Shown: positions 1 to 64,000 of the stretch, one piece after another
Numbering within the stretch: the stretch's first letter is position 1
Layout of the letters: each line of letters begins with the position of its first letter
Assembly: GCA_026016225.1 (NCBI GenBank)
Contig: CP061210.1
Span: forward strand, 194,000-257,999
From: Candidatus Nealsonbacteria bacterium
GTDB taxonomy: Bacteria; Patescibacteriota; Minisyncoccia; Minisyncoccales; JANBVM01
Direction of reading: 5' to 3'
Length of the DNA: 64,000 nt
Translations under genes and position numbers: made by a program
Notes under the pieces: model-generated
Seen by the model: the letters and a program-made list of their open reading frames with translations, nothing else
What the model was told of the DNA's origin: nothing
The model's database searches: none

Positions 1-123
1 AAACATATTCGTAGAGAAAAGGCTCGAATTCGGAGAGAGGTTTTTGATTTTAAAAAAAGAGAAAAATTAATTAAAGAACTGTATCAAAAATTTTTAAAAA
101 AAGACAAAAACTATGAAAATTAA
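1..123 (+). CDS. C-terminal fragment of an unknown gene that runs off the left edge
   Basis: Frame 1 is open from base 1 to TAA at 121-123 (KHIRREKARIRREVFDFKKREKLIKELYQKFLKKDKNYEN*). It overlaps the next ATG at 113. No family recognised. Confidence 0.3.
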   Translation, partial: KHIRREKARIRREVFDFKKREKLIKELYQKFLKKDKNYEN

Positions 124-1063
124 AGAAATTTTTAACTTAGCAATAAATAAAGCAATAGATGCTGATTTCAGGGGAAGGGAAGGAGTGAAGAATCTTTTAA
201 AGAGAAGAAATAAAAAGTACGAAAAGTTATCAGAAGAAGAAAAAAGAAATTTCGATAGAGAAGCATTAAAGAATCCTTATTTGGATTCGAGGGTTTTAAA
301 TGTGGCTGAAGATAAAGAAATAAAAAAGGTTTTAGCGGGAATAGATATTCACCCCGCCGAAATTTTATTGGCCAAAGAGGTAGGTCTTATTGATTTGATT
401 ATCTCTCATCATCCCTTGGGAAAGGCATTAGCTAATCTGTCTGAAGTAATGGAACTTCAGTGTGATGTCCTGAATCAATACGGAGTACCGATAAATATTG
501 CCGAGGGTTTAATGAAAGAAAGGATTTCAGAGGTGGCTAGAGGAGTAAGCAAACTAAACCATCAAAGAACCGTGGATGCTGCAAAGATTCTCAAATTTAA
601 CTTAATGTGTCTTCATACTGTTTGTGATAACTTAGCAGCAAGGTTTTTAAAAGAGGAAATTGAAAAGGAAGGGGATAATATAATGAGGATTGAAGACTTA
701 GTAGAATTTTTAGAGAATATTCAAGAATATAAAAAAGCCAGGGAGTTTGGGTCAGGACCTAAGATTTTTGTTGGAAATAAAGAAAACCGCTGCGGTAAGA
801 TAGCTCTTACGGAAATAACAGGTGGTACAGAAGGTTCCCCAAAACTATACGAAAAAATGGCTATAGCCGGTATTGGAACTATTATCGGAATGCATATTTC
901 AGAGGAGCATAAAAAAGAAGCTGAAGCAGCAAATATAAACGTAGTTATTGCAGGACATATGAGCTCTGATTCTTTGGGCGTTAATTTGTTCTTAGATGAG
1001 CTTGAAAAAAGAGGTATAAAAATCATTCCTTGTTCGGGATTGATTAGGGTTTCCCGCCTCTAA
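113..1063 (+). CDS. NIF3 (YbgI / GTP cyclohydrolase I type 2 homolog) family metal-binding protein
   Basis: 316-aa ORF. GIDIHPAEILLAKEVGLIDLIISHHPL and the C-terminal VVIAGHMSSD blocks look like the conserved His clusters of NIF3-family proteins. Confidence 0.7.
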   Translation: MKIKEIFNLAINKAIDADFRGREGVKNLLKRRNKKYEKLSEEEKRNFDREALKNPYLDSRVLNVAEDKEIKKVLAGIDIHPAEILLAKEVGLIDLIISHHPLGKALANLSEVMELQCDVLNQYGVPINIAEGLMKERISEVARGVSKLNHQRTVDAAKILKFNLMCLHTVCDNLAARFLKEEIEKEGDNIMRIEDLVEFLENIQEYKKAREFGSGPKIFVGNKENRCGKIALTEITGGTEGSPKLYEKMAIAGIGTIIGMHISEEHKKEAEAANINVVIAGHMSSDSLGVNLFLDELEKRGIKIIPCSGLIRVSRL

Positions 1064-1218
1064 AAACACCACGAGAACTGTTTTCGTGGTAAGGTAAAGT
1101 CTAATTAATAAAACTGGCTATGGCTGAGAAGTTAGTTTTTGATACTTTAAAATAATGAAAAGTGGAATCCCAAAGCGAGAAAAGGTCAAAATCCAAAAAA
1201 GATTAATGAGAACAAAAT

Positions 1219-1416
1219 ATGAGTAAAATTTCTGTAAAAAGAAGACGGTTTGAGATAAAAATCAAACGAAAAAGAAAAGAAAAACTTAAAAAGCTAAAAG
1301 AGAAATATTTAAAAACTAAAAACAAAGAAGAAAAAAATAAAATTATAGAAAAAATTCAGAGAATAGCCCCTCATTATCCAATAGAAGAGATTTTAAAACA
1401 AGGAAAAGAAAAGTGA
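1219..1416 (+). CDS. small Lys/Arg-rich protein, unknown function
   Basis: 65-aa ORF (MSKISVKRRRFEIKIKRKRKEKLKKLKEKY...). Its stop overlaps the GTG start of the next gene (GTGA at 1413-1416). In AT-rich DNA it could be a chance low-complexity ORF. Confidence 0.4.
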   Translation: MSKISVKRRRFEIKIKRKRKEKLKKLKEKYLKTKNKEEKNKIIEKIQRIAPHYPIEEILKQGKEK

Positions 1417-2270
1417 AAAAGAAAAAAACAATTTTTTTAAAAAAGTTCTGGAAAATTTTTATTGTTGAATTTTTTTTGTTTTCTCTAACCTTAGTATTAG
1501 GAATTACTACTGCTTTTAAATCTAATAAAATACTTACAATTCAAAAAATAGAGATTCCCCAGATTTCTTTCTGGCGCTTCATTTTCCAATTCTTTTTAGC
1601 CAGCATATTTATTTTTCTTATTATTCGTTTGATAAAAACTAAAAAGAAAAAAAGATTAATCTTTAAAATCCTTTTTGTTTTAACTATTTTTTTAGGGGGA
1701 GTACTAATGCTTAGCGTTTGGATTCCGGATATTATTTCTTTAATTTTAATAAGTGTTTTGATTCTTTGGTGGTGGAAGCAACCCTCGATTTTAATTCAAG
1801 ACCTTTGTATTATTTTGGCAATTGCTGGAGTAGGTAGTATTTTGGGTTTAACTCTTGCACCTGAAATAGTTATGGCTCTTTTAATAATTTTTTCAGTTTA
1901 TGATTTTATAGCAGTTTATAAAACAAAACATATGATTGAGATGGCAAAAGAGATGGTTAAGAGCAGGGCTGTTCTGGGGTTGATTATTCCTCCAAATCTC
2001 TCTGCTTTTTTTGAACCATTAAAAGAAATTAAACCGGGTGGAGAATTTTTAATCTTGGGTGGGGGAGATATAGTTTTTCCTTTGCTTTTCTGTTGTTCTT
2101 TGATTCCTTTTGGAGTTTTAAAATCTTTGATTGTCGGTTTTTTTTCTTTAATCGGGCTTTCAGTTAGTTTTTGGTTTTTTCTTTCACAAAAAAAAAGGCA
2201 GCCCATTCCTGCCCTACCTCCTATTGCTCTATTTTCTATTTTAGGTTATTTAATCACAAAACTTATTTAA
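1413..2270 (+). CDS. presenilin / signal-peptide-peptidase-like GxGD intramembrane aspartyl protease (A22 family homolog)
   Basis: Polytopic membrane protein with ordered YD (SVYDFIAVYKTKHM), GxGD (LGGGDIVFP) and PAL (PIPALPP) motifs. Confidence 0.7.
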   Translation: MKKKKTIFLKKFWKIFIVEFFLFSLTLVLGITTAFKSNKILTIQKIEIPQISFWRFIFQFFLASIFIFLIIRLIKTKKKKRLIFKILFVLTIFLGGVLMLSVWIPDIISLILISVLILWWWKQPSILIQDLCIILAIAGVGSILGLTLAPEIVMALLIIFSVYDFIAVYKTKHMIEMAKEMVKSRAVLGLIIPPNLSAFFEPLKEIKPGGEFLILGGGDIVFPLLFCCSLIPFGVLKSLIVGFFSLIGLSVSFWFFLSQKKRQPIPALPPIALFSILGYLITKLI

Positions 2271-2274
2271 AGTG

Positions 2275-2298
2275 AAAAAGGAGCTCAGCTCCTTTTTT
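2275..2298 (+). terminator. rho-independent terminator after the presenilin-like gene
   Basis: AAAAAGGAGC-tca-GCTCCTTTTTT hairpin followed by a T-run. Confidence 0.7.
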
Positions 2299-2307
2299 AT
2301 TTGTAAT

Positions 2308-2336
2308 TTGACAAAGTTTGGAAAATGAGGCAGAAT
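2308..2336 (+). promoter_or_regulatory. sigma70-type promoter for the 2449 orphan gene
   Basis: TTGACA (2308-2313), 17-nt spacer, CAGAAT (2331-2336). Confidence 0.45.
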
Positions 2337-2448
2337 AGAATAGTTAAATTTAAAATTAAAAAGGTGATGTAAAATAACAGAAAAAGAACCAGAAGAATTA
2401 TCTTTTGAAGAGCCAATCTGTCCCTTTTGCGGAGCGGAATTAAGATTA

Positions 2449-3147
2449 ATGGAGTCATTCTGTGCTTATTGTGGAATAGGATTTGAAGAAATGGACGGAG
2501 AGGCGGCCATTATTGCTCGTCAAAGAAGAGTTCAAAAAATAATGGGCAAAAACTTCTTTGGCGTTGAGGAGGTGGCTAAATATTTCGGCATTCAACTTAC
2601 CAAAGAAGAACTATCAAAAATAGCAGAAATTCCCTTTAGCGACAAGACGCTTCAGGAATGTAAAGACACCCATATTCTCTTTTTAGGTATTAACCGTGAC
2701 AAAGAAGGAAAGCCCCTGACTATCCATCGTTTCAAAGAGATGTTCCCTGAAAATGGTCAACCGAAATTCTATTCATATCAAGGTTCTTGGTATGACAAGG
2801 AAGAATTTGCTAACAAAGAAACACCTGAGCTTCGCTGGTATCTCATGAGAAAGTCGATTCTTGAAGAAAGCAGGTCAAAGACCTACGAACAGCAAGAAAA
2901 GCTTCTCAAGGAGAACGAAGAAAGAGAGCGTGCCATTGTCTACGTCTACGAAATGCTCCTGATGTTCAAGGCTACAGGTGAACGGCTATTTAAGGACGAC
3001 GACTGTGTCTGGTGTAAAGATATTGACGTTGCTGGCTTCCATGTCTATATCGGTGAGTTCGGCTTGGAGGATTTCAGCGTCGGCTACTGGTGGGGCGACG
3101 ACGGCTGGGATAATATGGGTCTCGCTCCCGCTCGGAAATTTGACTGA
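2449..3147 (+). CDS. hypothetical protein; probable N-terminal zinc ribbon, so the true start is likely upstream (about 2374)
   Basis: 232-aa ORF from the track. The same frame is open back to 2368 and encodes CPFC-x10-CAYC, which straddles the annotated Met. Visibly higher GC than the flanks. No family recognised. Confidence 0.6.
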   Translation: MESFCAYCGIGFEEMDGEAAIIARQRRVQKIMGKNFFGVEEVAKYFGIQLTKEELSKIAEIPFSDKTLQECKDTHILFLGINRDKEGKPLTIHRFKEMFPENGQPKFYSYQGSWYDKEEFANKETPELRWYLMRKSILEESRSKTYEQQEKLLKENEERERAIVYVYEMLLMFKATGERLFKDDDCVWCKDIDVAGFHVYIGEFGLEDFSVGYWWGDDGWDNMGLAPARKFD

Positions 3148-3185
3148 GCCTCGACAACTTGGCTACTTGTCTCTTTTGAACCTTA

Positions 3186-3226
3186 AGCCTTCGGCAAAAT
3201 TTTTTCACTGAAGGCTCTTTTTATTT
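3186..3226 (+). terminator. rho-independent terminator after the orphan gene
   Basis: AGCCTTC (3186-3192) pairs with GAAGGCT (3210-3216), followed by CTTTTTATTTT. Confidence 0.6.
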
Positions 3227-3256
3227 TGGCAGCGAGGACACCCCCGCCTCGCCGGA

Positions 3257-3289
3257 AAATGAAAAAGGAGCTTAGATCCCTTTTCATTT
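3257..3289 (-). terminator. terminator for elp3 (minus strand)
   Basis: AAATGAAAAAGG / CCTTTTCATTT hairpin with one bulged A, followed by a T-run on the minus strand. It lies 17 nt downstream of the elp3 stop. Confidence 0.55.
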
Positions 3290-3305
3290 AAGAATAGAGC
3301 TATTT

Positions 3306-4871
3306 CTATTTTAGGGATTTTACCACATAGCTATCTCTTAGCTTATATCCAAACTTGCGGTAATATTCACGGGTTCCGACTGCTGAAATTACAGCTATTT
3401 TATTTAACCCAAATTCTTTTTTAGCTATTTCTTCAGCTTTTTTAATTAATTTTTTTCCTAAACCTCTATGTTGAGGAGCCAATTTTCTTTCTGAAATTGG
3501 CACAAGCTGCCCATAAGTATGGATTTCTCTGATAATAGCAGCGTCCTGTAAAACAGGGAGAAAATGCTTCTTTTGGGTTATTCTTAACCTTAATAAACTG
3601 TAGAGTCTTTCTCTTTTTTTATTTTCAAAAGTTAAAAATGTCTCTTTCCCTTCAGAAGCTTCATAATCTTTTCTATATAAATATAATTTTTCCTCTAAAT
3701 TATATTTGTCTTTAATTTCCCTACAGCGAATACATTTGCATTTCCAACCCTCCTTTTTTATCTCTTTTGCAACAACCTGCCTAAGATTTGATATTTTAGC
3801 AGGCCCTGTAATGATTCTTGGTGAAGGAATGTCTCTTATTATTCTTTCTATTCTGACATAATAAGGGATTTTCTTTTTAGCTTGTTTTATAATATCTATT
3901 AAGGTTTTTTCAGAATAAGGTTTGTATTTTCCTTTTAGATACCATTTATAGAGAGGAGCTTCCTTTAAAAGTGCACAAGGATATATTTTTAAAGAATCTG
4001 GTTTAAAATCAGGGTTTTTGAAAAGTTCCTCGAACATTCTTTTATCTTTTTGTGGGTTTGAACCCGGTAGATTAAGCATCATTTGATACGAAATTTTAAA
4101 CCCCGCATCCTTTAAGAGTTTGGTTGCTTTTATAATGGCTTTTACCTTATGTCCTCTCTGGTTTAAATTCAAAACATCATCATAAATACTCTGGATTCCC
4201 ATTTCCACCTTTGTAATTCCTAATCTTCTCATTCTTTTTATTTCTTTTTCATCAATAAAGTCAGGTCTTGTTTCAATGGAAAAACCTATAATTCTATGTT
4301 TTGTTGTTTCGTTTAATTTTTGAGCTTTTTTTAAATTTTTACTTAGTTTCTTATTACAGCCATCAAAACATCTTTTTACAAACCATGTTTGATATTGTTT
4401 AGGATAATAAGACCAGGTTCCTCCAATAATCCTTAAATCTATTTTGTCGGTGGGATGCCCCTGTATTTTTAACATTTCTACTCTTTTTTTTACCTGTAAA
4501 TAAGGATTATAATTTAAATTTTTTGCTCTTTCTACTGCAGGTTCTCCCGACAAATAACTTTTAGGGATACCCTTTTCTTCCGGACAATAAAGACATCTGC
4601 CAGGGCAAGGATAAGGCTTTGTTAGTACTGAAACGTTGATAATTCCAGAAAGAGAACGGACAGGTCTGGTTTTGAGTAAATTTTCAAGGTTATTACTTTT
4701 TTTTATTCTTTTATCTTTTAATAATTCATGATAAGCTTTTAATAACCAGATATTAGTTGGAAAAGGGATTTTATATTTTTTAGAGATATTTCTTTTAAAA
4801 GAAGTTAAATCAGCCCGGGTCCTAATCCGATTCTTTATTATATCTTTAATAATTAATTTTTGGATTTTCAT
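3306..4871 (-). CDS. elp3: Elp3-family radical SAM / GNAT acetyltransferase (tRNA U34 carboxymethylation enzyme homolog)
   Basis: 521 aa. N-terminal radical-SAM cysteine triad CPGRCLYCP. C-terminal GNAT block QHRGLGKKLIKKAEEIA...VISAVGTREYYRKFGY, typical of Elp3 (COG1243). Confidence 0.8.
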   Translation of the reverse strand: MKIQKLIIKDIIKNRIRTRADLTSFKRNISKKYKIPFPTNIWLLKAYHELLKDKRIKKSNNLENLLKTRPVRSLSGIINVSVLTKPYPCPGRCLYCPEEKGIPKSYLSGEPAVERAKNLNYNPYLQVKKRVEMLKIQGHPTDKIDLRIIGGTWSYYPKQYQTWFVKRCFDGCNKKLSKNLKKAQKLNETTKHRIIGFSIETRPDFIDEKEIKRMRRLGITKVEMGIQSIYDDVLNLNQRGHKVKAIIKATKLLKDAGFKISYQMMLNLPGSNPQKDKRMFEELFKNPDFKPDSLKIYPCALLKEAPLYKWYLKGKYKPYSEKTLIDIIKQAKKKIPYYVRIERIIRDIPSPRIITGPAKISNLRQVVAKEIKKEGWKCKCIRCREIKDKYNLEEKLYLYRKDYEASEGKETFLTFENKKRERLYSLLRLRITQKKHFLPVLQDAAIIREIHTYGQLVPISERKLAPQHRGLGKKLIKKAEEIAKKEFGLNKIAVISAVGTREYYRKFGYKLRDSYVVKSLK

Positions 4872-4913
4872 AAAAGCTTTAAATTAAAAGGAGAAAGTTT
4901 CAATCGTTGGATT

Positions 4914-5618
4914 ATGGAAAGAAAATATGCCAAATCCTTGTTAGAAAAAACTAAACAAGATTATAACTTAATCGCTAAGGATTTTTCAAGAACCAGAAGT
5001 TATCCCTGGCAAGAAATTAAGTTTTTGTTTAATGCCTATTTAAGCCAGAACGAGAAAGTTTTGGATTTGGGTTGCGGAAACGGTAGATACTTCCCATTTT
5101 TTAGGGAAAAACAGGCGGAGTATTTTGGAGTCGATAATTCTGCAGAATTGATTAAAATTGCAAAAAATAAATATCCTGAAGCGAGATTTTCAGTGGAAGA
5201 TGCCTTAAATTTGTCTTTTCCAAATAATTTTTTTGACAAAGTTTACAACATTGCTGTTTTACACCAAATACCCTCAGAGGAATTCCGAACCCGCTTATTA
5301 CAAGAGATAAAAAGAACCTTGAAATTTAAAGGATTATTAATTCTGACTGTCTGGAAATTTCACAGATGGGAAGAATTATCTCTATTATTAAAATATATAA
5401 TTCTAAAGATAATTGGGAAATCAAAACTGGATTGGGGAGATGTTTTTATACCCTGGGGCAGAAAAACTGAAAGATACTATCATTGTTTCTCTAAAAAAGA
5501 ATTAGAGGGTTTAATAAAAAAAGTTGGATTTAAACTTGTAGACTCCGGGATAGCAAAAGACAAAAAAGGAAATAGGCAGAACATATATATAGTAGCACAA
5601 AAGTATCTGGGAGAATAA
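4914..5618 (+). CDS. class I SAM-dependent methyltransferase, Trm9/ALKBH8-MTase-like
   Basis: DYNLIAKDFSRTRSYPWQEI followed by VLDLGCGNGRY matches the Trm9 N-terminal FS.TR..PW block plus SAM motif I. The track start at 4860 overlaps the elp3 start, so ATG 4914 (MERKY...) is preferred. Confidence 0.6.
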   Translation: MERKYAKSLLEKTKQDYNLIAKDFSRTRSYPWQEIKFLFNAYLSQNEKVLDLGCGNGRYFPFFREKQAEYFGVDNSAELIKIAKNKYPEARFSVEDALNLSFPNNFFDKVYNIAVLHQIPSEEFRTRLLQEIKRTLKFKGLLILTVWKFHRWEELSLLLKYIILKIIGKSKLDWGDVFIPWGRKTERYYHCFSKKELEGLIKKVGFKLVDSGIAKDKKGNRQNIYIVAQKYLGE

Positions 5619-5635
5619 TTCATCCTTTATTTTTC

Positions 5636-5708
5636 GTCCCCATAGCTCAACAGGATAGAGTATAGGCTTCCGGAGCCCAAGATATAGGTTCAAATCCTAT
5701 TGGGGACA
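5636..5708 (+). tRNA. tRNA-Arg (anticodon CCG)
   Basis: Hand-folded cloverleaf. Acceptor GTCCCCA/TGGGGAC, D arm GCTC..GAGT, anticodon loop TTCCGGA, T arm ATAGG-TTCAAAT-CCTAT, discriminator A. No encoded CCA. Confidence 0.85.
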
Positions 5709-5744
5709 CAAATAAATATATTTTGAGCCATTTTTTAAACAGAC

Positions 5745-5774
5745 TTGACAATAATATCTCTTTTCACTTAAAAT
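5745..5774 (+). promoter_or_regulatory. sigma70-type promoter driving the candidate sRNA
   Basis: TTGACA (5745-5750), 18-nt spacer, TAAAAT (5769-5774). Confidence 0.5.
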
Positions 5775-5780
5775 TAAAGC

Positions 5781-5943
5781 TTGAAGGGGATACGGAATTG
5801 TTTTCGTAGGACAAGCAGTTTTTTAATGAAGGAGGCTGAAAGGAATTCCCTGGTGTTTGTCCAATCGGGTTTGAGCTTAGGCTGATTTCGGAAAAAATTG
5901 TTCTCTCCTTACTAAAAACGGGACGTTTTATCTTCCCGTTTTT
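5781..5943 (+). ncRNA. candidate small structured RNA, unclassified
   Basis: No ORF. Bounded by a near-consensus promoter and the terminator AAAACGGGA-loop-TCCCGTTTTT (5915-5943). Internal helices include ACGGAA-ttgt-TTTCGT, GGACAA...TTGTCC and the GGAATTCC palindrome. Confidence 0.35.
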
Positions 5944-5998
5944 AGTTTATGAAAAATTATTTTTTAAAAGAATATAAATATTTATAAGATTTTGGAAT

Positions 5999-6027
5999 TT
6001 GCTTTTTAAAGACCGGAAGTGTAAAAT
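5999..6027 (+). promoter_or_regulatory. promoter whose -10 box lies 9 nt from the start codon (leaderless-type)
   Basis: TTGCTT (5999-6004), 17-nt spacer, TAAAAT (6022-6027), ATG at 6037, no SD. Confidence 0.4.
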
Positions 6028-6036
6028 ATATTTATT

Positions 6037-6591
6037 ATGCGATATAAAATTGTAGTATCTGGGGCGGCTCAAATAAAGCATTGTTGTAAAGATATCGAAA
6101 ATATAGCCAAAGAAGTTGGTAGAGAGATTGCCCGTCAAGGATGTATCTTGGTTACAGGAGCTACGACAGGCATTCCCTATTTAGCTGCTTTAGGATTTAA
6201 AGAAATAGATGGAATTTCAATTGGTTTTTCTCCCGCAACCTCTGAGGCTGCTCACTTAAAGACCTATAGACTTCCAATAGATGCTTTTGATGTGATAGTT
6301 TATACCGGAGCTGATTATACTGGTAGAGATGTTATAATGACAAAAGCTGCAGACGGAGTAATTGTAATTTGCGGTCGAATGGGAACCTTACACGAGTTTG
6401 TGACTGCTTTTGAAACTCAAAAACCAATAGGTGTTTTAGAAGGAACAGGTGGAACAGCAGATAAAATAAGATATATAACTAAAGGCCCTTTTAGGGGGGT
6501 GAGAAGAATTATTTATGATAGAGAGCCGAAAAAATTAGTGAGAAGATTAATTAAGCAAATAAAAAAAGAAAAATTAAAGGTCGGAAGATAA
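6037..6591 (+). CDS. TIGR00725 / LOG-SLOG-type Rossmann-fold nucleotide-binding protein
   Basis: 184 aa. ILVTGATTGIP ... ADGVIVICGRMGTLHEF blocks are typical of the LOG/DprA-like (lysine-decarboxylase-like) fold. Confidence 0.55.
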   Translation: MRYKIVVSGAAQIKHCCKDIENIAKEVGREIARQGCILVTGATTGIPYLAALGFKEIDGISIGFSPATSEAAHLKTYRLPIDAFDVIVYTGADYTGRDVIMTKAADGVIVICGRMGTLHEFVTAFETQKPIGVLEGTGGTADKIRYITKGPFRGVRRIIYDREPKKLVRRLIKQIKKEKLKVGR

Positions 6592-6607
6592 TAACATCAA
6601 TTTAGAT

Positions 6608-6880
6608 ATGTCAGATAAACCACCCATACATGAGGAAGGAGAATTAATAGGGAAAATCACTCATTATTTCAGCAAGATTGAAGTGGCTATTATTGAACTG
6701 TCAGATAATTTAAAAGTAGGTGATAATATTAGGATAATAGGTGGAGAAACAGATTTTGAACAAACGATTGAATCAATAGAAATTGACCACAAAAAAGTTA
6801 AAGCAGCTAAAAAGGGCGAAACCATTGGTTTAAAAGTTGAGCAAAAAGTCAGAGAAGGCTATAAAGTCTATAAAATATAG
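6608..6880 (+). CDS. small EF-Tu-domain-2-like beta-barrel protein
   Basis: 90 aa. GKITHYFSKIEVAIIEL...VGDNIRI...KGETIGLKV resembles translation-factor domain II barrels. Confidence 0.35.
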   Translation: MSDKPPIHEEGELIGKITHYFSKIEVAIIELSDNLKVGDNIRIIGGETDFEQTIESIEIDHKKVKAAKKGETIGLKVEQKVREGYKVYKI

Positions 6881-6996
6881 AGAGGAGTAAAGCTATAAAT
6901 CAATAATTAAAGAGTAAGTATACTCCTAATAGACCAACAATATGATAGAGGTCCAATCTATCTACCAGTTGTTTTTATCTATTTTTTTAAAAAATA

Positions 6997-8289
6997 ATGA
7001 AGTTCATTGCCGATTTCCATTTACATTCAAAATATTCAAGGGCTACTTCCCCAAAGATGGATTTGGAAAATCTTGAGGAATGGGCAAAGATAAAAGGAAT
7101 TAAAGTTTTGGGAACAGGAGATTTCACCCACCCTTTTTGGTTTAAAAACTTAAAAGAGAAATTAGAACCTGCAGAAAGCGGGCTTTTTAAGATTAAGAAC
7201 CACGCTTCGCGGAACCTTGATTCTCGCTCCGCTCGAATTAAAAACAGTAATACCGGGATCCGTTTTATTTTAAGCGCTGAAATTAGTTGTATTTATTCCA
7301 AAGGAGGGAAGGTCCGTAAAATTCATATTGTAGTTTTAGCTCCCTCTTTTGATATTGTTGAAAAAATTAATACCCGTTTGGAAGGAATTGGGAATTTATC
7401 TGCTGACGGAAGACCAATATTAGGATTAGATGCAAAAGAATTGTTAAAAATTGTTTTAAACATCTCAACAGATTGTTTGTTTGTTCCCGCCCATGTAATG
7501 ACTCCCTGGTTTTCTATTTTCGGTTCAAAATCTGGGTTTGATTCAATTGAGGAATGTTTTGAAGATTATTCTAAATATATTTTTGTTTTAGAGACTGGGC
7601 TATCGGCTAACCCACCAATGCTCTGGCGCATACCAGATGCTCAAAAAGCAATTTTAATATCAAATTCAGATGCTCACTCACCAGCTAATATTGGTAGAGA
7701 GGCAAATGTTTTTAATACGGAGATTAGTTATCCTGCTATTGTTGAAGCTATAAAATCAAGAGATTCCGAAAAGTTTCTTTATACCATTGAGTTTTTTCCT
7801 CAGGAAGGAAAGTATCATTACGACGGTCATAGAATGTGCGGTATCAGATTAGCTCCCGAGGAATCGAAAAAATATAACAATATTTGTCCTAACTGCGGCA
7901 GACCCTTAACAATCGGAGTTTTAAATAGGATAGAACAATTATCAGTTGAGCCGAAAGGTTTTAAACTAAAAGGAGCTATTCCTTTTAAAAGCTTAGTTCC
8001 TTTGAGAGAAATAATTGCCGAAGTCTTGGGAATGGGTGTTACTACCAAAGGTGTTGAAAAAGAGTATAAGTCTTTAATTGAGAATTTTGGTAATGAGCTT
8101 GAAATTTTGCTTAATACTTCTCATGATGAGTTAGAGAAAGTTACCTTGCCTGAGACTGCAGAAGGAATAATTAGGGTTAGAGAAGGAAAAGTTTTTGTAG
8201 AACCCGGTTATGATGGGGTTTATGGAAAAGTAAGAATTTTTTCTAAAGGAGAACAAGAGTCTTTATCTAAACAAGGAGTCCTTTTTTAA
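6997..8289 (+). CDS. endoQ: PHP-domain endonuclease Q (EndoQ / TIGR00375)-like protein
   Basis: 430 aa. N-terminal PHP motif DFHLHSKYSRATS, GKYHYDGHRMCG, and zinc finger CPNCGRPLTIGVLNRI. Size and layout match the EndoQ family. Confidence 0.55.
   Translation: MKFIADFHLHSKYSRATSPKMDLENLEEWAKIKGIKVLGTGDFTHPFWFKNLKEKLEPAESGLFKIKNHASRNLDSRSARIKNSNTGIRFILSAEISCIYSKGGKVRKIHIVVLAPSFDIVEKINTRLEGIGNLSADGRPILGLDAKELLKIVLNISTDCLFVPAHVMTPWFSIFGSKSGFDSIEECFEDYSKYIFVLETGLSANPPMLWRIPDAQKAILISNSDAHSPANIGREANVFNTEISYPAIVEAIKSRDSEKFLYTIEFFPQEGKYHYDGHRMCGIRLAPEESKKYNNICPNCGRPLTIGVLNRIEQLSVEPKGFKLKGAIPFKSLVPLREIIAEVLGMGVTTKGVEKEYKSLIENFGNELEILLNTSHDELEKVTLPETAEGIIRVREGKVFVEPGYDGVYGKVRIFSKGEQESLSKQGVLF
7191..7244. 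repeat. GC-rich repeat element inserted in frame in the EndoQ-like gene
   Basis: ATTAAGAACCACGCTTCGCGGAACCTTGATTCTCGCTCCGCTCGAATTAAAAAC. It shares ATTAAGAACCA, GAACCTTGATTC and CTCGCTCCGCTCG with the reverse complement of the 14473-14558 tandem units. Flanked by ATTAAGAAC / ATTAAAAAC. Confidence 0.7.
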
Positions 8290-8290
8290 A

Positions 8291-9208
8291 ATGACCATTG
8301 GTATTCCTCGAGCTTTAATACACTGGAAAAGACCCCATTTTTGGGAAGTTTTTTTTCATAATCTCGGTTTTAAGGTTTTACTCTCTCCTTTAACCAATAA
8401 AGAAATCGTGGAGGCAGGAGTAAAAATAGCTGACCCTGAAACTTGTTTTTCTACCAAGGTTTATTGGGGACACTTAGTGTGGTTAGATAATAAATGTGAT
8501 TTAATTTTTGTTCCCAGGTTAAAAACAAACGAAGAAAAACTTGAATACTGTCCTAAACTTTTTGCTTTACCTGATTTAGCAAAACTCTTAGTTAAAACTT
8601 CAATTTTAACTGAGACCTTTGACGAAAGAAAAGAAGAATTTAAAAAAAGCCTTGAGAAGTTGGGAAGAAAAATAAATAAAAAGAAAGGAGAAATAAAGAA
8701 AGCTGCGAAAATTGCTTTTTCAGAGGAGAAAAAATTAAAAGAGAAAGAAAAGCAAGATTTTTTTAAAAAAATAAAATCTAAAAAACCAAAAATTGTTTTA
8801 ATTTCTCATCCCTACAATTTATATGATGAATATGTTAATTTGAGGATAAAGGAGAAATTAGAAAAATTAGGGGTAGAATCAATATTTATTGAAGAAGTTA
8901 CTCTTAGTTCAAAGCTTCAGGCTACTTGTTCTCAACCTATTTTAGGAGTAAGGTTTCACTGGGAGTTTGGAAAAGAAATAATTGAAAAAATCCAAGAAAT
9001 ATTGAAATATGATATTACCGGAGCAATTGAACTCTCTTCTTTTGCTTGCGGCTGCGATGCGGTTTTAAAGGAATTTGTTGAAAAAGAATTTAAAGAAGCA
9101 AAAATCCCCTTTTTGTATTTAATAATTGATGAACATACCGGAGAAGCAGGCTTTCAAACAAGATTAGAAGCTTTTATAGATACCCTTCAGTTAATCATAA
9201 AAACATAA
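8291..9208 (+). CDS. acyl-CoA dehydratase activase-related protein (DUF2229-like)
   Basis: 305 aa. The N-terminal IGIPRAL...W..FF..LGF...S block and conserved Cys residues (ETCFSTK, EYCPK, SFACGCD) resemble the uncharacterised domain fused to BcrAD/BadFG activases. Confidence 0.5.
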   Translation: MTIGIPRALIHWKRPHFWEVFFHNLGFKVLLSPLTNKEIVEAGVKIADPETCFSTKVYWGHLVWLDNKCDLIFVPRLKTNEEKLEYCPKLFALPDLAKLLVKTSILTETFDERKEEFKKSLEKLGRKINKKKGEIKKAAKIAFSEEKKLKEKEKQDFFKKIKSKKPKIVLISHPYNLYDEYVNLRIKEKLEKLGVESIFIEEVTLSSKLQATCSQPILGVRFHWEFGKEIIEKIQEILKYDITGAIELSSFACGCDAVLKEFVEKEFKEAKIPFLYLIIDEHTGEAGFQTRLEAFIDTLQLIIKT

Positions 9209-9269
9209 AAGAATACAAACATAAAACATAGGAGTCTTAATTTATTTATACCCATTCTTAAATGTTTAT

Positions 9270-10349
9270 ATGAAAATACAAAAACCGAAAATAACTTTTG
9301 CTAGATGGGGGAATTATACTATTGCTTTTAAAACTCTCTTTAAGCAACTTGGCTTAGAGGTTATTTCTCCCGAGAAAACAAATTCCCAGACAATTGCTGA
9401 GGGAGCAAAATTAGCTCCCGAGATGTATTGCCTTCCTTTGAAGGTGAACATTGGGAATTATTTAGAGACAATAAGAAGGGGGGCTAACACAATTTTTATG
9501 GTTACTGCTCTTGGTGGTTCTTGTCGCTTGAGATATTATGGTGCAGTTCAAGATAAGGTTTTAAAAGAAGCAGGTTATAAAGTAGATTTCGTTATTTTTG
9601 ACCAGGATCCCAGAAATATTTATTCCAAAATAAAAGAAATTTCCGCAGCTTCTCCCTGGCAAATTTTTAAAGCAGCTAGATTTTTTTTCAAAAAATTGAG
9701 ATTTATTGAAAAACTGGAAAAGATGGTTCAATATTCCAGACCAAGGGAGATAGAAAAGGGAATGACCGATAAGTTATTAATTGAGACTTTTATGGAACTC
9801 GACAGGATAGAAAAAGAGAAAGATTATCCAAAATTTAAGAGAGAAGCTTTAAGAAAATTTTCAGAGATTAAAATTGAAAAAAATAAAGATATCCCAAAGG
9901 TTGGTTTGATTGGGGAAATCTATACGGTTTCTGACCCAATAATTAATTTTGAAGCAGAAAGAAAATTAGGAGAAGAAGGAATAGAAGTTCATCGGGAAAT
10001 GGATTTGACTTATCATTTAAAGAAAAAAATTTTTCCCTGGAAAGATTGGATAATACAAAAGAAAATAAACCCTTATTTAAAATCAACTGTTGGCGGACAC
10101 GGAAGAGATGCAATTTATGAGATGTTAGATTATGTGAAAAAGGGTTTTGATGGAGTAATTCATCTACTCCCGGCATTCTGCATGCCAGAGATAACAGTAA
10201 GGCCAATTTTGGAGAAGATTCACCAAGAAAGCGGTATTCCATTTTTATCATTATCATTAGATGAACAGGTGGCTGAGGCCGGAATAAATACCCGGCTTGA
10301 GGCCTTTGTAGATGTAGTGACAAATCATCACAAAAGCAAAAAATTATGA
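9270..10349 (+). CDS. 2-hydroxyacyl-CoA dehydratase (HgdB / D-component)-like protein
   Basis: 359 aa. EMYCLPLK, GGSCRLRYYG, PAFCMPE and the C-terminal DEQVAEAGINTRLEAF block, paralogous to the end of ORF 8291 (DEHTGEAGFQTRLEAF). Confidence 0.5.
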   Translation: MKIQKPKITFARWGNYTIAFKTLFKQLGLEVISPEKTNSQTIAEGAKLAPEMYCLPLKVNIGNYLETIRRGANTIFMVTALGGSCRLRYYGAVQDKVLKEAGYKVDFVIFDQDPRNIYSKIKEISAASPWQIFKAARFFFKKLRFIEKLEKMVQYSRPREIEKGMTDKLLIETFMELDRIEKEKDYPKFKREALRKFSEIKIEKNKDIPKVGLIGEIYTVSDPIINFEAERKLGEEGIEVHREMDLTYHLKKKIFPWKDWIIQKKINPYLKSTVGGHGRDAIYEMLDYVKKGFDGVIHLLPAFCMPEITVRPILEKIHQESGIPFLSLSLDEQVAEAGINTRLEAFVDVVTNHHKSKKL

Positions 10350-11317
10350 GAACATATTTAGGCATTGATGTAGGTTCCATTTCCACTAAATTGGTTTTAA
10401 TTAATGAAAAAAACCAGATTTTATATCACCTTTATATAAGAACTGAAGGAAACCCGATTTTAGCTGTTCAGAGAGGATTAAAGAACCTGAAAGAATATAT
10501 TAAAGATAATAGTTTAGAAATTGAAATAGCAGGAGTAGGAACTACGGGGTCAGCCCGCTATTTAGCAGGAGTAATTACTGGTGCTGATTTAATTAAGAAT
10601 GAAATTACTGCCCATGCTATGGGGACTTCTTTTTTAACTCCTGATGTTAGAACAATAATTGAAATTGGTGGTCAGGACTCAAAAATTATTATTTTAGAAA
10701 ACGGTGTAGCAGTTGATTTTGCCATGAACTTAATTTGTGCGGCAGGTACCGGGTCTTTTCTTGACGCCCAGGCTTTCCGCTTAAAGATTCCTATTGAGAA
10801 ATTTGGTGACTTAGCTTTGAAGTCAAAAAAGCCGACCAGCATCGGCTCGCGATGCACGGTATTTTGCGAGTCAGATATGATTCACAAACAGCAGATAGGT
10901 CATAAAATAGAAGATATTGTAGCTGGTCTTTGTCAGGGTCTGGCAAGAAACTTTTTAGCTAACGTAGCTAAGGGAAAGAATATTCAGCCCCCAATTATTT
11001 TTCTTGGGGGTGTTTCTGAAAATATGGGAATGAGAAAGGCTTTTGAAGATGCCTTACAACAAAAAATTACTGTTCCGCCATATAATACCGTAATGGGTGC
11101 TTTTGGGGTAGCTCTTTTAATAAAACAAAACCCGTCTCAAAAAACAAAATTTTTAGGTTTTGGAATTTCAAATAAAGATATTAAATGTACCTCATTTCAA
11201 TGCAAGGGTTGTCCTAATCATTGTGAGGTAATTGAGGCAAGAATAGATGGAAAAATCGTTGCTCGTTGGGGAGATAGATGCGGAAAGTGGTCGAATCTAA
11301 GCGTTACAGACTTATAA
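10346..11317 (+). CDS. BcrAD/BadFG-family ATPase (dehydratase activase, HgdC-like) with a C-terminal Cys-rich extension
   Basis: LGIDVGSISTK phosphate-1 motif, EIGGQDSK, CAAGTGSF and SRCTVFCESD cluster-ligand blocks. Extra CTSFQCKGCPNHCEV motif. Start overlaps the previous stop (ATGA). Confidence 0.75.
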   Translation: MRTYLGIDVGSISTKLVLINEKNQILYHLYIRTEGNPILAVQRGLKNLKEYIKDNSLEIEIAGVGTTGSARYLAGVITGADLIKNEITAHAMGTSFLTPDVRTIIEIGGQDSKIIILENGVAVDFAMNLICAAGTGSFLDAQAFRLKIPIEKFGDLALKSKKPTSIGSRCTVFCESDMIHKQQIGHKIEDIVAGLCQGLARNFLANVAKGKNIQPPIIFLGGVSENMGMRKAFEDALQQKITVPPYNTVMGAFGVALLIKQNPSQKTKFLGFGISNKDIKCTSFQCKGCPNHCEVIEARIDGKIVARWGDRCGKWSNLSVTDL

Positions 11318-11365
11318 TGAATCATTTAACTTGTTAAGGACCAAATTCAAAATTTTTCAAACTGA

Positions 11366-11387
11366 AAGCCGCAAAAAAGCGGTTTTT
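11366..11387 (+). terminator. terminator after the activase gene
   Basis: AAGCCGC-aaaaaa-GCGGTTT hairpin with a T-run, immediately followed by TATAAT (11392-11397). Confidence 0.5.
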
Positions 11388-11409
11388 GTTATATAATAGA
11401 AATAGAAAA

Positions 11410-12339
11410 ATGTATCCAAGCTACTTAAATTTATCTAAAGAGGATTTAAATCAGAGGATAGAAAAACTTTTTAAAGTTTTAGAAAATTGTGAGATTTGTC
11501 CAAGGAAATGTTATGTAAATAGGATAAAAGGAGAAAAAGGATATTGTCAATTAGATTTTCTACCAGTAGTTTCTGCTTTTCACCCCCATTTTGGTGAAGA
11601 AAGTCCTTTGGTTGGAAGGTTTGGTCCCGACTCATGGGCGAGTCGAGGCGGGTCTGGAACAATTTTTTTCACTTCTTGTAATCTATCTTGTGTTTACTGC
11701 CAAAATTATGAAATTTCTCAATTAAGAAGAGGAGAAGAAGTTTCTTTTGAAAGATTAGCAAAAATGATGTTAGAACTTCAAAATCGGGGCTGCCACAATA
11801 TTAATTTAGTTACCCCAACTCCTCAGGTTCCCCAGATTTTAAAATCGCTTTCAATAGCAATTAAGCACGGTCTTAAAATTCCTCTTGTTTATAATACCAA
11901 TTCTTATGATTCAATTGAGGTTTTAAAATTATTGGATGGAATTGTCGATATTTATATGCCAGATGTTAAATATTCTGATGATAAGATTGCTTTGAAATAT
12001 TCTAATGCTCCAAAATATTTCGAAATAATGAAAGAGGCTGTTAAAGAGATGCACCGGCAAGTTGGAGATTTGGTTTTAGACGAAGAGGGAATAGCTATAC
12101 GAGGTTTATTAGTCAGGCATTTGGTTTTACCCAATGATTTGGCAGGTTCTGAAAAGATTTTCAATTTTATATCCAAAGAAATTTCAGAAAACACTTTTTT
12201 GAACATTATGGATCAATATAACCCCAATTTTAAAGCGTATCAGTATCCTGAGCTTTCTTGGAGGATTACAGATAAAGAATATCAAATGGCAATAAAATTA
12301 GCCAAAGAAGCAGGCCTTAAAAGGCTTTATAGAAATTAA
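11410..12339 (+). CDS. radical SAM protein, PflX-like (COG1313) activating-enzyme homolog
   Basis: CEICPRKCYVNRIKGEKGYC N-terminal motif and CNLSCVYCQN (CxxxCxxC). ATG 11410 is preferred over the track start at 11386, which lies in the promoter. Confidence 0.7.
   Translation: MYPSYLNLSKEDLNQRIEKLFKVLENCEICPRKCYVNRIKGEKGYCQLDFLPVVSAFHPHFGEESPLVGRFGPDSWASRGGSGTIFFTSCNLSCVYCQNYEISQLRRGEEVSFERLAKMMLELQNRGCHNINLVTPTPQVPQILKSLSIAIKHGLKIPLVYNTNSYDSIEVLKLLDGIVDIYMPDVKYSDDKIALKYSNAPKYFEIMKEAVKEMHRQVGDLVLDEEGIAIRGLLVRHLVLPNDLAGSEKIFNFISKEISENTFLNIMDQYNPNFKAYQYPELSWRITDKEYQMAIKLAKEAGLKRLYRN
11623..11652. repeat. GC-rich hairpin element in frame in the radical SAM gene
   Basis: GGTCCCGACTCATGGGCGAGTCGAGGCGGG. 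Stem CGACTC (11628-11633) / GAGTCG (11640-11645) with a 6-nt loop. Encodes GPDSWASRGG inside the otherwise conserved G-x-GSGTIFF region. Confidence 0.55.
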
Positions 12340-12340
12340 A

Positions 12341-13387
12341 ATGAAAAATTCAAAGGTTAAAAATCAGTACTCCCTCTTTTTATTATTTGTATTATTATTT
12401 TTCTTTTCTATTTATTTTTTTGATTTTAATGCTGAAATAGATAGTCTTTATTTTAGAGTTATCTCTAGCCAATTAATAATACCAAAAAAGCCCTTAAAAA
12501 AACCTATAACTTTAATTTTTGTCGGCGATATAATGTTTGACAGAGGAATAGAACATATAATTTTAAAAGAGGGAAAGGGTGATTACAAATTTCCTTTTTT
12601 GAAAATCGCTGATTATCTAAAGGAGGCAGAAATCTTATTTGGAAATTTTGAAGGACCAATCTCAGACAAAGGAAGAAAAGTGGGCAGTATTTATTCTTTT
12701 AGGTCAAATCCTGAAACTATTAATGGATTAGTTTTTGCCGGCTTTGATGTTTTATCGATGGCTAATAATCATATTTTTGATTATGGAAGAGAAGCAATGG
12801 AAGATACATTTTTAAGATTGAAGAAAGCTGGAATAGATTATGTTGGGGCTGGATTTAATGAAAAAGAGGCTTATTCCCCAATAATAAAAGAAATAAATGG
12901 TTCGACAAACTTACCACAAGATAACACTAAGATTGCTTTTTTAGCCTATACTAATTTAGGTTCAGAATATTGGAAAGCAACAGATGAGAGGTCGGGAATT
13001 TCATGGTTAGAGAAAGAAAGAATGATAGAAGAAATAAAAAAAGCTAAAAATTTAGCTGATATAGTAATTGTTTCTTTTCATTACGGTGAGGAATATTTCT
13101 TAGAACCAACTTCTTTCCAAATCTCTATTAGCCAAACAGCAATTGATGCTGGAGTTGATTTGGTAGTTGGTCATCACCCCCATGTAATTCAGCCAATAAA
13201 GAAATACAAAAGTAGATACATAGCTTACTCTTTAGGAAATTTTATTTTTGACCAGGGATTTTCTGAAAAAACAATGAAAAGTCTCTTATTGAGAGTTATA
13301 ATCGAAGATAATGAAATAAAGGAGGTAACTCCAATTGAAATTAAAATTAACAAATTCTTCCAACCAGAGATTGCAAAAAAGCTTTGA
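12341..13387 (+). CDS. CapA-family (PGA_cap) metallophosphoesterase-like protein with an N-terminal membrane anchor
   Basis: 348 aa. VGDIMFDRG, MANNHIFDYG, VSFHYGEEY and VGHHPHV blocks are typical of the CapA/YwtB family. Confidence 0.7.
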   Translation: MKNSKVKNQYSLFLLFVLLFFFSIYFFDFNAEIDSLYFRVISSQLIIPKKPLKKPITLIFVGDIMFDRGIEHIILKEGKGDYKFPFLKIADYLKEAEILFGNFEGPISDKGRKVGSIYSFRSNPETINGLVFAGFDVLSMANNHIFDYGREAMEDTFLRLKKAGIDYVGAGFNEKEAYSPIIKEINGSTNLPQDNTKIAFLAYTNLGSEYWKATDERSGISWLEKERMIEEIKKAKNLADIVIVSFHYGEEYFLEPTSFQISISQTAIDAGVDLVVGHHPHVIQPIKKYKSRYIAYSLGNFIFDQGFSEKTMKSLLLRVIIEDNEIKEVTPIEIKINKFFQPEIAKKL

Positions 13388-13401
13388 TAGAGAAAAAAGA
13401 A

Positions 13402-14448
13402 TTATTTTGCTGGTAGCCAAACAATCAAATTTTCCTTTGTTTCAAACTTCCCATTAATAAATTTTTCAATTACCCAGATATTAGTTTTACAGTGACTTGT
13501 GATTTCTGAAACTGTAATCTGGGATTTTTTAGGAGATAAGGCTAAGTAGGCTAAAATTTGGTCACCTAAATGTTTATCCAGACAAGCTTTGCTTTTTTCT
13601 TCTTTTAATAATTCCAAAGCTGCTTCTTTACCAACATCTTCTGCTCTTTTTCCCAATTTCCCAAAATTATCAGTTCCAATAATCGTGTTTTCAAATTCGG
13701 CTATTAGAGAAATCTGACTGCCAGGACATTGGGGTTGATAATATTCTACTTTTTCCTCAATAGGCAATTTTAATTTCCCAAAAATTTCTCTTACCCCGGC
13801 AACTTGACGCTCTGCCACTTTTTTATTCCTTAATAATTCTGAAGCCCCGGAAATTACTGAAATTTTTTGAAGTTGACCTCTTTTAATTAAATGGAGTGGT
13901 TTTAATTTCGAAGGATAAATTTTCACCTCAACTTTTGCTCCACCTTCTGGATAGTAGCCTCTTTTTAAAATATTAATTTCTACTTTAACTCCCATTCTTT
14001 CTAATAATTTTAAAAAAACATATTGAAAATAATCAATAGTTGGTGAGAAAAAGGTATCGGTAGCACCACCATTGAAAGTAATTTTTATATATTTGGGAGT
14101 TTGCCCTGGGACTGTCGAATGGGCAAAAATAGAAGGAGGAATTAATGTTTGTAAAAGTAAAGTAATACTTCCTGCTGTTGGAATGTTAATTGAGATATGT
14201 TCTTGATAATTTGAGCCGGGATAGAATTTTATTTCAGTTGACCCTAAATAGTTGCCTTCCAATTTTCCATTACAAAAGTGGGCTAAAGCTTGAAGTCCTA
14301 AAAGATGCTGGTATCTCAAACCGGGCTTTGGTCTTTTTTTTCGAATATTAAAAACACGGCAATTTCTTTTAGTAATTGCTGCTAAAGCAGTTGCCACTCT
14401 CAATATAGCTCCACCGCCTTCATATTTTGAACCATCAAGTTCTAACAT
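13402..14448 (-). CDS. rtcA: RNA 3'-terminal phosphate cyclase
   Basis: 348 aa. MLELDGSKYEGGGAILRVATALAAIT..., RPKPGLRYQHL, and LLQTLIPP...GGATD are characteristic RtcA blocks. Confidence 0.8.
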   Translation of the reverse strand: MLELDGSKYEGGGAILRVATALAAITKRNCRVFNIRKKRPKPGLRYQHLLGLQALAHFCNGKLEGNYLGSTEIKFYPGSNYQEHISINIPTAGSITLLLQTLIPPSIFAHSTVPGQTPKYIKITFNGGATDTFFSPTIDYFQYVFLKLLERMGVKVEINILKRGYYPEGGAKVEVKIYPSKLKPLHLIKRGQLQKISVISGASELLRNKKVAERQVAGVREIFGKLKLPIEEKVEYYQPQCPGSQISLIAEFENTIIGTDNFGKLGKRAEDVGKEAALELLKEEKSKACLDKHLGDQILAYLALSPKKSQITVSEITSHCKTNIWVIEKFINGKFETKENLIVWLPAK

Positions 14449-14472
14449 ATTTCTAATATCTAATTTCCGGAG

Positions 14473-14558
14473 GAATCAAGGTTCTGCCGAGCGGAGCGAG
14501 GCATGGTTCTTAATTCGCAGAATCAAGGTTCTGCCGAGCAGAGCGAGGCAGGTTCTTA
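14473..14558. repeat. two tandem copies of a 47-nt GC-rich unit upstream of rtcA
   Basis: Unit GAATCAAGGTTCTGCCGAGC(G/A)GAGCGAGGCA(T)GGTTCTTA(attcgca). Unit 1 is 14473-14519 and unit 2 is 14520-14558. Each has a CTGCC...GGCAG hairpin flanked by GGTTCT direct repeats. Confidence 0.85.
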
Positions 14559-14612
14559 TATACTATTAGTTAATTTTAAATTAATTTTAAAAAAATAAAA
14601 AGAGAATTTTCT

Positions 14613-14653
14613 TAATTGTAGAACAATTACAAGGAGCGAAGCGACTGGTTTCC
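14613..14653. repeat. partial copy (right half) of the 59192-59261 palindromic element
   Basis: Hairpin TAATTGT-aga-ACAATTA followed by GGAGCGAAGCGACTGGTTTCC. This matches 59242-59261 over 20 nt with one extra T. Confidence 0.7.
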
Positions 14654-14686
14654 TAAAAAGATAATATCTATCGTTAATTGAAAACC

Positions 14687-14714
14687 TTGACAAGAATTCT
14701 CCTTTGGCTATAAT
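14687..14714 (+). promoter_or_regulatory. near-consensus sigma70 promoter
   Basis: TTGACA (14687-14692), 16-nt spacer, TATAAT (14709-14714). Confidence 0.6.
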
Positions 14715-14747
14715 GGAAAAATCCAAAATAGAGAACAAAATTAAAGT

Positions 14748-14900
14748 ATGCAGAAAAATACTAATATTATTGTAATTATAGGAATTGATTTTTTGATACT
14801 AACCGAGGACACTAAAAAGTGTTTGGATTATGGTATTTCCCCTGTTAATTCTAAGGGAGTAAATGAGAGGCTTAGTACGCTAAAGAGAAAACAAAAATAA
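14748..14900 (+). CDS. possible 50-aa small protein (alternatively part of a non-coding transcript)
   Basis: ATG 14748 to TAA 14898-14900. Sequence MQKNTNIIVIIGIDFLILTEDTKKCLDYGISPVNSKGVNERLSTLKRKQK. It lies between a strong promoter and a terminator. No obvious SD. Confidence 0.25.
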   Translation: MQKNTNIIVIIGIDFLILTEDTKKCLDYGISPVNSKGVNERLSTLKRKQK

Positions 14901-14930
14901 TAAATAATAAATAATAATATAGACTACTAG

Positions 14931-14957
14931 ACCTCTCTATAAAAGAGGTTATTTTTA
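14931..14957 (+). terminator. rho-independent terminator
   Basis: ACCTCT-ctataaa-AGAGGT followed by TATTTTTA. Confidence 0.6.
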
Positions 14958-14978
14958 TCTAATATTTCGATATTTAAT

Positions 14979-15452
14979 ATGACAGATAAATTCTATTTAA
15001 CTAAAAAAGGTTTAGAAAAAATAAAAAAAGAATATCAGGATTTAAAAAGAATTAAGACAGCTAAAACAAAAGGAGAATCACCTAAGGTTTTACATTCCGA
15101 AGATTTAAACCCGGAATATCTTTCTTTTAGAGAAGACCTCAGTTTTTTGGAAACAAGAATAGCTGAACTTGACTATATTTTAAAAAACGTTGAGTTAATC
15201 AGACTTCCTCAGAAAAGAAAAAGAAATATTGTAAGTTTAGGAGCTACTGTTACTCTGGAAGAGGCAGGTGGTCGAATAAATGAGTTTATGATTGTCGGTA
15301 CCTTAGAAGCTAATCCGAGTGAAGGAAAGATATCTTCAGAATCCCCGATAGGTAAGACTCTTTTGGGGCATAAAATAGGTGATGAAATAGTGACTGTTTC
15401 TCCAATTAAAGTAGTTTATAATATCAAAAAGATTAAATATAAATTATCTTGA
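14979..15452 (+). CDS. greA: transcription elongation factor GreA
   Basis: 157 aa. N-terminal coiled coil (LTKKGLEKIKKEYQDL...) and C-terminal domain (SLGATVTL...ISSESPIGKTLLGHKIGDEI) typical of GreA. Confidence 0.8.
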   Translation: MTDKFYLTKKGLEKIKKEYQDLKRIKTAKTKGESPKVLHSEDLNPEYLSFREDLSFLETRIAELDYILKNVELIRLPQKRKRNIVSLGATVTLEEAGGRINEFMIVGTLEANPSEGKISSESPIGKTLLGHKIGDEIVTVSPIKVVYNIKKIKYKLS

Positions 15453-15468
15453 TAGTTACATTAAAGAT

Positions 15469-16230
15469 GTGAATATAAAGAAATTAATTTGTATTTCTTT
15501 TTCAGTGGCATTTTTGGTTCTTCTTTTTTTCCCGGGGGACTTCCCTGATAACTCTAAATTTAGAGAGCTCTTAGATTCTGCTTCTCCTGATAAAGTTATC
15601 ATCGTTTTTAACTCTGGCGGTTGGGGAAATACTCCGTTAGAGAAAGCAAAAGATTTTTATCCTATTATAGAAGGTATTGAAAAAACCCTAAATGATTTAG
15701 GTTATAAATCAATAATTGTGCCTTACAGGAGGACAGAAGATAGTTTCTTGGGTAAGGTTGAAGGCATAAGAGAATTTTTGACTTCTTTTAAAAATCAATC
15801 TACAAAATTAACTCATGAGATTGAGTATTTTCAGGAATGCAATCCCGATAGTAAAATAGTTATAGCAGGATTATCTAGTGGGGCAGCATTCGTTGATAAA
15901 GTAATGGAAAAGATATCAGAAAAAGAAATAAAAAATGTTTTTGCCATTGAGGCAGGCATTCCTTTTTGGGAAAAAGCTTTAAATTCTGAAAATGTTCTTC
16001 TATTAGATAATGAAGGTAGAGATTCGCTTTCCAAAAAAGAAATAAAGACCTTGTTTTTTTCTTTATTTGAAGCTCCTTTTAAATTAGTTTTAGCTAAAAT
16101 CTCCGGCGGAAATCTTCCTTTTTCACATGCCTTTCGTGTTCCCGGTCATGACTATTTTTGGAATTCATCCTCTACCGGTTCTAAAATTGCAACTTTTCTT
16201 GAAGATAAATTTGCTCTTCAAGATTTTTAA
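15469..16230 (+). CDS. membrane-anchored hypothetical protein, possible alpha/beta-hydrolase fold
   Basis: 253 aa with a GTG start. N-terminal hydrophobic anchor. IAGLSSGAAF resembles a GxSxG nucleophile elbow. Confidence 0.4.
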   Translation: MNIKKLICISFSVAFLVLLFFPGDFPDNSKFRELLDSASPDKVIIVFNSGGWGNTPLEKAKDFYPIIEGIEKTLNDLGYKSIIVPYRRTEDSFLGKVEGIREFLTSFKNQSTKLTHEIEYFQECNPDSKIVIAGLSSGAAFVDKVMEKISEKEIKNVFAIEAGIPFWEKALNSENVLLLDNEGRDSLSKKEIKTLFFSLFEAPFKLVLAKISGGNLPFSHAFRVPGHDYFWNSSSTGSKIATFLEDKFALQDF

Positions 16231-16238
16231 TTCTAAAG

Positions 16239-17252
16239 ATGATAATTACATCTGCTCCAGGTAAGGTTATTTTATTTGGGGAACATGCTGTTGTCTATGA
16301 TAAATTAGGGATTGTTTGCAGTATTGATAAAAGATGTAATGTTAAGATTTTATCTACTAAAGAAAACAGGATTTTTATTAGGTCTGAAAAACTTGGTTTA
16401 GCAAAAGTTTTAAATAAAAAAGAACTATTTAGCTTTTTTAATACAATTAATAATTTAAGAAGTAAAGATAAATTTGATGGGACAAAAGAGGTTTTTGAAA
16501 AAGATAAGTTAGCTCCTATCTTTTTTGTTATTGCTAATATTTTTAAAAAATACGACTTTAAGGGTTTGAGGGTAGAGATTGACTCAGAGATTCCCAAGGG
16601 CCTGGGTTCAAGTTCTGCTGTTTTTTCAGCCATTGCACTTGGGGTTCTGAAGTTTTTGGGAAAAATTCCTTCTAAAAAAGAAATCTCTGATTTTGCCTAT
16701 CAAGGAGACTTAATAGCTCATGGCGGAACTCCATCAGGTATAGATAATGCAGCTGTTACTTACGGAGGTTATTTAAAATACAGAAAATCAATAGGGATTG
16801 AGCCTTTAGAAATTGATTTTGAAATTCCCCTATTAGTTGTTGAGAGCGGCGAAGAAGCAAAAACAGCAGAAACTGTTTCTTATGTAAGAAAAAATAAAAA
16901 AGAGAATCCCGAATTTGTAAACCCTATTTTAAATTCCCTAAATAGTATTTCTGAGAAAGCGTTAGAAGCTTTAATTTTTCAAAAATTAGATGATTTAGGA
17001 AGGTTGATGTTTAAATACTATCAAGAATTAAAAAGACTTAATATTTCAACTGAGAAATTAGACAAAATTATTGAAATTGCTTTACAGAATAGTGTCTTGG
17101 GAGCAAAACCCACCGGCGGCTGGGGTGGAGGTTGTTGTTTAATTTTGGCAAAAAATGAAAAAAGAATAGATAATTTAATGAAAGTTTTTAAAAAAAATGG
17201 TTTTAAATCTTTTCGAGTTAAGATTGGAGTAGAAGGAGTAAAATTAATTTAG
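16239..17252 (+). CDS. mvk: mevalonate kinase (GHMP kinase family)
   Basis: SAPGKVILFGEHAVVY N-terminus, GHMP motif PKGLGSSSAV, and KPTGGWGGGC near the C-terminus. Confidence 0.8.
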   Translation: MIITSAPGKVILFGEHAVVYDKLGIVCSIDKRCNVKILSTKENRIFIRSEKLGLAKVLNKKELFSFFNTINNLRSKDKFDGTKEVFEKDKLAPIFFVIANIFKKYDFKGLRVEIDSEIPKGLGSSSAVFSAIALGVLKFLGKIPSKKEISDFAYQGDLIAHGGTPSGIDNAAVTYGGYLKYRKSIGIEPLEIDFEIPLLVVESGEEAKTAETVSYVRKNKKENPEFVNPILNSLNSISEKALEALIFQKLDDLGRLMFKYYQELKRLNISTEKLDKIIEIALQNSVLGAKPTGGWGGGCCLILAKNEKRIDNLMKVFKKNGFKSFRVKIGVEGVKLI

Positions 17253-17275
17253 TAAAAGTAATCTTTCTTATACTC

Positions 17276-17311
17276 AATCCTCACCAAAAAATCTGGTGCG
17301 GATTTTATTTT
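17276..17311 (+). terminator. terminator after mvk
   Basis: AATCCTCACCA-aaaaatc-TGGTGCGGATT hairpin (one mismatch) followed by TTTATTTT. Confidence 0.6.
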
Positions 17312-17344
17312 GAGAACTAAAAAAGCTATAATTAAGCTAACAAT

Positions 17345-18361
17345 ATGATAAAGAAGATTTTACTTTTTCTTTTTTCTCTTTTTTTAGGTATAGGACTTTT
17401 TATCTGGATTATTAATTTTGTTGGTTGGCAGGAAATTAAGAATGCTTTTTTAGTTTTTACCGGTTGGCAGGGGGGAGTAATTTTTATTCTGACGCTATTG
17501 ATGATGATAATTGGAAATTGGAAATGGAAAGAAATCCTAAAAGGAGAAGGAACAGAAGTTTCTTTTTGGAAGCTGTTTAAGCCTTATTTGGCTGGTTTTG
17601 GTATAATGTTTTTGGCGCCAATTCTCCTTGGATTAGGAGAGATTTTCCGGAGTTATGAGATAAGAAGAAAAACTCATATTTCCTGGCCAAAAGCCACGGC
17701 TTCAGTAATAATAGATAGGATTTTAGAGTGGACTGTTAATTTAATAATCATTTTTATAGGGGTATTAATTTTTCTTTATAAAATTGGTCTCCCACCCAAA
17801 AATCTAATAATAGTTTTTGGCGGAGTATTTTTACTTTTTGTTATTGGAATTTTTATTTTTTATTTCAAAACCTTTAAAAGAGAAAGTATAGCAAAAACAT
17901 TTGGAAGAATTTTTAATGGAAAATTAGATAAAGAACCTTTCGATACTGAAAAAGAAATATTTAATTTTTTTAAATTCCAAAATAAATCAATGTGGACAAG
18001 TTTTACTTTTTCTTTCCTTAGAGTGGGTGTAATGTATTTAAGAACTTGGTTTTTAATAAATTTTTTAGGAAAAGAAATTTCTGCTTTATCTACTTTATCT
18101 ATTCTTGGCTTTACTTATTTAGCAGCAATAATACCTATTCCAACCTCTTTAGGTTCCCATGAAGCAATTCAAACCTTTGCTTTTAAATCTTTGGGTTTGG
18201 GGATTTCTTCAGCTACCGCTTTTACTATGATTATTAGAGCGGCTGAGCTTTTATTTGCTTTAGCGGGAGTTATAATTTTGCTTAGACTGGGAGTGATATT
18301 TTTGAAAAGCCTCCTTTTTAAAAGCATCGAGAAATTAACCAATGTTAAAAATAATTTATAA
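17345..18361 (+). CDS. flippase-like / lysylphosphatidylglycerol-synthase-TM-region (TIGR00374, UPF0104) membrane protein
   Basis: 338 aa with about 8 predicted TM segments. The layout is typical of the UPF0104 family. The call rests on general resemblance only. Confidence 0.45.
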   Translation: MIKKILLFLFSLFLGIGLFIWIINFVGWQEIKNAFLVFTGWQGGVIFILTLLMMIIGNWKWKEILKGEGTEVSFWKLFKPYLAGFGIMFLAPILLGLGEIFRSYEIRRKTHISWPKATASVIIDRILEWTVNLIIIFIGVLIFLYKIGLPPKNLIIVFGGVFLLFVIGIFIFYFKTFKRESIAKTFGRIFNGKLDKEPFDTEKEIFNFFKFQNKSMWTSFTFSFLRVGVMYLRTWFLINFLGKEISALSTLSILGFTYLAAIIPIPTSLGSHEAIQTFAFKSLGLGISSATAFTMIIRAAELLFALAGVIILLRLGVIFLKSLLFKSIEKLTNVKNNL

Positions 18362-18363
18362 TT

Positions 18364-18768
18364 ATGAGATTTTCAATTAGTACAAAAGGGTTTACTGATA
18401 TTATTGATATAACCTCAAAGGTTTCTGAGTTTGTGAAAAAATCTGGTGTAAAAGAAGGAATTTGTTTGATATCCTGTCCCGGTTCAACCTGCGGAATAAC
18501 AACTATTGAGTACGAATCAGGGTTGATTGAGGATTTGAAAAGAGTTTTAGAAAAAATTGCGCCAATGTCAAAGGATTACGAACACTGTAAAAAATGGGGA
18601 GATTGCAATGGTTATGCTCATATTCGTTCAGCCTTAATGAAGCCATTTTTAGCTGTCTCTATTGAGGAAGGGAAATTAGTTTTGGGTACGTGGCAAAACC
18701 TCGTTTTTATTGACTTCGATAACAGACCTAGAGAGCGGAAGGTGATAATTAAAATTATTGCGGGATAA
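18364..18768 (+). CDS. yjbQ: YjbQ-family (UPF0047, secondary thiamine-phosphate synthase) protein
   Basis: 134 aa. DITSKV..., CPGSTCGITTIEYE and GYAHIRSALM...GTWQ blocks are characteristic of YjbQ. Confidence 0.7.
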   Translation: MRFSISTKGFTDIIDITSKVSEFVKKSGVKEGICLISCPGSTCGITTIEYESGLIEDLKRVLEKIAPMSKDYEHCKKWGDCNGYAHIRSALMKPFLAVSIEEGKLVLGTWQNLVFIDFDNRPRERKVIIKIIAG

Positions 18769-19897
18769 GTTGATATTTAAATCGCGAACCTTTCTTATAC
18801 TTTTTAACTTTATTTTGTTTCATTAACATTTGTAAATGATGGTAAACTGTCCATAAATTTATATTAGCTATTTCCCGTAACTCAAAAGCAGTTTTAGATT
18901 CCGCTTTTAAAGCGTTTAATATTATTCTTTTGGTTTCAAATTTCTTCCTTTGTTTCCAACTCCTGTGTTTGAATTTTATTATATTACCAATCTCGTTTAA
19001 TTTTCTTCCGATGCCTAAGTTAGGATATTTAAAAATTAATTCATTGCAGCCTTGAAAGAATTTTTCTACAGATTCATAACTTAATAATAATGAGTAATGT
19101 TCTCTTGTCATTTTACCTCTCCATTTGAAAGTAGAAATACTACATTTATATCCCAGCGATTCAACTATATTTCTCAAATCCATAATGAATTTTTTATTAG
19201 AAGATAGAAACCTTACACTCCCAGAGACATTTCCATCATCGTGCAAAAACGCTAGCAAAGTTGCAATTTTATTTTCTTTATCTCCTTTTAGTACCTTGGG
19301 AGGAATTCTACATTTAGCACTTAGATAGGTGGGAATATTGAAATAGTTTGTTACGATAACTGAAAATATAGCTGGAAAATAATGCGCTCTTTTATATTTT
19401 TTAATTCTATATTTCCCGAAAACATTAGAAGTTATTTTTTCAAATCTTTTCAAGCCACTTTCTTCTTTTTGGTAATATATAAAATTATTTCTATTAATAC
19501 ATCCATCGCACATCATATGAATTGCAATAGACGTGAACTCGGGTGTAATCTTTATCGGTAACTGTGGTCTGAAAATATAAAGTCTTCCATAAGTAGAAAC
19601 ATAACCCTGTATGTTTCTTTCAACTTCTAATAGTGTGACCTTTATCTTCTTTGAAATCTCATATATAGCCCATGCTGGGATATACTTTGCTTTTTTATGG
19701 TATTGCCATACAATTCTATAGTCAGTGGTAATATTTTTGTTATATAATTTTGATTTCCTCTGTAAAAATAAAGCTAATTTCTTCACGGATTTGAAATCTT
19801 TCTTGGTTTTTTCAAAAAACTTTTCTTTAAAATCTGAATTTAACTTAATAGACATTAAATAAAGCGGAAATTGCCACCAATGAATACTTTTCTGCAT
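18755..19897 (-). CDS. free-standing double-motif LAGLIDADG homing-endonuclease-like protein with a C-terminal winged-helix domain
   Basis: 380 aa. Motif 1 is SIAIHMMCDGCI (Asp131) and motif 2 is LLAFLHDDGNVSG (Asp220/221), about 90 aa apart. The C-terminal ELREIANINLWTVYHHLQMLMKQNKV is HTH-like. The 3' end overlaps yjbQ by 14 nt. Confidence 0.6.
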   Translation of the reverse strand: MQKSIHWWQFPLYLMSIKLNSDFKEKFFEKTKKDFKSVKKLALFLQRKSKLYNKNITTDYRIVWQYHKKAKYIPAWAIYEISKKIKVTLLEVERNIQGYVSTYGRLYIFRPQLPIKITPEFTSIAIHMMCDGCINRNNFIYYQKEESGLKRFEKITSNVFGKYRIKKYKRAHYFPAIFSVIVTNYFNIPTYLSAKCRIPPKVLKGDKENKIATLLAFLHDDGNVSGSVRFLSSNKKFIMDLRNIVESLGYKCSISTFKWRGKMTREHYSLLLSYESVEKFFQGCNELIFKYPNLGIGRKLNEIGNIIKFKHRSWKQRKKFETKRIILNALKAESKTAFELREIANINLWTVYHHLQMLMKQNKVKKYKKGSRFKYQLIPQ

Positions 19898-19946
19898 ATT
19901 ATATAATTATAATTTATTTGCACGATTTTGATAATAGATCAAAACC

Positions 19947-19974
19947 TTGCTAAAAACGAAGCTTATTCTAAAAT
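19947..19974 (+). promoter_or_regulatory. promoter whose -10 box lies 9 nt from the ATG (leaderless-type)
   Basis: TTGCTA (19947-19952), 16-nt spacer, TAAAAT (19969-19974), ATG at 19984. Confidence 0.45.
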
Positions 19975-19983
19975 AAAGTAACA

Positions 19984-20613
19984 ATGTCAAAAGCTATTAA
20001 TAAAGTTATTAAGACTTTGATATTTAGCGATTTTGTTTTGAACAGCGCTTGGGGTTTTCTCGCTCCCATTTTCGCTATCTTTATAGTTAAGAACATTACG
20101 TTTGGAAATTTGGCAGAAGGAGCTAAGATAGCAGGCTTTGCCACTTTAGTGTATTGGATTGTTAAATCTATACTTCAGATTCCAATAGGTAGACGTCTTG
20201 ATAGAGACCATGGAGAAAAAGACGACTTCCGATTTATGGTATTAGGCATATTCTTAACCGGTCTGGTTCCTTTTGGGTTTATGATTTCCTTTTTGGCTTG
20301 GCATATTTATGTTTTTCAAATTTTACATGCCGTTGGTATGGCAATGGCAGTACCTTCCTGGTTAGCTATTTTCACCAGACATATTGATAGGGGGAAAGAG
20401 GCTTATGAGTGGAGTTTAGAAAGTACTTCTTTGGGATTTGGGGCTGGAATTGCAGGAGCTATAGGAGGATTTATGGTTGCACTCTATGGATTTAATATTA
20501 TATTTATTTTAGTAGGATTTTTTACTATTGTTTCTGCTCTTTTACTTTTATTAATTCATGAAGAAATTGTTTCTAAAAATCATATTTTTCCTAAACTCCC
20601 TTATTCTTTTTAG
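19984..20613 (+). CDS. half-size (6-TM) MFS-like membrane protein
   Basis: 209 aa with six hydrophobic segments. MFS motif-A-like GRRLDRDHGEKDD lies between TM2 and TM3. The C-terminal six-helix half is absent. Confidence 0.5.
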   Translation: MSKAINKVIKTLIFSDFVLNSAWGFLAPIFAIFIVKNITFGNLAEGAKIAGFATLVYWIVKSILQIPIGRRLDRDHGEKDDFRFMVLGIFLTGLVPFGFMISFLAWHIYVFQILHAVGMAMAVPSWLAIFTRHIDRGKEAYEWSLESTSLGFGAGIAGAIGGFMVALYGFNIIFILVGFFTIVSALLLLLIHEEIVSKNHIFPKLPYSF

Positions 20614-20616
20614 ATT

Positions 20617-22398
20617 ATGAACAATCTCAAAATTGCCAAAATATTTTATATGATTGCAGAATATTTGGAAATGGAAGAAGACCCTTTTAGACCCCAAGCT
20701 TATAAAAAAGCAGCTTTTACTTTAGAGAACATGGAAGAAGATGTTGGAGAGATTTACAAAAGAGAGGGGACAAAGGGACTGAAAAAAATCCCCGGAGTAG
20801 GAGAAGGAATTGCTTCAAAAATTGTAGAATACTTAAAAGTTGGAAAAGTAAAATACTATGAAAAACTGAAGAAAAAAGCCCCGGTTGATGTGGAAGAACT
20901 TACTGCTGTTGAGGGAATGGGACCAAAGAGAATTAAGATATTGTATAAAGAGTTAGGAATCAGAAACATCAAAGATTTAGAGAAAGCAGTCAAATTACAT
21001 AAAATTGCTCCATTATTTGGCTTTGGTGAGAAAACCGAGAGAAATATTTTAGAAGGAATTGAGTTTTTAAAAAAAAGTAAAGGTAGATTTTTATTGGGAG
21101 AGATTTTACCTGCAGCAAAAGAGATTTACGAGAAATTGAAAAATTTAAAAGAGGTTGAAAAAATTACTATTGTAGGTTCTTTAAGAAGAATGAAAGAAAC
21201 TATTGGTGATATTGATTTTTTAATCACTGTTAAAGGATCTAAAAAATCCGCCTTAGCTAAAGCTTCAGCAAATAAGATAATGGATTTTTTTGTTTCTCTG
21301 CCAGATATTGTCAAGCTCTGGGGGAAAGGACCTACAAAATCATCTGTAAGAATGAGGCAAGGTTTTGATGTGGATATCAGGGTTATTCCGGCTGAAAGCT
21401 ATGGAGCAGCTCTTCAGTATTTTACAGGCTCAAAAGAACATAATATTATTACAAGAAAAATTGCTATTGCTAAGGGTTTAAAATTGAATGAATATGGGTT
21501 GTTTCGGGGTTCTAAAATGCTCGCTGGAAAAAATGAAGAAAAGATATATGAAATCTTGGGTATGCAATGGATTCCACCTGAATTGAGGGAAGACCGGGGA
21601 GAAATTGAAGCAGCTCTTAAAGGAAAATTACCTGTATTAATTGAAAAAAAAGATATCAGAGGTGATTTGCATTGTCATTCAAATTGGGATGGAGGAGAAC
21701 ATTCAATTTTAGAAATGGCAAAAAAAGCAATGGAAATGCATTATGACTATTTAGGGATTTCAGACCATACAAAATTTTTAAGGATAGAAAATGGTTTGAA
21801 TGAAAAACAGTTATCCCAGCAAAGAAAAGAAATTGATGAATTAAATTCAAAATTCAAAATCAACCCTACGGGGAGTCGTAGGCGACAACAAAATTCAAAA
21901 TTTAGAATATTACAGGGAGCAGAAACAAATATTTTAAACGATGGCTCAATTGATATTAATGATACTGCTTTAAAGAAATTGGATTATGCTATTGCTGGAA
22001 TTCACTCCAATTTTAAGATGACAAAAGCAAAAATGACAGAGAGAATAATTCGGGCAATGAAAAACCCAAATATTAATATTATTTCTCATCCTACGGGAAG
22101 ATTGTTAAAGAGAAGAGAAGAATACCAGATTGATTTTGATAAAATCTTGAGGGCAGCTAAGGAATTTAGTGTTGTCTTAGAAATCAATTCTTTTCCTTTA
22201 AGATTAGATTTAAATGACCAGCATATTAGGCGATGCAAGGAGGCGGGAGTAAAAATGGTAATTAATACTGATTCCCATCATAAAAACCAGATGAGATATA
22301 TAGAATTAGGAGTAGCTCAAGCGCGCCGGGGCTGGGCTGAGAAAAAAGATATTATTAATACTCAATCTATAGATAAATTATTAAAATATTTTAAATAG
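20617..22398 (+). CDS. polX: family X DNA polymerase with a C-terminal PHP domain (PolX)
   Basis: 593 aa. HhH motifs (IPGVGEGIASKI, VEGMGPKRI), the Pol-beta-like core GSLRRMKETIGDIDFL, and a PHP domain (DLHCHSNWDGGEH ... NTDSHH). Confidence 0.8.
   Translation: MNNLKIAKIFYMIAEYLEMEEDPFRPQAYKKAAFTLENMEEDVGEIYKREGTKGLKKIPGVGEGIASKIVEYLKVGKVKYYEKLKKKAPVDVEELTAVEGMGPKRIKILYKELGIRNIKDLEKAVKLHKIAPLFGFGEKTERNILEGIEFLKKSKGRFLLGEILPAAKEIYEKLKNLKEVEKITIVGSLRRMKETIGDIDFLITVKGSKKSALAKASANKIMDFFVSLPDIVKLWGKGPTKSSVRMRQGFDVDIRVIPAESYGAALQYFTGSKEHNIITRKIAIAKGLKLNEYGLFRGSKMLAGKNEEKIYEILGMQWIPPELREDRGEIEAALKGKLPVLIEKKDIRGDLHCHSNWDGGEHSILEMAKKAMEMHYDYLGISDHTKFLRIENGLNEKQLSQQRKEIDELNSKFKINPTGSRRRQQNSKFRILQGAETNILNDGSIDINDTALKKLDYAIAGIHSNFKMTKAKMTERIIRAMKNPNINIISHPTGRLLKRREEYQIDFDKILRAAKEFSVVLEINSFPLRLDLNDQHIRRCKEAGVKMVINTDSHHKNQMRYIELGVAQARRGWAEKKDIINTQSIDKLLKYFK
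21848..21901. repeat. GC-rich hairpin insert flanked by 13-bp direct repeats, in frame in polX
   Basis: CAAAATTCAAAAT (21848-21860) and an identical copy (21889-21901) flank caaCCCTACGgggagtCGTAGGcgacaa. Stem CCTACG (21865-21870) / CGTAGG (21877-21882). Confidence 0.65.
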
Positions 22399-22399
22399 T

Positions 22400-22453
22400 A
22401 TGTTTTTGGAAAGATCGGCAGGAGCTGTAGTTTTTAGAAAAGAAAAAAAGGTA
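22400..22453 (+). pseudogene. possible N-terminal remnant of a Nudix hydrolase gene
   Basis: ATG at 22400, right after the polX stop, encodes MFLERSAGAVVFRKEKKV. E.SAGAVVFR is a common Nudix N-terminus. The frame then runs through a terminator and antisense into rplT without a Nudix box. Confidence 0.2.
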
Positions 22454-22461
22454 AAAAACCC

Positions 22462-22496
22462 CAAAAAGCCATCTTTTAAATGGCTATTTTTTTTAA
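22462..22496. terminator. bidirectional terminator between polX and rplT
   Basis: AGCCAT-cttttaa-ATGGCT hairpin with an A-run upstream and a T-run downstream. Confidence 0.65.
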
Positions 22497-22507
22497 GAAA
22501 AAGTCTT

Positions 22508-22855
22508 TTAACTTTTTACCTTCTCGAGAATTTTTTCAAAGATTTTAGGATGTTTCCTTGCCAATTCTGACAAAACCTTTCTATCAAGCTCAATTTTATT
22601 TTTCTTTAAACTATTAATAAACCTACTATAAGAGATTCCTTTTTCCCGGCAGGCGGCATTAATCTGTATTTGCCAGAGAGCTCTAAAATTTCTTTTTTTC
22701 TTTTTTCTATCTACATAAGCGTGAGCCCAGGCATGAAACAAAGCATCTTTTGCCAAGCGATACTTTGATTTTCTTCCCCACATGAATCCTTTTGTTAGCT
22801 TCAGAATCCTTTTTCTTTTTTTATGAGAGGTTGTGCCTCGCTTTACTCTAACCAT
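22508..22855 (-). CDS. rplT: 50S ribosomal protein L20
   Basis: MVRVKRGTTSHKKRKRILKLTKGF...YVDRKKKKRNFRALWQIQINAA is a canonical L20 sequence. Confidence 0.95.
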   Translation of the reverse strand: MVRVKRGTTSHKKRKRILKLTKGFMWGRKSKYRLAKDALFHAWAHAYVDRKKKKRNFRALWQIQINAACREKGISYSRFINSLKKNKIELDRKVLSELARKHPKIFEKILEKVKS

Positions 22856-22871
22856 AAATTTCTATGAGTTT

Positions 22872-23057
22872 CTAAGAACGTAGTAACTTTTTTATTTTTT
22901 TTGCTTCAGGTTTTGATAATTCAACCAATTTTCGTTTTTTTCTTTTCGTTTTCCCTGATTTTTTTGCCAAGTAATGGTCAATACCGGTCTGTCGTCTTAA
23001 GACCTTGCCTGTCCTGGTTATTTTGAAACGTTTTTGAATAGATTTTCTTATTCCCAT
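22872..23057 (-). CDS. rpmI: 50S ribosomal protein L35
   Basis: 61 aa. KRFKITRTGKVLRRQTG..H.L.KKS is the L35 pattern. It sits in the conserved infC-rpmI-rplT order. Confidence 0.9.
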   Translation of the reverse strand: MGIRKSIQKRFKITRTGKVLRRQTGIDHYLAKKSGKTKRKKRKLVELSKPEAKKIKKLLRS

Positions 23058-23065
23058 ATTTTCCT

Positions 23066-23584
23066 TTATTTGTTTTCTTCTTTACTGATGGAAATAATTA
23101 CTATGAATCCATTTACTTTTCTCTTTATTTCACTTTCAGTTTTTATTGAAATTCTTTTTCCTAAATCCTCAATGAACTTTTTTAATTTTTCTTTTGCAAA
23201 TCCAGAGAGTCTTTTTTCTCTACCCCTTAAAATCATTTCTATTTTTACCTTATTTCCTTTCTTTAAAAATTTCTCTGCCTGAAGAATTCTTGTTTCCAAA
23301 TCGTGTGGGGATATATTAAATCTTAACCTTATTCCTTTTATTTCGATAGTTTTTTTAACCCCCTTTTCCTTTTTCTGCAAGCGGTAGAGATATTTTCCAT
23401 AATTCAATATTTTACAAACAGGTGGATCTATTTTTTCTGTAACCTGGATTAAATCTAAATTACGCTCCCTTGCCATCTGGAGCGCTTTTTCTAAATCAAT
23501 AATCCCTATCTGCTTCCCGGCATCATCAATCAATCTGACTTTTTGAGCTCTTATTCGATTGTTGATTAATGGTTTTTTTATCAA
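23066..23584 (-). CDS. infC: translation initiation factor IF-3 (non-AUG start)
   Basis: INNRIRAQKVRLIDDAGKQIGIIDLEKALQMARERNLDLIQV is a canonical IF3 N-domain. The only available start codons are TTG (23582-23584) or ATA (23579-23581). Confidence 0.9.
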   Translation of the reverse strand: MIKKPLINNRIRAQKVRLIDDAGKQIGIIDLEKALQMARERNLDLIQVTEKIDPPVCKILNYGKYLYRLQKKEKGVKKTIEIKGIRLRFNISPHDLETRILQAEKFLKKGNKVKIEMILRGREKRLSGFAKEKLKKFIEDLGKRISIKTESEIKRKVNGFIVIISISKEENK

Positions 23585-23591
23585 GTTTTTG

Positions 23592-23929
23592 TGGAGGTGG
23601 CGAGCGCGAACTCGCGTCCAAAAATTGTTTCTAAGATAATTCTACAAGCTTATTCCAATTAAAGAATAACAGAAAATTCAAATTGGACAAAACTTTTCTG
23701 TGTTTGGTCTGTTTTTTTTCGATAGTTTCTTTAGACCTTAAAAACTATCTATCTCGATATATGACACCTACCTTATTTATCGAGAATCAGTAAAGCAGAT
23801 GGCATTAAGCGTAAGCTAATGCAGGTTCTTGAAATAAGTTGGCACTTATTTTTCTCTCAAAGTTTACGAGATTTGAGAATACTCGACTTGCCTATCTTAG
23901 TTAAATTTCTGTCGAAACTTTTCACCCCC
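23592..23929 (-). ncRNA. ssrA: tmRNA (SsrA)
   Basis: 5' end GGGGGTGAAAAGTTTCGACAG. 3' end GGACGCGAGTTCGCGCTCGCCACCTCCA. The 7-bp acceptor stem includes G3:U. Tag ORF is GCC AAC TTA TTT CAA GAA CCT GCA TTA GCT TAC GCT TAA, giving ANLFQEPALAYA (plus-strand 23805-23843). CCA is not encoded. Confidence 0.85.
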
Positions 23930-24365
23930 GCAGAGTTCTCCTTATTTCTCTTTCAACTTCTCTTTTTTTAATTAACTCTCTTTTATCAAACTTTTTCTTT
24001 CCTTTAGCGATAGCAATCTCCAATTTTATTTTTCCCCTTATACTATAAACCCTTAGAGGCACAATTGTCAAACCCTTTTGTTTTGTTTTTCCAATTAAAT
24101 ACTTAATTTCAGACTTTTTAAGTAAAAGCTTTCTTGTTCTTTCAGGATTATAATCTTTAGGCGCATTTTTTGGTTGATAAGGAGGAATATTAGCTCCAAT
24201 TAAAAAAACCTCTTCATCTTTCAATACCACATAGGTCCCCTGAAGACTTATTCTTCCTGATTTTATTGATTTTACTTCCTGTCCAATCAAAGAAATGCCA
24301 GCTCTAAACCTTTCTAAGATTTCATAGTTAAAGTAAGCCTTTTTGTTTTTAGTAATCTCTTTCAT
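23922..24365 (-). CDS. smpB: SsrA-binding protein SmpB
   Basis: 147 aa. NKKAYFNYEILERFRAGISLIGQEVKSI... and the C-terminal basic tail are canonical SmpB. Confidence 0.9.
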   Translation of the reverse strand: MKEITKNKKAYFNYEILERFRAGISLIGQEVKSIKSGRISLQGTYVVLKDEEVFLIGANIPPYQPKNAPKDYNPERTRKLLLKKSEIKYLIGKTKQKGLTIVPLRVYSIRGKIKLEIAIAKGKKKFDKRELIKKREVEREIRRTLRG

Positions 24366-24404
24366 TCTTTGATTTTAGCAGAAAAATTAGATAAGCTAAA
24401 ACTA

Positions 24405-25685
24405 ATGAGAAAAAATAGCAGAATTCCAGAATTTTTCAAGTTAAAGAGAAAAGGAAAAATCAAAATTGTAAAAAATTTCGCTAATTTAACTGATAAAGAA
24501 ATTAAAATAATTGAGAAAGGATTTTTAGAGCCAGAAATAAGAGATAAAATAATAGAAAACGTTATTGGGACATTTCCTCTTCCATACGCTATTGCTGTAA
24601 ACTTTTTAATTAACCAGAAAGATTATCTTGTGCCAATGGTTATTGAAGAACCTTCTGTAGTAGCTGCCGCTTGTTATGGAGCAAGATTAACAAGAGAAAG
24701 CGGGGGAATATTTGCCAAAAGTTTAGGAAATTTGATGATAGGTCAAATTTATATAATTGATCTAAAAAATCCTCAAAGAGCTAAAAAAAAGATATTAAAA
24801 GAAAAAAAAGAAATTTTAAAAATTGCCAATAGACAAAACCCCATTTTGACAGAATTGGGAGGAGGGGCAAAGGATTTAGAAACAAAAATATTTAAAAAAA
24901 CAAAAATCGGTCCAATTCTAAGAATTCATCTATTAATTGATACTAAAGATGCCATGGGAGCTAATACGGTGGATACGATGGTTGAACAAACAGCTCCCTT
25001 TATTGAAAAAATTATAGGCGAGAAAGTTCTTTTGAAAATAGTTTCCAATTTAGCTGAAAAAAGATTGGTGGAGGTAAAGACAATAGTAACAAAAAAAGCT
25101 TTAAAAAAAGAAGGTTTTCCTCCTGAAGAAACAATTCAAAAAATTGTCAAAGCTCAAGTTTTAGCCGAAACTGATATTTACCGGGCAGTGACTAATAATA
25201 AAGGAATTTTAAACGGGATGGGAGCAGTAGCTTTGGCTACTGGAAATGACTGGCGAGCGCTTGAAGCCGGAGCTCACGGTTTTGCAGCAAAATCAGGAAA
25301 ATATAAACCTCTGGCTGTCTGGAGAAAAAATAAAGAAGGAAATTTAACTGGCAAAATGACAGTTCCCATAGCAGTTGGTATAGTAGGAGGTATAACCCAG
25401 GTTCATCCAACAGCCAGAATTTCCTTAAAGATTTTAAAAGTAAAATCAGCTCAAGAATTAGCCCAGGTAATAGCTTCTGTAGGTTTGGTTCAAAATTTGG
25501 CAGCTTTAAGAGCTTTGGTTTCAGAAGGAATTCAGTCAGGCCATATGAAATTGCATGTCAGGAACATAGCCATGGCAGTGGGAGCTAAAGGGAAAACAGT
25601 TGATAAAATAGCTAAACAGATGGTTAAAGAGAAAAAAATCAACATTGAAAGAGCTAAGGAGATTTTTGAGCAATTTAAGAAATAA
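24405..25685 (+). CDS. mvaA: hydroxymethylglutaryl-CoA reductase, class II
   Basis: EEPSVVAAACYGARL, DAMGANTVDTM and GHMKLHVRN blocks fit a class II HMGR of about 426 aa. ATG 24405 (MRKNSRIPEFFKL) is preferred. The track start TTG 24369 is only 4 nt from the smpB start. Confidence 0.8.
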   Translation: MRKNSRIPEFFKLKRKGKIKIVKNFANLTDKEIKIIEKGFLEPEIRDKIIENVIGTFPLPYAIAVNFLINQKDYLVPMVIEEPSVVAAACYGARLTRESGGIFAKSLGNLMIGQIYIIDLKNPQRAKKKILKEKKEILKIANRQNPILTELGGGAKDLETKIFKKTKIGPILRIHLLIDTKDAMGANTVDTMVEQTAPFIEKIIGEKVLLKIVSNLAEKRLVEVKTIVTKKALKKEGFPPEETIQKIVKAQVLAETDIYRAVTNNKGILNGMGAVALATGNDWRALEAGAHGFAAKSGKYKPLAVWRKNKEGNLTGKMTVPIAVGIVGGITQVHPTARISLKILKVKSAQELAQVIASVGLVQNLAALRALVSEGIQSGHMKLHVRNIAMAVGAKGKTVDKIAKQMVKEKKINIERAKEIFEQFKK

Positions 25686-25689
25686 ATTT

Positions 25690-27291
25690 ATGGTGAGAAA
25701 AAAACTAATAAATTTAATTAAGAAATCAATAAAGAATCTTCAAAAAGAGGGAGTTTTTCCAAAATTTGATATTCTTGAAATTCAAATTGAACATCCGGAA
25801 AAGAGAATTTATGGTGATTATGCAACAAGTGTTGCTTTAAAAATTGGAAAAATTTTGAAAAAAAAGCCAATGGAAACAGCAGAAAATCTTAAATCTCAAA
25901 TTCTAAATCTCAAACCTGATTTATTAAAAAAGATTGAAGCAGTTAGACCAGGATTTATTAATTTTTTTCTTTCTGATAAATATCTACAAGAACAAGTCGG
26001 TAAAATTTTAAAAGAAAAAGAAAAGTTTGGGGAATTAAAAATAGGTAGAAATAAAAAAGTTCAGGTAGAATTTATTTCTGCTAATCCAACAGGACCTTTA
26101 ACTTTAGGAAATGGTCGAGGGGGATTTTGTGGAGATGTTTTAGCAAATGTTTTGACCAAAACAGGATACAAAGTAGAACGGGAATATTATATCAATGATA
26201 TTGGAGAACAAATAAAAAAATTAGGACACTCAGTTATCGGCGACCCCGAAGGAGTATATAAAGGTAAATATATTGATAATTTAAGAGGAAAGATAAAAGG
26301 AAATAATCCGTATGAGGTTGGACAGAAAGCAGCGAAAATTATTTTAAAAGAGATGATAAAACCTTCGGTTAAAAAAATGGGAATAAAATTTGATGTCTGG
26401 TTTTCGGAGAAAAGTTTAGAGAAGAATAAAGAGATAGATAAAGCCTTAAAATTGCTAAAAAAGAAGAAATTCACTTATGAAAAAGATGGGGCTTTATGGT
26501 TTAAATCAAGTAAATTTGGCGATGATAAAGATAGGGTTTTAGTAAGGTCAAACAATGAAAAAACCTATTTTGCTTCTGATATATCTTATTTAAAAAATAA
26601 ATTTAAGAGAAAATTTAATTATATTATTTATTTTTGGGGAGCTGACCATTATGGTTATGTTAACAGAATAAAAGCAGCAGCTGAAGCTTTAGGTTATAAA
26701 AAAGAGCAGGTGAAAATTATTATCATGCAGATGGTAAAACTTTTTAAGGGAGGCAAAGAGATTAGAATGTCTAAGAGAACAGGTACTTATGTTGTTTTAG
26801 ATGAATTAATTGATGAGGTAGGATTAGATGCAGCCAGGTTTTTCTTCTTAGAGAGAAATCCAGAAAGTCATTTGAATTTTGATTTGAGTTTAGCAAAAGA
26901 ACAATCAGAGAAAAACCCGGTTTATTATATTCAATATGCTCACGCCAGAATATGTAGCATTATGAGAAAGTTAAAAGTTAAAAGTTTAAAATTAAAAATT
27001 AAAAATCAGGATTTAAAACTATTAAGTCATCCAAGCGAATTAGCTTTAATTAAGCAACTCATTCGTTTTCCAGAAATTATTGAAGACACTGCAAAAGATT
27101 ATCAAGTACAAAGGATACCCCAATATGCTGTTGAGTTAGCTTCAGTCTTTCATCGATTTTATCGAGATTGTAAGGTAATAGTGGAAGATGATGATTTAAA
27201 GAAAGCAAGAATTTCTTTGATTACAGCCACTAAGATTGTCTTGAAAAATACTTTAGATTTAATGGGAATTTCAGCGCCAGAAAAGATGTAA
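25690..27291 (+). CDS. argS: arginyl-tRNA synthetase
   Basis: Class I signatures SANPTGPLTLGNGRG (HIGH-equivalent) and MSKRTG (KMSK), plus a C-terminal DALR-type anticodon-binding domain. ATG 25690 is preferred over the overlapping track start at 25645. Confidence 0.9.
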   Translation: MVRKKLINLIKKSIKNLQKEGVFPKFDILEIQIEHPEKRIYGDYATSVALKIGKILKKKPMETAENLKSQILNLKPDLLKKIEAVRPGFINFFLSDKYLQEQVGKILKEKEKFGELKIGRNKKVQVEFISANPTGPLTLGNGRGGFCGDVLANVLTKTGYKVEREYYINDIGEQIKKLGHSVIGDPEGVYKGKYIDNLRGKIKGNNPYEVGQKAAKIILKEMIKPSVKKMGIKFDVWFSEKSLEKNKEIDKALKLLKKKKFTYEKDGALWFKSSKFGDDKDRVLVRSNNEKTYFASDISYLKNKFKRKFNYIIYFWGADHYGYVNRIKAAAEALGYKKEQVKIIIMQMVKLFKGGKEIRMSKRTGTYVVLDELIDEVGLDAARFFFLERNPESHLNFDLSLAKEQSEKNPVYYIQYAHARICSIMRKLKVKSLKLKIKNQDLKLLSHPSELALIKQLIRFPEIIEDTAKDYQVQRIPQYAVELASVFHRFYRDCKVIVEDDDLKKARISLITATKIVLKNTLDLMGISAPEKM

Positions 27292-27292
27292 C

Positions 27293-27368
27293 CCAGTAGA
27301 AGAATTTTGACAAAGTTTTCTGAAAGAAAACTTAATTTCCGCAAAGCGAGTCAAAATTTCTCTACTGG
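27293..27368 (+). terminator. long imperfect palindrome; probable argS terminator or structured element
   Basis: CCAGTAGAAGAATTTTGAC ... GTCAAAATTTCTACTGG encloses an inner hairpin AAGTTTTC-tgaaa-GAAAACTT and is followed by ATTTTATTT. Confidence 0.45.
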
Positions 27369-27413
27369 ATTTTATTTGAAAGAACTGAATTAAAATGATA
27401 TTTTAAATATATT

Positions 27414-30400
27414 ATGAAAATTAATTTTCCAAAAACAGAAAAAAGAGTTCTGAAGTTTTGGAAAAAAAACAAAATATTTGGGAAAAGTTTAAAAAAGAGA
27501 AAAAATAGGCCAAGATTTGTTTTTTATGAAGGCCCACCTTATGCCAACGGTAGACCTGGTATTCATCATCTTTTAGCTCGTGCTTTTAAAGACATTATCT
27601 GTCGTTATAAAACCATGCAGGGATTTTTTGTTGCAAGAAAGGCTGGTTGGGATACTCATGGTTTACCTACTGAAATAGAAGCTGAGAAAAAATTAGGAAT
27701 TAAGAGTAAAAAAGAAATTAAGAAATTAGGTATTGAGAAGTTTATTAAAGAATGTAAAAGAAACGTTTTTACTTATAAAAAAGAATGGGAAGAATTTACT
27801 GAAAGAATTGGATATTGGCTTGATTTAAAAAATGCCTATATTACCTGTAGTAATAATTATATTGAATCAATCTGGTGGATTTTAAAAGAAGTTTATAAAA
27901 AAGGACTTTTATACCAAGACTTTAAAGTTGTTCATTATTGTCCAAGATGTGGAACTTCTCTTTCCACTCATGAGGTAGCTCAGGGCTACAAAAAAATAAA
28001 AGAACCTTCAATTTTCATAAAACTGAGGATAAAAAATTTAGAATTTAAGGGTTCTTACCTGTTGGTCTGGACAACAACACCCTGGACATTGCCGGGTAAT
28101 GTAGCTGTTGCTGTAAATCCTAATTTTACTTATGCAAAAGTAAAGATTGGTAATGAGTACTTAATATTAGCCAAAGACAGAATTTCAGCTTCTGGCATAA
28201 AAGGGGAGATTGTAGAAGAATTTAAAGGAAAGGATTTGATTGATTTAAGATATGAGGGTCTATATCCGATAGATTATGAGACTTCAAAGAATGCCTACAG
28301 AGTAATTTTAGGAGATTTCGTTTCTTTAGAAGAAGGGACAGGATTAGTTCATTTAGCTCCTGCTTTTGGAGAAGAAGACATGGAAGTGATTAGAACTCAG
28401 AATAAAAAACATAAAACTAAAAATATTCCTGAAATTCCGATTTTGTTAACAATTAACGAAGAAGGGAGATTTAATCTTAACGTTAAAAAATGGGCCGGAA
28501 TGTATTTTAAGGATGCCGACCCTTTAATAATTGAAGACTTAAAACAAAAAAACCTTTTATTCAAAGAGGAATTATGTGAACATGATTATCCTTTTTGTTG
28601 GAGATGCAAAAACCCTTTACTTTATTATGCAAAAAAGAGCTGGTTCATTAAGATGAAGAGAGTTAAGCAGGATTTAATTAAAAACAATAAAAAAATTAAT
28701 TGGGTTCCAGCTTATTTAAAAGAAGGCAGATTCGGAGAGTGGTTGAGAGAAGTTAAAGATTGGGCACTTTCTCGGGAAAGATATTGGGGGACTCCTTTAC
28801 CTGTTTGGAAATGCAAAACCTGTCTAAATTCAGAAGTTATAGGCGGTAAACAAGACCTTTTGAAACAAAAATTTAGTACCAATAAATATCTTATTTTACG
28901 GCATGGAGAAACAATTTATGTAGAAGGACTTAAAGAAATAATTTATTCTAAATCAGATAATTCTTCGCTTGGTTTAACGAAAAAAGGAAAAAAACAAATA
29001 AACACTTTAGCTAAAAAACTCAAAAAATCCAAGATTGATTTAATTTTTTCTTCAGATTATTTAAGGACAAGAAAAACTGCAGATATTATTGCTAAAGAAC
29101 TCGGTCTTAAAGTAAATTTTGATAGAAGATTGAGAGATATAAATTTAGGGATTTATAAAGGAAAAAGAAAAGAAGAACTTTATAAAGCTTTTTTAAACAT
29201 AAAAGAAAGGTTTTACAAAAAACCAAAAAACGGAGAAGATTGGTTGAGTTGCAGGAGAAGGATGATTAGTTTCATAAAAGAAATTGATAGAAAATATCAA
29301 AATCAAACCATTTTAATTATTAGCCATGGAGACCCCTTATGGATTTTGGAAGGAACTCTTAGGGGATTATCTCAGGAAGAATTTGTTAAACAAAAAATTC
29401 AGAAAAAAACAATAAAACCAGGAGAGCTAAGAAGAATCAGATTTAATTTATTGCCTCTTAACAAAAAAGGAGAATTTGATTTTCACAGGCCTTATATTGA
29501 TGAAGTGAAGTTTTCCTGCCAAAGATGTGGGGGTTTGATGGAAAGAGTTCCTGAACTAATTGATTGTTGGTTTGATTCAGGCTCAATGCCTTTTGCCCAA
29601 TACCACTATCCTTTTGAAAATAAAAAGATTATTGACCAAAGAAAGCAGTTTCCGGCAGATTTTATTTCAGAAGGAGTGGACCAGACCAGGGGTTGGTTTT
29701 ATACTCTACTTGCAATTTCTACTTTAGTTGGGAAAGGTCCAAGTTATAAAAATGTTGTTTCTTTAGGACATATTTTAGATGAAAAGGGTGAAAAAATGTC
29801 GAAATCAAAAGGAAATGTGGTTAACCCCTGGTATATTGCTGAAAAATATGGCGTAGATGCTGTCCGTTGGTACTTTTATACTGTCAATCAGCCAGGTGAT
29901 TCAAAATTATTTTCAGAAAAAGATGTACAAGAGCGTCTAAAAAAATTTATTATGAATTTCTGGAATTGTTTTTGTTTTTTCACAACATATATTCCTGTAA
30001 ACTATTCCCCGTTCTCTAATAGAAAAAGAAGCTTACCAAAAAGCAAAAACATTTTAGATAAGTGGATTATATCTAAGTTAAACAAACTAATTTTAGATAC
30101 AACAAAATTATTAGATAAATACGATATTACAGCTGCTGCTCGTTTACTTGAAAACTTTGTCGTTAATAATCTGTCTTTATGGTACATAAGAAGGTCAAGA
30201 AAAAGATTTCAAAGACCGGAAACAAAGAGAGAGTTAAAAGAAGCTTCCCAAACTTTGGGTTTTGTGCTTTTAACTTTAACTAAATTAACAGCTCCCTTTA
30301 TTCCTTTTTTGAGTGAAGCAATTTATCAAAAGGTTCAAGATTCAAGATTCAAGATTCAAGGTTTTAAAAGTGTTCATTTAGAAGACTGGCCGAAGATAGA

Positions 30401-30923
30401 AAAGAAAAAGATTAATAAAAAATTGAATAAAAAAATGGAAGAAGTTAGAAAGATAGTAGGTTTAGCTTTAGCTGAAAGAGTAAAGGCTGGTTTGAAAGTG
30501 AAACAACCTTTACAAGAATTAAAAATTAAGAATCAAGATTTAAGGAAAGAAAAAGAATTATTAGAACTGATTAAAGAAGAAGTTAATGTTAAGAAAATCA
30601 CCTTTGGTAAAACTTTAAAATTAGATACAAAAATTAGTCCTGAGTTAAAAAAAGAAGGTATCTTAAGAGAAGTTATTAGAAATTTGCAGCAAATGAGAAA
30701 AGAAGCCAGCTGTACTCCAAAAGATATTATCCTAATTCAGTTTAAGGGAGAAGAAAAGATTACTCGATTTTTATTAAAAAATAGAGAAGAAATTATTAGA
30801 AAAACAAAAGCAAAAGATTTGATAGAAAGTAAAAAAAGAAAATTTAAAATGGAAAAAGAGCTTGATATTGAGGGAGAAAAGTTAAAGTTATCTATTAAGA
30901 AAATTAGAAGGGCAAAAGTTTAA
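27414..30923 (+). CDS. ileS: isoleucyl-tRNA synthetase (type 2) with an inserted histidine-phosphatase domain
   Basis: 1169-aa uninterrupted ORF. PPYANGRPGIHHLLAR, the editing domain (WTTTPWTLPGN), KMSKSKGN, and zinc knuckles CKTC / CQRCGG. Residues ~491-685 carry His_Phos_1-type motifs (LRHGET, SSDYLRTRKTA, ISHGD). Confidence 0.9.
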   Translation: MKINFPKTEKRVLKFWKKNKIFGKSLKKRKNRPRFVFYEGPPYANGRPGIHHLLARAFKDIICRYKTMQGFFVARKAGWDTHGLPTEIEAEKKLGIKSKKEIKKLGIEKFIKECKRNVFTYKKEWEEFTERIGYWLDLKNAYITCSNNYIESIWWILKEVYKKGLLYQDFKVVHYCPRCGTSLSTHEVAQGYKKIKEPSIFIKLRIKNLEFKGSYLLVWTTTPWTLPGNVAVAVNPNFTYAKVKIGNEYLILAKDRISASGIKGEIVEEFKGKDLIDLRYEGLYPIDYETSKNAYRVILGDFVSLEEGTGLVHLAPAFGEEDMEVIRTQNKKHKTKNIPEIPILLTINEEGRFNLNVKKWAGMYFKDADPLIIEDLKQKNLLFKEELCEHDYPFCWRCKNPLLYYAKKSWFIKMKRVKQDLIKNNKKINWVPAYLKEGRFGEWLREVKDWALSRERYWGTPLPVWKCKTCLNSEVIGGKQDLLKQKFSTNKYLILRHGETIYVEGLKEIIYSKSDNSSLGLTKKGKKQINTLAKKLKKSKIDLIFSSDYLRTRKTADIIAKELGLKVNFDRRLRDINLGIYKGKRKEELYKAFLNIKERFYKKPKNGEDWLSCRRRMISFIKEIDRKYQNQTILIISHGDPLWILEGTLRGLSQEEFVKQKIQKKTIKPGELRRIRFNLLPLNKKGEFDFHRPYIDEVKFSCQRCGGLMERVPELIDCWFDSGSMPFAQYHYPFENKKIIDQRKQFPADFISEGVDQTRGWFYTLLAISTLVGKGPSYKNVVSLGHILDEKGEKMSKSKGNVVNPWYIAEKYGVDAVRWYFYTVNQPGDSKLFSEKDVQERLKKFIMNFWNCFCFFTTYIPVNYSPFSNRKRSLPKSKNILDKWIISKLNKLILDTTKLLDKYDITAAARLLENFVVNNLSLWYIRRSRKRFQRPETKRELKEASQTLGFVLLTLTKLTAPFIPFLSEAIYQKVQDSRFKIQGFKSVHLEDWPKIEKKKINKKLNKKMEEVRKIVGLALAERVKAGLKVKQPLQELKIKNQDLRKEKELLELIKEEVNVKKITFGKTLKLDTKISPELKKEGILREVIRNLQQMRKEASCTPKDIILIQFKGEEKITRFLLKNREEIIRKTKAKDLIESKKRKFKMEKELDIEGEKLKLSIKKIRRAKV
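30334..30361. repeat. heptanucleotide microsatellite inside ileS
   Basis: TTCAAGA x3 followed by TTCAAGG, preceded by AAGGTTC. Encodes VQDSRFKIQGFK. Confidence 0.8.
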
Positions 30924-31017
30924 ACCTGAAATCTTAAAGAAGAAGAGGTAACTACTGGAGTTAGATTGCTAAAACATCGTAGAGTTAAAAAAGCAAAGAA
31001 GATAAATAGAAATTTAG

Positions 31018-31734
31018 ATGTTTGTTCATTATCGAACAAAAGGAATAATTTTAAAAAAAGTTGATCGCAAAGAAGCAGATCAATTATTTACTCTTTATAC
31101 AAAGGATTTTGGAAAATTAAAGATTTTAGGAAAAGCTATACGTAAGATTTCTTCAAAATTAAGGTCAGGGATGGAAATTTTTTATTTATCTGAGATTGAA
31201 TTTATCCAGGGTAAAGCTTATAAAACCTTAACAGACGCAATAGTGATTGAAAAATTCGAGAATTTAAGAAAAGATTTAGGAAAACTGACCGTAGCTGTTA
31301 AAATCTCAGAAGCTTTAGATAATTTGATTCTGGGCCAAGAACCGGATAAGAGAATTTGGAATTTATTATTAAGAGTTTTTAAAGAATTAGATAGGGTTGA
31401 TTTTAAAATTAAAAACTTAGAACTCATTTATTACTATTTTTTCTGGAAACTTCTTTCAATATTAGGTTATCAGCCCGAACTCTATCAATGTTCTATCTGT
31501 CAAAAAAAATTAAAACCTGAAAAACTCTATTTTAGTAAAAAAGAAGGAGGAATTATCTGCCAAAACTGTTTTTTGAAAGAAAAATCAGGCAGAGAGATTA
31601 CCCCCGATGCAGTTAAGATACTAAGAATTATACTTGATAAAAACAATCAAATTATATTTAGATTAAAGGTCAAAAGGGAACAACTTAGGTTACTCGAAAA
31701 CATCTCAAAAGAGTATTTCAGAGAAGAGAACTAA
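31018..31734 (+). CDS. recO: DNA repair protein RecO
   Basis: 238 aa. N-terminal OB-fold block (TKGIILKKVDRKEADQLFTLYTKDFGKL) and zinc motif CSICQKK...CQNC. Confidence 0.8.
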   Translation: MFVHYRTKGIILKKVDRKEADQLFTLYTKDFGKLKILGKAIRKISSKLRSGMEIFYLSEIEFIQGKAYKTLTDAIVIEKFENLRKDLGKLTVAVKISEALDNLILGQEPDKRIWNLLLRVFKELDRVDFKIKNLELIYYYFFWKLLSILGYQPELYQCSICQKKLKPEKLYFSKKEGGIICQNCFLKEKSGREITPDAVKILRIILDKNNQIIFRLKVKREQLRLLENISKEYFREEN

Positions 31735-31751
31735 TTTGATATACTAAATAT

Positions 31752-33419
31752 ATGAATAAGACTTTTACTTTTTTAATTATTTTAACAGTTATTGTCGGGA
31801 TAGCTGGTTTTTATTGGAACTGGAGGGAAAATATTTACTCAAAAGAAATTTTGAGATTGGAGATTTTAGGACCTTCTGAGATTACCCTTGGTCAGGAAGT
31901 GGAGTACATTGTTAAATATAAAAACAATGGCAACTTTCGTTTGGATAATCCGGTGCTTGTGTTTGAACCGCCTGAACATTCTTTAAAAGATGAAGAAATT
32001 TTTACAAGACAGATTTTGGATTCAGAAAAATTAGGAGGGGCAATTTACCCCGGAGAAGAAAGAAGTTTTCCTTTTAAGATGAGATTATTAGGAAAAGAAG
32101 GAGAGGTAAAAATAGCCAGAGCTTTTTTAACTTATAAACTAAAAGATTTGAAAGCTCAATATGAATCGTCTTCAAGCTTTACTACACAAATAAAATCAGT
32201 ACATTTAACTTTTGATTTTGATTTACCTTCAAGGGTTGGGGCTGATAAAGAATTTACTTTCAGACTTAATTACTTTTCTAATATAGATTACCCTTTAACC
32301 GATTTAAGATGTCAGATAGATTACCCTTTTGGTTTTGAGTTTAATAAATCTAACCCAAAATCTATTGAAAAAACAGAGTGGGAAATACCAGTTTTAAATA
32401 AATCAAAAGGAGGAAGGATTGAAATTACCGGTAAAATTTCAGGAGAGATTGGAACAGCTAAGATTTTTAAAGCCAGATTAGGGATGTGGAAAAAGGGCGA
32501 ATTTATTTTATTAAAAGAGGTAACAAAGGGAGTAGAAATTATAGAGCCCTCTCTTTATCTCAGGCAGGAAATTAACAGCAACCCTCAATATGTGGCTTTG
32601 CCTGGCGATTGGTTGCATTACGAAATCTATTTTAAAAACATAGGTAATGATGATTTAAATAATCTATTTATGGTTAGTAAGCTTGATGGGGAAGCTTTTG
32701 ACTTTCAAACCATAAAGTCAGATTACGGCAACTATCAAACAGGTGATAATTCTATAGTTTTTGATTGGAGAAGGGTTCCAAAACTACAATATTTAGCCCC
32801 CTTGGAAGAAGGAAGGGTTGATTTTTGGATAAAACTAAAAGATGATTTAGGAAGTATTAAAAATCCAATTCTAAAAAATAAAATCTTTATTGGTCAAGTA
32901 AAAGAAGAATTTGTTACCAAGATAAGCTCAAAGATAGAATTAGTTCAAAAAGGATATTTTCAAGACGAGGTTTTTGGCAATTCTGGCCCCCTTCCGCCAG
33001 AAGTTGGAAAAACTACTACCTATACCATAATGTGGCAGGTTAAGAATTATTATTCTGATGTTAAGAATGTAAAAGTAAAAGCTGTTTTGCCCGAGGGCGT
33101 AGAATTAACCGGAGAGATTTTTCCCGAAGAAGAACTTTCAAGATTTACCTTTGATTCTCAATCAAGAGAAATTGTTTGGTCAGTAGGAGATTTAGAAAGG
33201 GGTATTGGTGTCACAAAACAGGGATTGACTTTAGCTTTTCAGATTGCTTTTACCCCAAGCGAATCTCAGCGCTTTCAAATTCCAGAGATTATTAACCAGG
33301 CTAATATAATGGGCGAAGATAGCTGGACAGAAATGACTATACAATCTTCAGCATCTGGTATTAACACTTTTTTGCCGGATGACCCAACCGTAACAGATGA
33401 GATGGGACTTGTTAAATAA
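31752..33419 (+). CDS. membrane-anchored surface protein with repeated DUF11/CARDB-like beta-sandwich modules
   Basis: 555 aa. N-terminal TM helix. Recurrent pattern P..I..G..V.Y...YKN.GN..L.N (for example EITLGQEVEYIVKYKNNGNFRLDN and GDWLHYEIYFKNIGNDDLNN). Confidence 0.45.
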   Translation: MNKTFTFLIILTVIVGIAGFYWNWRENIYSKEILRLEILGPSEITLGQEVEYIVKYKNNGNFRLDNPVLVFEPPEHSLKDEEIFTRQILDSEKLGGAIYPGEERSFPFKMRLLGKEGEVKIARAFLTYKLKDLKAQYESSSSFTTQIKSVHLTFDFDLPSRVGADKEFTFRLNYFSNIDYPLTDLRCQIDYPFGFEFNKSNPKSIEKTEWEIPVLNKSKGGRIEITGKISGEIGTAKIFKARLGMWKKGEFILLKEVTKGVEIIEPSLYLRQEINSNPQYVALPGDWLHYEIYFKNIGNDDLNNLFMVSKLDGEAFDFQTIKSDYGNYQTGDNSIVFDWRRVPKLQYLAPLEEGRVDFWIKLKDDLGSIKNPILKNKIFIGQVKEEFVTKISSKIELVQKGYFQDEVFGNSGPLPPEVGKTTTYTIMWQVKNYYSDVKNVKVKAVLPEGVELTGEIFPEEELSRFTFDSQSREIVWSVGDLERGIGVTKQGLTLAFQIAFTPSESQRFQIPEIINQANIMGEDSWTEMTIQSSASGINTFLPDDPTVTDEMGLVK

Positions 33420-33424
33420 TTAAG

Positions 33425-34789
33425 ATGAAAGATTTTACTTCAAAAATTATATCTTTAGCTAAAAGGCGGGGATTTATTTTTCAGTCCTCGGAAATTTATG
33501 GTGGCTTTGCTTCAAGCTATGATTTTGGACCCCTGGGCGTTTTAATGAAAAATAATATTAAAAGGGTTTGGTGGGATGAGATGATTAAAAATCATGAAAA
33601 TATTGTTGGTCTAGATACAGCAATTTTAATGAATCCCAAAGTTTGGCAGGCTTCAGGTCATTTAACTGCTGGTTTTGCTGATTCATTACTAGAATGTAAA
33701 TCTTGTCATAAAAGGTTTAAAGAAGAAGAAATAAAAGAAAATCGTTGCCCAGAATGTGGAGGAGAATTAACTAATCCTAAAAAATTTAATTTAATGATGA
33801 AAACTTTTGTTGGTTCTGTAGAAGAGGAAGCTTCCACTACTTATTTGAGAGCAGAGACCTGCCAGGGGATTTATATGAATTTTGAAAACGTCTTAAAATC
33901 AATGAGGATGAAAATACCCTTTGGTATTGTCCAAATTGGGAAATCTTTCCGTAATGAAATCAATCCCAAAAATTTTATTTTTAGAACCCGGGAGTTTGAA
34001 CAAATGGAAATGCAATGGTTTTGTCACCCTAAAGAAGCTAATAAATGGTTTGAATTTTGGAAAAAGGAACGCATAGATTGGTATTCTAATTTAGGAATTA
34101 AAAAAGAAAGTTTGAGAGCTAAAGAAATTCCAGCTAAAGAAAGGGCTCATTACGCAAAAAGACAAGTGGACATTGAATATCGTTTTCCTTTTGGTTGGGG
34201 GGAAATTGAGGGAGTTCATAATCGGGGGGATTGGGACCTTTCCAATCATTCAAAATATAGCGGAAAAGACTTAAGGTATTTTGATGAAGAAACCAAGGAG
34301 AAATATTTTCCCCATATCATTGAAACCTCAATTGGGGTAGAAAGATATCTTTTTGCTTTTTTATGCAATGCTTATCAAGAAATAAAAGGAGGGAGAACAA
34401 AAACCACAAAAGCTACAAAAGAAGTTGAGATTTTACTGAAACTAAACAAAAAAATTGCTCCAATTAAAGTGGCGGTTTTGCCTTTAGTAAGAAATAAACC
34501 AGATTTAGTCAAGAAGGCAAAGCAAATTTACAAATTACTGAAAAATCATTTTGTTTGTCAGTATGATGAAACAGGTTCAATTGGGAGGAGATATCGGAGG
34601 ACAGACGAGATTGGAGTCGTTCTATCAGCAACGGTGGATTTCCAAACCTTAGGCGATAACACCGTAACTTTAAGAGATAGAGATACTATGATGCAAATAA
34701 GAGTTAAAACATCAGAATTAAAAGAGGTTATTAAAAAGATACTTTCAGGTGAAGAATTCTTAAAATTAGGAAAAATTATTAAAGGATAA
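33425..34789 (+). CDS. glyQS: glycyl-tRNA synthetase (dimeric GlyQS type)
   Basis: RRGFIFQSSEIYGGFASSYDFGPLG, class II motifs (FRNEINP..., GVERY) and a C-terminal anticodon-binding domain. Confidence 0.9.
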   Translation: MKDFTSKIISLAKRRGFIFQSSEIYGGFASSYDFGPLGVLMKNNIKRVWWDEMIKNHENIVGLDTAILMNPKVWQASGHLTAGFADSLLECKSCHKRFKEEEIKENRCPECGGELTNPKKFNLMMKTFVGSVEEEASTTYLRAETCQGIYMNFENVLKSMRMKIPFGIVQIGKSFRNEINPKNFIFRTREFEQMEMQWFCHPKEANKWFEFWKKERIDWYSNLGIKKESLRAKEIPAKERAHYAKRQVDIEYRFPFGWGEIEGVHNRGDWDLSNHSKYSGKDLRYFDEETKEKYFPHIIETSIGVERYLFAFLCNAYQEIKGGRTKTTKATKEVEILLKLNKKIAPIKVAVLPLVRNKPDLVKKAKQIYKLLKNHFVCQYDETGSIGRRYRRTDEIGVVLSATVDFQTLGDNTVTLRDRDTMMQIRVKTSELKEVIKKILSGEEFLKLGKIIKG

Positions 34790-36054
34790 TGTATAAAAAA
34801 ACTATCTTTAAAAACGGACTAAGATTAATAACCATTCCTCAGAAAAACACTCAAGCTGTAACGATTTTGATATTAGTCGGGACCGGTTCAAAATATGAGA
34901 CAAAAGAGCTCAATGGGATTTCTCATTTTTTAGAACATATGTACTTTAAAGGAACAAAAAAAAGACCTTCATCTATAGAGGTTAGCGAGACCTTAGATAG
35001 AATAGGCGGAATTTATAATGCTTTTACTTCAGAAGAATATACGGGATATTTTGCCAAGGTAGCCTTTACTCATCTTGAAATTGCTTTAGACTGGGCTTCT
35101 GATATTTTTTTAAACTCTACTTTACCTGAAAAAGAGATAGAAAAAGAAAAAGGAGTAATTATTGAGGAGATTAATATGAGGTATGACCATCCTATGTCTT
35201 ATATTCAGATTTTATGGCAAAAGCTTTTATACGGGGACCAACCAGCTGGTTGGGATATTGCAGGAACAAAAGAAAGCGTAAATAATATTAACAGAAAAAA
35301 GCTAATTGATTATATGAAAAGACAATATGTAGCTTCAAATACAATTGTTTGTGTGGCAGGTAGAATAAACGCTTCTTTAGTAGTTAAAAAGATAAAGAAA
35401 TATTTTTCTAAAATAAAAAAATTTCAATCTTTAAAAAAATCTCCTGTAATTGAAAAACAATCGGAGCCTAATTTGCTTCTACATACAAAGGAAACCGACC
35501 AAGCTCATTTATATTTAGGAACAAGAGCATATAATCTTTTTCATCCCCAAAAATATAGCCAGAAATTATTAGCAGTAATTTTAGGAGGAATGATGAGCTC
35601 GAGATTATTCGTAAAAATAAGAGAGGAAATGGGAGCTGCTTATTATATCAGTACAGAATCTGTTTCATATCCTGATAGTGGATATTTTACTACCGGGGCT
35701 GGAGTGGATAATAAAAAAATAGAAAAGGTGATTTTAGCCATATTGAAAGAATATAAAAACATTTCTCGAAAAAAAGTTCCTCAAAAAGAATTAAAAAAAG
35801 CTAAAGATTGTATAAAAGGAAAAACAGCTCTTTTGTTAGAGTCTTCTAATGTTCAAGCTTCTTTTTATGCTAACCAGGAGCTTTTGGAAAAAAAGATTTT
35901 AACCCCGGAGCAAATATTTAAAAAAATTGACAAAGTTACCACAACAGATATTTTAAAAGTAGCGAAAGATATTTTTCAACCCCAAAAGTTAAATTTGGCT
36001 ATAATTGGGCCATTTAAGAATAAAAAAAGGTTCAGGAAATTGTTAAAAATTTAA
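34789..36054 (+). CDS. M16-family (pitrilysin/insulinase-like) zinc peptidase
   Basis: Inverted zinc motif HFLEHMYFKGT. About 420 aa with a two-domain layout. Confidence 0.8.
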   Translation: MYKKTIFKNGLRLITIPQKNTQAVTILILVGTGSKYETKELNGISHFLEHMYFKGTKKRPSSIEVSETLDRIGGIYNAFTSEEYTGYFAKVAFTHLEIALDWASDIFLNSTLPEKEIEKEKGVIIEEINMRYDHPMSYIQILWQKLLYGDQPAGWDIAGTKESVNNINRKKLIDYMKRQYVASNTIVCVAGRINASLVVKKIKKYFSKIKKFQSLKKSPVIEKQSEPNLLLHTKETDQAHLYLGTRAYNLFHPQKYSQKLLAVILGGMMSSRLFVKIREEMGAAYYISTESVSYPDSGYFTTGAGVDNKKIEKVILAILKEYKNISRKKVPQKELKKAKDCIKGKTALLLESSNVQASFYANQELLEKKILTPEQIFKKIDKVTTTDILKVAKDIFQPQKLNLAIIGPFKNKKRFRKLLKI

Positions 36055-36064
36055 TTTTCAAACT

Positions 36065-37093
36065 ATGGATGAAGAAAGAGTTTTAGATATATCTTGGGGA
36101 ACATTCCTTAAAATTGCTATTGTTTTTCTCGGTTTTTATATTCTTTACTCAATAAAAGATATTTTACTCTGGATTTTATTTGGCTTTATTATCTCAATTT
36201 TATTCAACCCGGCAATTAATTTTTTACAAAGAAGAAGAGTCCCTCGTACAATAGCTACAATTTTTGTTTATGTTACTGTTTTTGCAATTTTAACCGCTAT
36301 TTTCTATTGGACCATTCCGATATTTATTTTTGAAATCCAACAATTCACCCAGCTCTTTCCTCAATATTTTGAGAAATTAGCTCCACCTTTAAGAGGTTTA
36401 AATATTGAGGAATTTGAAAGCTTTGAGACCTTTACCCAAGCACTTCAAGATTGGTTGATTAGAGCTTCTTCCAGTATCTTTGGAGCTGTTATTTCTATTT
36501 TTGGAGGAATTTTTTCTACCGTAACAATCTTTGCTATAGCCATCTTTTTTTCAATAGAAGAGAAAGAGGTAAAACGGGTAATGGAACTTTTAGCTCCTAA
36601 AAGAAACGAAGCTTTCTTTTTAGATTTATGGGAAAGGTGTCAAACTAAAACAGCTTCCTGGTTTGGAGCCAGAGCTTTAAGCAGTCTTTTTGTGGGTTTG
36701 ATTACTTATATTACTCTCAGAATTTTTGGTATAGAGTATGCTTTTGTTTTAGGTTTGTTTGCTGGTATTATGGATATTATTCCGGTTTTAGGACCTATTT
36801 TTTCAGGATTGATAATTATTATTTTAGTCGCCTTAAATTATCCGCCAAAAGCATTTCTTATTTTAATTGCTCTTGTTTTAATTCAGCAGATAGAAGGAAA
36901 TGTTATAACTCCTGTGTTGACAAAAAAAATGGTAGGGTTGCCGGCAATTTTGGTTTTAATAGCTTTATTGATTGGGGGTAAATTATGGGGATTTTTAGGA
37001 GCAATTTTGACTATCCCCTTAACAGGAGTAATTTACGAATTTTTAAGAGACTTTTTAAAGAAAAGGAAAGAGGAGCAGGCAACGATGCTTTAA
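36065..37093 (+). CDS. AI-2E family transporter (PerM / UPF0118)
   Basis: 342 aa, about 8 TM segments. Conserved C-terminal blocks IIPVLGP ... IQQIEGNVITP. Confidence 0.7.
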   Translation: MDEERVLDISWGTFLKIAIVFLGFYILYSIKDILLWILFGFIISILFNPAINFLQRRRVPRTIATIFVYVTVFAILTAIFYWTIPIFIFEIQQFTQLFPQYFEKLAPPLRGLNIEEFESFETFTQALQDWLIRASSSIFGAVISIFGGIFSTVTIFAIAIFFSIEEKEVKRVMELLAPKRNEAFFLDLWERCQTKTASWFGARALSSLFVGLITYITLRIFGIEYAFVLGLFAGIMDIIPVLGPIFSGLIIIILVALNYPPKAFLILIALVLIQQIEGNVITPVLTKKMVGLPAILVLIALLIGGKLWGFLGAILTIPLTGVIYEFLRDFLKKRKEEQATML

Positions 37094-37096
37094 AAT

Positions 37097-38581
37097 ATGG
37101 CAAAAAAGAAATTTTATATTACAACCAGTATAGCTTATACTAATGCTCCTCCACATATAGGTTTTGCTTTGGAAGTTATTCAGGCTGATGTTTTAGCACG
37201 TTATCACCGGTTTTTAGGTGAGGATGTTTTTTTTCTGACGGGAACTGATGAACATGGTACAAAAATTGCAAAGGCAGCTTGTGAAGCAGGAAAGAAACCA
37301 AGAGAATTTGTTGATGATATTTCAAAAAAATTTCAGAACCTAAAAACAGTTTTAAATTTATCCAATGATGATTTTATTCGAACCACTGATGAAAAGCGAC
37401 ATCGACCGGCAGTAGAAAAAGTTTGGCGAAAGTTAAAAGAAAATAACGATATTTATAAAAAGAAATATCGAGGATTGTATTGTGTGGGTTGTGAGTCTTT
37501 TATTTCCAAAAAAGATTTGGTAGACGGAAAATGTCCCTATCATCAAAAGAAACCCGAAGTAATTAAAGAAGAAAATTACTTTTTTAAACTTTCAAAATAT
37601 TCAAAAAAGATTGGAAAGATTATAGAAAGAGATGAGATAAAGATTATTTCCAAAGCAAGAAAAAATGAAATTTTAAGCTTAATTAAACAGGGAATAGAAG
37701 ATATAAGTTGCTCCAGATTAAAAGAAAGATTACTATGGGGAATACCGGTCCCCGATGATAATACCCAGACAATTTATGTCTGGGTAGAGGCTTTAATTAA
37801 TTATATTTCGGCTTTAGGATATGCCAAAGAAGGTAATAAATTTAAAAAATTTTGGCCGGCTGATATTCACTGTATAGGAAAAGATATAATCAAATTTCAT
37901 TCTCTATTATGGCCAGCCATATTAATTTCCCTTGATTTAGAATTACCGAAAACAATATTTATTCATGGTTTTATTACGGTTGGTGGCCAGAAAATGTCAA
38001 AAAGTTTAGGAACTTTTATTGATCCCTTTGAACTTGTCAAACAATATGGAGCAGATGCTATTAGGTATTTCCTTTTAAGAGAGATTCTTCCCACCGAAGA
38101 CGGTGATTTTACTTATGAGAAACTGGAAGATAGGTATAATGCAGATTTGGCAAAAGGAATTGGGAATTTGGTGTCCAGAGTACTTACTTTGGCAGAGAAA
38201 TCTGGATTTAAATTAGAAAGTCTAAAGATTAAGCAAATTCAAGATAGTGAATTCCAAACAGAAATAGATAAAACCTGGCAAAAACATAATAAAGCTTTGA
38301 ATGAATTTAAATTTAATACAGCCTTAATTTCCATTTGGGAACTGATTGCTTTTTGTGACCAATACATTGAAAAAGAGAAACTCTGGGAGAAGAAAGGACA
38401 AAAAGAAGATATCTTATATTTACTGTATACCCTGGAAAATATTGCCCGGATGCTGAAACCTTTTATACCAGAGACATCAGAAAAAATATTATGTCAACTT
38501 GGAATAAAATCTAATGACAAAGAATATGTTTTTAATGTAGAAAAAAAAGAACCCCTTTTTCCAAAATTAAATTCTAAATAA
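37097..38581 (+). CDS. metG: methionyl-tRNA synthetase
   Basis: TSIAYTNAPPHIGFA (HIGH-type), zinc knuckles CVGCESF / CPYH, and KMSKSLGT. Confidence 0.9.
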   Translation: MAKKKFYITTSIAYTNAPPHIGFALEVIQADVLARYHRFLGEDVFFLTGTDEHGTKIAKAACEAGKKPREFVDDISKKFQNLKTVLNLSNDDFIRTTDEKRHRPAVEKVWRKLKENNDIYKKKYRGLYCVGCESFISKKDLVDGKCPYHQKKPEVIKEENYFFKLSKYSKKIGKIIERDEIKIISKARKNEILSLIKQGIEDISCSRLKERLLWGIPVPDDNTQTIYVWVEALINYISALGYAKEGNKFKKFWPADIHCIGKDIIKFHSLLWPAILISLDLELPKTIFIHGFITVGGQKMSKSLGTFIDPFELVKQYGADAIRYFLLREILPTEDGDFTYEKLEDRYNADLAKGIGNLVSRVLTLAEKSGFKLESLKIKQIQDSEFQTEIDKTWQKHNKALNEFKFNTALISIWELIAFCDQYIEKEKLWEKKGQKEDILYLLYTLENIARMLKPFIPETSEKILCQLGIKSNDKEYVFNVEKKEPLFPKLNSK

Positions 38582-38728
38582 CTTTTTTTAAAAAAAAATG
38601 GTAAAGGATTAATATATTAAAGTAGTTTTATACTGTTCTTGACTTTTTAAAAGGATGTGATACTGTAAAAATATTATTAAATATAGTAGATTAAAAAAAA
38701 CAAAAAATGGAATGAAGTGATATAGAAA

Positions 38729-39307
38729 ATGAGAATATTGACAGGAAGGTTTCATCTCACGTTTTATAAACCCGAAAGATTTGTTAATGCATTAGGGATT
38801 TGTTACTTAGGTGATAAAGTGAAGAGGTGTCGGGCATTTATTCCCGACGAGGATAGTTTGTATGTCATCCAGCCCTCAAAATCTACCGAGAGACTCAATA
38901 TTTTGGTTCTAGAAAATATCGATGAAGTAGATAAAAAGGTTAGAGAAGACATAAAAGCGATCCTAAGGCAGGAGAAGATAGAAATAATATGGTGTGCTTA
39001 TATCAGGCGACCACCGCAAGCAAAGGGATTTATAGTGGGATTTCGTAAACCCGGAAGATTTGTTAATGCACTGACAATATTATATCTCGGTGAGAAAACG
39101 AAGAGATGTCGAGTAATTACTCCTGATGGAGGCGATTTGCTGATTATACAGCCGAAGCCATCAACCCCAGAACTTAATACACTGATCTTAGAAGATTTTG
39201 ATAAAATAGGAGAAGAAGAAAAAGAAAAAATAGAAACGGCGATTAAAGGGCTTGAAATAATAGAATGCGCTTATGTCGGGGGAGCAGAGAAAACTAGTAA
39301 TTACTAA
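38729..39307 (+). CDS. orphan protein made of two tandem ~93-aa repeats
   Basis: 192 aa. The halves align (F.KPERFVNAL.I.YLG.K.KRCR...PD...L.IQP..ST..LN.L.LE..D...IE..CAY.). A 24-nt near-identical stretch occurs at 38768-38791 and 39047-39070. GC is higher than the flanks. Confidence 0.55.
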   Translation: MRILTGRFHLTFYKPERFVNALGICYLGDKVKRCRAFIPDEDSLYVIQPSKSTERLNILVLENIDEVDKKVREDIKAILRQEKIEIIWCAYIRRPPQAKGFIVGFRKPGRFVNALTILYLGEKTKRCRVITPDGGDLLIIQPKPSTPELNTLILEDFDKIGEEEKEKIETAIKGLEIIECAYVGGAEKTSNY

Positions 39308-39331
39308 TCTCAAGGGAAAAAGATGTTCAAA

Positions 39332-39370
39332 CCTCAACTCTATCTTTTATAGATGTTGAGGCTTTTTTTT
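39332..39370 (+). terminator. terminator after the orphan repeat protein
   Basis: CCTCAAC ... GTTGAGG hairpin followed by CTTTTTTTT. Confidence 0.65.
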
Positions 39371-39399
39371 ATCTTTTTAAAAAGATAGAATGAAATATT

Positions 39400-40236
39400 A
39401 TGTTAATTGATACCCACGCCCATTTGAATTTTAAAGCTTTTGAAAAAGACAGAAAAAAAGTAATCAAACGATGTTTAAAAAATGATGTTTGGGTGATAAA
39501 TGTCGGAACTAATTTTGAAACTTCAAAAAAAGCAGTAGAAATTGCCAAAAGTTCTGAAAAAGGAATTTTTGCTGCAATTGGTCTTCATCCTATAAACTTA
39601 GATACAGGATTGGTAAAGAGAAAGATTGATAAATTAGAGGGAGAAAGCTTTGAAAAAGAGTTTGATTACGAAAGCTACAAACGGTTAGCTGGTTTTGAAA
39701 AAGTGATAGCTATTGGTGAAGTTGGCTTAGATTATTATTGGAAACCAAAAACTACCAGAAAAAAAGAATTGTTTAAGCAAAAACAAAAAGAGCTTCTTTT
39801 AAAAGAATTGAGTCTGGCAAAAGAATTAAATCTACCTGTAATCTTTCACTGCCGGATGGCTCATCAGGATTTGATTGAATTTTTATTAGAAAATCCAATG
39901 GTAAGGCCTAAAAAAGCTGTAGCTCACAGCTTTGTTGGAGGTTTAAATGAGCTTGAAAACTTTTTGAATTTCGGCTTTTATATTGGATTTACTGGGATAA
40001 TCTTCAAAAAGATAGAGGGAATAAATTTTGAAAAAAATATTAAAAATACTCCTTTAGATAAGCTCTTGATTGAGACAGATTGTCCTTATTTGGTACCGGC
40101 TGGGCTGGAAGCTGAACGTAACGAACCAATTTTTGTAAAATATATTGCAAAAGCTATAGCTGATATAAAAAAAGTGAGTCTTGATAGGCTCGCTGAAATT
40201 ACAACAGAAAACGCAAGAAAACTTTTTAATATATAA
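39400..40236 (+). CDS. tatD: TatD-family metal-dependent hydrolase/DNase
   Basis: MLIDTHAHLNF, GEVGLDYY, IFHCR and ETDCPYL motifs. Confidence 0.85.
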   Translation: MLIDTHAHLNFKAFEKDRKKVIKRCLKNDVWVINVGTNFETSKKAVEIAKSSEKGIFAAIGLHPINLDTGLVKRKIDKLEGESFEKEFDYESYKRLAGFEKVIAIGEVGLDYYWKPKTTRKKELFKQKQKELLLKELSLAKELNLPVIFHCRMAHQDLIEFLLENPMVRPKKAVAHSFVGGLNELENFLNFGFYIGFTGIIFKKIEGINFEKNIKNTPLDKLLIETDCPYLVPAGLEAERNEPIFVKYIAKAIADIKKVSLDRLAEITTENARKLFNI

Positions 40237-41334
40237 TTACTTAAAACACTTCCAGTAGTCTTTTAGATAATTTTTAATCTCTTTTACTGTTTCTTTTATT
40301 TCTCTTGACTTAAAATCTTTAGGAAAGATTGGTTTTTGAGGTTCTTTCAATTTCATTTTTAAATCTAAAAGGCCTGAAATTAAAGAAAGCCAGGCAGAAG
40401 GCAGAATCTTTTGATTATAACCTGAGGCAATAAGGTCAATTTCTTTTCCTCCACAAATTTTTGCAGCCAACATTCTTACTTTTTCCCCGATTATTCTAAA
40501 TCCATCTAAGGTTAAACCTAAATTAGTCAAGCCGTCAGCAAAATAAGGGTCAGAACCACCATTCCTGATAATTATTTCTGGTTTAAATTCTTCAGCTATT
40601 GGAAAGATAATTTTTTCAAATACATATTGATAAGATTTATCACTAGCTCCCGGAGAAAGAGGAATATTAATTGTAAAACCTTGTCCTTTTCCTGTGCCAA
40701 TTTCATTTATAAAGCCTGTCCCAGGATATAAAGTCGCTGGGTTTTGATGAATGTCAATAAATAAGACCTGATTTTCGTCATAAAAAGCTTCAGATGTTCC
40801 ATTTCCTGCATGGGCATCTGTGTCTAAAATCAAAATTCTTTTCAAACCTTTTTTGAGTAGTGTTTTAGCACAAATGGCAACATCATTATATATGCAAAAA
40901 CCTTCTCCTTTTTCTCTTTTTGCATGATGAAGCCCGCCACCCAAAGAAATTGCCTTTTTGAATTTACCTTTAAAAACCAACTCAGCAGCTTTTAAAGAAG
41001 TACCTACAGCCATTCTTGCAGCTTTGTCAATTCCTTTTGGTAGATAACCTGTTGAAGGGTCAAAATTATCTGTCGTAGTATATCTTAATATATCAGGTAA
41101 AATAATTCCTTCAGATGCCCTTGATATTACATCAATATATTTTTGGCTATGAATTAATTTTAAATCTTTTGCTGAAGCAAGTTCAGGAATAATTTGTTCA
41201 AAAATATCTTTGAAATTTGGTAATTTCTCTTTTGCAAAATTAATAAAGTTTTCAAACCTTTCACTTGTAAAAGGATGCCCTTTTCCAAAACTATAATTTT
41301 TAATCTCTGGATTATAAACCAAAGCAGTTTTCAT
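40237..41334 (-). CDS. histone deacetylase-family amidohydrolase (AcuC / acetylpolyamine amidohydrolase-like)
   Basis: GGLHHAKREKGEGFCIYNDVA, LDTDAHAGNGT and GGSDPYFADGL are classical HDAC-fold metal/catalytic blocks. Confidence 0.8.
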   Translation of the reverse strand: MKTALVYNPEIKNYSFGKGHPFTSERFENFINFAKEKLPNFKDIFEQIIPELASAKDLKLIHSQKYIDVISRASEGIILPDILRYTTTDNFDPSTGYLPKGIDKAARMAVGTSLKAAELVFKGKFKKAISLGGGLHHAKREKGEGFCIYNDVAICAKTLLKKGLKRILILDTDAHAGNGTSEAFYDENQVLFIDIHQNPATLYPGTGFINEIGTGKGQGFTINIPLSPGASDKSYQYVFEKIIFPIAEEFKPEIIIRNGGSDPYFADGLTNLGLTLDGFRIIGEKVRMLAAKICGGKEIDLIASGYNQKILPSAWLSLISGLLDLKMKLKEPQKPIFPKDFKSREIKETVKEIKNYLKDYWKCFK

Positions 41335-41425
41335 AGGTTAATTATGGCGCACACAGTGAGATATATCAAACATAGCTCAATATAACAGGTTTACAAATCA
41401 AAATTTAAAAGATAATATTAAAAAT

Positions 41426-43822
41426 ATGAAATATGGACCCCAAAAAATAGAGCCAAAATGGCAGAAGTTTTGGGAGGGAAATGGTTTTTATCAAGCTAAG
41501 GACTTCTCAAAAAAACCAAAAAAATATATTCTCATTGAGTTTCCCTATCCTTCAGGTCAAGGGCTTCATGTAGGTCATTGTAGAAGCTATTCTGCAATGG
41601 ATGCAATAGCCAGAAAAAAAAGAATGGAAGGTTTTAATGTTTTATTCCCAATAGGTTGGGATGCTTTTGGTTTACCAACAGAAAATTATGCTATTAAAAC
41701 AGGAATTCATCCTGAAATAGCTACTGAGAAAAACGTAAATAACTATAAAAGGCAATCAAAAAGCTTGGGTTTTTCTTTTGATTGGAATAGAGAAATTAAT
41801 ACTACTGACCCAAAATACTATAAATGGACTCAGTGGATTTTTTTAAAGCTTTTTGAAAATGGATTAGCATATCAGGCTAAAATTCCTATTAACTGGTGTC
41901 CTTCTTGTAAGATTGGACTAGCGAACGAAGAAGTAGTTGATGGAAAATGTGAAAGATGTAAGGCAAAAGTAACTCAAAAAGAACTCAAACAATGGATGTT
42001 AAAAATTACAGAATATGCTGACAGATTAATTGAGGATTTAGACAAGGTTGATTATTTAGAAAAAATAAAAGTTCAACAGATTGATTGGATTGGTAGAAGT
42101 TACGGCGTAGATATAGATTTTAGAGTAGAGAATTTAGATAAAGTGATTAAAGTTTTTACTACTAGGGCTGATACTATTTTTGGAGTAACAGCAATTGTTA
42201 TAGCCCCCGAGCATTCTCTGGTTGAAAAATTGGTTGCCAAAGAGCACTTAATTGAAGTTAAAAAGTATATTAAGGAATCACGAGAGAAATCAGAGTTTGA
42301 GAGGACAAAATTAGAAAAAGAAAAAACAGGAGTATTTACAGGAGGTTTTTGTATAAACCCCGTTAATAACGAGAAGATTCCTATTTGGATTGGAGATTAT
42401 GTGGTAGCAACTTATGGAGGAGGAGCTGTGATGGTTGTTCCTGCTCATGATAAAAGAGATTATGATTTTGCAAAACGTTATGGATTAGAAATTAGAGAAG
42501 TTATTAAAGGCGGAGATATTTCAAAAGAAGCCTTTATTGAATACGGAACTTTAGTTAATTCAGGTCCATTTAATGGTTTATCTTCAAAAGAAGCAATTGA
42601 GAGAATTACAGAATGGTTAGAAAAAAATAATCTTGGTAAAAAAAGAGTTCAGTATAAACTAAGAGATTGGGTCTTTTCACGCCAGCATTATTGGGGAGAA
42701 CCAATACCAATTATTCACTGTAAAAAGTGCGGTGTAGTGCCAGTACCTGAGAAAGATTTGCCGGTTGAACTCCCTTATGTTGAAAGATATCAACCAACTG
42801 AGACAGGTGAATCACCTTTGGCTGCTGTTGCTGATTGGGTGAATGTAAAATGTCCTAAATGCGGGAGTAAAGCCAAAAGAGAAACAGATACCATGCCAAA
42901 CTGGGCAGGCTCAAATTGGTATTATTTAAGATATTGCGACCCAAAGAATGAAAAAGAGATAGTTGATAGAAAGAAGGCAGAATACTGGATGCCGGTTGAC
43001 TGGTACAATGGTGGCATGGAACACACAACCTTGCATTTATTGTATTCTCGCTTTATTTACAAATTTCTTTTTGATATTGGAATAGTTCCCCAGCCAGAGC
43101 CCTATCAAAAAAGAACCTCTCATGGGATGGTTTTGGCTGAAGATGGTCGTAAGATGTCAAAGTCTTTTGGTAATGTGATAAACCCTGATGATATTGTAGC
43201 AAATTATGGTGCTGATACTCTCAGGGTTTACGAAATGTTTATGGGTCCTTTTGACCAGACTATTAGCTGGAGCAGTAAAGGAGTAAAAGGAGTTCACAGA
43301 TTTTTAAACAGGGTCTGGAAGCTGGTTTTAGAATGTTCTGAGAATAAAAAGAGTGGCAAAGAAGCTGTAAAAGAAGTTCATAAATTAAATAGAAAAGTAG
43401 AAGAGGATTTAGAAGCTACAAAATTTAATACGGCCGTTGCAGCTTTTATGGAATTTATTAACTATTGTTATAAAAACAAAAAAGATGTTGGAAAAGATGT
43501 AATACAAAGAATGTTAATTTTATTAGCTCCTTTTGCTCCTCATATTAGTGAAGAACTTTGGCAGTACTTAGGAAACAAAGGTTCAGTTCATGAGCAATCT
43601 TGGCCTAAATACGACTCAAAATTAGTCAAAGAAAAAACTATTACTCTTATTATTCAAATAAATGGCAAGGTTCGGGATAAGGTTGAGGTTAAAGCAGACA
43701 TTTCTGAAGAGGAAGCTAAAGAATTGACATTAAATAGAGAGAAGATTAAAAAAAGAATATATAACAAAAAGATTAAAAAGATTATTTTTGTTCCGGGAAA
43801 ATTAATTAATATAGTTATATAA
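41426..43822 (+). CDS. leuS: leucyl-tRNA synthetase
   Basis: FPYPSGQGLHVGHCRSY (HIGH), the CP1 editing domain (TTRADTIFGVTA), and KMSKSFGN. Confidence 0.95.
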   Translation: MKYGPQKIEPKWQKFWEGNGFYQAKDFSKKPKKYILIEFPYPSGQGLHVGHCRSYSAMDAIARKKRMEGFNVLFPIGWDAFGLPTENYAIKTGIHPEIATEKNVNNYKRQSKSLGFSFDWNREINTTDPKYYKWTQWIFLKLFENGLAYQAKIPINWCPSCKIGLANEEVVDGKCERCKAKVTQKELKQWMLKITEYADRLIEDLDKVDYLEKIKVQQIDWIGRSYGVDIDFRVENLDKVIKVFTTRADTIFGVTAIVIAPEHSLVEKLVAKEHLIEVKKYIKESREKSEFERTKLEKEKTGVFTGGFCINPVNNEKIPIWIGDYVVATYGGGAVMVVPAHDKRDYDFAKRYGLEIREVIKGGDISKEAFIEYGTLVNSGPFNGLSSKEAIERITEWLEKNNLGKKRVQYKLRDWVFSRQHYWGEPIPIIHCKKCGVVPVPEKDLPVELPYVERYQPTETGESPLAAVADWVNVKCPKCGSKAKRETDTMPNWAGSNWYYLRYCDPKNEKEIVDRKKAEYWMPVDWYNGGMEHTTLHLLYSRFIYKFLFDIGIVPQPEPYQKRTSHGMVLAEDGRKMSKSFGNVINPDDIVANYGADTLRVYEMFMGPFDQTISWSSKGVKGVHRFLNRVWKLVLECSENKKSGKEAVKEVHKLNRKVEEDLEATKFNTAVAAFMEFINYCYKNKKDVGKDVIQRMLILLAPFAPHISEELWQYLGNKGSVHEQSWPKYDSKLVKEKTITLIIQINGKVRDKVEVKADISEEEAKELTLNREKIKKRIYNKKIKKIIFVPGKLINIVI

Positions 43823-43844
43823 TTTTTAATTTGGTGAAACGCTT

Positions 43845-45653
43845 ATGTGTAGAGTTTCAGGTTACATTGGTAAAAAAGATGCCCTCCCAATTATAATGGA
43901 TGGATTAAGACGTCAAAGTTACGGCGGCTATGATTCGAGTGGTGTTTTAATAGGAAAAGAAACAGAAATATCTTTGGTAAAAGCTGTAGGAAAATTAGAG
44001 AATTTAGAAAAAAAGTTAGAGAATCAAAAGTTAGAAGGAGACTGGGGAATAGGACATATAAGGTGGGCAACTCATGGAGCAGTGACAGAAATTAATACCC
44101 ACCCTCATTCTGACTGCACTAAAAATATCTGGGTAGTTCATAACGGCATCATTGAAAACTACCGGGAATTAAAAGAAGAGTTAATAAGAGAAGGTCATAA
44201 ATTTACTTCTGAAACTGATACAGAAGTAATAGCTCACTTAATTGAGAAATTTTTCAAAGAGAACTTAGAAGAAGCAACAAGAAGGGCTCTAAAATTGATT
44301 AAAGGAACTTATGGTTTATTAATTATTAGTAAACAAAACCCTCAAAAGATTGTTGCTGCCCGTCTTTCTAGCCCTCTTTTAATTGGAATAAACGAAGATG
44401 AATATATTTTAGCTTCTGATCCAATCGCTATTGCTCCTTATGCCAGGAAAATCATTCAACTTGATGATTATGAAATAGCGACAGTGACTCCTAAAGACAT
44501 TTTTATTATAAAAGAAAAAATTCCCCAGATTCTGGAATTAGATATTGAGGAGACAGAAAAGGGTAAATACCCCCATTTTATGCTAAAAGAGATAATAGAA
44601 GAACCAACAGCTGTTGAAAATGCAATCAGAGGGAGATTAATACCAGAAGAGGGAACAGTAAAATTAGGAGGTTTGGATAATGTATCTGAAAAGTTGAAAA
44701 AAGTAAATCAATTGGCTTTGGTTGCCTGCGGAACTGCAAATTATGCAGCCAGAGTGGGAAAATATATGTTAGAAGAGTATGCTGGTATTCCAACAGATGT
44801 AGATATAGGTTCTGAGTTCCGCTACAGGAAGCCAATAGTTGATAAAAATAATGCTGCTGTTTTTGTTTCCCAATCTGGAGAGACAGCTGATACTTTAGCC
44901 GGTCTCAGAGAAATGAAAAAGAAAGGTATTTTAACTATAGGAATTACAAACGTTGTAGGTTCTACCCAGGCAAGAGAAACAACAGCAGGTGTTTACATAA
45001 GAGCAGGACCTGAGATTGCCGTAGCTTCTACCAAAGCATTTTTGGGACAATTAGCCATATTAACGATGCTTACTGTGCATTTAGGCAGGCAAAGAAATAT
45101 GTCTTTGGTAATGGGAAGGAGGATTGTTACAGAGCTTTCAAAACTTCCTCAATTAGCCAGAGAGATTTTAAAGAAAGCTCCGGAAGTAAAAAAATTGGCA
45201 GAAAAATACAAGGATTTTAAAAACTTTTGGTTTATAGGAAGAAAATATAATTTTCCTGTGGCTTTAGAGGGAGCTCTAAAATTAAAAGAGATTTCTTATT
45301 TACATGCTGAGGGAGGTGCAGGAGGAGAATTAAAACATGGTCCTTTAGCTCTGATTGATAAAAACTTTCCCACAATAGCTATTTGTCCTTCAGATTCGGT
45401 TTATAATAAAATGATTTCGAATGTGGAAGAAGTAAAAGCAAGACGCGGTCCTGTTATTGCTATTACCACAGAAGGAAATGAAAGAATAAAAGAATTGGTA
45501 GATGATATAATTTATATTCCAAAAACTCTAGAGATGTTAACTCCAATGCTTTCAATCATTCCTCTCCATCTTTTTGCCTATTATATGGCAGTTTTACTTG
45601 GGCATGATGTGGATAAACCAAGAAACCTGGCAAAATCAGTAACAGTAGAGTAA
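43845..45653 (+). CDS. glmS: glutamine--fructose-6-phosphate aminotransferase
   Basis: N-terminal nucleophile Cys2 (MCRVSGYIG), two SIS domains, and the canonical C-terminus PRNLAKSVTVE. Confidence 0.9.
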   Translation: MCRVSGYIGKKDALPIIMDGLRRQSYGGYDSSGVLIGKETEISLVKAVGKLENLEKKLENQKLEGDWGIGHIRWATHGAVTEINTHPHSDCTKNIWVVHNGIIENYRELKEELIREGHKFTSETDTEVIAHLIEKFFKENLEEATRRALKLIKGTYGLLIISKQNPQKIVAARLSSPLLIGINEDEYILASDPIAIAPYARKIIQLDDYEIATVTPKDIFIIKEKIPQILELDIEETEKGKYPHFMLKEIIEEPTAVENAIRGRLIPEEGTVKLGGLDNVSEKLKKVNQLALVACGTANYAARVGKYMLEEYAGIPTDVDIGSEFRYRKPIVDKNNAAVFVSQSGETADTLAGLREMKKKGILTIGITNVVGSTQARETTAGVYIRAGPEIAVASTKAFLGQLAILTMLTVHLGRQRNMSLVMGRRIVTELSKLPQLAREILKKAPEVKKLAEKYKDFKNFWFIGRKYNFPVALEGALKLKEISYLHAEGGAGGELKHGPLALIDKNFPTIAICPSDSVYNKMISNVEEVKARRGPVIAITTEGNERIKELVDDIIYIPKTLEMLTPMLSIIPLHLFAYYMAVLLGHDVDKPRNLAKSVTVE

Positions 45654-45665
45654 AGTTTTAAAAAA

Positions 45666-47309
45666 ATGGAAAAAACAATTTTAATCGGAGGAAAAGCAGG
45701 TCAGGGCACAGCCGTGACTTCACATTTTATAGGAAAAGTATTTTGTGCTCTGGGCTATTATGTTTTTAACTATCGTGATTATCCTTCTCTTATAAGAGGA
45801 GGTCATAATTTTAATGTTTTGAGAATTTCTGACAAACCTGTTTATTCTCATAAAGATAAATACGATATAATTTTAGCTTTTGACCAAAAAACAATAAATT
45901 TACATCAAAAAAATTTAAAAAGAGAAGGTTTTATTTTAGGAGATAAAACTTTAAAAACAAAGAGGTTGCAAAAAATTGATATTCAGCCTATTTTAAGTAA
46001 ATTAAAAGCCCCCAAAATTATAGAAAATGATATTTTAATAGGGTGGCTTTTTAAATATTTTGGAGTTGATAAAAACTTCTTATTAAAAGAGGCAGAAAAA
46101 GTTTTTAAAGGAAAAAAAACAGGATTAATAAAAAAAGCTATAGAAAAAGGATATAGTTTAGCCCCAAAAAAAGAAAGATTAAAGAGGGTAGGTTCGAAGA
46201 AATATTTCATTTCAGGAAGTCAAGGAATAGGAATTGGGGCTTTAAATTCAGGAATTGATATTTATATTGCTTATCCAATGACACCAGCTACTCCTGTTTT
46301 GCACTTTTTAGCAGGAAAACAATTAAAAGATAATATTTTAGTCTTACAATTAGAAAATGAGATTTCAGTAATAAATTCAGCTTTAGGAGCTTCTTTTGCC
46401 GGAGCTAAAACAATGGTGGGAACTTCTGGAGGAGGCTTTGCCTTAATGACAGAAGCTATGAGTTTAGCAAGTATCTCAGAACTGCCTTTGGTGGTTTATT
46501 TAGCTCAAAGAACAGGGCCTGCTACGGGTGTTCCAACTTATACAGCTCAAAGTGATTTAAAATTTGCAGTTAATGCCGGGCACGGAGAATTTCCAAGAAT
46601 TGTTGTAGCTCCCGGAGATTCACAAGAAGCAATATTAAGAACCCAGGAAGCTTTTTATCTCTCTTTGAAATACCGAACCTTAGCGATAATTATAGGGGAT
46701 AAACATGTAGCAGAATCAGATTATAGTTTTGATACGTTGAAAGTATCTCCTTTAACCAATCAAAAATTTATTTTAAAGAATCCTCCTAAAAATTACAAAA
46801 GCTATAAAATAACAAAAAATGGAGTTTCTCCACGAGCTGTACCCGGTCAAGAGCCCGTGATTCGAGCTACCAGTTATGGACACAACGAATACGGAAATAC
46901 AATCGAAGATGCAAAATGGACAATTAAAATGAACGATAAAAGATTTAAAAAAGTAAGATATTTAGAAAAAGAAATAAGTAAACTAAATCCTGTCTCTATT
47001 TATGGTAAGGGGAAAAACCTAATAATTGCTTGGGGTTCAACCAAAGGAGCCATATTAGATTCATTACCAGAACTTAAAAGTTTTAGATTTTTGCAAGTTT
47101 CCTACATCAGTCCCTTTCCCAAAAAAGTTATAGAAAACGAAATTAAAAAATCTAAAAGAGTGGTTTTAGTTGAGAATAATGCTACAGGTTTATTAGGAGA
47201 TATAATTGCTGAAAAAACAGGATTTATTATTAAAGAGAAAATTTTAAAATACGATGCCAGACCGTTTGTTTCTGACTATATAATTAATAAAGTAAAGAAA
47301 AAAAAGTGA
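45666..47309 (+). CDS. korA: 2-oxoacid:ferredoxin oxidoreductase, fused gamma-alpha subunit
   Basis: N-terminal gamma-type block (GGKAGQGTAVTSHFIGK...YPSLIRGGHN) followed by the alpha domain (AYPMTPATP...). Confidence 0.75.
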   Translation: MEKTILIGGKAGQGTAVTSHFIGKVFCALGYYVFNYRDYPSLIRGGHNFNVLRISDKPVYSHKDKYDIILAFDQKTINLHQKNLKREGFILGDKTLKTKRLQKIDIQPILSKLKAPKIIENDILIGWLFKYFGVDKNFLLKEAEKVFKGKKTGLIKKAIEKGYSLAPKKERLKRVGSKKYFISGSQGIGIGALNSGIDIYIAYPMTPATPVLHFLAGKQLKDNILVLQLENEISVINSALGASFAGAKTMVGTSGGGFALMTEAMSLASISELPLVVYLAQRTGPATGVPTYTAQSDLKFAVNAGHGEFPRIVVAPGDSQEAILRTQEAFYLSLKYRTLAIIIGDKHVAESDYSFDTLKVSPLTNQKFILKNPPKNYKSYKITKNGVSPRAVPGQEPVIRATSYGHNEYGNTIEDAKWTIKMNDKRFKKVRYLEKEISKLNPVSIYGKGKNLIIAWGSTKGAILDSLPELKSFRFLQVSYISPFPKKVIENEIKKSKRVVLVENNATGLLGDIIAEKTGFIIKEKILKYDARPFVSDYIINKVKKKK

Positions 47310-47313
47310 AACT

Positions 47314-48183
47314 ATGAAATCTCAATATTTTGGTACAAAAGAAGAAAATACATGGTGTCCTGGTTGTCCAAACTTTGGAATTTTACAGGCTTTTAAAAAT
47401 GCCTTAGCTGATTTGGTTAATGAAAAGAAGATTAAAGCTAAAAATATTGTCATCGCCAGCGGTATTGGTTGTCACGCCAAGATATTTGATTATTTAAACG
47501 TAAATGGTTTTTATGGGCTTCATGGCAGGGTTTTGCCACTTTGTTTTGGAATGAAGGTTTCAAATCCAGAATTAACAGTAATTGGATTTGGCGGAGATGG
47601 TGATACTTATGCAGAGGGTATTTCCCATTTTGTTCACAATTGCCGCTATAATGCTGATATAACAATGCTCGTTCATAATAATAAGGTTTTTGCCCTGACA
47701 ACCGGGCAGGCCACCCCTACATCAGAAAAAGGATTTGTGGGACGTTCTACGCCTTTGGGAGTAAAAGATAAACCATTAAATCCGATAGCTTCAGCTATTG
47801 TTAATGGAGCTACTTTTGTAGCCAGGGGTTCTGCTTTGAATACAAATCATCTTAAAGAGCTTATAAGAGAAGCAATAAAGCATAAAGGTTTTTCTTTTAT
47901 CGATATTTTGCAGCCTTGTTTAACATTTAATAATTTTAGTCCCTATCTCCAAAAACATATTTATAAATTAGACAAAAATCACAAAGTTACAGATTTTAGA
48001 CAAGCTTTTAGGAAGAGTATGGAGTGGGATTATTCTTTTAAAGAAAAAGATAAGATTCCAATTGGTATTTTCTATAAAATAAAAAAGCCCACTTTCGGAG
48101 AACAGTGGCCTCAATTAAAGAAATCCTGGTATAAAGTAAAAAGAAAAATTAATTTTAAGAAAACCGTTGAAGAGTTTAAATAA
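47314..48183 (+). CDS. korB: 2-oxoacid:ferredoxin oxidoreductase, beta (TPP-binding) subunit
   Basis: WCPGCPNFGIL, and GFGGDGDTYAEG (TPP motif GDG). Confidence 0.8.
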   Translation: MKSQYFGTKEENTWCPGCPNFGILQAFKNALADLVNEKKIKAKNIVIASGIGCHAKIFDYLNVNGFYGLHGRVLPLCFGMKVSNPELTVIGFGGDGDTYAEGISHFVHNCRYNADITMLVHNNKVFALTTGQATPTSEKGFVGRSTPLGVKDKPLNPIASAIVNGATFVARGSALNTNHLKELIREAIKHKGFSFIDILQPCLTFNNFSPYLQKHIYKLDKNHKVTDFRQAFRKSMEWDYSFKEKDKIPIGIFYKIKKPTFGEQWPQLKKSWYKVKRKINFKKTVEEFK

Positions 48184-48185
48184 GG

Positions 48186-49448
48186 TCAAACCCTTTTAAT
48201 TTCAGCTCCTAATTTTCGTAGTTTTTCATCAAGTTTTTCATAACCCCTGTCAATCTGATAAACATTCTCAATAAGACTTTGTCCTTTTGCGATTAAGCTC
48301 GCCAATATCAATGCCGCACCCGCCCTGATATCCGGGGCGTTTATTTTATTTCCAATTAGTTTTGTTTTCCCGAATACTAAAGCTCTATGAGGATCCGTAA
48401 TTTCAATGTCAGCCCCCATTTTTCTTAATTCGTGAAGGTGGTTGAAACGACTCTCATATAAGGGGTCATGAATTAAAGATTTTCCTTTAGCTTGTGTTAA
48501 TAATACCGAAGTTTCAGGTTGTAAATCAGTAGGAAAGCCAGGATAAGGAAGAATTTGAATTTTACTTGGTGATATTTTTTTTGATTTTTTGACCAAAATT
48601 TTGTTTTTCTTAATTTCGAGATTTACTCCAATTTCTTTCATTTTTTCTAAAAAGAAAGATAAATGCTCTGGATTTACATTTTTTATTTTTCCTTCTCCAC
48701 CTGTTATTGCAAAAGCAATAACAAAAGTTCCAGCTTCTGTAGGGTCAGGAGAGATTGAAAATTCAGCTCCCTGTAATTTATTTTTCCCTTCAACTTCAAT
48801 TGTATGGGTTCCAATCCCTTTAATGCCCACCCCCATTTTTTCTAAAAATTTTCCTAAGTCTTGAATCTGTGGTTCACAGGCAGCAATTTCAATCTTGGTT
48901 TTTCCCTTGGCTTTGGCAGCTAACATCAGGATATTTTCTGTAGCAGTAACTGAAAACTCTTTTAAGACGATATTCTTACCCTTTATTTCTTTTGGGGCTT
49001 TAAAATAATAAAATTCATTTCCTTGCTTAACTTTTACTCCGAAACTTTTTAAAGCTTCCAGGTGGGCAGAAATTGGTCTTAATCCAATTTTGTCTCCGCT
49101 TGGATGGGGAACCTTGAATTTTTTAAATCTTGTCAAAAGGGGACCAATTAACAAAACCGAAACTCTCATTTTCTCAAAAAGCCCAGATGGGATTTTATTT
49201 GGGTTGATATTTTTAGGATTTATTTTAACCTTTTTTGGACCCATCCATTCAACCTTAGCCCCCATTTCTTTTAAAATTTCAATTAAGTTTAGAACATCCA
49301 AACAATGTGGTAAATTGTCTATTACTGAAGCTTTTTCAGAAAGCAAAGAAGCTGCCAATACAGCACCGGCTGAATTTTTATATCCAGAAATTTTAACTTC
49401 ACCTCTTAATGGCTTTCCGCCTTTAATTAAGAAGAAATTTTTAGCCAT
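48186..49448 (-). CDS. murA: UDP-N-acetylglucosamine 1-carboxyvinyltransferase (Asp in place of the fosfomycin-target Cys)
   Basis: 420 aa. GGKPLRGEVKISGYKNSA start. The active-site loop reads PSGDKIGLRPI rather than the usual GGC.IG.RP. YPGFPTDLQ is also present. Confidence 0.9.
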   Translation of the reverse strand: MAKNFFLIKGGKPLRGEVKISGYKNSAGAVLAASLLSEKASVIDNLPHCLDVLNLIEILKEMGAKVEWMGPKKVKINPKNINPNKIPSGLFEKMRVSVLLIGPLLTRFKKFKVPHPSGDKIGLRPISAHLEALKSFGVKVKQGNEFYYFKAPKEIKGKNIVLKEFSVTATENILMLAAKAKGKTKIEIAACEPQIQDLGKFLEKMGVGIKGIGTHTIEVEGKNKLQGAEFSISPDPTEAGTFVIAFAITGGEGKIKNVNPEHLSFFLEKMKEIGVNLEIKKNKILVKKSKKISPSKIQILPYPGFPTDLQPETSVLLTQAKGKSLIHDPLYESRFNHLHELRKMGADIEITDPHRALVFGKTKLIGNKINAPDIRAGAALILASLIAKGQSLIENVYQIDRGYEKLDEKLRKLGAEIKRV

Positions 49449-49573
49449 AATTAGTTATTATAGATTAAATTTTATTTTTTGGCAAATTTTTAAAGATTAT
49501 TGAAATAAAAAAAATACGCTTCGATTTTGTAAAATATAAAAAAAATAAAAAATGAAGCGTTTTAATTTAGAAT

Positions 49574-50239
49574 TTAAAGGTTGGAGATTTTTTCTTCAAC
49601 CTTATCTATGTGAAATTTAGCACTTTCGCCACTTTCTTTCTCGTATTTTTTATAAAGTTTCAGAGCTTCTTGATAGTCTTTCTTTGCTTCACCTAATTTA
49701 CCAAGTTCTTTCAGCGCATCGGCCCTATTGTGCTTGCCGTGACCGGCTGTTCGGAAATCTTTTTTCTTTATGGCCGTCTCATAAACTTTCTCGCAGATCT
49801 TTACACTTTCTTCGAAATCTTTTGCCCACCGATAGAGAATGGCTCTTATATTCCAGATAGAAGGTTCTTGGGGAAATTTTTCCGTAGCTTTAAGACTTTC
49901 TATTTTTGCTTCTTCTTTCTTTCCTAGAATCCACAAAGATAATGCCAGCCCGTTTTTTGCTGAGACTTCTGTATCTTTTGCTTTTTCTTTCTCTGAAAGT
50001 AACAACTTTCTCAGAAGTGACAATGCTATCTTAAAACTATTTACTGCATTTTGTATATTTATGTTTTTCTCTTCTTCTGGCCCCTTTATTCCTTTATAAT
50101 AGTAACTCCATCCTTTTATTCTGTTGGCTTCTGCGATATCATTATCCTCAAAACTTACAAAAAATGTATCAATGATATTAATTACTTCATTCCATTTTCC
50201 CTTATTATATAATTCTTTTGCTGATTTCAATATTTCCAT
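49574..50239 (-). CDS. TPR-repeat protein
   Basis: 221 aa with recurrent W..A...Y..AL/G.Y..A 34-residue patterns. Visibly higher GC than neighbouring genes. Confidence 0.6.
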   Translation of the reverse strand: MEILKSAKELYNKGKWNEVINIIDTFFVSFEDNDIAEANRIKGWSYYYKGIKGPEEEKNINIQNAVNSFKIALSLLRKLLLSEKEKAKDTEVSAKNGLALSLWILGKKEEAKIESLKATEKFPQEPSIWNIRAILYRWAKDFEESVKICEKVYETAIKKKDFRTAGHGKHNRADALKELGKLGEAKKDYQEALKLYKKYEKESGESAKFHIDKVEEKISNL

Positions 50240-50308
50240 TTTTATAACCTATTTAATTTTTAAAGATCATCGAATTAGCTTTTTAGCCAACCCTCACTTT
50301 GTGCTAAA

Positions 50309-50337
50309 AATATAACAGAATTTTCAATTTTCGTCAA
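50309..50337 (-). promoter_or_regulatory. promoter of the TPR gene
   Basis: Minus strand: TTGACG (plus 50332-50337), 17-nt spacer, TATATT (plus 50309-50314). 23/29 identity to the promoter block at 50952-50980. Confidence 0.5.
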
Positions 50338-50348
50338 ATTTTTGAATA

Positions 50349-50379
50349 AAAAATTCCCGAGAATTATTTTTGCTCGGGA
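50349..50379 (-). terminator. terminator after the phosphatase-fold gene
   Basis: TCCCGAG (50355-50361) / CTCGGGA (50373-50379) hairpin followed by a T-run on the minus strand. Confidence 0.65.
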
Positions 50380-50892
50380 CTAAATACTTTTGAATTCTTT
50401 TATCTTAAGTTCCCCTTCCTCCGTCAGCCATATACGATATATACAAGCTGACTTTGCTTCTTGGCGTGGAACTCCAGCAGCAATCACCACAATACGTCCT
50501 CCTATTATGAGGATATTTCCTAGTTCTGATTGGCTCAAAATTTTTTTAAGCCAATTCAATGTTTCTTTCAAAGCATCTTTGTATTGAGAAAGTAGTTTAG
50601 TAAAAGGAACTTTCGTCCCGTCAGGAAAAATTATTTTTCCATCTGGTGCCATAACTTCTTTCTTTCCTGCAAAATCAGACATAATATCAGGTTTCCTACC
50701 GGCGAACTCAAGACACGCATCTAAATGCCTGTTTCCTGTTCCCGAAATCAAAAAGCATTCTTCTAAGTTAAATTGAGCAGAGAGTTGATATTTTGATTCT
50801 TTCATTTGTTGTTTTCCATTTGGGGTTAACCCGGGATCAGCTAAGTTCTTCTCGTAATCTCCATGAGTTATTACTAAATATATCCTTTCCAA
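50380..50892 (-). CDS. histidine-phosphatase-fold-like protein with degenerate catalytic motifs
   Basis: 170 aa. TTG start preceded by an AGGTGA SD. LVITHGD..GLTPNGKQQ resembles the RHG...LT..G..Q block but has Thr for Arg. ILIIGGR replaces the usual SHG. Confidence 0.4.
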   Translation of the reverse strand: MERIYLVITHGDYEKNLADPGLTPNGKQQMKESKYQLSAQFNLEECFLISGTGNRHLDACLEFAGRKPDIMSDFAGKKEVMAPDGKIIFPDGTKVPFTKLLSQYKDALKETLNWLKKILSQSELGNILIIGGRIVVIAAGVPRQEAKSACIYRIWLTEEGELKIKEFKSI

Positions 50893-50949
50893 ACTTTTTC
50901 ACCTATTCAATTTTTAAAGAGAATATTTTTAATTAAATTTTGTGTTTAA

Positions 50950-50978
50950 ATCGTAACAGACTTTTTAATTTTTGTCAA
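50950..50978 (-). promoter_or_regulatory. promoter of the phosphatase-fold gene
   Basis: Minus strand: TTGACA (plus 50973-50978), 17-nt spacer, TACGAT (plus 50950-50955). Confidence 0.45.
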
Positions 50979-51047
50979 ATCCTTAGTATATTTAATATAG
51001 TATTCTGATATTGATTTAGTTTAATTTTATGATATAAAAATGAGAGT

Positions 51048-51677
51048 ATGGAAATTCTAAAAGCCAAAACTAAAAATTTGGTTGTAGCCATAAACATTAT
51101 TAAAAAAGGAGGAGTTGTGGTTTGTCCCACAGATACTGTTTATGGTTTAATAGCAGATGCTAAAAACAAAAATGCTGTTAAAAAGATTTTTAAAATTAAA
51201 AAAAGAGTTTTGAAAAAACCGCTCCCTGTTTTCGTTAAAGATTTAAAAATGGCAAGAAGTTTGGCAGATATCAATAAAACTCAAGAAAAGATTCTAAAAA
51301 AAGTTTGGCCTGGAAAAGTAACAGCGGTTTTAAAGGCAAAATCTACAAATCTTCCAATTGGCATCTTGAGTAAAGACAAAAAAATTGGGTTGAGAATGCC
51401 AAGATACAAACTATTGAATTTGTTATTAGAAAAACTAAATTATCCTCTTGCGCAAACCTCAGCTAATATTTCAAGGAAAAAGGCGTCGACAAAAATAAGA
51501 GAGATTGTGAAACAATTTAAAAAAGAAAAATATCAACCCGATTTGATTTTAGATGCAGGGAATCTTAAACCTTCTTTATCTTCAACTGTAATTGATTTGA
51601 CAAACTTTAAAATCTTAAGGAAAGGACAAATTCAAAAAGAAGAAATTTCCCAGATTTTTAATAATTTGATAAAATAA
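51048..51677 (+). CDS. tsaC: L-threonylcarbamoyladenylate synthase (TsaC/YrdC/Sua5 N-domain type)
   Basis: GGVVVCPTDTVYGLIADA, RKKPLPV and LAQTSANIS blocks. Confidence 0.8.
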   Translation: MEILKAKTKNLVVAINIIKKGGVVVCPTDTVYGLIADAKNKNAVKKIFKIKKRVLKKPLPVFVKDLKMARSLADINKTQEKILKKVWPGKVTAVLKAKSTNLPIGILSKDKKIGLRMPRYKLLNLLLEKLNYPLAQTSANISRKKASTKIREIVKQFKKEKYQPDLILDAGNLKPSLSSTVIDLTNFKILRKGQIQKEEISQIFNNLIK

Positions 51678-51687
51678 GATTAATAAT

Positions 51688-52683
51688 ATGAAGAAAAATT
51701 CTCAAAAGAAAAGGATTGTTTGCTTGGGCGGAGGAACAGGAAACTTTATTGTTCTGTCTGGCTTGAAGAAATATCCGGTCAAGCTTTCAGCTGTTGTCGC
51801 GATGACTGACGACGGTGGTTCAAGTGGAATTTTAAGGGACGAGTTAGGTATTTTGCCTCCGGGCGATATCAGACAATGCCTGGTTGCTCTTTCTGGTGAA
51901 GATTTGACCTTGAGAAAACTTTTTAATTATCGCTTTGCTAACGGAACCTTTAAAGGCCACAATTTTGGCAACCTTTTTATGGTGGCTTTGGAAAAGATTA
52001 CCGGTTCTTTCAACAAATCAGTAGAAAAGGCAAGTAAAGTTCTAAATGTCCATGGAAAAGTTATTCCCGTAACCTTAGATAAGGGTTGGCTGATGGCTAG
52101 ACTAAAAAACAACCGTCTCTTAAAAGGCGAACATACAATTAGTGAATCTAAGATTCTCTCTAAATGCAAGGTTAAGAAGTTATTTATAAAGCCAAAAGCT
52201 AGGGCTAATCCAGAAGCAATTTCGGCTATCAAAAAAGCCGATTTAATCGTTATTGGACCGGGAGATCTTTACTGTAGTATTTTACCTGTTTTTTTGGTTG
52301 AAGGGATTTCTGAAGCAATTAGAAAAGCGAGGGCAAAAAAAGTTTATAACTGTAATTTAATGACCGAACGCGGCCATACAGATGGTTTTAAGGTAGAAGA
52401 TTTTGTTGATGTAATTGAAAGTTATCTTGGTAAGGGGGTAATAGATTATGTTACCTTCAATACTAAAAAACCCTCGCCTTACTTTCTTAAGAAATATTCA
52501 GAAGAAGGAGCAAAACTGGTTAAGTTTAGTAAAAAAACTTTGAAGGAAAAAGGATACATCGGAGCCAATTTTATTAATCCTAAAATTTATAAAAAAGATC
52601 CAGCCGACATATTTTTACAAAGAACTCCTATTCGTCATCGTCCAAATAAAATTGCCAAGGTTTTAATGAGTCTTTTAAAATAA
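51688..52683 (+). CDS. yvcK: YvcK / CofD-family (UPF0052, gluconeogenesis factor) protein
   Basis: IVCLGGGTGNFIVLSGLK, VVAMTDDGGSSG, PPGDIRQCLVAL and IGPGDLYCSILP. Confidence 0.8.
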   Translation: MKKNSQKKRIVCLGGGTGNFIVLSGLKKYPVKLSAVVAMTDDGGSSGILRDELGILPPGDIRQCLVALSGEDLTLRKLFNYRFANGTFKGHNFGNLFMVALEKITGSFNKSVEKASKVLNVHGKVIPVTLDKGWLMARLKNNRLLKGEHTISESKILSKCKVKKLFIKPKARANPEAISAIKKADLIVIGPGDLYCSILPVFLVEGISEAIRKARAKKVYNCNLMTERGHTDGFKVEDFVDVIESYLGKGVIDYVTFNTKKPSPYFLKKYSEEGAKLVKFSKKTLKEKGYIGANFINPKIYKKDPADIFLQRTPIRHRPNKIAKVLMSLLK

Positions 52684-52684
52684 T

Positions 52685-53926
52685 ATGCAAGCCGTAATTT
52701 TAGCTGCGGGCGAGTCTTCTCGTTTTTGGCCCTTCAATTACCAACACAAATCTCTTTTCAAAATCATGGGCCGTTCTTTGATTTGGTATACTATAGAAAA
52801 CCTACGAAAAAATGGGATAAAGGATGTTATTGTTGTCCAGGGGGTTAAAAGGGATGTTGAAAGAGAGCTCAAAAAATATCAGACTAAAGCCAAGATAAGA
52901 TATGTTATTCAGTCAAAACCAAAAGGCACTGGTAATGCCATTTACCAGGCCAAAAAATTGATAAAAGAGAATTTTATTGTTTTGGGCCCCCATAAAATTG
53001 ATTTAGACAGCTATCTTCCCCTTCTCTTAAAAAAGTTTAAAAAAAATCCTCATAAAGTAATTCTTCTGGGGGTAAAAACTACTCAACCTTGGGACTTTGG
53101 AATTTTAAAATTTAAAAAAAGGAAAGTTTTAAAAATTGAGGAAAATCCTTCAAAAGGAAGGGAGCCTTCAGATATTAAGGCTACCGAAACATATATTTTT
53201 CCTCGCATTTTTTTTGATTACTACCAAAGAGTGCAAAAGAGGGAAGAAAGTCTTATAGACGTCATAAATCTTTTAATTAAAGAAAAGGGAATAGAATTAG
53301 TTTTATTAAAAGAAGAAGCAACTTCTCTAAAATACCCCTGGGAACTTTTAAACGCTAATGAGTATTTGTTAAAAAAGATTAAAACAGAATTGAAGGGAAA
53401 AATTGAGAAAAATTGTAAGATTTCAAGGCCTTCAATAATTAGAAAAGAAAGTTTATTAAAAAGCGGAACTTATATTAAAGGCCCTGTCTATATTGGGAAA
53501 AATTGTCAGATTGGACCCAATTGTTATATAAGAGGTTTCACTAGTATTGGAGATAATTGCCAAATTGGGAATGGAGTTGAAATTAAAAATTCAATTATTG
53601 GAAATAATACAGATGTTTCCCATTTAAGCTATATTGGAGATTCAGTTATAGGCCAGAATTGTAATTTGGGAGCAGGAACCATTACAGCCAATTTTCGTTT
53701 TGATAAAAAATCAATTGCTTCTACAGTTAAGAAAAAATTAATTGACACCAAAAAAAGAAAATTTGGTTGCGTTTTAGGAAATAATACTAAAACAGGAATT
53801 AATGTTTCTTTGATGCCGGGAATATTAATTGGTTCTAATTGTATTATTGGACCCGGTTCTTTGGTAATGGAAAACGTTGAAGATAATACAATTTTTTATA
53901 CGAAGTTTAAAGGAATTAAAAAATGA
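52685..53926 (+). CDS. bifunctional sugar-1-phosphate nucleotidyltransferase / left-handed beta-helix acetyltransferase (GlmU-like)
   Basis: MQAVILAAGESSRFWP nucleotidyltransferase start. C-terminal hexapeptide repeats (IGDNCQIGNGVEIKNSIIGNNTDV...). Confidence 0.7.
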   Translation: MQAVILAAGESSRFWPFNYQHKSLFKIMGRSLIWYTIENLRKNGIKDVIVVQGVKRDVERELKKYQTKAKIRYVIQSKPKGTGNAIYQAKKLIKENFIVLGPHKIDLDSYLPLLLKKFKKNPHKVILLGVKTTQPWDFGILKFKKRKVLKIEENPSKGREPSDIKATETYIFPRIFFDYYQRVQKREESLIDVINLLIKEKGIELVLLKEEATSLKYPWELLNANEYLLKKIKTELKGKIEKNCKISRPSIIRKESLLKSGTYIKGPVYIGKNCQIGPNCYIRGFTSIGDNCQIGNGVEIKNSIIGNNTDVSHLSYIGDSVIGQNCNLGAGTITANFRFDKKSIASTVKKKLIDTKKRKFGCVLGNNTKTGINVSLMPGILIGSNCIIGPGSLVMENVEDNTIFYTKFKGIKK

Positions 53927-54918
53927 AGACCAAAAAACAAAAATCTAGTCCTGAGAAAGAGAAACAAATCAAAGGAGCTTGTTTTGAGCGAGTAAAGCGA
54001 GTCGAAGGATATGTAATTGGAGTCGATGGAGGAGGAACAAAAACAATTGCTGTTTTAGCTAATTTAGAGGGAAGGATTTTAAAAATTGCAAGAGCAGGTT
54101 CTTCAAGCCCGAGAAATGTGGGAATTAAAAAAGCAACAGACAACGTTGCTAAAGCAATAAATAAACTTTTAAAACAAAAAAAAGATGCAAAAATTATTTC
54201 TACTTTTATTGGATTACCTGCTGTAGCCGAGGAATTTAAATCTAAAAAGAAAGAAATAAAAAAAGAAATTTCAAAGAAAGTTCCAGAAATTTTTAAAGGA
54301 AAAGTAGAAATTGGTTCTGACCAGGAAGTAGCTTTCAGATCGGGTAGCGACCAAAAAGATGGGGTTTTGGTAATTGCAGGTACTGGTTGCGTTGCTCGAG
54401 GTTGGAGAGGAAAAAAGCAAGCCCATTCAAGCGCATGGGGATGGTTGGCAGATGAGGGTTCAGCTTTTTTTGTGGGACAGAAGACATTTCAGGTAATTTT
54501 TAAAGACCTGGATGGTAGGGGGCCTAAAACATTATTGACAAAATTAACTTTTAAAGAGTTAAAACTAAGAAAAAAAGAAGATTTAGTGGATTTTATTTAT
54601 TCTAAAAACCCAACTGTGACTGTTCCCCTTTTATCCATTATTTGTGATAAAGCTAGCAAAAGAGGAGATAAAATTGCCAAAAAAATAATGGTTGAGGCAG
54701 GACAAGAACTGGTTTTAGCTGCAGAGCCGGTTATTAAAAAATTAAAATTAGAATCTTTGAAATTTCCTTTGGTTTTAGTGGGAGGAATATTTAAATCAAA
54801 GATTGTATTAAATAGAGTTAAAAAAGAAATTAAAAAAATAGCCCCTAAAGTTAAATTTATTAGGCCAAAAGAAGAACCCGTAGTGGGCGCAGTAAAATTA
54901 GCCATTGAGAGAATGTAA
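53923..54918 (+). CDS. BadF/BadG/BcrA/BcrD-type ATPase, N-acetylglucosamine-kinase-like
   Basis: IGVDGGGTKT phosphate-1 motif, VIAGTGCVA, and DEGSAFFVG. Confidence 0.7.
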   Translation: MKTKKQKSSPEKEKQIKGACFERVKRVEGYVIGVDGGGTKTIAVLANLEGRILKIARAGSSSPRNVGIKKATDNVAKAINKLLKQKKDAKIISTFIGLPAVAEEFKSKKKEIKKEISKKVPEIFKGKVEIGSDQEVAFRSGSDQKDGVLVIAGTGCVARGWRGKKQAHSSAWGWLADEGSAFFVGQKTFQVIFKDLDGRGPKTLLTKLTFKELKLRKKEDLVDFIYSKNPTVTVPLLSIICDKASKRGDKIAKKIMVEAGQELVLAAEPVIKKLKLESLKFPLVLVGGIFKSKIVLNRVKKEIKKIAPKVKFIRPKEEPVVGAVKLAIERM

Positions 54919-54936
54919 TAAGAGACATTAAGAAAA

Positions 54937-54966
54937 ACAAAAAATCGCTTCAAAAGGCGGTTTTTT
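54937..54966. terminator. bidirectional terminator
   Basis: AAAAATCGC-ttcaaaag-GCGGTTTTTT hairpin flanked by A and T runs. Confidence 0.55.
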
Positions 54967-55004
54967 GTCGTCTACGCGACTTGAATCTTAGCCGAAATTA
55001 AAAG

Positions 55005-55088
55005 TGCCGAAGGTGGGACTCGAACCCACAAGCCCTTGCGGGCAGTAGATTTTGAATCTACCGCGTATACCAGCTCCGCCACTTCGGC
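55005..55088 (-). tRNA. tRNA-Leu (anticodon CAA), long variable arm
   Basis: Minus strand: GCCGAAG acceptor, anticodon arm GTAGA-TTCAAAA-TCTAC, variable arm GCCC-gcaa-GGGC, T arm GTGGG-TTCGAGT-CCCAC, discriminator A. Confidence 0.9.
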
Positions 55089-55133
55089 AATTCCTTTTTA
55101 AATTATCAACTTTTAAGCTAATCGTCAATCTGA

Positions 55134-57203
55134 TTATTCTCTGTAATCGCAGTCTTTATTTGAGCATTTTATTTGTTTTCTTTTTGTTTCAATTAAAGGA
55201 AAATTACATTTTGGGCAAATCTTTCCTGTTGGTTTATACCATGTAGCAAAATCACAATTTGGCCAATTTGAACAACCGTAAAATATTTTCCCTTTCTTAG
55301 TTCTTTTTTCAACGATTTCTCCTTTTTTACATTTAGGGCATTTTATTCCCAAAGTATTTTTTTTCAAAGGCTCTGTATATTTACATTTTGGGAAATTGGA
55401 ACAAGCATAAAACTTTCCATATCTACCAAGCTTTATAATAATAGAACCCCCGCACTTTGGACATTTTTTACTGGTTTTTTCATAAGTTAATTTTTTATCA
55501 GGGATTTCTTTTTCTTTTTTCTTTAAGTTTTCTTCAAAAGGTATGTAAAATTCTCTTATTACTGGAACCCATTTTTTTTCACCTTTGGCAATTTCGTCTA
55601 AATCTTCTTCCATCTTTGCTGTAAAATTAACATCAACAATTTTTGGAAAGTGATTTACCAAAAGGTTATTAACCACTATTCCAATTTCTGTAGGACAAAA
55701 CCGTTTTTTCTCGTCTTTTTCAATATAATTTCTTTCTTGAATTGTAGATATTATTGGGGCATAAGTTGATGGACGGCCGATTCCATTTTCTTCCAACACT
55801 TTAATCAGGGTGGCTTCAGTATATCTCGGAGGAGCTTGGGTAAAATGTTGGGATGGAATTAATTTTATCAACTCCAAAATTTCATTTTTTGTTAAGAAAG
55901 GTAATTTATTTTCTTCAAACTTTATAAGGTAAACTTTTAGAAATCCGTCAAATTTTAAGGTTTGTCCGTTAGCTCTGAAAGTGTACTTTTTAGCTCCAAT
56001 ATTTACTTTAACTGAATCAAAAACAGCAGGAGCCATTTGACAAGCAATAAATCTTTTCCAGATTAATTCATACAGTTTTAAAACGTTACGATTTAATTTT
56101 GCTTCCTTTTCCAACTTCTCAGGCGTTTTACTTAAATACGTTGGTCTTATTGCTTCATGGGCCTCTTGGGCGGTTTTGCTTTTTGTTTTGTATTTTCTTA
56201 AAAATCCTGCCCAATAATTTTTCCCGTAATTTTCAATAATAAATCTTTTAGCACCAAATAAAGCTAAATTAGAAAGATTCAAAGAATCACTTCTGTGATA
56301 GGTGATTAAACCCCTTTCGTAGAGATTTTGAGCTATCCGCATTGTTAGTTTTGCAGGAAAGCGGAATCTCCCCCATGACTCTTGTTGAAGAGTAGAAGTC
56401 ATAAAAGGAGGTAAGGGGTTTTTTTTGGTTTCTTTTTTTTCAATATCAACAACCCTGTATTCAGTCCCTTTTAAATCCTTTATTATTTCTGTTGCTTGTT
56501 TTTTTGTTTTAATTTCTAATTTTGGAATTGTTTTTCCATCTTTTTTAACTAAAAGAGCTTTAAACTCTTTTTGTTCTTTGTTCTCTGTTTTTTGTTTATC
56601 CTGAGCGAAGCCGAAGGATTTTTTAAGTAATGCTTCAATACTCCAGTATTCTTGAGGGACAAAACTTTCGATTTCTTTTTCTCTTTCTACCACCAATCTT
56701 ACCGTTACTGATTGTACTCTCCCTGCTGATAATCTTCTCACTACTTTTTTCCATAAAAAAGGGGATAACTTATAACCAACGATTCTATCTAAGATTCTCC
56801 TTGTTTGCTGGGCGTCAACCAATTGCATATCAATATCCCTCGGGTTTTTAAGAGCTTCTTTAATGGCTGATTTCGTAATTTCATGAAAAACAATTCTTTT
56901 AAGTCCTTTTTTCTTTAGTATTTCACTAAGATGCCAGGCAATAGCTTCTCCCTCTCTATCAAAATCCATGCCTAAATAAATCCTTTCAGCTTCTGCGGCC
57001 AATTTTTTGAGTTGGGTAATTGTAGCTTTTCTCTTGGGAATAACTATATATTTTGGGGTAAAATCTTTATCTATATCAATACCAAAACTTTTCTCCGGTA
57101 AATCACGAATGTGTCCCATGGTAGCGGCAACTTGATAATCTTTACCTAAAAACCTTTTAAGAGTTCTCGATTTTGTTGGACTTTCTACTACTATTAATTT
57201 CAT
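55134..57203 (-). CDS. topA: DNA topoisomerase I with C-terminal zinc ribbons
   Basis: Toprim start MKLIVVESPTKSRT, active-site region ITYHRSDS, and three C4 ribbons (CPKCGG...CSNFPKC and others). ATG 57201-57203 is preferred over the track start at 57239. Confidence 0.9.
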   Translation of the reverse strand: MKLIVVESPTKSRTLKRFLGKDYQVAATMGHIRDLPEKSFGIDIDKDFTPKYIVIPKRKATITQLKKLAAEAERIYLGMDFDREGEAIAWHLSEILKKKGLKRIVFHEITKSAIKEALKNPRDIDMQLVDAQQTRRILDRIVGYKLSPFLWKKVVRRLSAGRVQSVTVRLVVEREKEIESFVPQEYWSIEALLKKSFGFAQDKQKTENKEQKEFKALLVKKDGKTIPKLEIKTKKQATEIIKDLKGTEYRVVDIEKKETKKNPLPPFMTSTLQQESWGRFRFPAKLTMRIAQNLYERGLITYHRSDSLNLSNLALFGAKRFIIENYGKNYWAGFLRKYKTKSKTAQEAHEAIRPTYLSKTPEKLEKEAKLNRNVLKLYELIWKRFIACQMAPAVFDSVKVNIGAKKYTFRANGQTLKFDGFLKVYLIKFEENKLPFLTKNEILELIKLIPSQHFTQAPPRYTEATLIKVLEENGIGRPSTYAPIISTIQERNYIEKDEKKRFCPTEIGIVVNNLLVNHFPKIVDVNFTAKMEEDLDEIAKGEKKWVPVIREFYIPFEENLKKKEKEIPDKKLTYEKTSKKCPKCGGSIIIKLGRYGKFYACSNFPKCKYTEPLKKNTLGIKCPKCKKGEIVEKRTKKGKIFYGCSNWPNCDFATWYKPTGKICPKCNFPLIETKRKQIKCSNKDCDYRE
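56598..56619. repeat. GC-rich hairpin in frame in topA
   Basis: ATCCT-GAGCGAAGCCGA-AGGAT. The loop carries the GAGCGAAGC core also seen at 14634 and 59243. It encodes part of SFGFAQDKQ on the minus strand. Confidence 0.5.
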
Positions 57204-57248
57204 AGAACATAGAACATGAAATTTATTTAAAAATTTCAAGTTTCAAGA

Positions 57249-58115
57249 TTAGCGAATAAGTGCGAAGGTATTGCCTCCAAGATTTCTTACTTTATTTTTT
57301 ATTTCCAATACAGAAACAGTACTGGCTGTTGAGGAAGCGGAAAGTTTTGTCTTTTCAATGATTTTATCAATGTATAGGGGTCCCTCTTTTAAAACCTCTA
57401 AAATTAAAGTTTCCTCTTCATTTTCTCCCTCAACGAGAACAGTTCTCGTTGATTTTTGGGGAAGTTTTAATTCTTTTAAGATATCATTAGCATTTTCAGT
57501 CAATTTTGCTCCTTTTTTGATTAAATAATGGCATCCCTTTGAATTTGATGAATGGACAGGACCTGGTATGGCAAAAACTTTTTTCCCTTGTTTTTTTGTC
57601 CACATAGCTGTAATTAAAGCGCCTGATTTTTGTTTAGCTTCAATGACTAAAACTCCCAAGGACATTCCGGCTATAATTCTATTCCTTTCAGGAAAAGTAA
57701 ATTTTGTACCATGAGTTCCCGGAGGATATTCAGAAATTAAGCAACCCCCTATTTCTAAAATCTTTTTAATTAATTTTAGGTTTGATTGAGGATAAGTTGA
57801 TTTTTCATCAAGTCCTGTTCCTAAAACAGCGATTGTTCTTCTTCCTCTTTCCACAGCTGCTAAATGAGAAAAGGTATCTATACCTGTAGCTAAGCCAGAA
57901 ACAATGGTTAAACCAGCTGTTGCTAAATCTCCTCCGATTTCTAAAGCTATCTGCTTTCCATAATTAGAGCAAAGCCTTGTTCCAACAATAGCAAAACAAT
58001 TTTCCTTTGGCAAAAGTTTTCCCTTAAAATAAAGTTTTTCTGGCGGTTCTGAAATTTTCTTTAAGAGTTCTGGATATTCTTTATCTTGTATAGTAATTTT
58101 TTCAATTCTGTACAT
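57249..58115 (-). CDS. dprA: DNA-processing protein DprA (Smf)
   Basis: 288 aa. IVGTRLCSNYG, IVSGLATGIDT.SH and RNRIIAGMS blocks, plus a C-terminal winged-helix-like tail. Confidence 0.85.
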   Translation of the reverse strand: MYRIEKITIQDKEYPELLKKISEPPEKLYFKGKLLPKENCFAIVGTRLCSNYGKQIALEIGGDLATAGLTIVSGLATGIDTFSHLAAVERGRRTIAVLGTGLDEKSTYPQSNLKLIKKILEIGGCLISEYPPGTHGTKFTFPERNRIIAGMSLGVLVIEAKQKSGALITAMWTKKQGKKVFAIPGPVHSSNSKGCHYLIKKGAKLTENANDILKELKLPQKSTRTVLVEGENEEETLILEVLKEGPLYIDKIIEKTKLSASSTASTVSVLEIKNKVRNLGGNTFALIR

Positions 58116-58252
58116 AATAGATAATTATTAAACTATAACAACAATCTTAAAAATTTTAAAATATTTGACTTTTTTTACAAGGTGTTTTATTCTATAAAAG
58201 TGAGTTAATTTTAAAATTAAATAAAATAGAAATGAAAAAATAGTTGGTTGAA

Positions 58253-58423
58253 ATGTTAGGAAAATTGCTTACAGGTATTTTAATGACAGGTTTTGTTTTA
58301 TTTACAGCAGGGGTTTATACAGCTGTTGAAACTGTAAAGACTATCAGTGGGCCAGCCATAGTAATTGGAACTTATGGATTGATAGAATTTCTAGACGCTT
58401 GGGACGCTATTCACGATCCTTAA
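58253..58423 (+). CDS. possible 56-aa small membrane protein
   Basis: MLGKLLTGILMTGFVLFTAGVYTAVETVKTISGPAIVIGTYGLIEFLDAWDAIHDP has two hydrophobic segments. It is followed by its own terminator and has TTGACT upstream (58164-58169). Below the ORF-track cutoff. Confidence 0.3.
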   Translation: MLGKLLTGILMTGFVLFTAGVYTAVETVKTISGPAIVIGTYGLIEFLDAWDAIHDP

Positions 58424-58445
58424 ATATTTTATATTAATCCCTAAT

Positions 58446-58470
58446 AAGGTCCTTTGCGGCCTTTTTTTTA
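58446..58470 (+). terminator. terminator after the small ORF
   Basis: AAGG(T)CC-tttgc-GGCCTT hairpin followed by a T-run. Confidence 0.6.
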
Positions 58471-58480
58471 TTTTTTCAAA

Positions 58481-58512
58481 CCAAAAATTACCCCTTTTTA
58501 GGAAATAGGGGG
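58481..58512 (-). terminator. terminator for pth
   Basis: CCCCT / AGGGG hairpin, followed on the minus strand by TAATTTTTGG. Confidence 0.45.
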
Positions 58513-58584
58513 TGATGCCTGCAATAACAATTCTGTTTAAACCTATTTTTCGTTCCATTTTAAACCATAATCTATAAAAATTAT

Positions 58585-59166
58585 TTAATTAAATTCATTC
58601 ATTGCTTTTTCTATTCCTTGTTTTAAACTAATTTCAATTGCTTTAAGGCAGTTTTTAATAACTTTATTTATAAGCTTTTTTTCTGTTTTTGTAAATTTCT
58701 GAAGAACAAAAGCTTCCATAGATAAATGGCTAAATGGTTTTATTGATTTATAGTCAGGATTTATTCCGATGCGAAAACGAATAAAGTTTTTTGTCCTTAT
58801 TCCATCAATTATAGACTGAACTCCTTTATGTCCCGCTGCTCTTTTATTTTTTACAATTTTGATTTTTCCCAACTCAAGATCAATATCGTCATGAATTACC
58901 CAAAGACTTGCAGCTGGTATTTTGTAGTTTGTAACCAGTATTCTGGCTGCTTTCCCGGAATTATTCATAAAAGTTTGAGGTTTTGCCAAAATAACCCTTT
59001 TTCTATTCAAAGAGCCCTTTGAGATTAAAGATTTGAATTTTTTTGAAGACTTAAATTCAGGGAAGTAATTCTTCTCAGAAAATCTATCTAAAACCCTGAA
59101 ACCAAGGTTGTGTCGCGTAAATTTATATTTTTTATCCGGGTTTCCTAAACCAATAATTAATATCAT
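58585..59166 (-). CDS. pth: peptidyl-tRNA hydrolase
   Basis: MILIIGLGNPDKKYKFTRHNLGF, NNSG and VIHDDIDL..G..K are canonical bacterial Pth. Confidence 0.9.
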   Translation of the reverse strand: MILIIGLGNPDKKYKFTRHNLGFRVLDRFSEKNYFPEFKSSKKFKSLISKGSLNRKRVILAKPQTFMNNSGKAARILVTNYKIPAASLWVIHDDIDLELGKIKIVKNKRAAGHKGVQSIIDGIRTKNFIRFRIGINPDYKSIKPFSHLSMEAFVLQKFTKTEKKLINKVIKNCLKAIEISLKQGIEKAMNEFN

Positions 59167-59191
59167 ACTTTTTTAATTGAGAAACAATTAC

Positions 59192-59261
59192 GGAACCAGT
59201 CGGGGCTATGCCCCTCCTTGTCATTGCTTCGCAATGAATGAGGAGCGAAGCGACTGGTTCC
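59192..59261. repeat. 70-nt GC-rich palindromic (three-way-junction) element
   Basis: Perfect 11-bp terminal inverted repeats GGAACCAGTCG / CGACTGGTTCC enclose the hairpins GGGC-tat-GCCC and CTCCT..CATTGC-ttc-GCAATG..AGGAG. Confidence 0.8.
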
Positions 59262-59298
59262 TTTATTATATCATTAAACATTCTGAGAGAAGAAGGGC

Positions 59299-59326
59299 TT
59301 GCCAAAAAGAAAAAAACTGGTAAAAT
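59299..59326 (+). promoter_or_regulatory. promoter whose -10 box lies 8 nt from the lepB ATG (leaderless-type)
   Basis: TTGCCA (59299-59304), 16-nt spacer, TAAAAT (59321-59326), ATG at 59335. Confidence 0.4.
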
Positions 59327-59334
59327 AAGAAGAT

Positions 59335-59919
59335 ATGAAAAAGTTTTTTTCTTTTAATTCTATAACTAAATTTCTTGCTGAAGGTAAAAGTCTTTTGTTT
59401 GAAGTGATAAAGATAGCGATATTGGTTGCTGTAATTGTACTTCCTGTTCGTTATTTTCTTTTTCAGCCTTTTTTTGTTCAAGGCATTTCAATGGAGCCCA
59501 ATTTTGAAAATGGAGATTATTTAATTATTGATGAAATTTCTTACAGATTTACAGAGCCGGAGAGAGGAGAGATAATTGTTTTTAAATATCCTAAAAACCC
59601 TTCTCAACGTTATATCAAAAGAATCATTGGACTTCCAGGGGAAACAGTAGAGATTAAAGATGGTAAAATTATAATTATCAATGGAAAAGAGAGTCAAATA
59701 TTAAATGAATCAAAATATTTACCTCAAAACATAGAAACTTCAGGAAATATAAGAGTTTCTCTTTCAGAAAATGAATATTTTGTTTTAGGAGACAATAGAG
59801 ATTTTTCTTTGGACTCAAGACGCTGGGGAGTTTTGCCAAAACAATATATTATTGGGAAGGTATATTTTAGAGCCTGGCCATTTACAACTTTAGCTAAATT
59901 TGAAGCTCCGGCTTATTAG
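59335..59919 (+). CDS. lepB: signal peptidase I
   Basis: N-terminal TM helix. Catalytic Ser box GISMEPNF, Lys box YIKRIIGLPGE, and GDNRDFSLDSR. Confidence 0.9.
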   Translation: MKKFFSFNSITKFLAEGKSLLFEVIKIAILVAVIVLPVRYFLFQPFFVQGISMEPNFENGDYLIIDEISYRFTEPERGEIIVFKYPKNPSQRYIKRIIGLPGETVEIKDGKIIIINGKESQILNESKYLPQNIETSGNIRVSLSENEYFVLGDNRDFSLDSRRWGVLPKQYIIGKVYFRAWPFTTLAKFEAPAY

Positions 59920-59930
59920 CAACAATTATT

Positions 59931-61259
59931 ATGAAGCTTAAATTTCAATCGCCAACCGGAATGCATGATATTTTGGAGGAAGACCAGAAATATTTTAAAA
60001 AGATTTACGATGTAGTTAATGAAATTGTCAGTTTTTATAATTTTCAAAAAATAGAAACCCCGATTTTAGAAGAAACAGAACTTTTTTCAAAAGGGATTGG
60101 CTTGGCTACAGAGGTGGTTCAAAAGCAAATGTTTTCTTTCAGAACGAGAGGAGGTGACCACTTATCCTTAAGACCTGAAGGAACAGCCTCTATAGTAAGG
60201 GCATATATTCAAAATGGGATGCAGAGTTTTCCAAAGCCAGTAAAACTTTGGTATTTCGGACCTTTCTTTCGATATGAAAAACCTCAGCTGGGAAGATTTC
60301 GTCAGTTTTGGCAATTTGGTGCAGAAACTATAGGAGAGGAAAGTCCGATAAGAGATGCGGAAATTGTTCAGATTTTTTACAACATTTTAAAGAAGCTTAG
60401 ACTAAAAAATTTACTTGTAGAAGTAAATAGTATTGGGGCTAAATGTTGTCGGCCTTATTATAAGAAACTCTTAACGAGCTATTTTAAATCAAGAGTTAAT
60501 AGTTTATGTATCAATTGTAGGCGGAGATTGAAAGCAAGTCCCTTAGGAATCTTGGATTGCAAAGAAGAAAAGTGCCAAAGAATAATTTCTCAAGCCCCAC
60601 AGGCAATAGACCATCTTTGTCAGAAATGTCATCAGCATTTCAAAGGGTTCCTTGAATTCTTAGATGAGCTTGAAGTGCCTTATCATTTAAACCCTTATTT
60701 GGTAAGAGGATTAGATTATTACACAAGGACTGTTTTTGAAATTTTTCCTACTGGAGAGCAGCAAAAACAGAACAAAGAAGAAAAGGAAGCAAAGAAAGAA
60801 AAAGATTCTGCAGAAATGCCAAAGAGCGCTTTAGCAGGTGGAGGTAGATATGATAATTTAGTTAAGATTTTAGGAGGGAAGGATACTCCGGCCGTAGGAG
60901 CAGCAGCAGGTATTGATAGAATTGTGTGGCTGATGAAAAAAGAATCAGTAAAGCTCCCGCAAGAAGCAGAAACTCAAATTTTTTTAGCTCAGTTGGGTAA
61001 TTTAGCAAAGAGGAAGTCCTTAAAATTAATAGAAGAATTTAGAAAAGCGAAAATTCCAATTTTAGAATCTCTTGGTCGAGATTCTTTAAGAGCTCAGTTA
61101 GCAATAGCAGATAAAGAAGGTGTAAAATATACTTTGATTTTAGGTCAAAAAGAAGCTTTACAGGAAACGATAATAATTAGACGTATGACAAGCGGAGAAC
61201 AAAAGGAGGTAAAATTAGAAAAGCTGATAAAAGAGGTGAAAAAAATTTTAAAGAGATAG
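59931..61259 (+). CDS. hisS: histidyl-tRNA synthetase
   Basis: PTGMHDILEED, class II motifs (LRPEGT, FRYEKPQLGRFRQFWQ, GGGRYD) and a C-terminal anticodon-binding domain. Confidence 0.9.
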   Translation: MKLKFQSPTGMHDILEEDQKYFKKIYDVVNEIVSFYNFQKIETPILEETELFSKGIGLATEVVQKQMFSFRTRGGDHLSLRPEGTASIVRAYIQNGMQSFPKPVKLWYFGPFFRYEKPQLGRFRQFWQFGAETIGEESPIRDAEIVQIFYNILKKLRLKNLLVEVNSIGAKCCRPYYKKLLTSYFKSRVNSLCINCRRRLKASPLGILDCKEEKCQRIISQAPQAIDHLCQKCHQHFKGFLEFLDELEVPYHLNPYLVRGLDYYTRTVFEIFPTGEQQKQNKEEKEAKKEKDSAEMPKSALAGGGRYDNLVKILGGKDTPAVGAAAGIDRIVWLMKKESVKLPQEAETQIFLAQLGNLAKRKSLKLIEEFRKAKIPILESLGRDSLRAQLAIADKEGVKYTLILGQKEALQETIIIRRMTSGEQKEVKLEKLIKEVKKILKR

Positions 61260-61260
61260 A

Positions 61261-61620
61261 ATGAAACAATGTATATTTTGTAAAATTATAAAAGGAGAGA
61301 TTCCAGCTGAAGTGATTTATAGCGATAGGAATTTTATTGTTTTTAAAGACATTAAACCTAAAGCCCCCATTCACATTTTAATTGTTCCCAAAAAACATAT
61401 AATTTCAATTAACCATTTAGAAGATGGAGACAAAGAACTAATTGGAGAATTATTTTTGATGGCAGGAAAAATGGCAGAAGAGGTAGGATTAAAAGAAAAA
61501 GGTTATAAATTGGTATTTAATGTTGGTAAAGGAGGAGGTCAAATAATAGACCATTTGCATTTACACCTTTTAGGAGGATGGAAAAGTGGAGAAAAAAGAG
61601 ACATCCCGGGAATGCCATAA
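61261..61620 (+). CDS. HIT-family (HinT-like) nucleotide hydrolase
   Basis: CIFCKII.GEIPA start and the histidine triad HLHLHLLGG. Confidence 0.85.
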   Translation: MKQCIFCKIIKGEIPAEVIYSDRNFIVFKDIKPKAPIHILIVPKKHIISINHLEDGDKELIGELFLMAGKMAEEVGLKEKGYKLVFNVGKGGGQIIDHLHLHLLGGWKSGEKRDIPGMP

Positions 61621-61652
61621 AATAAATAAATACCTGATTAGGTATTACCACT

Positions 61653-61886
61653 ATGGTTTTAGAAGTAAAAAAGAAAGAAAAAGAGACTTCACAGAGTTTA
61701 GTTCGTCGCTTTAACAAAAGACTTAAACAAAGCGGGCTTTTGCTTAGGGCAAGGAAAAGATCCTTTAAAAAAAGAAAAAAATCAAGACAATTAAAAAAGA
61801 GAGCTGCTTTAAGAAGAGAAGAAAAAAGAAAAGAATATAAAAGAAGGGAAAAACTCAGTCAAGTTATTAAGCGATATAGGCGATAA
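61653..61886 (+). CDS. rpsU: 30S ribosomal protein S21
   Basis: 77 aa, basic. SLVRRFNKRLKQSGLLLRARKRSFKKRKKSRQLKKRAA fits the S21 pattern. Confidence 0.8.
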   Translation: MVLEVKKKEKETSQSLVRRFNKRLKQSGLLLRARKRSFKKRKKSRQLKKRAALRREEKRKEYKRREKLSQVIKRYRR

Positions 61887-61906
61887 CCTTAATTCTTCTA
61901 CGTGAT

Positions 61907-62401
61907 ATGTTAAAAAAGAAAATTGAAACAGATTTTAAGCAAGCTTTAAAAAAAAAGAGAGAAATTGAGCTTTCTGTTTTAAGGATGTTGAAAGCTGAAA
62001 TTTTAAATAGAGAAAAAGAAAAAAGATATAGTTTAAGTAAAGAAAAACCAGACTTAAGCTGTGAAGAATTAGAGAAACAAAGCGTTTTAGCTGACGAGGA
62101 GATTTTAAAAGTTATCCTTTCAAAGATCAAAAAGAGTAGAGAAGCAATTTCTGAGTTTGAAAAAGGCGAGAGGGAAGATTTAGTGAAAAAAGAGAAAGAG
62201 GAAATTAAAATTTTTAAAAATTATCTCCCCGGCCAGCTTTCTGAAAAAGAGCTAAAGAGGATGGGAAAAAAGATTATTGAAAAAACTGGAGCAAAAGATA
62301 TCAAAGACATGGGAAGAGTGATGTCTGAATTAATGCCGAAAATAAAAGGAAGAGCAGAAGGAGTTTTAGTTTCAAGAATTATTAAGGAGTTATTAAGTTG
62401 A
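61907..62401 (+). CDS. yqeY: GatB/YqeY-domain protein
   Basis: 164 aa. LSVLRMLKAEILNREKE ... DMGRVMSELMPKIKGRAEG is typical of YqeY. Confidence 0.75.
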   Translation: MLKKKIETDFKQALKKKREIELSVLRMLKAEILNREKEKRYSLSKEKPDLSCEELEKQSVLADEEILKVILSKIKKSREAISEFEKGEREDLVKKEKEEIKIFKNYLPGQLSEKELKRMGKKIIEKTGAKDIKDMGRVMSELMPKIKGRAEGVLVSRIIKELLS

Positions 62402-62402
62402 T

Positions 62403-62822
62403 ATGATTGAAGTTAAGAATTTAACTTTTACTCCGGTTGATGAAATTTTTTTAAAAAAAGCAGCCGAGAATGTTTTAAAAGGAGAGAGAAAGAAGAAATT
62501 TTATTTATCTATTGCGTTAATTGGGCGTTCGAGAATGAAAGAATTAAATAAAAAGTATTTGAAGAGAAATTATGCAACAGATGTCCTGGCTTTTCCAGAG
62601 ACAGAAAAACACCCTAAAATTAATATCTTAGGAGAGGTTATAATTTGCCCCCAAGTAATTAAGAATAATGCTAAAAAATTTAATTTTGTTTTTAAAAAAG
62701 AACTGTGCAAAGTTTTGATTCATGGGATTTTACATCTTTTAGGATATGGCCATAAAAAATCAGCCAAAGAGGCTGAAAAAATGGAAAGAAAAGAAAATTA
62801 TTATTTAAAAAAGATGTTTTGA
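62403..62822 (+). CDS. ybeY: rRNA maturation endoribonuclease YbeY
   Basis: TDVLAFP, and the zinc motif HGILHLLGYGH. Confidence 0.85.
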   Translation: MIEVKNLTFTPVDEIFLKKAAENVLKGERKKKFYLSIALIGRSRMKELNKKYLKRNYATDVLAFPETEKHPKINILGEVIICPQVIKNNAKKFNFVFKKELCKVLIHGILHLLGYGHKKSAKEAEKMERKENYYLKKMF

Positions 62823-62873
62823 TATTTTTGATTTCTGACTTAAAATAAAACAAATCTTCGAAAAGCATATAAA

Positions 62874-64000
62874 ATGGCAAAAGAAAGATTCATAACAGGT
62901 TTAGATATTGGAACATCGAATATAAGAACTCTAACAGTTAAACAAAAGCCAAAAGAGGAAAATTTAGAGTTAGTTTTAAAAACTTCAGAAACTTCAGAAG
63001 GAATCAGAAAAGGGATAGTAGTTAATGTCGAAAAGGTTTCTTCCATTTTCAAAGACATTTTTTTGAAAAATTCACAGGATTCAGGCCAAAATATTAATTC
63101 AGTATACATTAACCTTAGTGGAAGCCATCTTTTTTCTATTCCCTCTCGCGGTTTAATTTCTGTTTCTCGAGCAGACCAAAAAATTTCTGAAGAAGATATC
63201 CAAAGGGTCTTACAGGAAGCTCGGACGATAAATCTTTCTTCTAATAAAGAAATATTTGATGTTTTTGCCAGAGAATATATTGTTGATGGTGTAAAGGGAA
63301 TAAAAGAGCCCCTTGGACTTCAAGGGGTGAAGTTAGAGGTAGAAGTCTTGGCTTTGGGAGGTTTTTCTCCCTATTTGCAGAACATTAAACAGGCAGTTTT
63401 AAATTCAGATTTGGAAATTTTAGATATGATTCCTTCTCCAATAGCGGCAGCCCGTGCAGTTCTGACAGAAAAACAAAAAGAGTTAGGAGTTGGTCTTTTA
63501 GATATAGGGGCTGGCATTACAAGTTTAGCTGTTTTTGAAGAAGGAAGCTTAATACATTTGGTAATCTTACCTATGGGGTCTGCTAATATCACCAATGATA
63601 TTGCTATTGGTTTAAAAATAGACATCGATATAGCAGAGAGAATAAAGATTGAATATGGCTCTTGCTTTTTAAGAGGAAGGGATGTCAAAAGAAAAATAAA
63701 TATTGGTGGAGATGAACCCTTAGTTTTTTCCCAGAAATTTTTAGTAAAAATTATTTCAGATAGAATTTCAGAAATTTTCGAAGAAGTTAATAAGGAGTTA
63801 AAAAAGATTTCCAAAGAAAAACTTTTACCAGCCGGTATAATTTTAACTGGTGGCGGAGCAAAAATGCACAAAATCGTAGAATTAGCCAAGAATAAACTTC
63901 ATTTACCCGTTCGTTTAGGAATACCTGAAGGGATTTTGGGAATAGATGGAGATTTAAGTATGGCTACTGCTTGCGGTTTAGTTTTAATGGGTGCTGATGC
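62874..64000 (+). CDS. ftsA: cell division protein FtsA (3' end beyond the window)
   Basis: The frame opens at ATG 62874 and stays open to the window edge. GLDIGTSNIRTL, LLDIGAGITSLAVF, GSANITNDIAIGL and ILTGGGAK are actin-fold FtsA blocks. It is missing from the ORF track because there is no stop in the window. Confidence 0.85.
   Translation, partial: MAKERFITGLDIGTSNIRTLTVKQKPKEENLELVLKTSETSEGIRKGIVVNVEKVSSIFKDIFLKNSQDSGQNINSVYINLSGSHLFSIPSRGLISVSRADQKISEEDIQRVLQEARTINLSSNKEIFDVFAREYIVDGVKGIKEPLGLQGVKLEVEVLALGGFSPYLQNIKQAVLNSDLEILDMIPSPIAAARAVLTEKQKELGVGLLDIGAGITSLAVFEEGSLIHLVILPMGSANITNDIAIGLKIDIDIAERIKIEYGSCFLRGRDVKRKINIGGDEPLVFSQKFLVKIISDRISEIFEEVNKELKKISKEKLLPAGIILTGGGAKMHKIVELAKNKLHLPVRLGIPEGILGIDGDLSMATACGLVLMGAD

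Follow-up and report, generated by a model that had tools for sequence, protein, structure and literature searches.

Background

Bacterial MITEs, such as the Correia elements of Neisseria, are small, carry terminal inverted repeats, lie near promoters, affect transcripts and are polymorphic among strains. The Rickettsia palindromic element RPE-1 is about 100-150 bp long; RPE reportedly occur in frame in conserved protein genes, at tolerant surface loops (an observation credited to Ogata and colleagues in 2000), and they are not known to have a dedicated transposase. RPE are palindromic repeats without a gene of their own whose intragenic copies are translated (PMC3733652). The REP/REPIN sequences are short (20-40 bp), GC-rich, imperfect palindromes that often form head-to-head dimers folding into a larger hairpin (Di Nocera et al. 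2013, PMC3733652). They are mainly intergenic, some of them lie in ORFs and are translated, their stems are kept by compensatory change and they too have no gene of their own; in the GTAG and CGTC superfamilies an unpaired GTAG or CGTC (TGTC/CCTC) tag stands at the hairpin end (PMC3733652). These superfamilies are also marked by many copies scattered over a genome and by a RAYT (Y1/HUH) transposase gene that the repeats flank. The heptamer GCGNAGC, for its part, is an extraordinarily stable DNA mini-hairpin with natural cases at single-strand DNA priming sites and hairpin promoters (PMC13037366).

The subject of this analysis is a 70-nt palindrome in a 64-kb stretch of a Candidatus Nealsonbacteria genome (the window). 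It resembles REP/REPIN in having a palindromic unit (~46 nt, with a 6-bp covarying hairpin) arranged as a head-to-head dimer, and its family likewise includes intergenic and translated intragenic copies, shows compensatory stems and has no gene of its own. Unlike REP/REPIN, it bears no GTAG or CGTC tag beside the hairpin: where REP have a tetranucleotide tag, the unit carries a conserved 5' module as long as 18-20 nt, and it is found between divergent genes and beside start codons, not downstream of genes. The apparently low copy number, the lack of a RAYT transposase in a crude motif search of the loci examined, and the host, a Patescibacteria genome of ~0.65-0.7 Mb, also set it apart from REP/REPIN. 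In view of the missing tags, the failure to find a RAYT and the seemingly low copy number, the element is not filed here as a member of REP/REPIN or RPE. We consider it probable, all the same, that it is a REPIN-like head-to-head dimer of a ~46-nt GC-rich palindromic unit, that is, a piece of non-autonomous mobile or selfish DNA.

Structure of the 70-nt element

59192-59261, no strand assigned: composite palindrome, read as two inverted units with one common central hairpin and closed by an 11-bp perfect inverted repeat
59222-59236, no strand assigned: central shared hairpin CATTG-CTTCG-CAATG, containing GCTTCGC, the complement of the GCGAAGC mini-hairpin motif

The arms of the palindrome, GGAACCAGTCG (59192-59202) and its exact reverse complement CGACTGGTTCC (59251-59261), lie exactly where the original prediction had placed them, and so do the two inner hairpins, GGGC-tat-GCCC (59203-59213) and CTCCT..CATTG-cttcg-CAATG..AGGAG (59214-59245). 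The outer palindrome begins with GGAACC, and the central hairpin is flanked by CTCCTTG and AAG(G/A)A. This is the sole GC-rich (at least 6/11 G+C) perfect 11-bp inverted repeat with a gap of 3-60 nt in the window, 0.017 being expected per 64 kb according to Markov-1 simulations. As RNA, the + strand reaches a minimum free energy of -40.9 kcal/mol vs -19.9 +/- 2.9 for its shuffles (z = -7.35, 0/200) and the - strand one of -41.4 kcal/mol (z = -7.5); the DNA fold gives z = -7.35. The folding that had been proposed as a check therefore places RNA and DNA folds far below those of shuffled sequences, with z about -7.4 on either strand, and the 70-nt element is a real, non-random structure. The three-way junction expected from the first reading is the minimum-energy structure of the + strand only, since the - strand folds into a rod with internal loops.

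The element does occupy the spacer between the divergent genes pth (58585-59166, - strand) and lepB (59335-59919, + strand), and it has no coding capacity, the only ORFs in it (48 and 57 aa) being spurious. Small size, terminal inverted repeats and the lack of coding capacity are features that it has in common with MITEs.

Its stability raises the possibility of an independent small structured RNA gene of ~70 nt, which the original prediction had listed as an option. The fold is very stable on both strands and the central hairpin shows compensatory changes between copies (see below), as such a gene would require. Nevertheless, the site scan found no terminator on either strand and no + strand promoter-like site upstream, ARAGORN called no tRNA or tmRNA at the site, and Rfam returned no match at the gathering score or E-value threshold, so that the element belongs to no Rfam small RNA family. 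The best Rfam alignment was to hammerhead type III (E = 1.2), an identity that was dropped because the alignment has no CUGAUGA/GAAA core. The element is moreover absent from close relatives, the composite was not found elsewhere, and proteins contain in-frame copies of its units in either orientation. A discrete small RNA is thus extremely unlikely.

An intrinsic terminator or transcriptional insulator would fit the strong GC-rich stem followed by TTTATTAT on the + strand. The terminator scan finds nothing of the kind, however, and the members of the family generally have no T-tract. The element lies between divergent gene starts and, because pth and lepB diverge, no incoming transcript needs terminating there, which makes this the least credible of the explanations considered.

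The repeat unit and its dimer

Matches to the 18-mer AACCAGTCGCTTCGCTCC (the right arm, in - strand reading), whose distribution is described below, include a group of AT-rich units from which a covariance model, R1, was built. Four features of the window match it:

59191-59242, + strand: unit B, GGAACCAGTCG-[GGGCTATGCCC]-CTCCTTGT-CATTGcttcgCAATG-AA (R1 match, 50.9 bits, E 8.6e-12)
59214-59262, - strand: 5' module of unit A, which carries the 18-nt core AACCAGTCGCTTCGCTCC without mismatch, taken together with the shared central hairpin (R1 match, 38.5 bits, E 1.9e-8)
59174-59191, - strand: AT-rich hairpin GTAATTG-tttct-CAATTA, the putative 3' hairpin of the ancestral unit A (R1 partial match, 14.5 bits)
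14608-14653, - strand: simple (monomeric) copy of the ~46-nt unit, upstream of an rtcA-like gene (R1 match, 66.2 bits)

In the repeat unit, which is ~46 nt long, a 5' module, GGAACCAGTCGCTTCGCTCC, precedes a short hairpin, TTGTAATTG-nnnnn-CAATTAAG. The R1 matches of the 70-nt element lie on opposite strands and overlap at the central hairpin. With two units opposed on a shared hairpin, the 70 nt reads as a head-to-head dimer of ~46-nt units, and the 11-bp terminal inverted repeat would thus correspond to two 5' modules face to face. The earlier assumption that the 70 nt is itself the element has to be given up under R1: the repeating unit is the ~46-nt one, of which the 70 nt would be the dimer. 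The recurrence of the right-hand 20-mer near position 14633 was noted at the outset and is indeed found, at 14633-14652 with one mismatch (0 expected), within the simple copy. That copy is present in strain L122 and absent in the relatives L123 and L124, whose RtcA proteins are 76-77% identical.

The same nested architecture also occurs independently at another locus (L027). No copy of the exact 70-nt composite was detected beyond this species, and a metagenome scan for the exact pair of arms 30-60 nt apart returned 11 matches, all of them unrelated palindromes in GC-rich DNA. The copy number of the unit looks low: the 64-kb window contains three units at two loci, in addition to three sister modules, and some other genomes have 2-4 unit copies per 8-16 kb examined.

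Covariation in the stems, another of the checks proposed, was found. The 6-bp AT-rich hairpin keeps 99% pairing over 18 distinct copies, with changes on both sides in four pairs, and its covariation score was reached by 0/500 shuffles. The stem of a second group of copies (plain hairpins, see below) covaries as well, one pair, for instance, being C-G in 8 copies and A-U in 7; one copy (L083) has an inverted loop, with GCGAAGC in place of GCTTCGC. Yet covariation does not tell an RNA structure from a DNA palindrome, for which the compensatory changes of the central hairpin are equally expected.

The pth/lepB spacer with and without the element

59164-59166, - strand: pth start codon
59265-59273, - strand: extended -10 box TGATATAAT, kept in relatives, the putative pth promoter
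59299-59326, + strand: promoter-like site of lepB, TTGCAA-16-TGGTAAAAT

Presence or absence in relatives was also to be checked, and the 70-nt element proved to be missing at the orthologous sites of six relatives' contigs (Pth 69-72% identical, same lepB/pth synteny). Their divergent lepB/pth spacers measure 114-145 nt and end in ...AAAAATGATATAATGAAAAAATG(pth); the empty site reads TGATATAATGAAAAAATG, i.e. TGATATAAT-GAAAAA-ATG(pth). The extended -10 box is there 6 nt from the pth ATG, which is the layout predicted for a leaderless mRNA. In the window the -10 hexamer of TGATATAAT ends 3 nt from the 70-nt element, and the site reads TGATATAATAAA[GGAACC...70 nt...GGTTCC GTAATTGTTTCTCAATTA]AAAAAGTATG. 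Comparison of both layouts thus reveals ~88 extra nt (the 70-nt element and the AT-rich hairpin) that separate this -10 box from the pth ATG, in the window as well as in CP179891.1 and CP179892.1. A closer relative (L104, Pth 93% identical) has ...CTTCGCTCCTTGTAATTGCTTCGCAATTAAAGAAGTATG at the same place, that is, a simple unit without an inverted partner. Comparison with this relative and with the empty sites makes the AT-rich hairpin at 59174-59191 part of the insertion, which ends 7 nt before the pth ATG. The limits first given thus hold for the palindrome, and the repeat runs 18 nt further left.

The promoter assignment needs a similar amendment. The element was said to lie upstream of a + strand -35 box at 59299, and a promoter-like site does exist at 59299-59326, 8 nt before the lepB ATG and kept in the window lineage and in all relatives compared; the promoter relevant to the element is, however, TGATATAAT (59273-59265), on the opposite strand. 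Both pth and lepB are seemingly leaderless in this clade, with -10 boxes 6 and 8 nt from their ATG (L105-L110). The -10 box and start codon of lepB lie between the arms of a perfect 14-bp inverted repeat (59305-59318 / 59342-59355).

As the comparison of empty and filled sites shows, the ancestor of this Nealsonbacteria lineage acquired a unit in the A-rich stretch between TGATATAAT and the start codon of pth, a gene that had been leaderless before. A second unit may have been added later, inverted, inside the first, an event that would explain both the branched fold and the terminal inverted repeat of 11 bp. The insertion sites observed here are A/T-rich (TATAATAAA^, TTAAGAAC^, CTAATA^ and TTAAAAAA^), and two of these are at or beside -10 boxes. 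The pth insertion lies in an A-run, where no target-site duplication can be defined.

The window is 99.0-99.8% identical to CP179891.1 (a complete genome of 694,748 bp whose Pth is identical to that of the window) and to CP179892.1 (annotated as Candidatus Nealsonbacteria, Pth 99% identical). At this level of identity each of them has one uncompensated substitution in the 70 nt, which appears to show no sign of strong constraint. Two short-read contigs with the same pth stop inside the 70-nt element. Other parts of this region and of these genomes also vary: positions 58116-58455 of the window, between pth and dprA, do not align with CP179892.1, L104 has ~180 extra nt there, and the segment is strain-variable with small ORFs. 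Outside the window, CP179892.1 (L103 610-3492) encodes a 960-aa NrdD with intein and LAGLIDADG Pfam matches, and the NrdD of relatives has 710-713 aa without such matches.

These comparisons bear on two regulatory explanations. The first is an operator, or some other site bound by a protein, that would control the divergent promoters of pth and lepB, another option of the original prediction, suggested by the presence of palindromic DNA between two divergent promoters. Both promoters are kept in relatives that do not have the element, and the same unit is found upstream of an unrelated gene in the window and, in other genomes, in coding regions and beside tRNA genes. Furthermore, known operators do not resemble a branched, GC-rich palindrome of 70 bp, and this explanation is very improbable.

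The second is a cis-acting RNA leader, in which case the element would be kept because a stem-loop at the 5' end of the pth mRNA stabilises the transcript or tunes its translation. The extended -10 box lies directly upstream, and with only 3 nt between the end of its -10 hexamer and the element, the pth transcript should start at or within the element's first bases, giving a leader of ~95 nt. The predicted fold of this leader is stable (-45.5 kcal/mol, z = -6.1) and leaves the ATG region mostly open, including an unstructured A-rich stretch ahead of the start codon. Units are frequently adjacent to start codons, 8/11 of the intergenic ones being oriented toward the downstream gene, and this bias leaves room for a role at the RNA level; the substitution of CP179892.1, in addition, still pairs as G.U on the pth-sense strand. 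Against this, the substitution of CP179891.1 creates a C.A mismatch on the same strand, the pth genes of relatives appear to be expressed without any leader, and there is no Shine-Dalgarno sequence to regulate. Copies of the family in coding regions, in both orientations, and beside tRNA genes are likewise difficult to reconcile with selection as a leader. A very stable 5' hairpin could shield the 5' end of the pth mRNA, but such an effect is not required to explain the presence of the element. A leader function is thus rather unlikely as the reason for the element, although an element of mobile origin could have been exapted for it. If the element acts at the DNA level, the structured pth leader would be an incidental outcome.

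Sister modules in the window

7201-7245, + strand: 45-nt in-frame sister-module insertion containing GAACCACGCTTCGCGG, in the gene at 6997-8289
14461-14563, - strand: two tandem sister hairpin modules, GAATTAAGAACC-hairpin-GAACCTTGATTC, ~100 nt, upstream of the rtcA-like gene
56568-56618, - strand: 51-nt lineage-specific in-frame topA insertion, SFGFAQDKQKTENKEQ, with an A-rich tail

These modules have GAACCA..CGCTTCGC in common and are lineage- or strain-specific insertions. The insertion at 7201-7245 is exactly 45 nt long (IKNHASRNLDSRSAR), forms a GC-rich hairpin and is flanked by ATTAAGAAC/ATTAAAAAC; it is absent from strain L122 (about 97-98% nt identity) and from L124, whose orthologue is 74% identical. 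The ~100-nt insertion at 14461-14563 is also absent from L122 (about 97% nt identity), and apart from these two insertions no large indel distinguishes the window from that strain over the 14 kb compared. The ~100-nt insertion splits a -10-like TAAGAT box, which its flanking repeat re-creates. The topA insert, missing from four relatives and from solved TopA structures, carries a hairpin, ATCCT-TCGGCTTCGCTC-AGGAT, at 56598-56619 with a GCTTCGCTC loop. The original prediction had pointed to the core within topA at 56603, and GAGCGAAGC is found there (56603-56611). Five of the six GCGAAGC/GCTTCGC heptamers of the window lie within the hairpin modules described here, ~1.9 heptamers being expected in total.

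Direct repeats of 9 and about 11 nt flank the sister modules; they are imperfect and look like the ends of the elements, so that copying guided by microhomology is as possible as transposition. They may represent microhomology rather than classical target-site duplications.

Distribution in other genomes

The 18-mer AACCAGTCGCTTCGCTCC was searched on both strands in one genome per prokaryotic species (596 Gb). It was found in 99 stretches vs ~17 expected for a random 18-mer, and about 33-35 of them belong to Patescibacteria of many classes. Once the probable chance matches are removed, three groups remain:

AT-rich units: AACCAGTCGCTTCGCTCC-TTGTAATTG-nnnnn-CAATTAAG, in Nealsonbacteria, Parcubacteria, Saccharibacteria and unclassified MAGs, essentially identical to 14608-14653
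Plain hairpins: CC(A/C)TGAACC-AGTCGCTTCGCTCC-GGTTCA(T/G)GG, in Peribacteria and Komeili-, Terry-, Doudna- and Harrisonbacteria
Adiutrix repeat: ~130 nt, at more than 45 loci of one Adiutrix MAG

The Adiutrix repeats (Desulfobacterota, termite gut; loci L008, L022, L054 and L065 among others) are dispersed and tandem, with the exact 18-mer followed by GTCGCCCC-tctcc-GGGGGCGAC. Viral contigs gave three 18-mer matches, roughly the chance level by a rough estimate, and two of these resemble the hairpins of the family. Rfam scans of 31 related loci detected tRNAs and one RNase P and nothing else.

Copies with AACCAGTCGCTTCGCTCC occur in spacers, in tRNA flanks and in frame within conserved proteins, in both orientations. 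About 12 of the Patescibacteria copies are within roughly 150 nt of tRNA genes, some of them abutting directly. Nine of the about 33 Patescibacteria matches are in frame inside real proteins (three in forward and six in reverse orientation), the hosts being an Mfd-like protein, TsaD (twice), YchF, SerRS, a PQQ-like protein and a Cys-rich protein in three Peribacteria. The two TsaD copies occupy the same loop with different unit types and orientations and, when YchF and TsaD are aligned to solved homologues, the residues encoded by the hairpins correspond to extra loops. The in-frame copies use three different reading frames of the core; this variety of frames and orientations means that selection acts neither on a fixed RNA strand nor on a peptide.

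The 18-nt core is identical between very distant lineages and in orthologous Peribacteria genes whose flanks have diverged. This identity suggests selection or concerted evolution rather than pure junk, on a sample of copies chosen by exact match, which overstates the conservation of the core: diverged copies are found in the same genomes as the exact ones, and the cores of the Saccharibacteria matches recovered with R1 have diverged. In three Peribacteria (L006, L052 and L057) the hairpin stands at the same site of the orthologous Cys-rich protein, with ~30 nt nearly identical and the flanking protein diverged; these loci, also picked by exact match, suggest constraint at the nucleotide level or gene conversion.

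Four Saccharibacteria-like matches are organised differently. Two of them (L024 and L029) have a ~140-nt hairpin cluster that opens with the 18-mer and follows a duplicated first ~30 nt of dnaX (MANLVLYRKY), and in the other two (L035 and L094) a ~140-nt cluster follows a duplicated 17-20 nt of a tRNA end. The Saccharibacteria-like insertions therefore carry long duplications of the end of their target gene. A tmRNA tag region had been considered for these four matches and was dropped, as neither Rfam nor ARAGORN detects a tmRNA; the conserved MANLVLYRKY frame is the duplicated dnaX start at two loci, and the other two have duplicated tRNA ends beside the insertion. The window itself has a full-length tmRNA at 23589-23929 (- strand; Rfam, 133.5 bits) that ARAGORN does not report.

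Comparison with RPE, MITEs and mini-hairpin DNA

When set side by side by description, RPE and the present family are both palindromic repeats of reduced, AT-rich genomes that reside in conserved genes as well as in spacers. In-frame, translated insertions in conserved genes, typical of RPE, are found for the family in YchF, TsaD, the Mfd-like protein, SerRS and others and, in the window, in the gene at 6997-8289 and in topA; the 70-nt element itself is intergenic. The host groups are unrelated, however, RPE-1 is longer, and the present family has a near-invariant core over many classes.

The likeness to MITEs is partial. The element is small, with terminal inverted repeats and a promoter-adjacent insertion, and its family shows presence/absence polymorphism. 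Unlike MITEs, it has no cognate insertion sequence known to share its ends (the loci examined contained none) and no clear target duplication of fixed length, and its inverted repeat would arise from the dimerisation of units, not from transposase-binding ends. Like GCGNAGC mini-hairpin DNA, the element carries one GCGAAGC motif on each strand; the likeness is confined to these 7 nt of the element. The 14-mer is absent from the literature searched, in which no such repeat is tied to Patescibacteria either, and the family appears to be undescribed, although its kind is known.

Origin and significance of the repeats

Among the options first listed for the element, the miniature inverted-repeat one fares best, given the presence or absence of the element at orthologous sites, the dispersed and in-frame copies in both orientations and the strain-level polymorphism of the sister modules. 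The 70-nt element is most likely a mobile palindromic repeat dimer rather than an RNA gene or an operator. Its recognition and spread would take place at the DNA level, via hairpin or cruciform DNA or via single-stranded DNA. A crude regular-expression motif search for Y1/HUH ORFs detected no transposase or mobilising enzyme in the loci examined.

A broader and more speculative reading, which we regard as possible but doubtful, is that these sequences make up an undescribed superfamily of modular hairpin repeats, whose 18-20-nt core (AACCAGTCGCTTCGCTCC, around GCGAAGC/GCTTCGC) is near-invariant over many Patescibacteria classes and the Adiutrix repeat. The core would be read by a conserved DNA-level machinery that copies modules into -10-to-ATG gaps, tRNA flanks and protein loops in the smallest bacterial genomes known. 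This machinery could be a nuclease of the HUH type, an enzyme resembling a primase, or a process of repair or template switching.

Active selfish palindromic repeats are unexpected in Patescibacteria because their genomes are among the most streamlined known. Here they remodel the regions between promoter and start codon, apparently turning an essential, leaderless pth into a leadered gene, and they add 15-aa loops to conserved enzymes, varying between strains that are ~97% identical. For annotation, the repeats account for GC-rich islands, odd protein insertions and broken assemblies, such as the two short-read contigs that end in the element. The near-invariant core over distant lineages hints at a recognition machinery, and R1 and the 18-mer provide handles for finding it.
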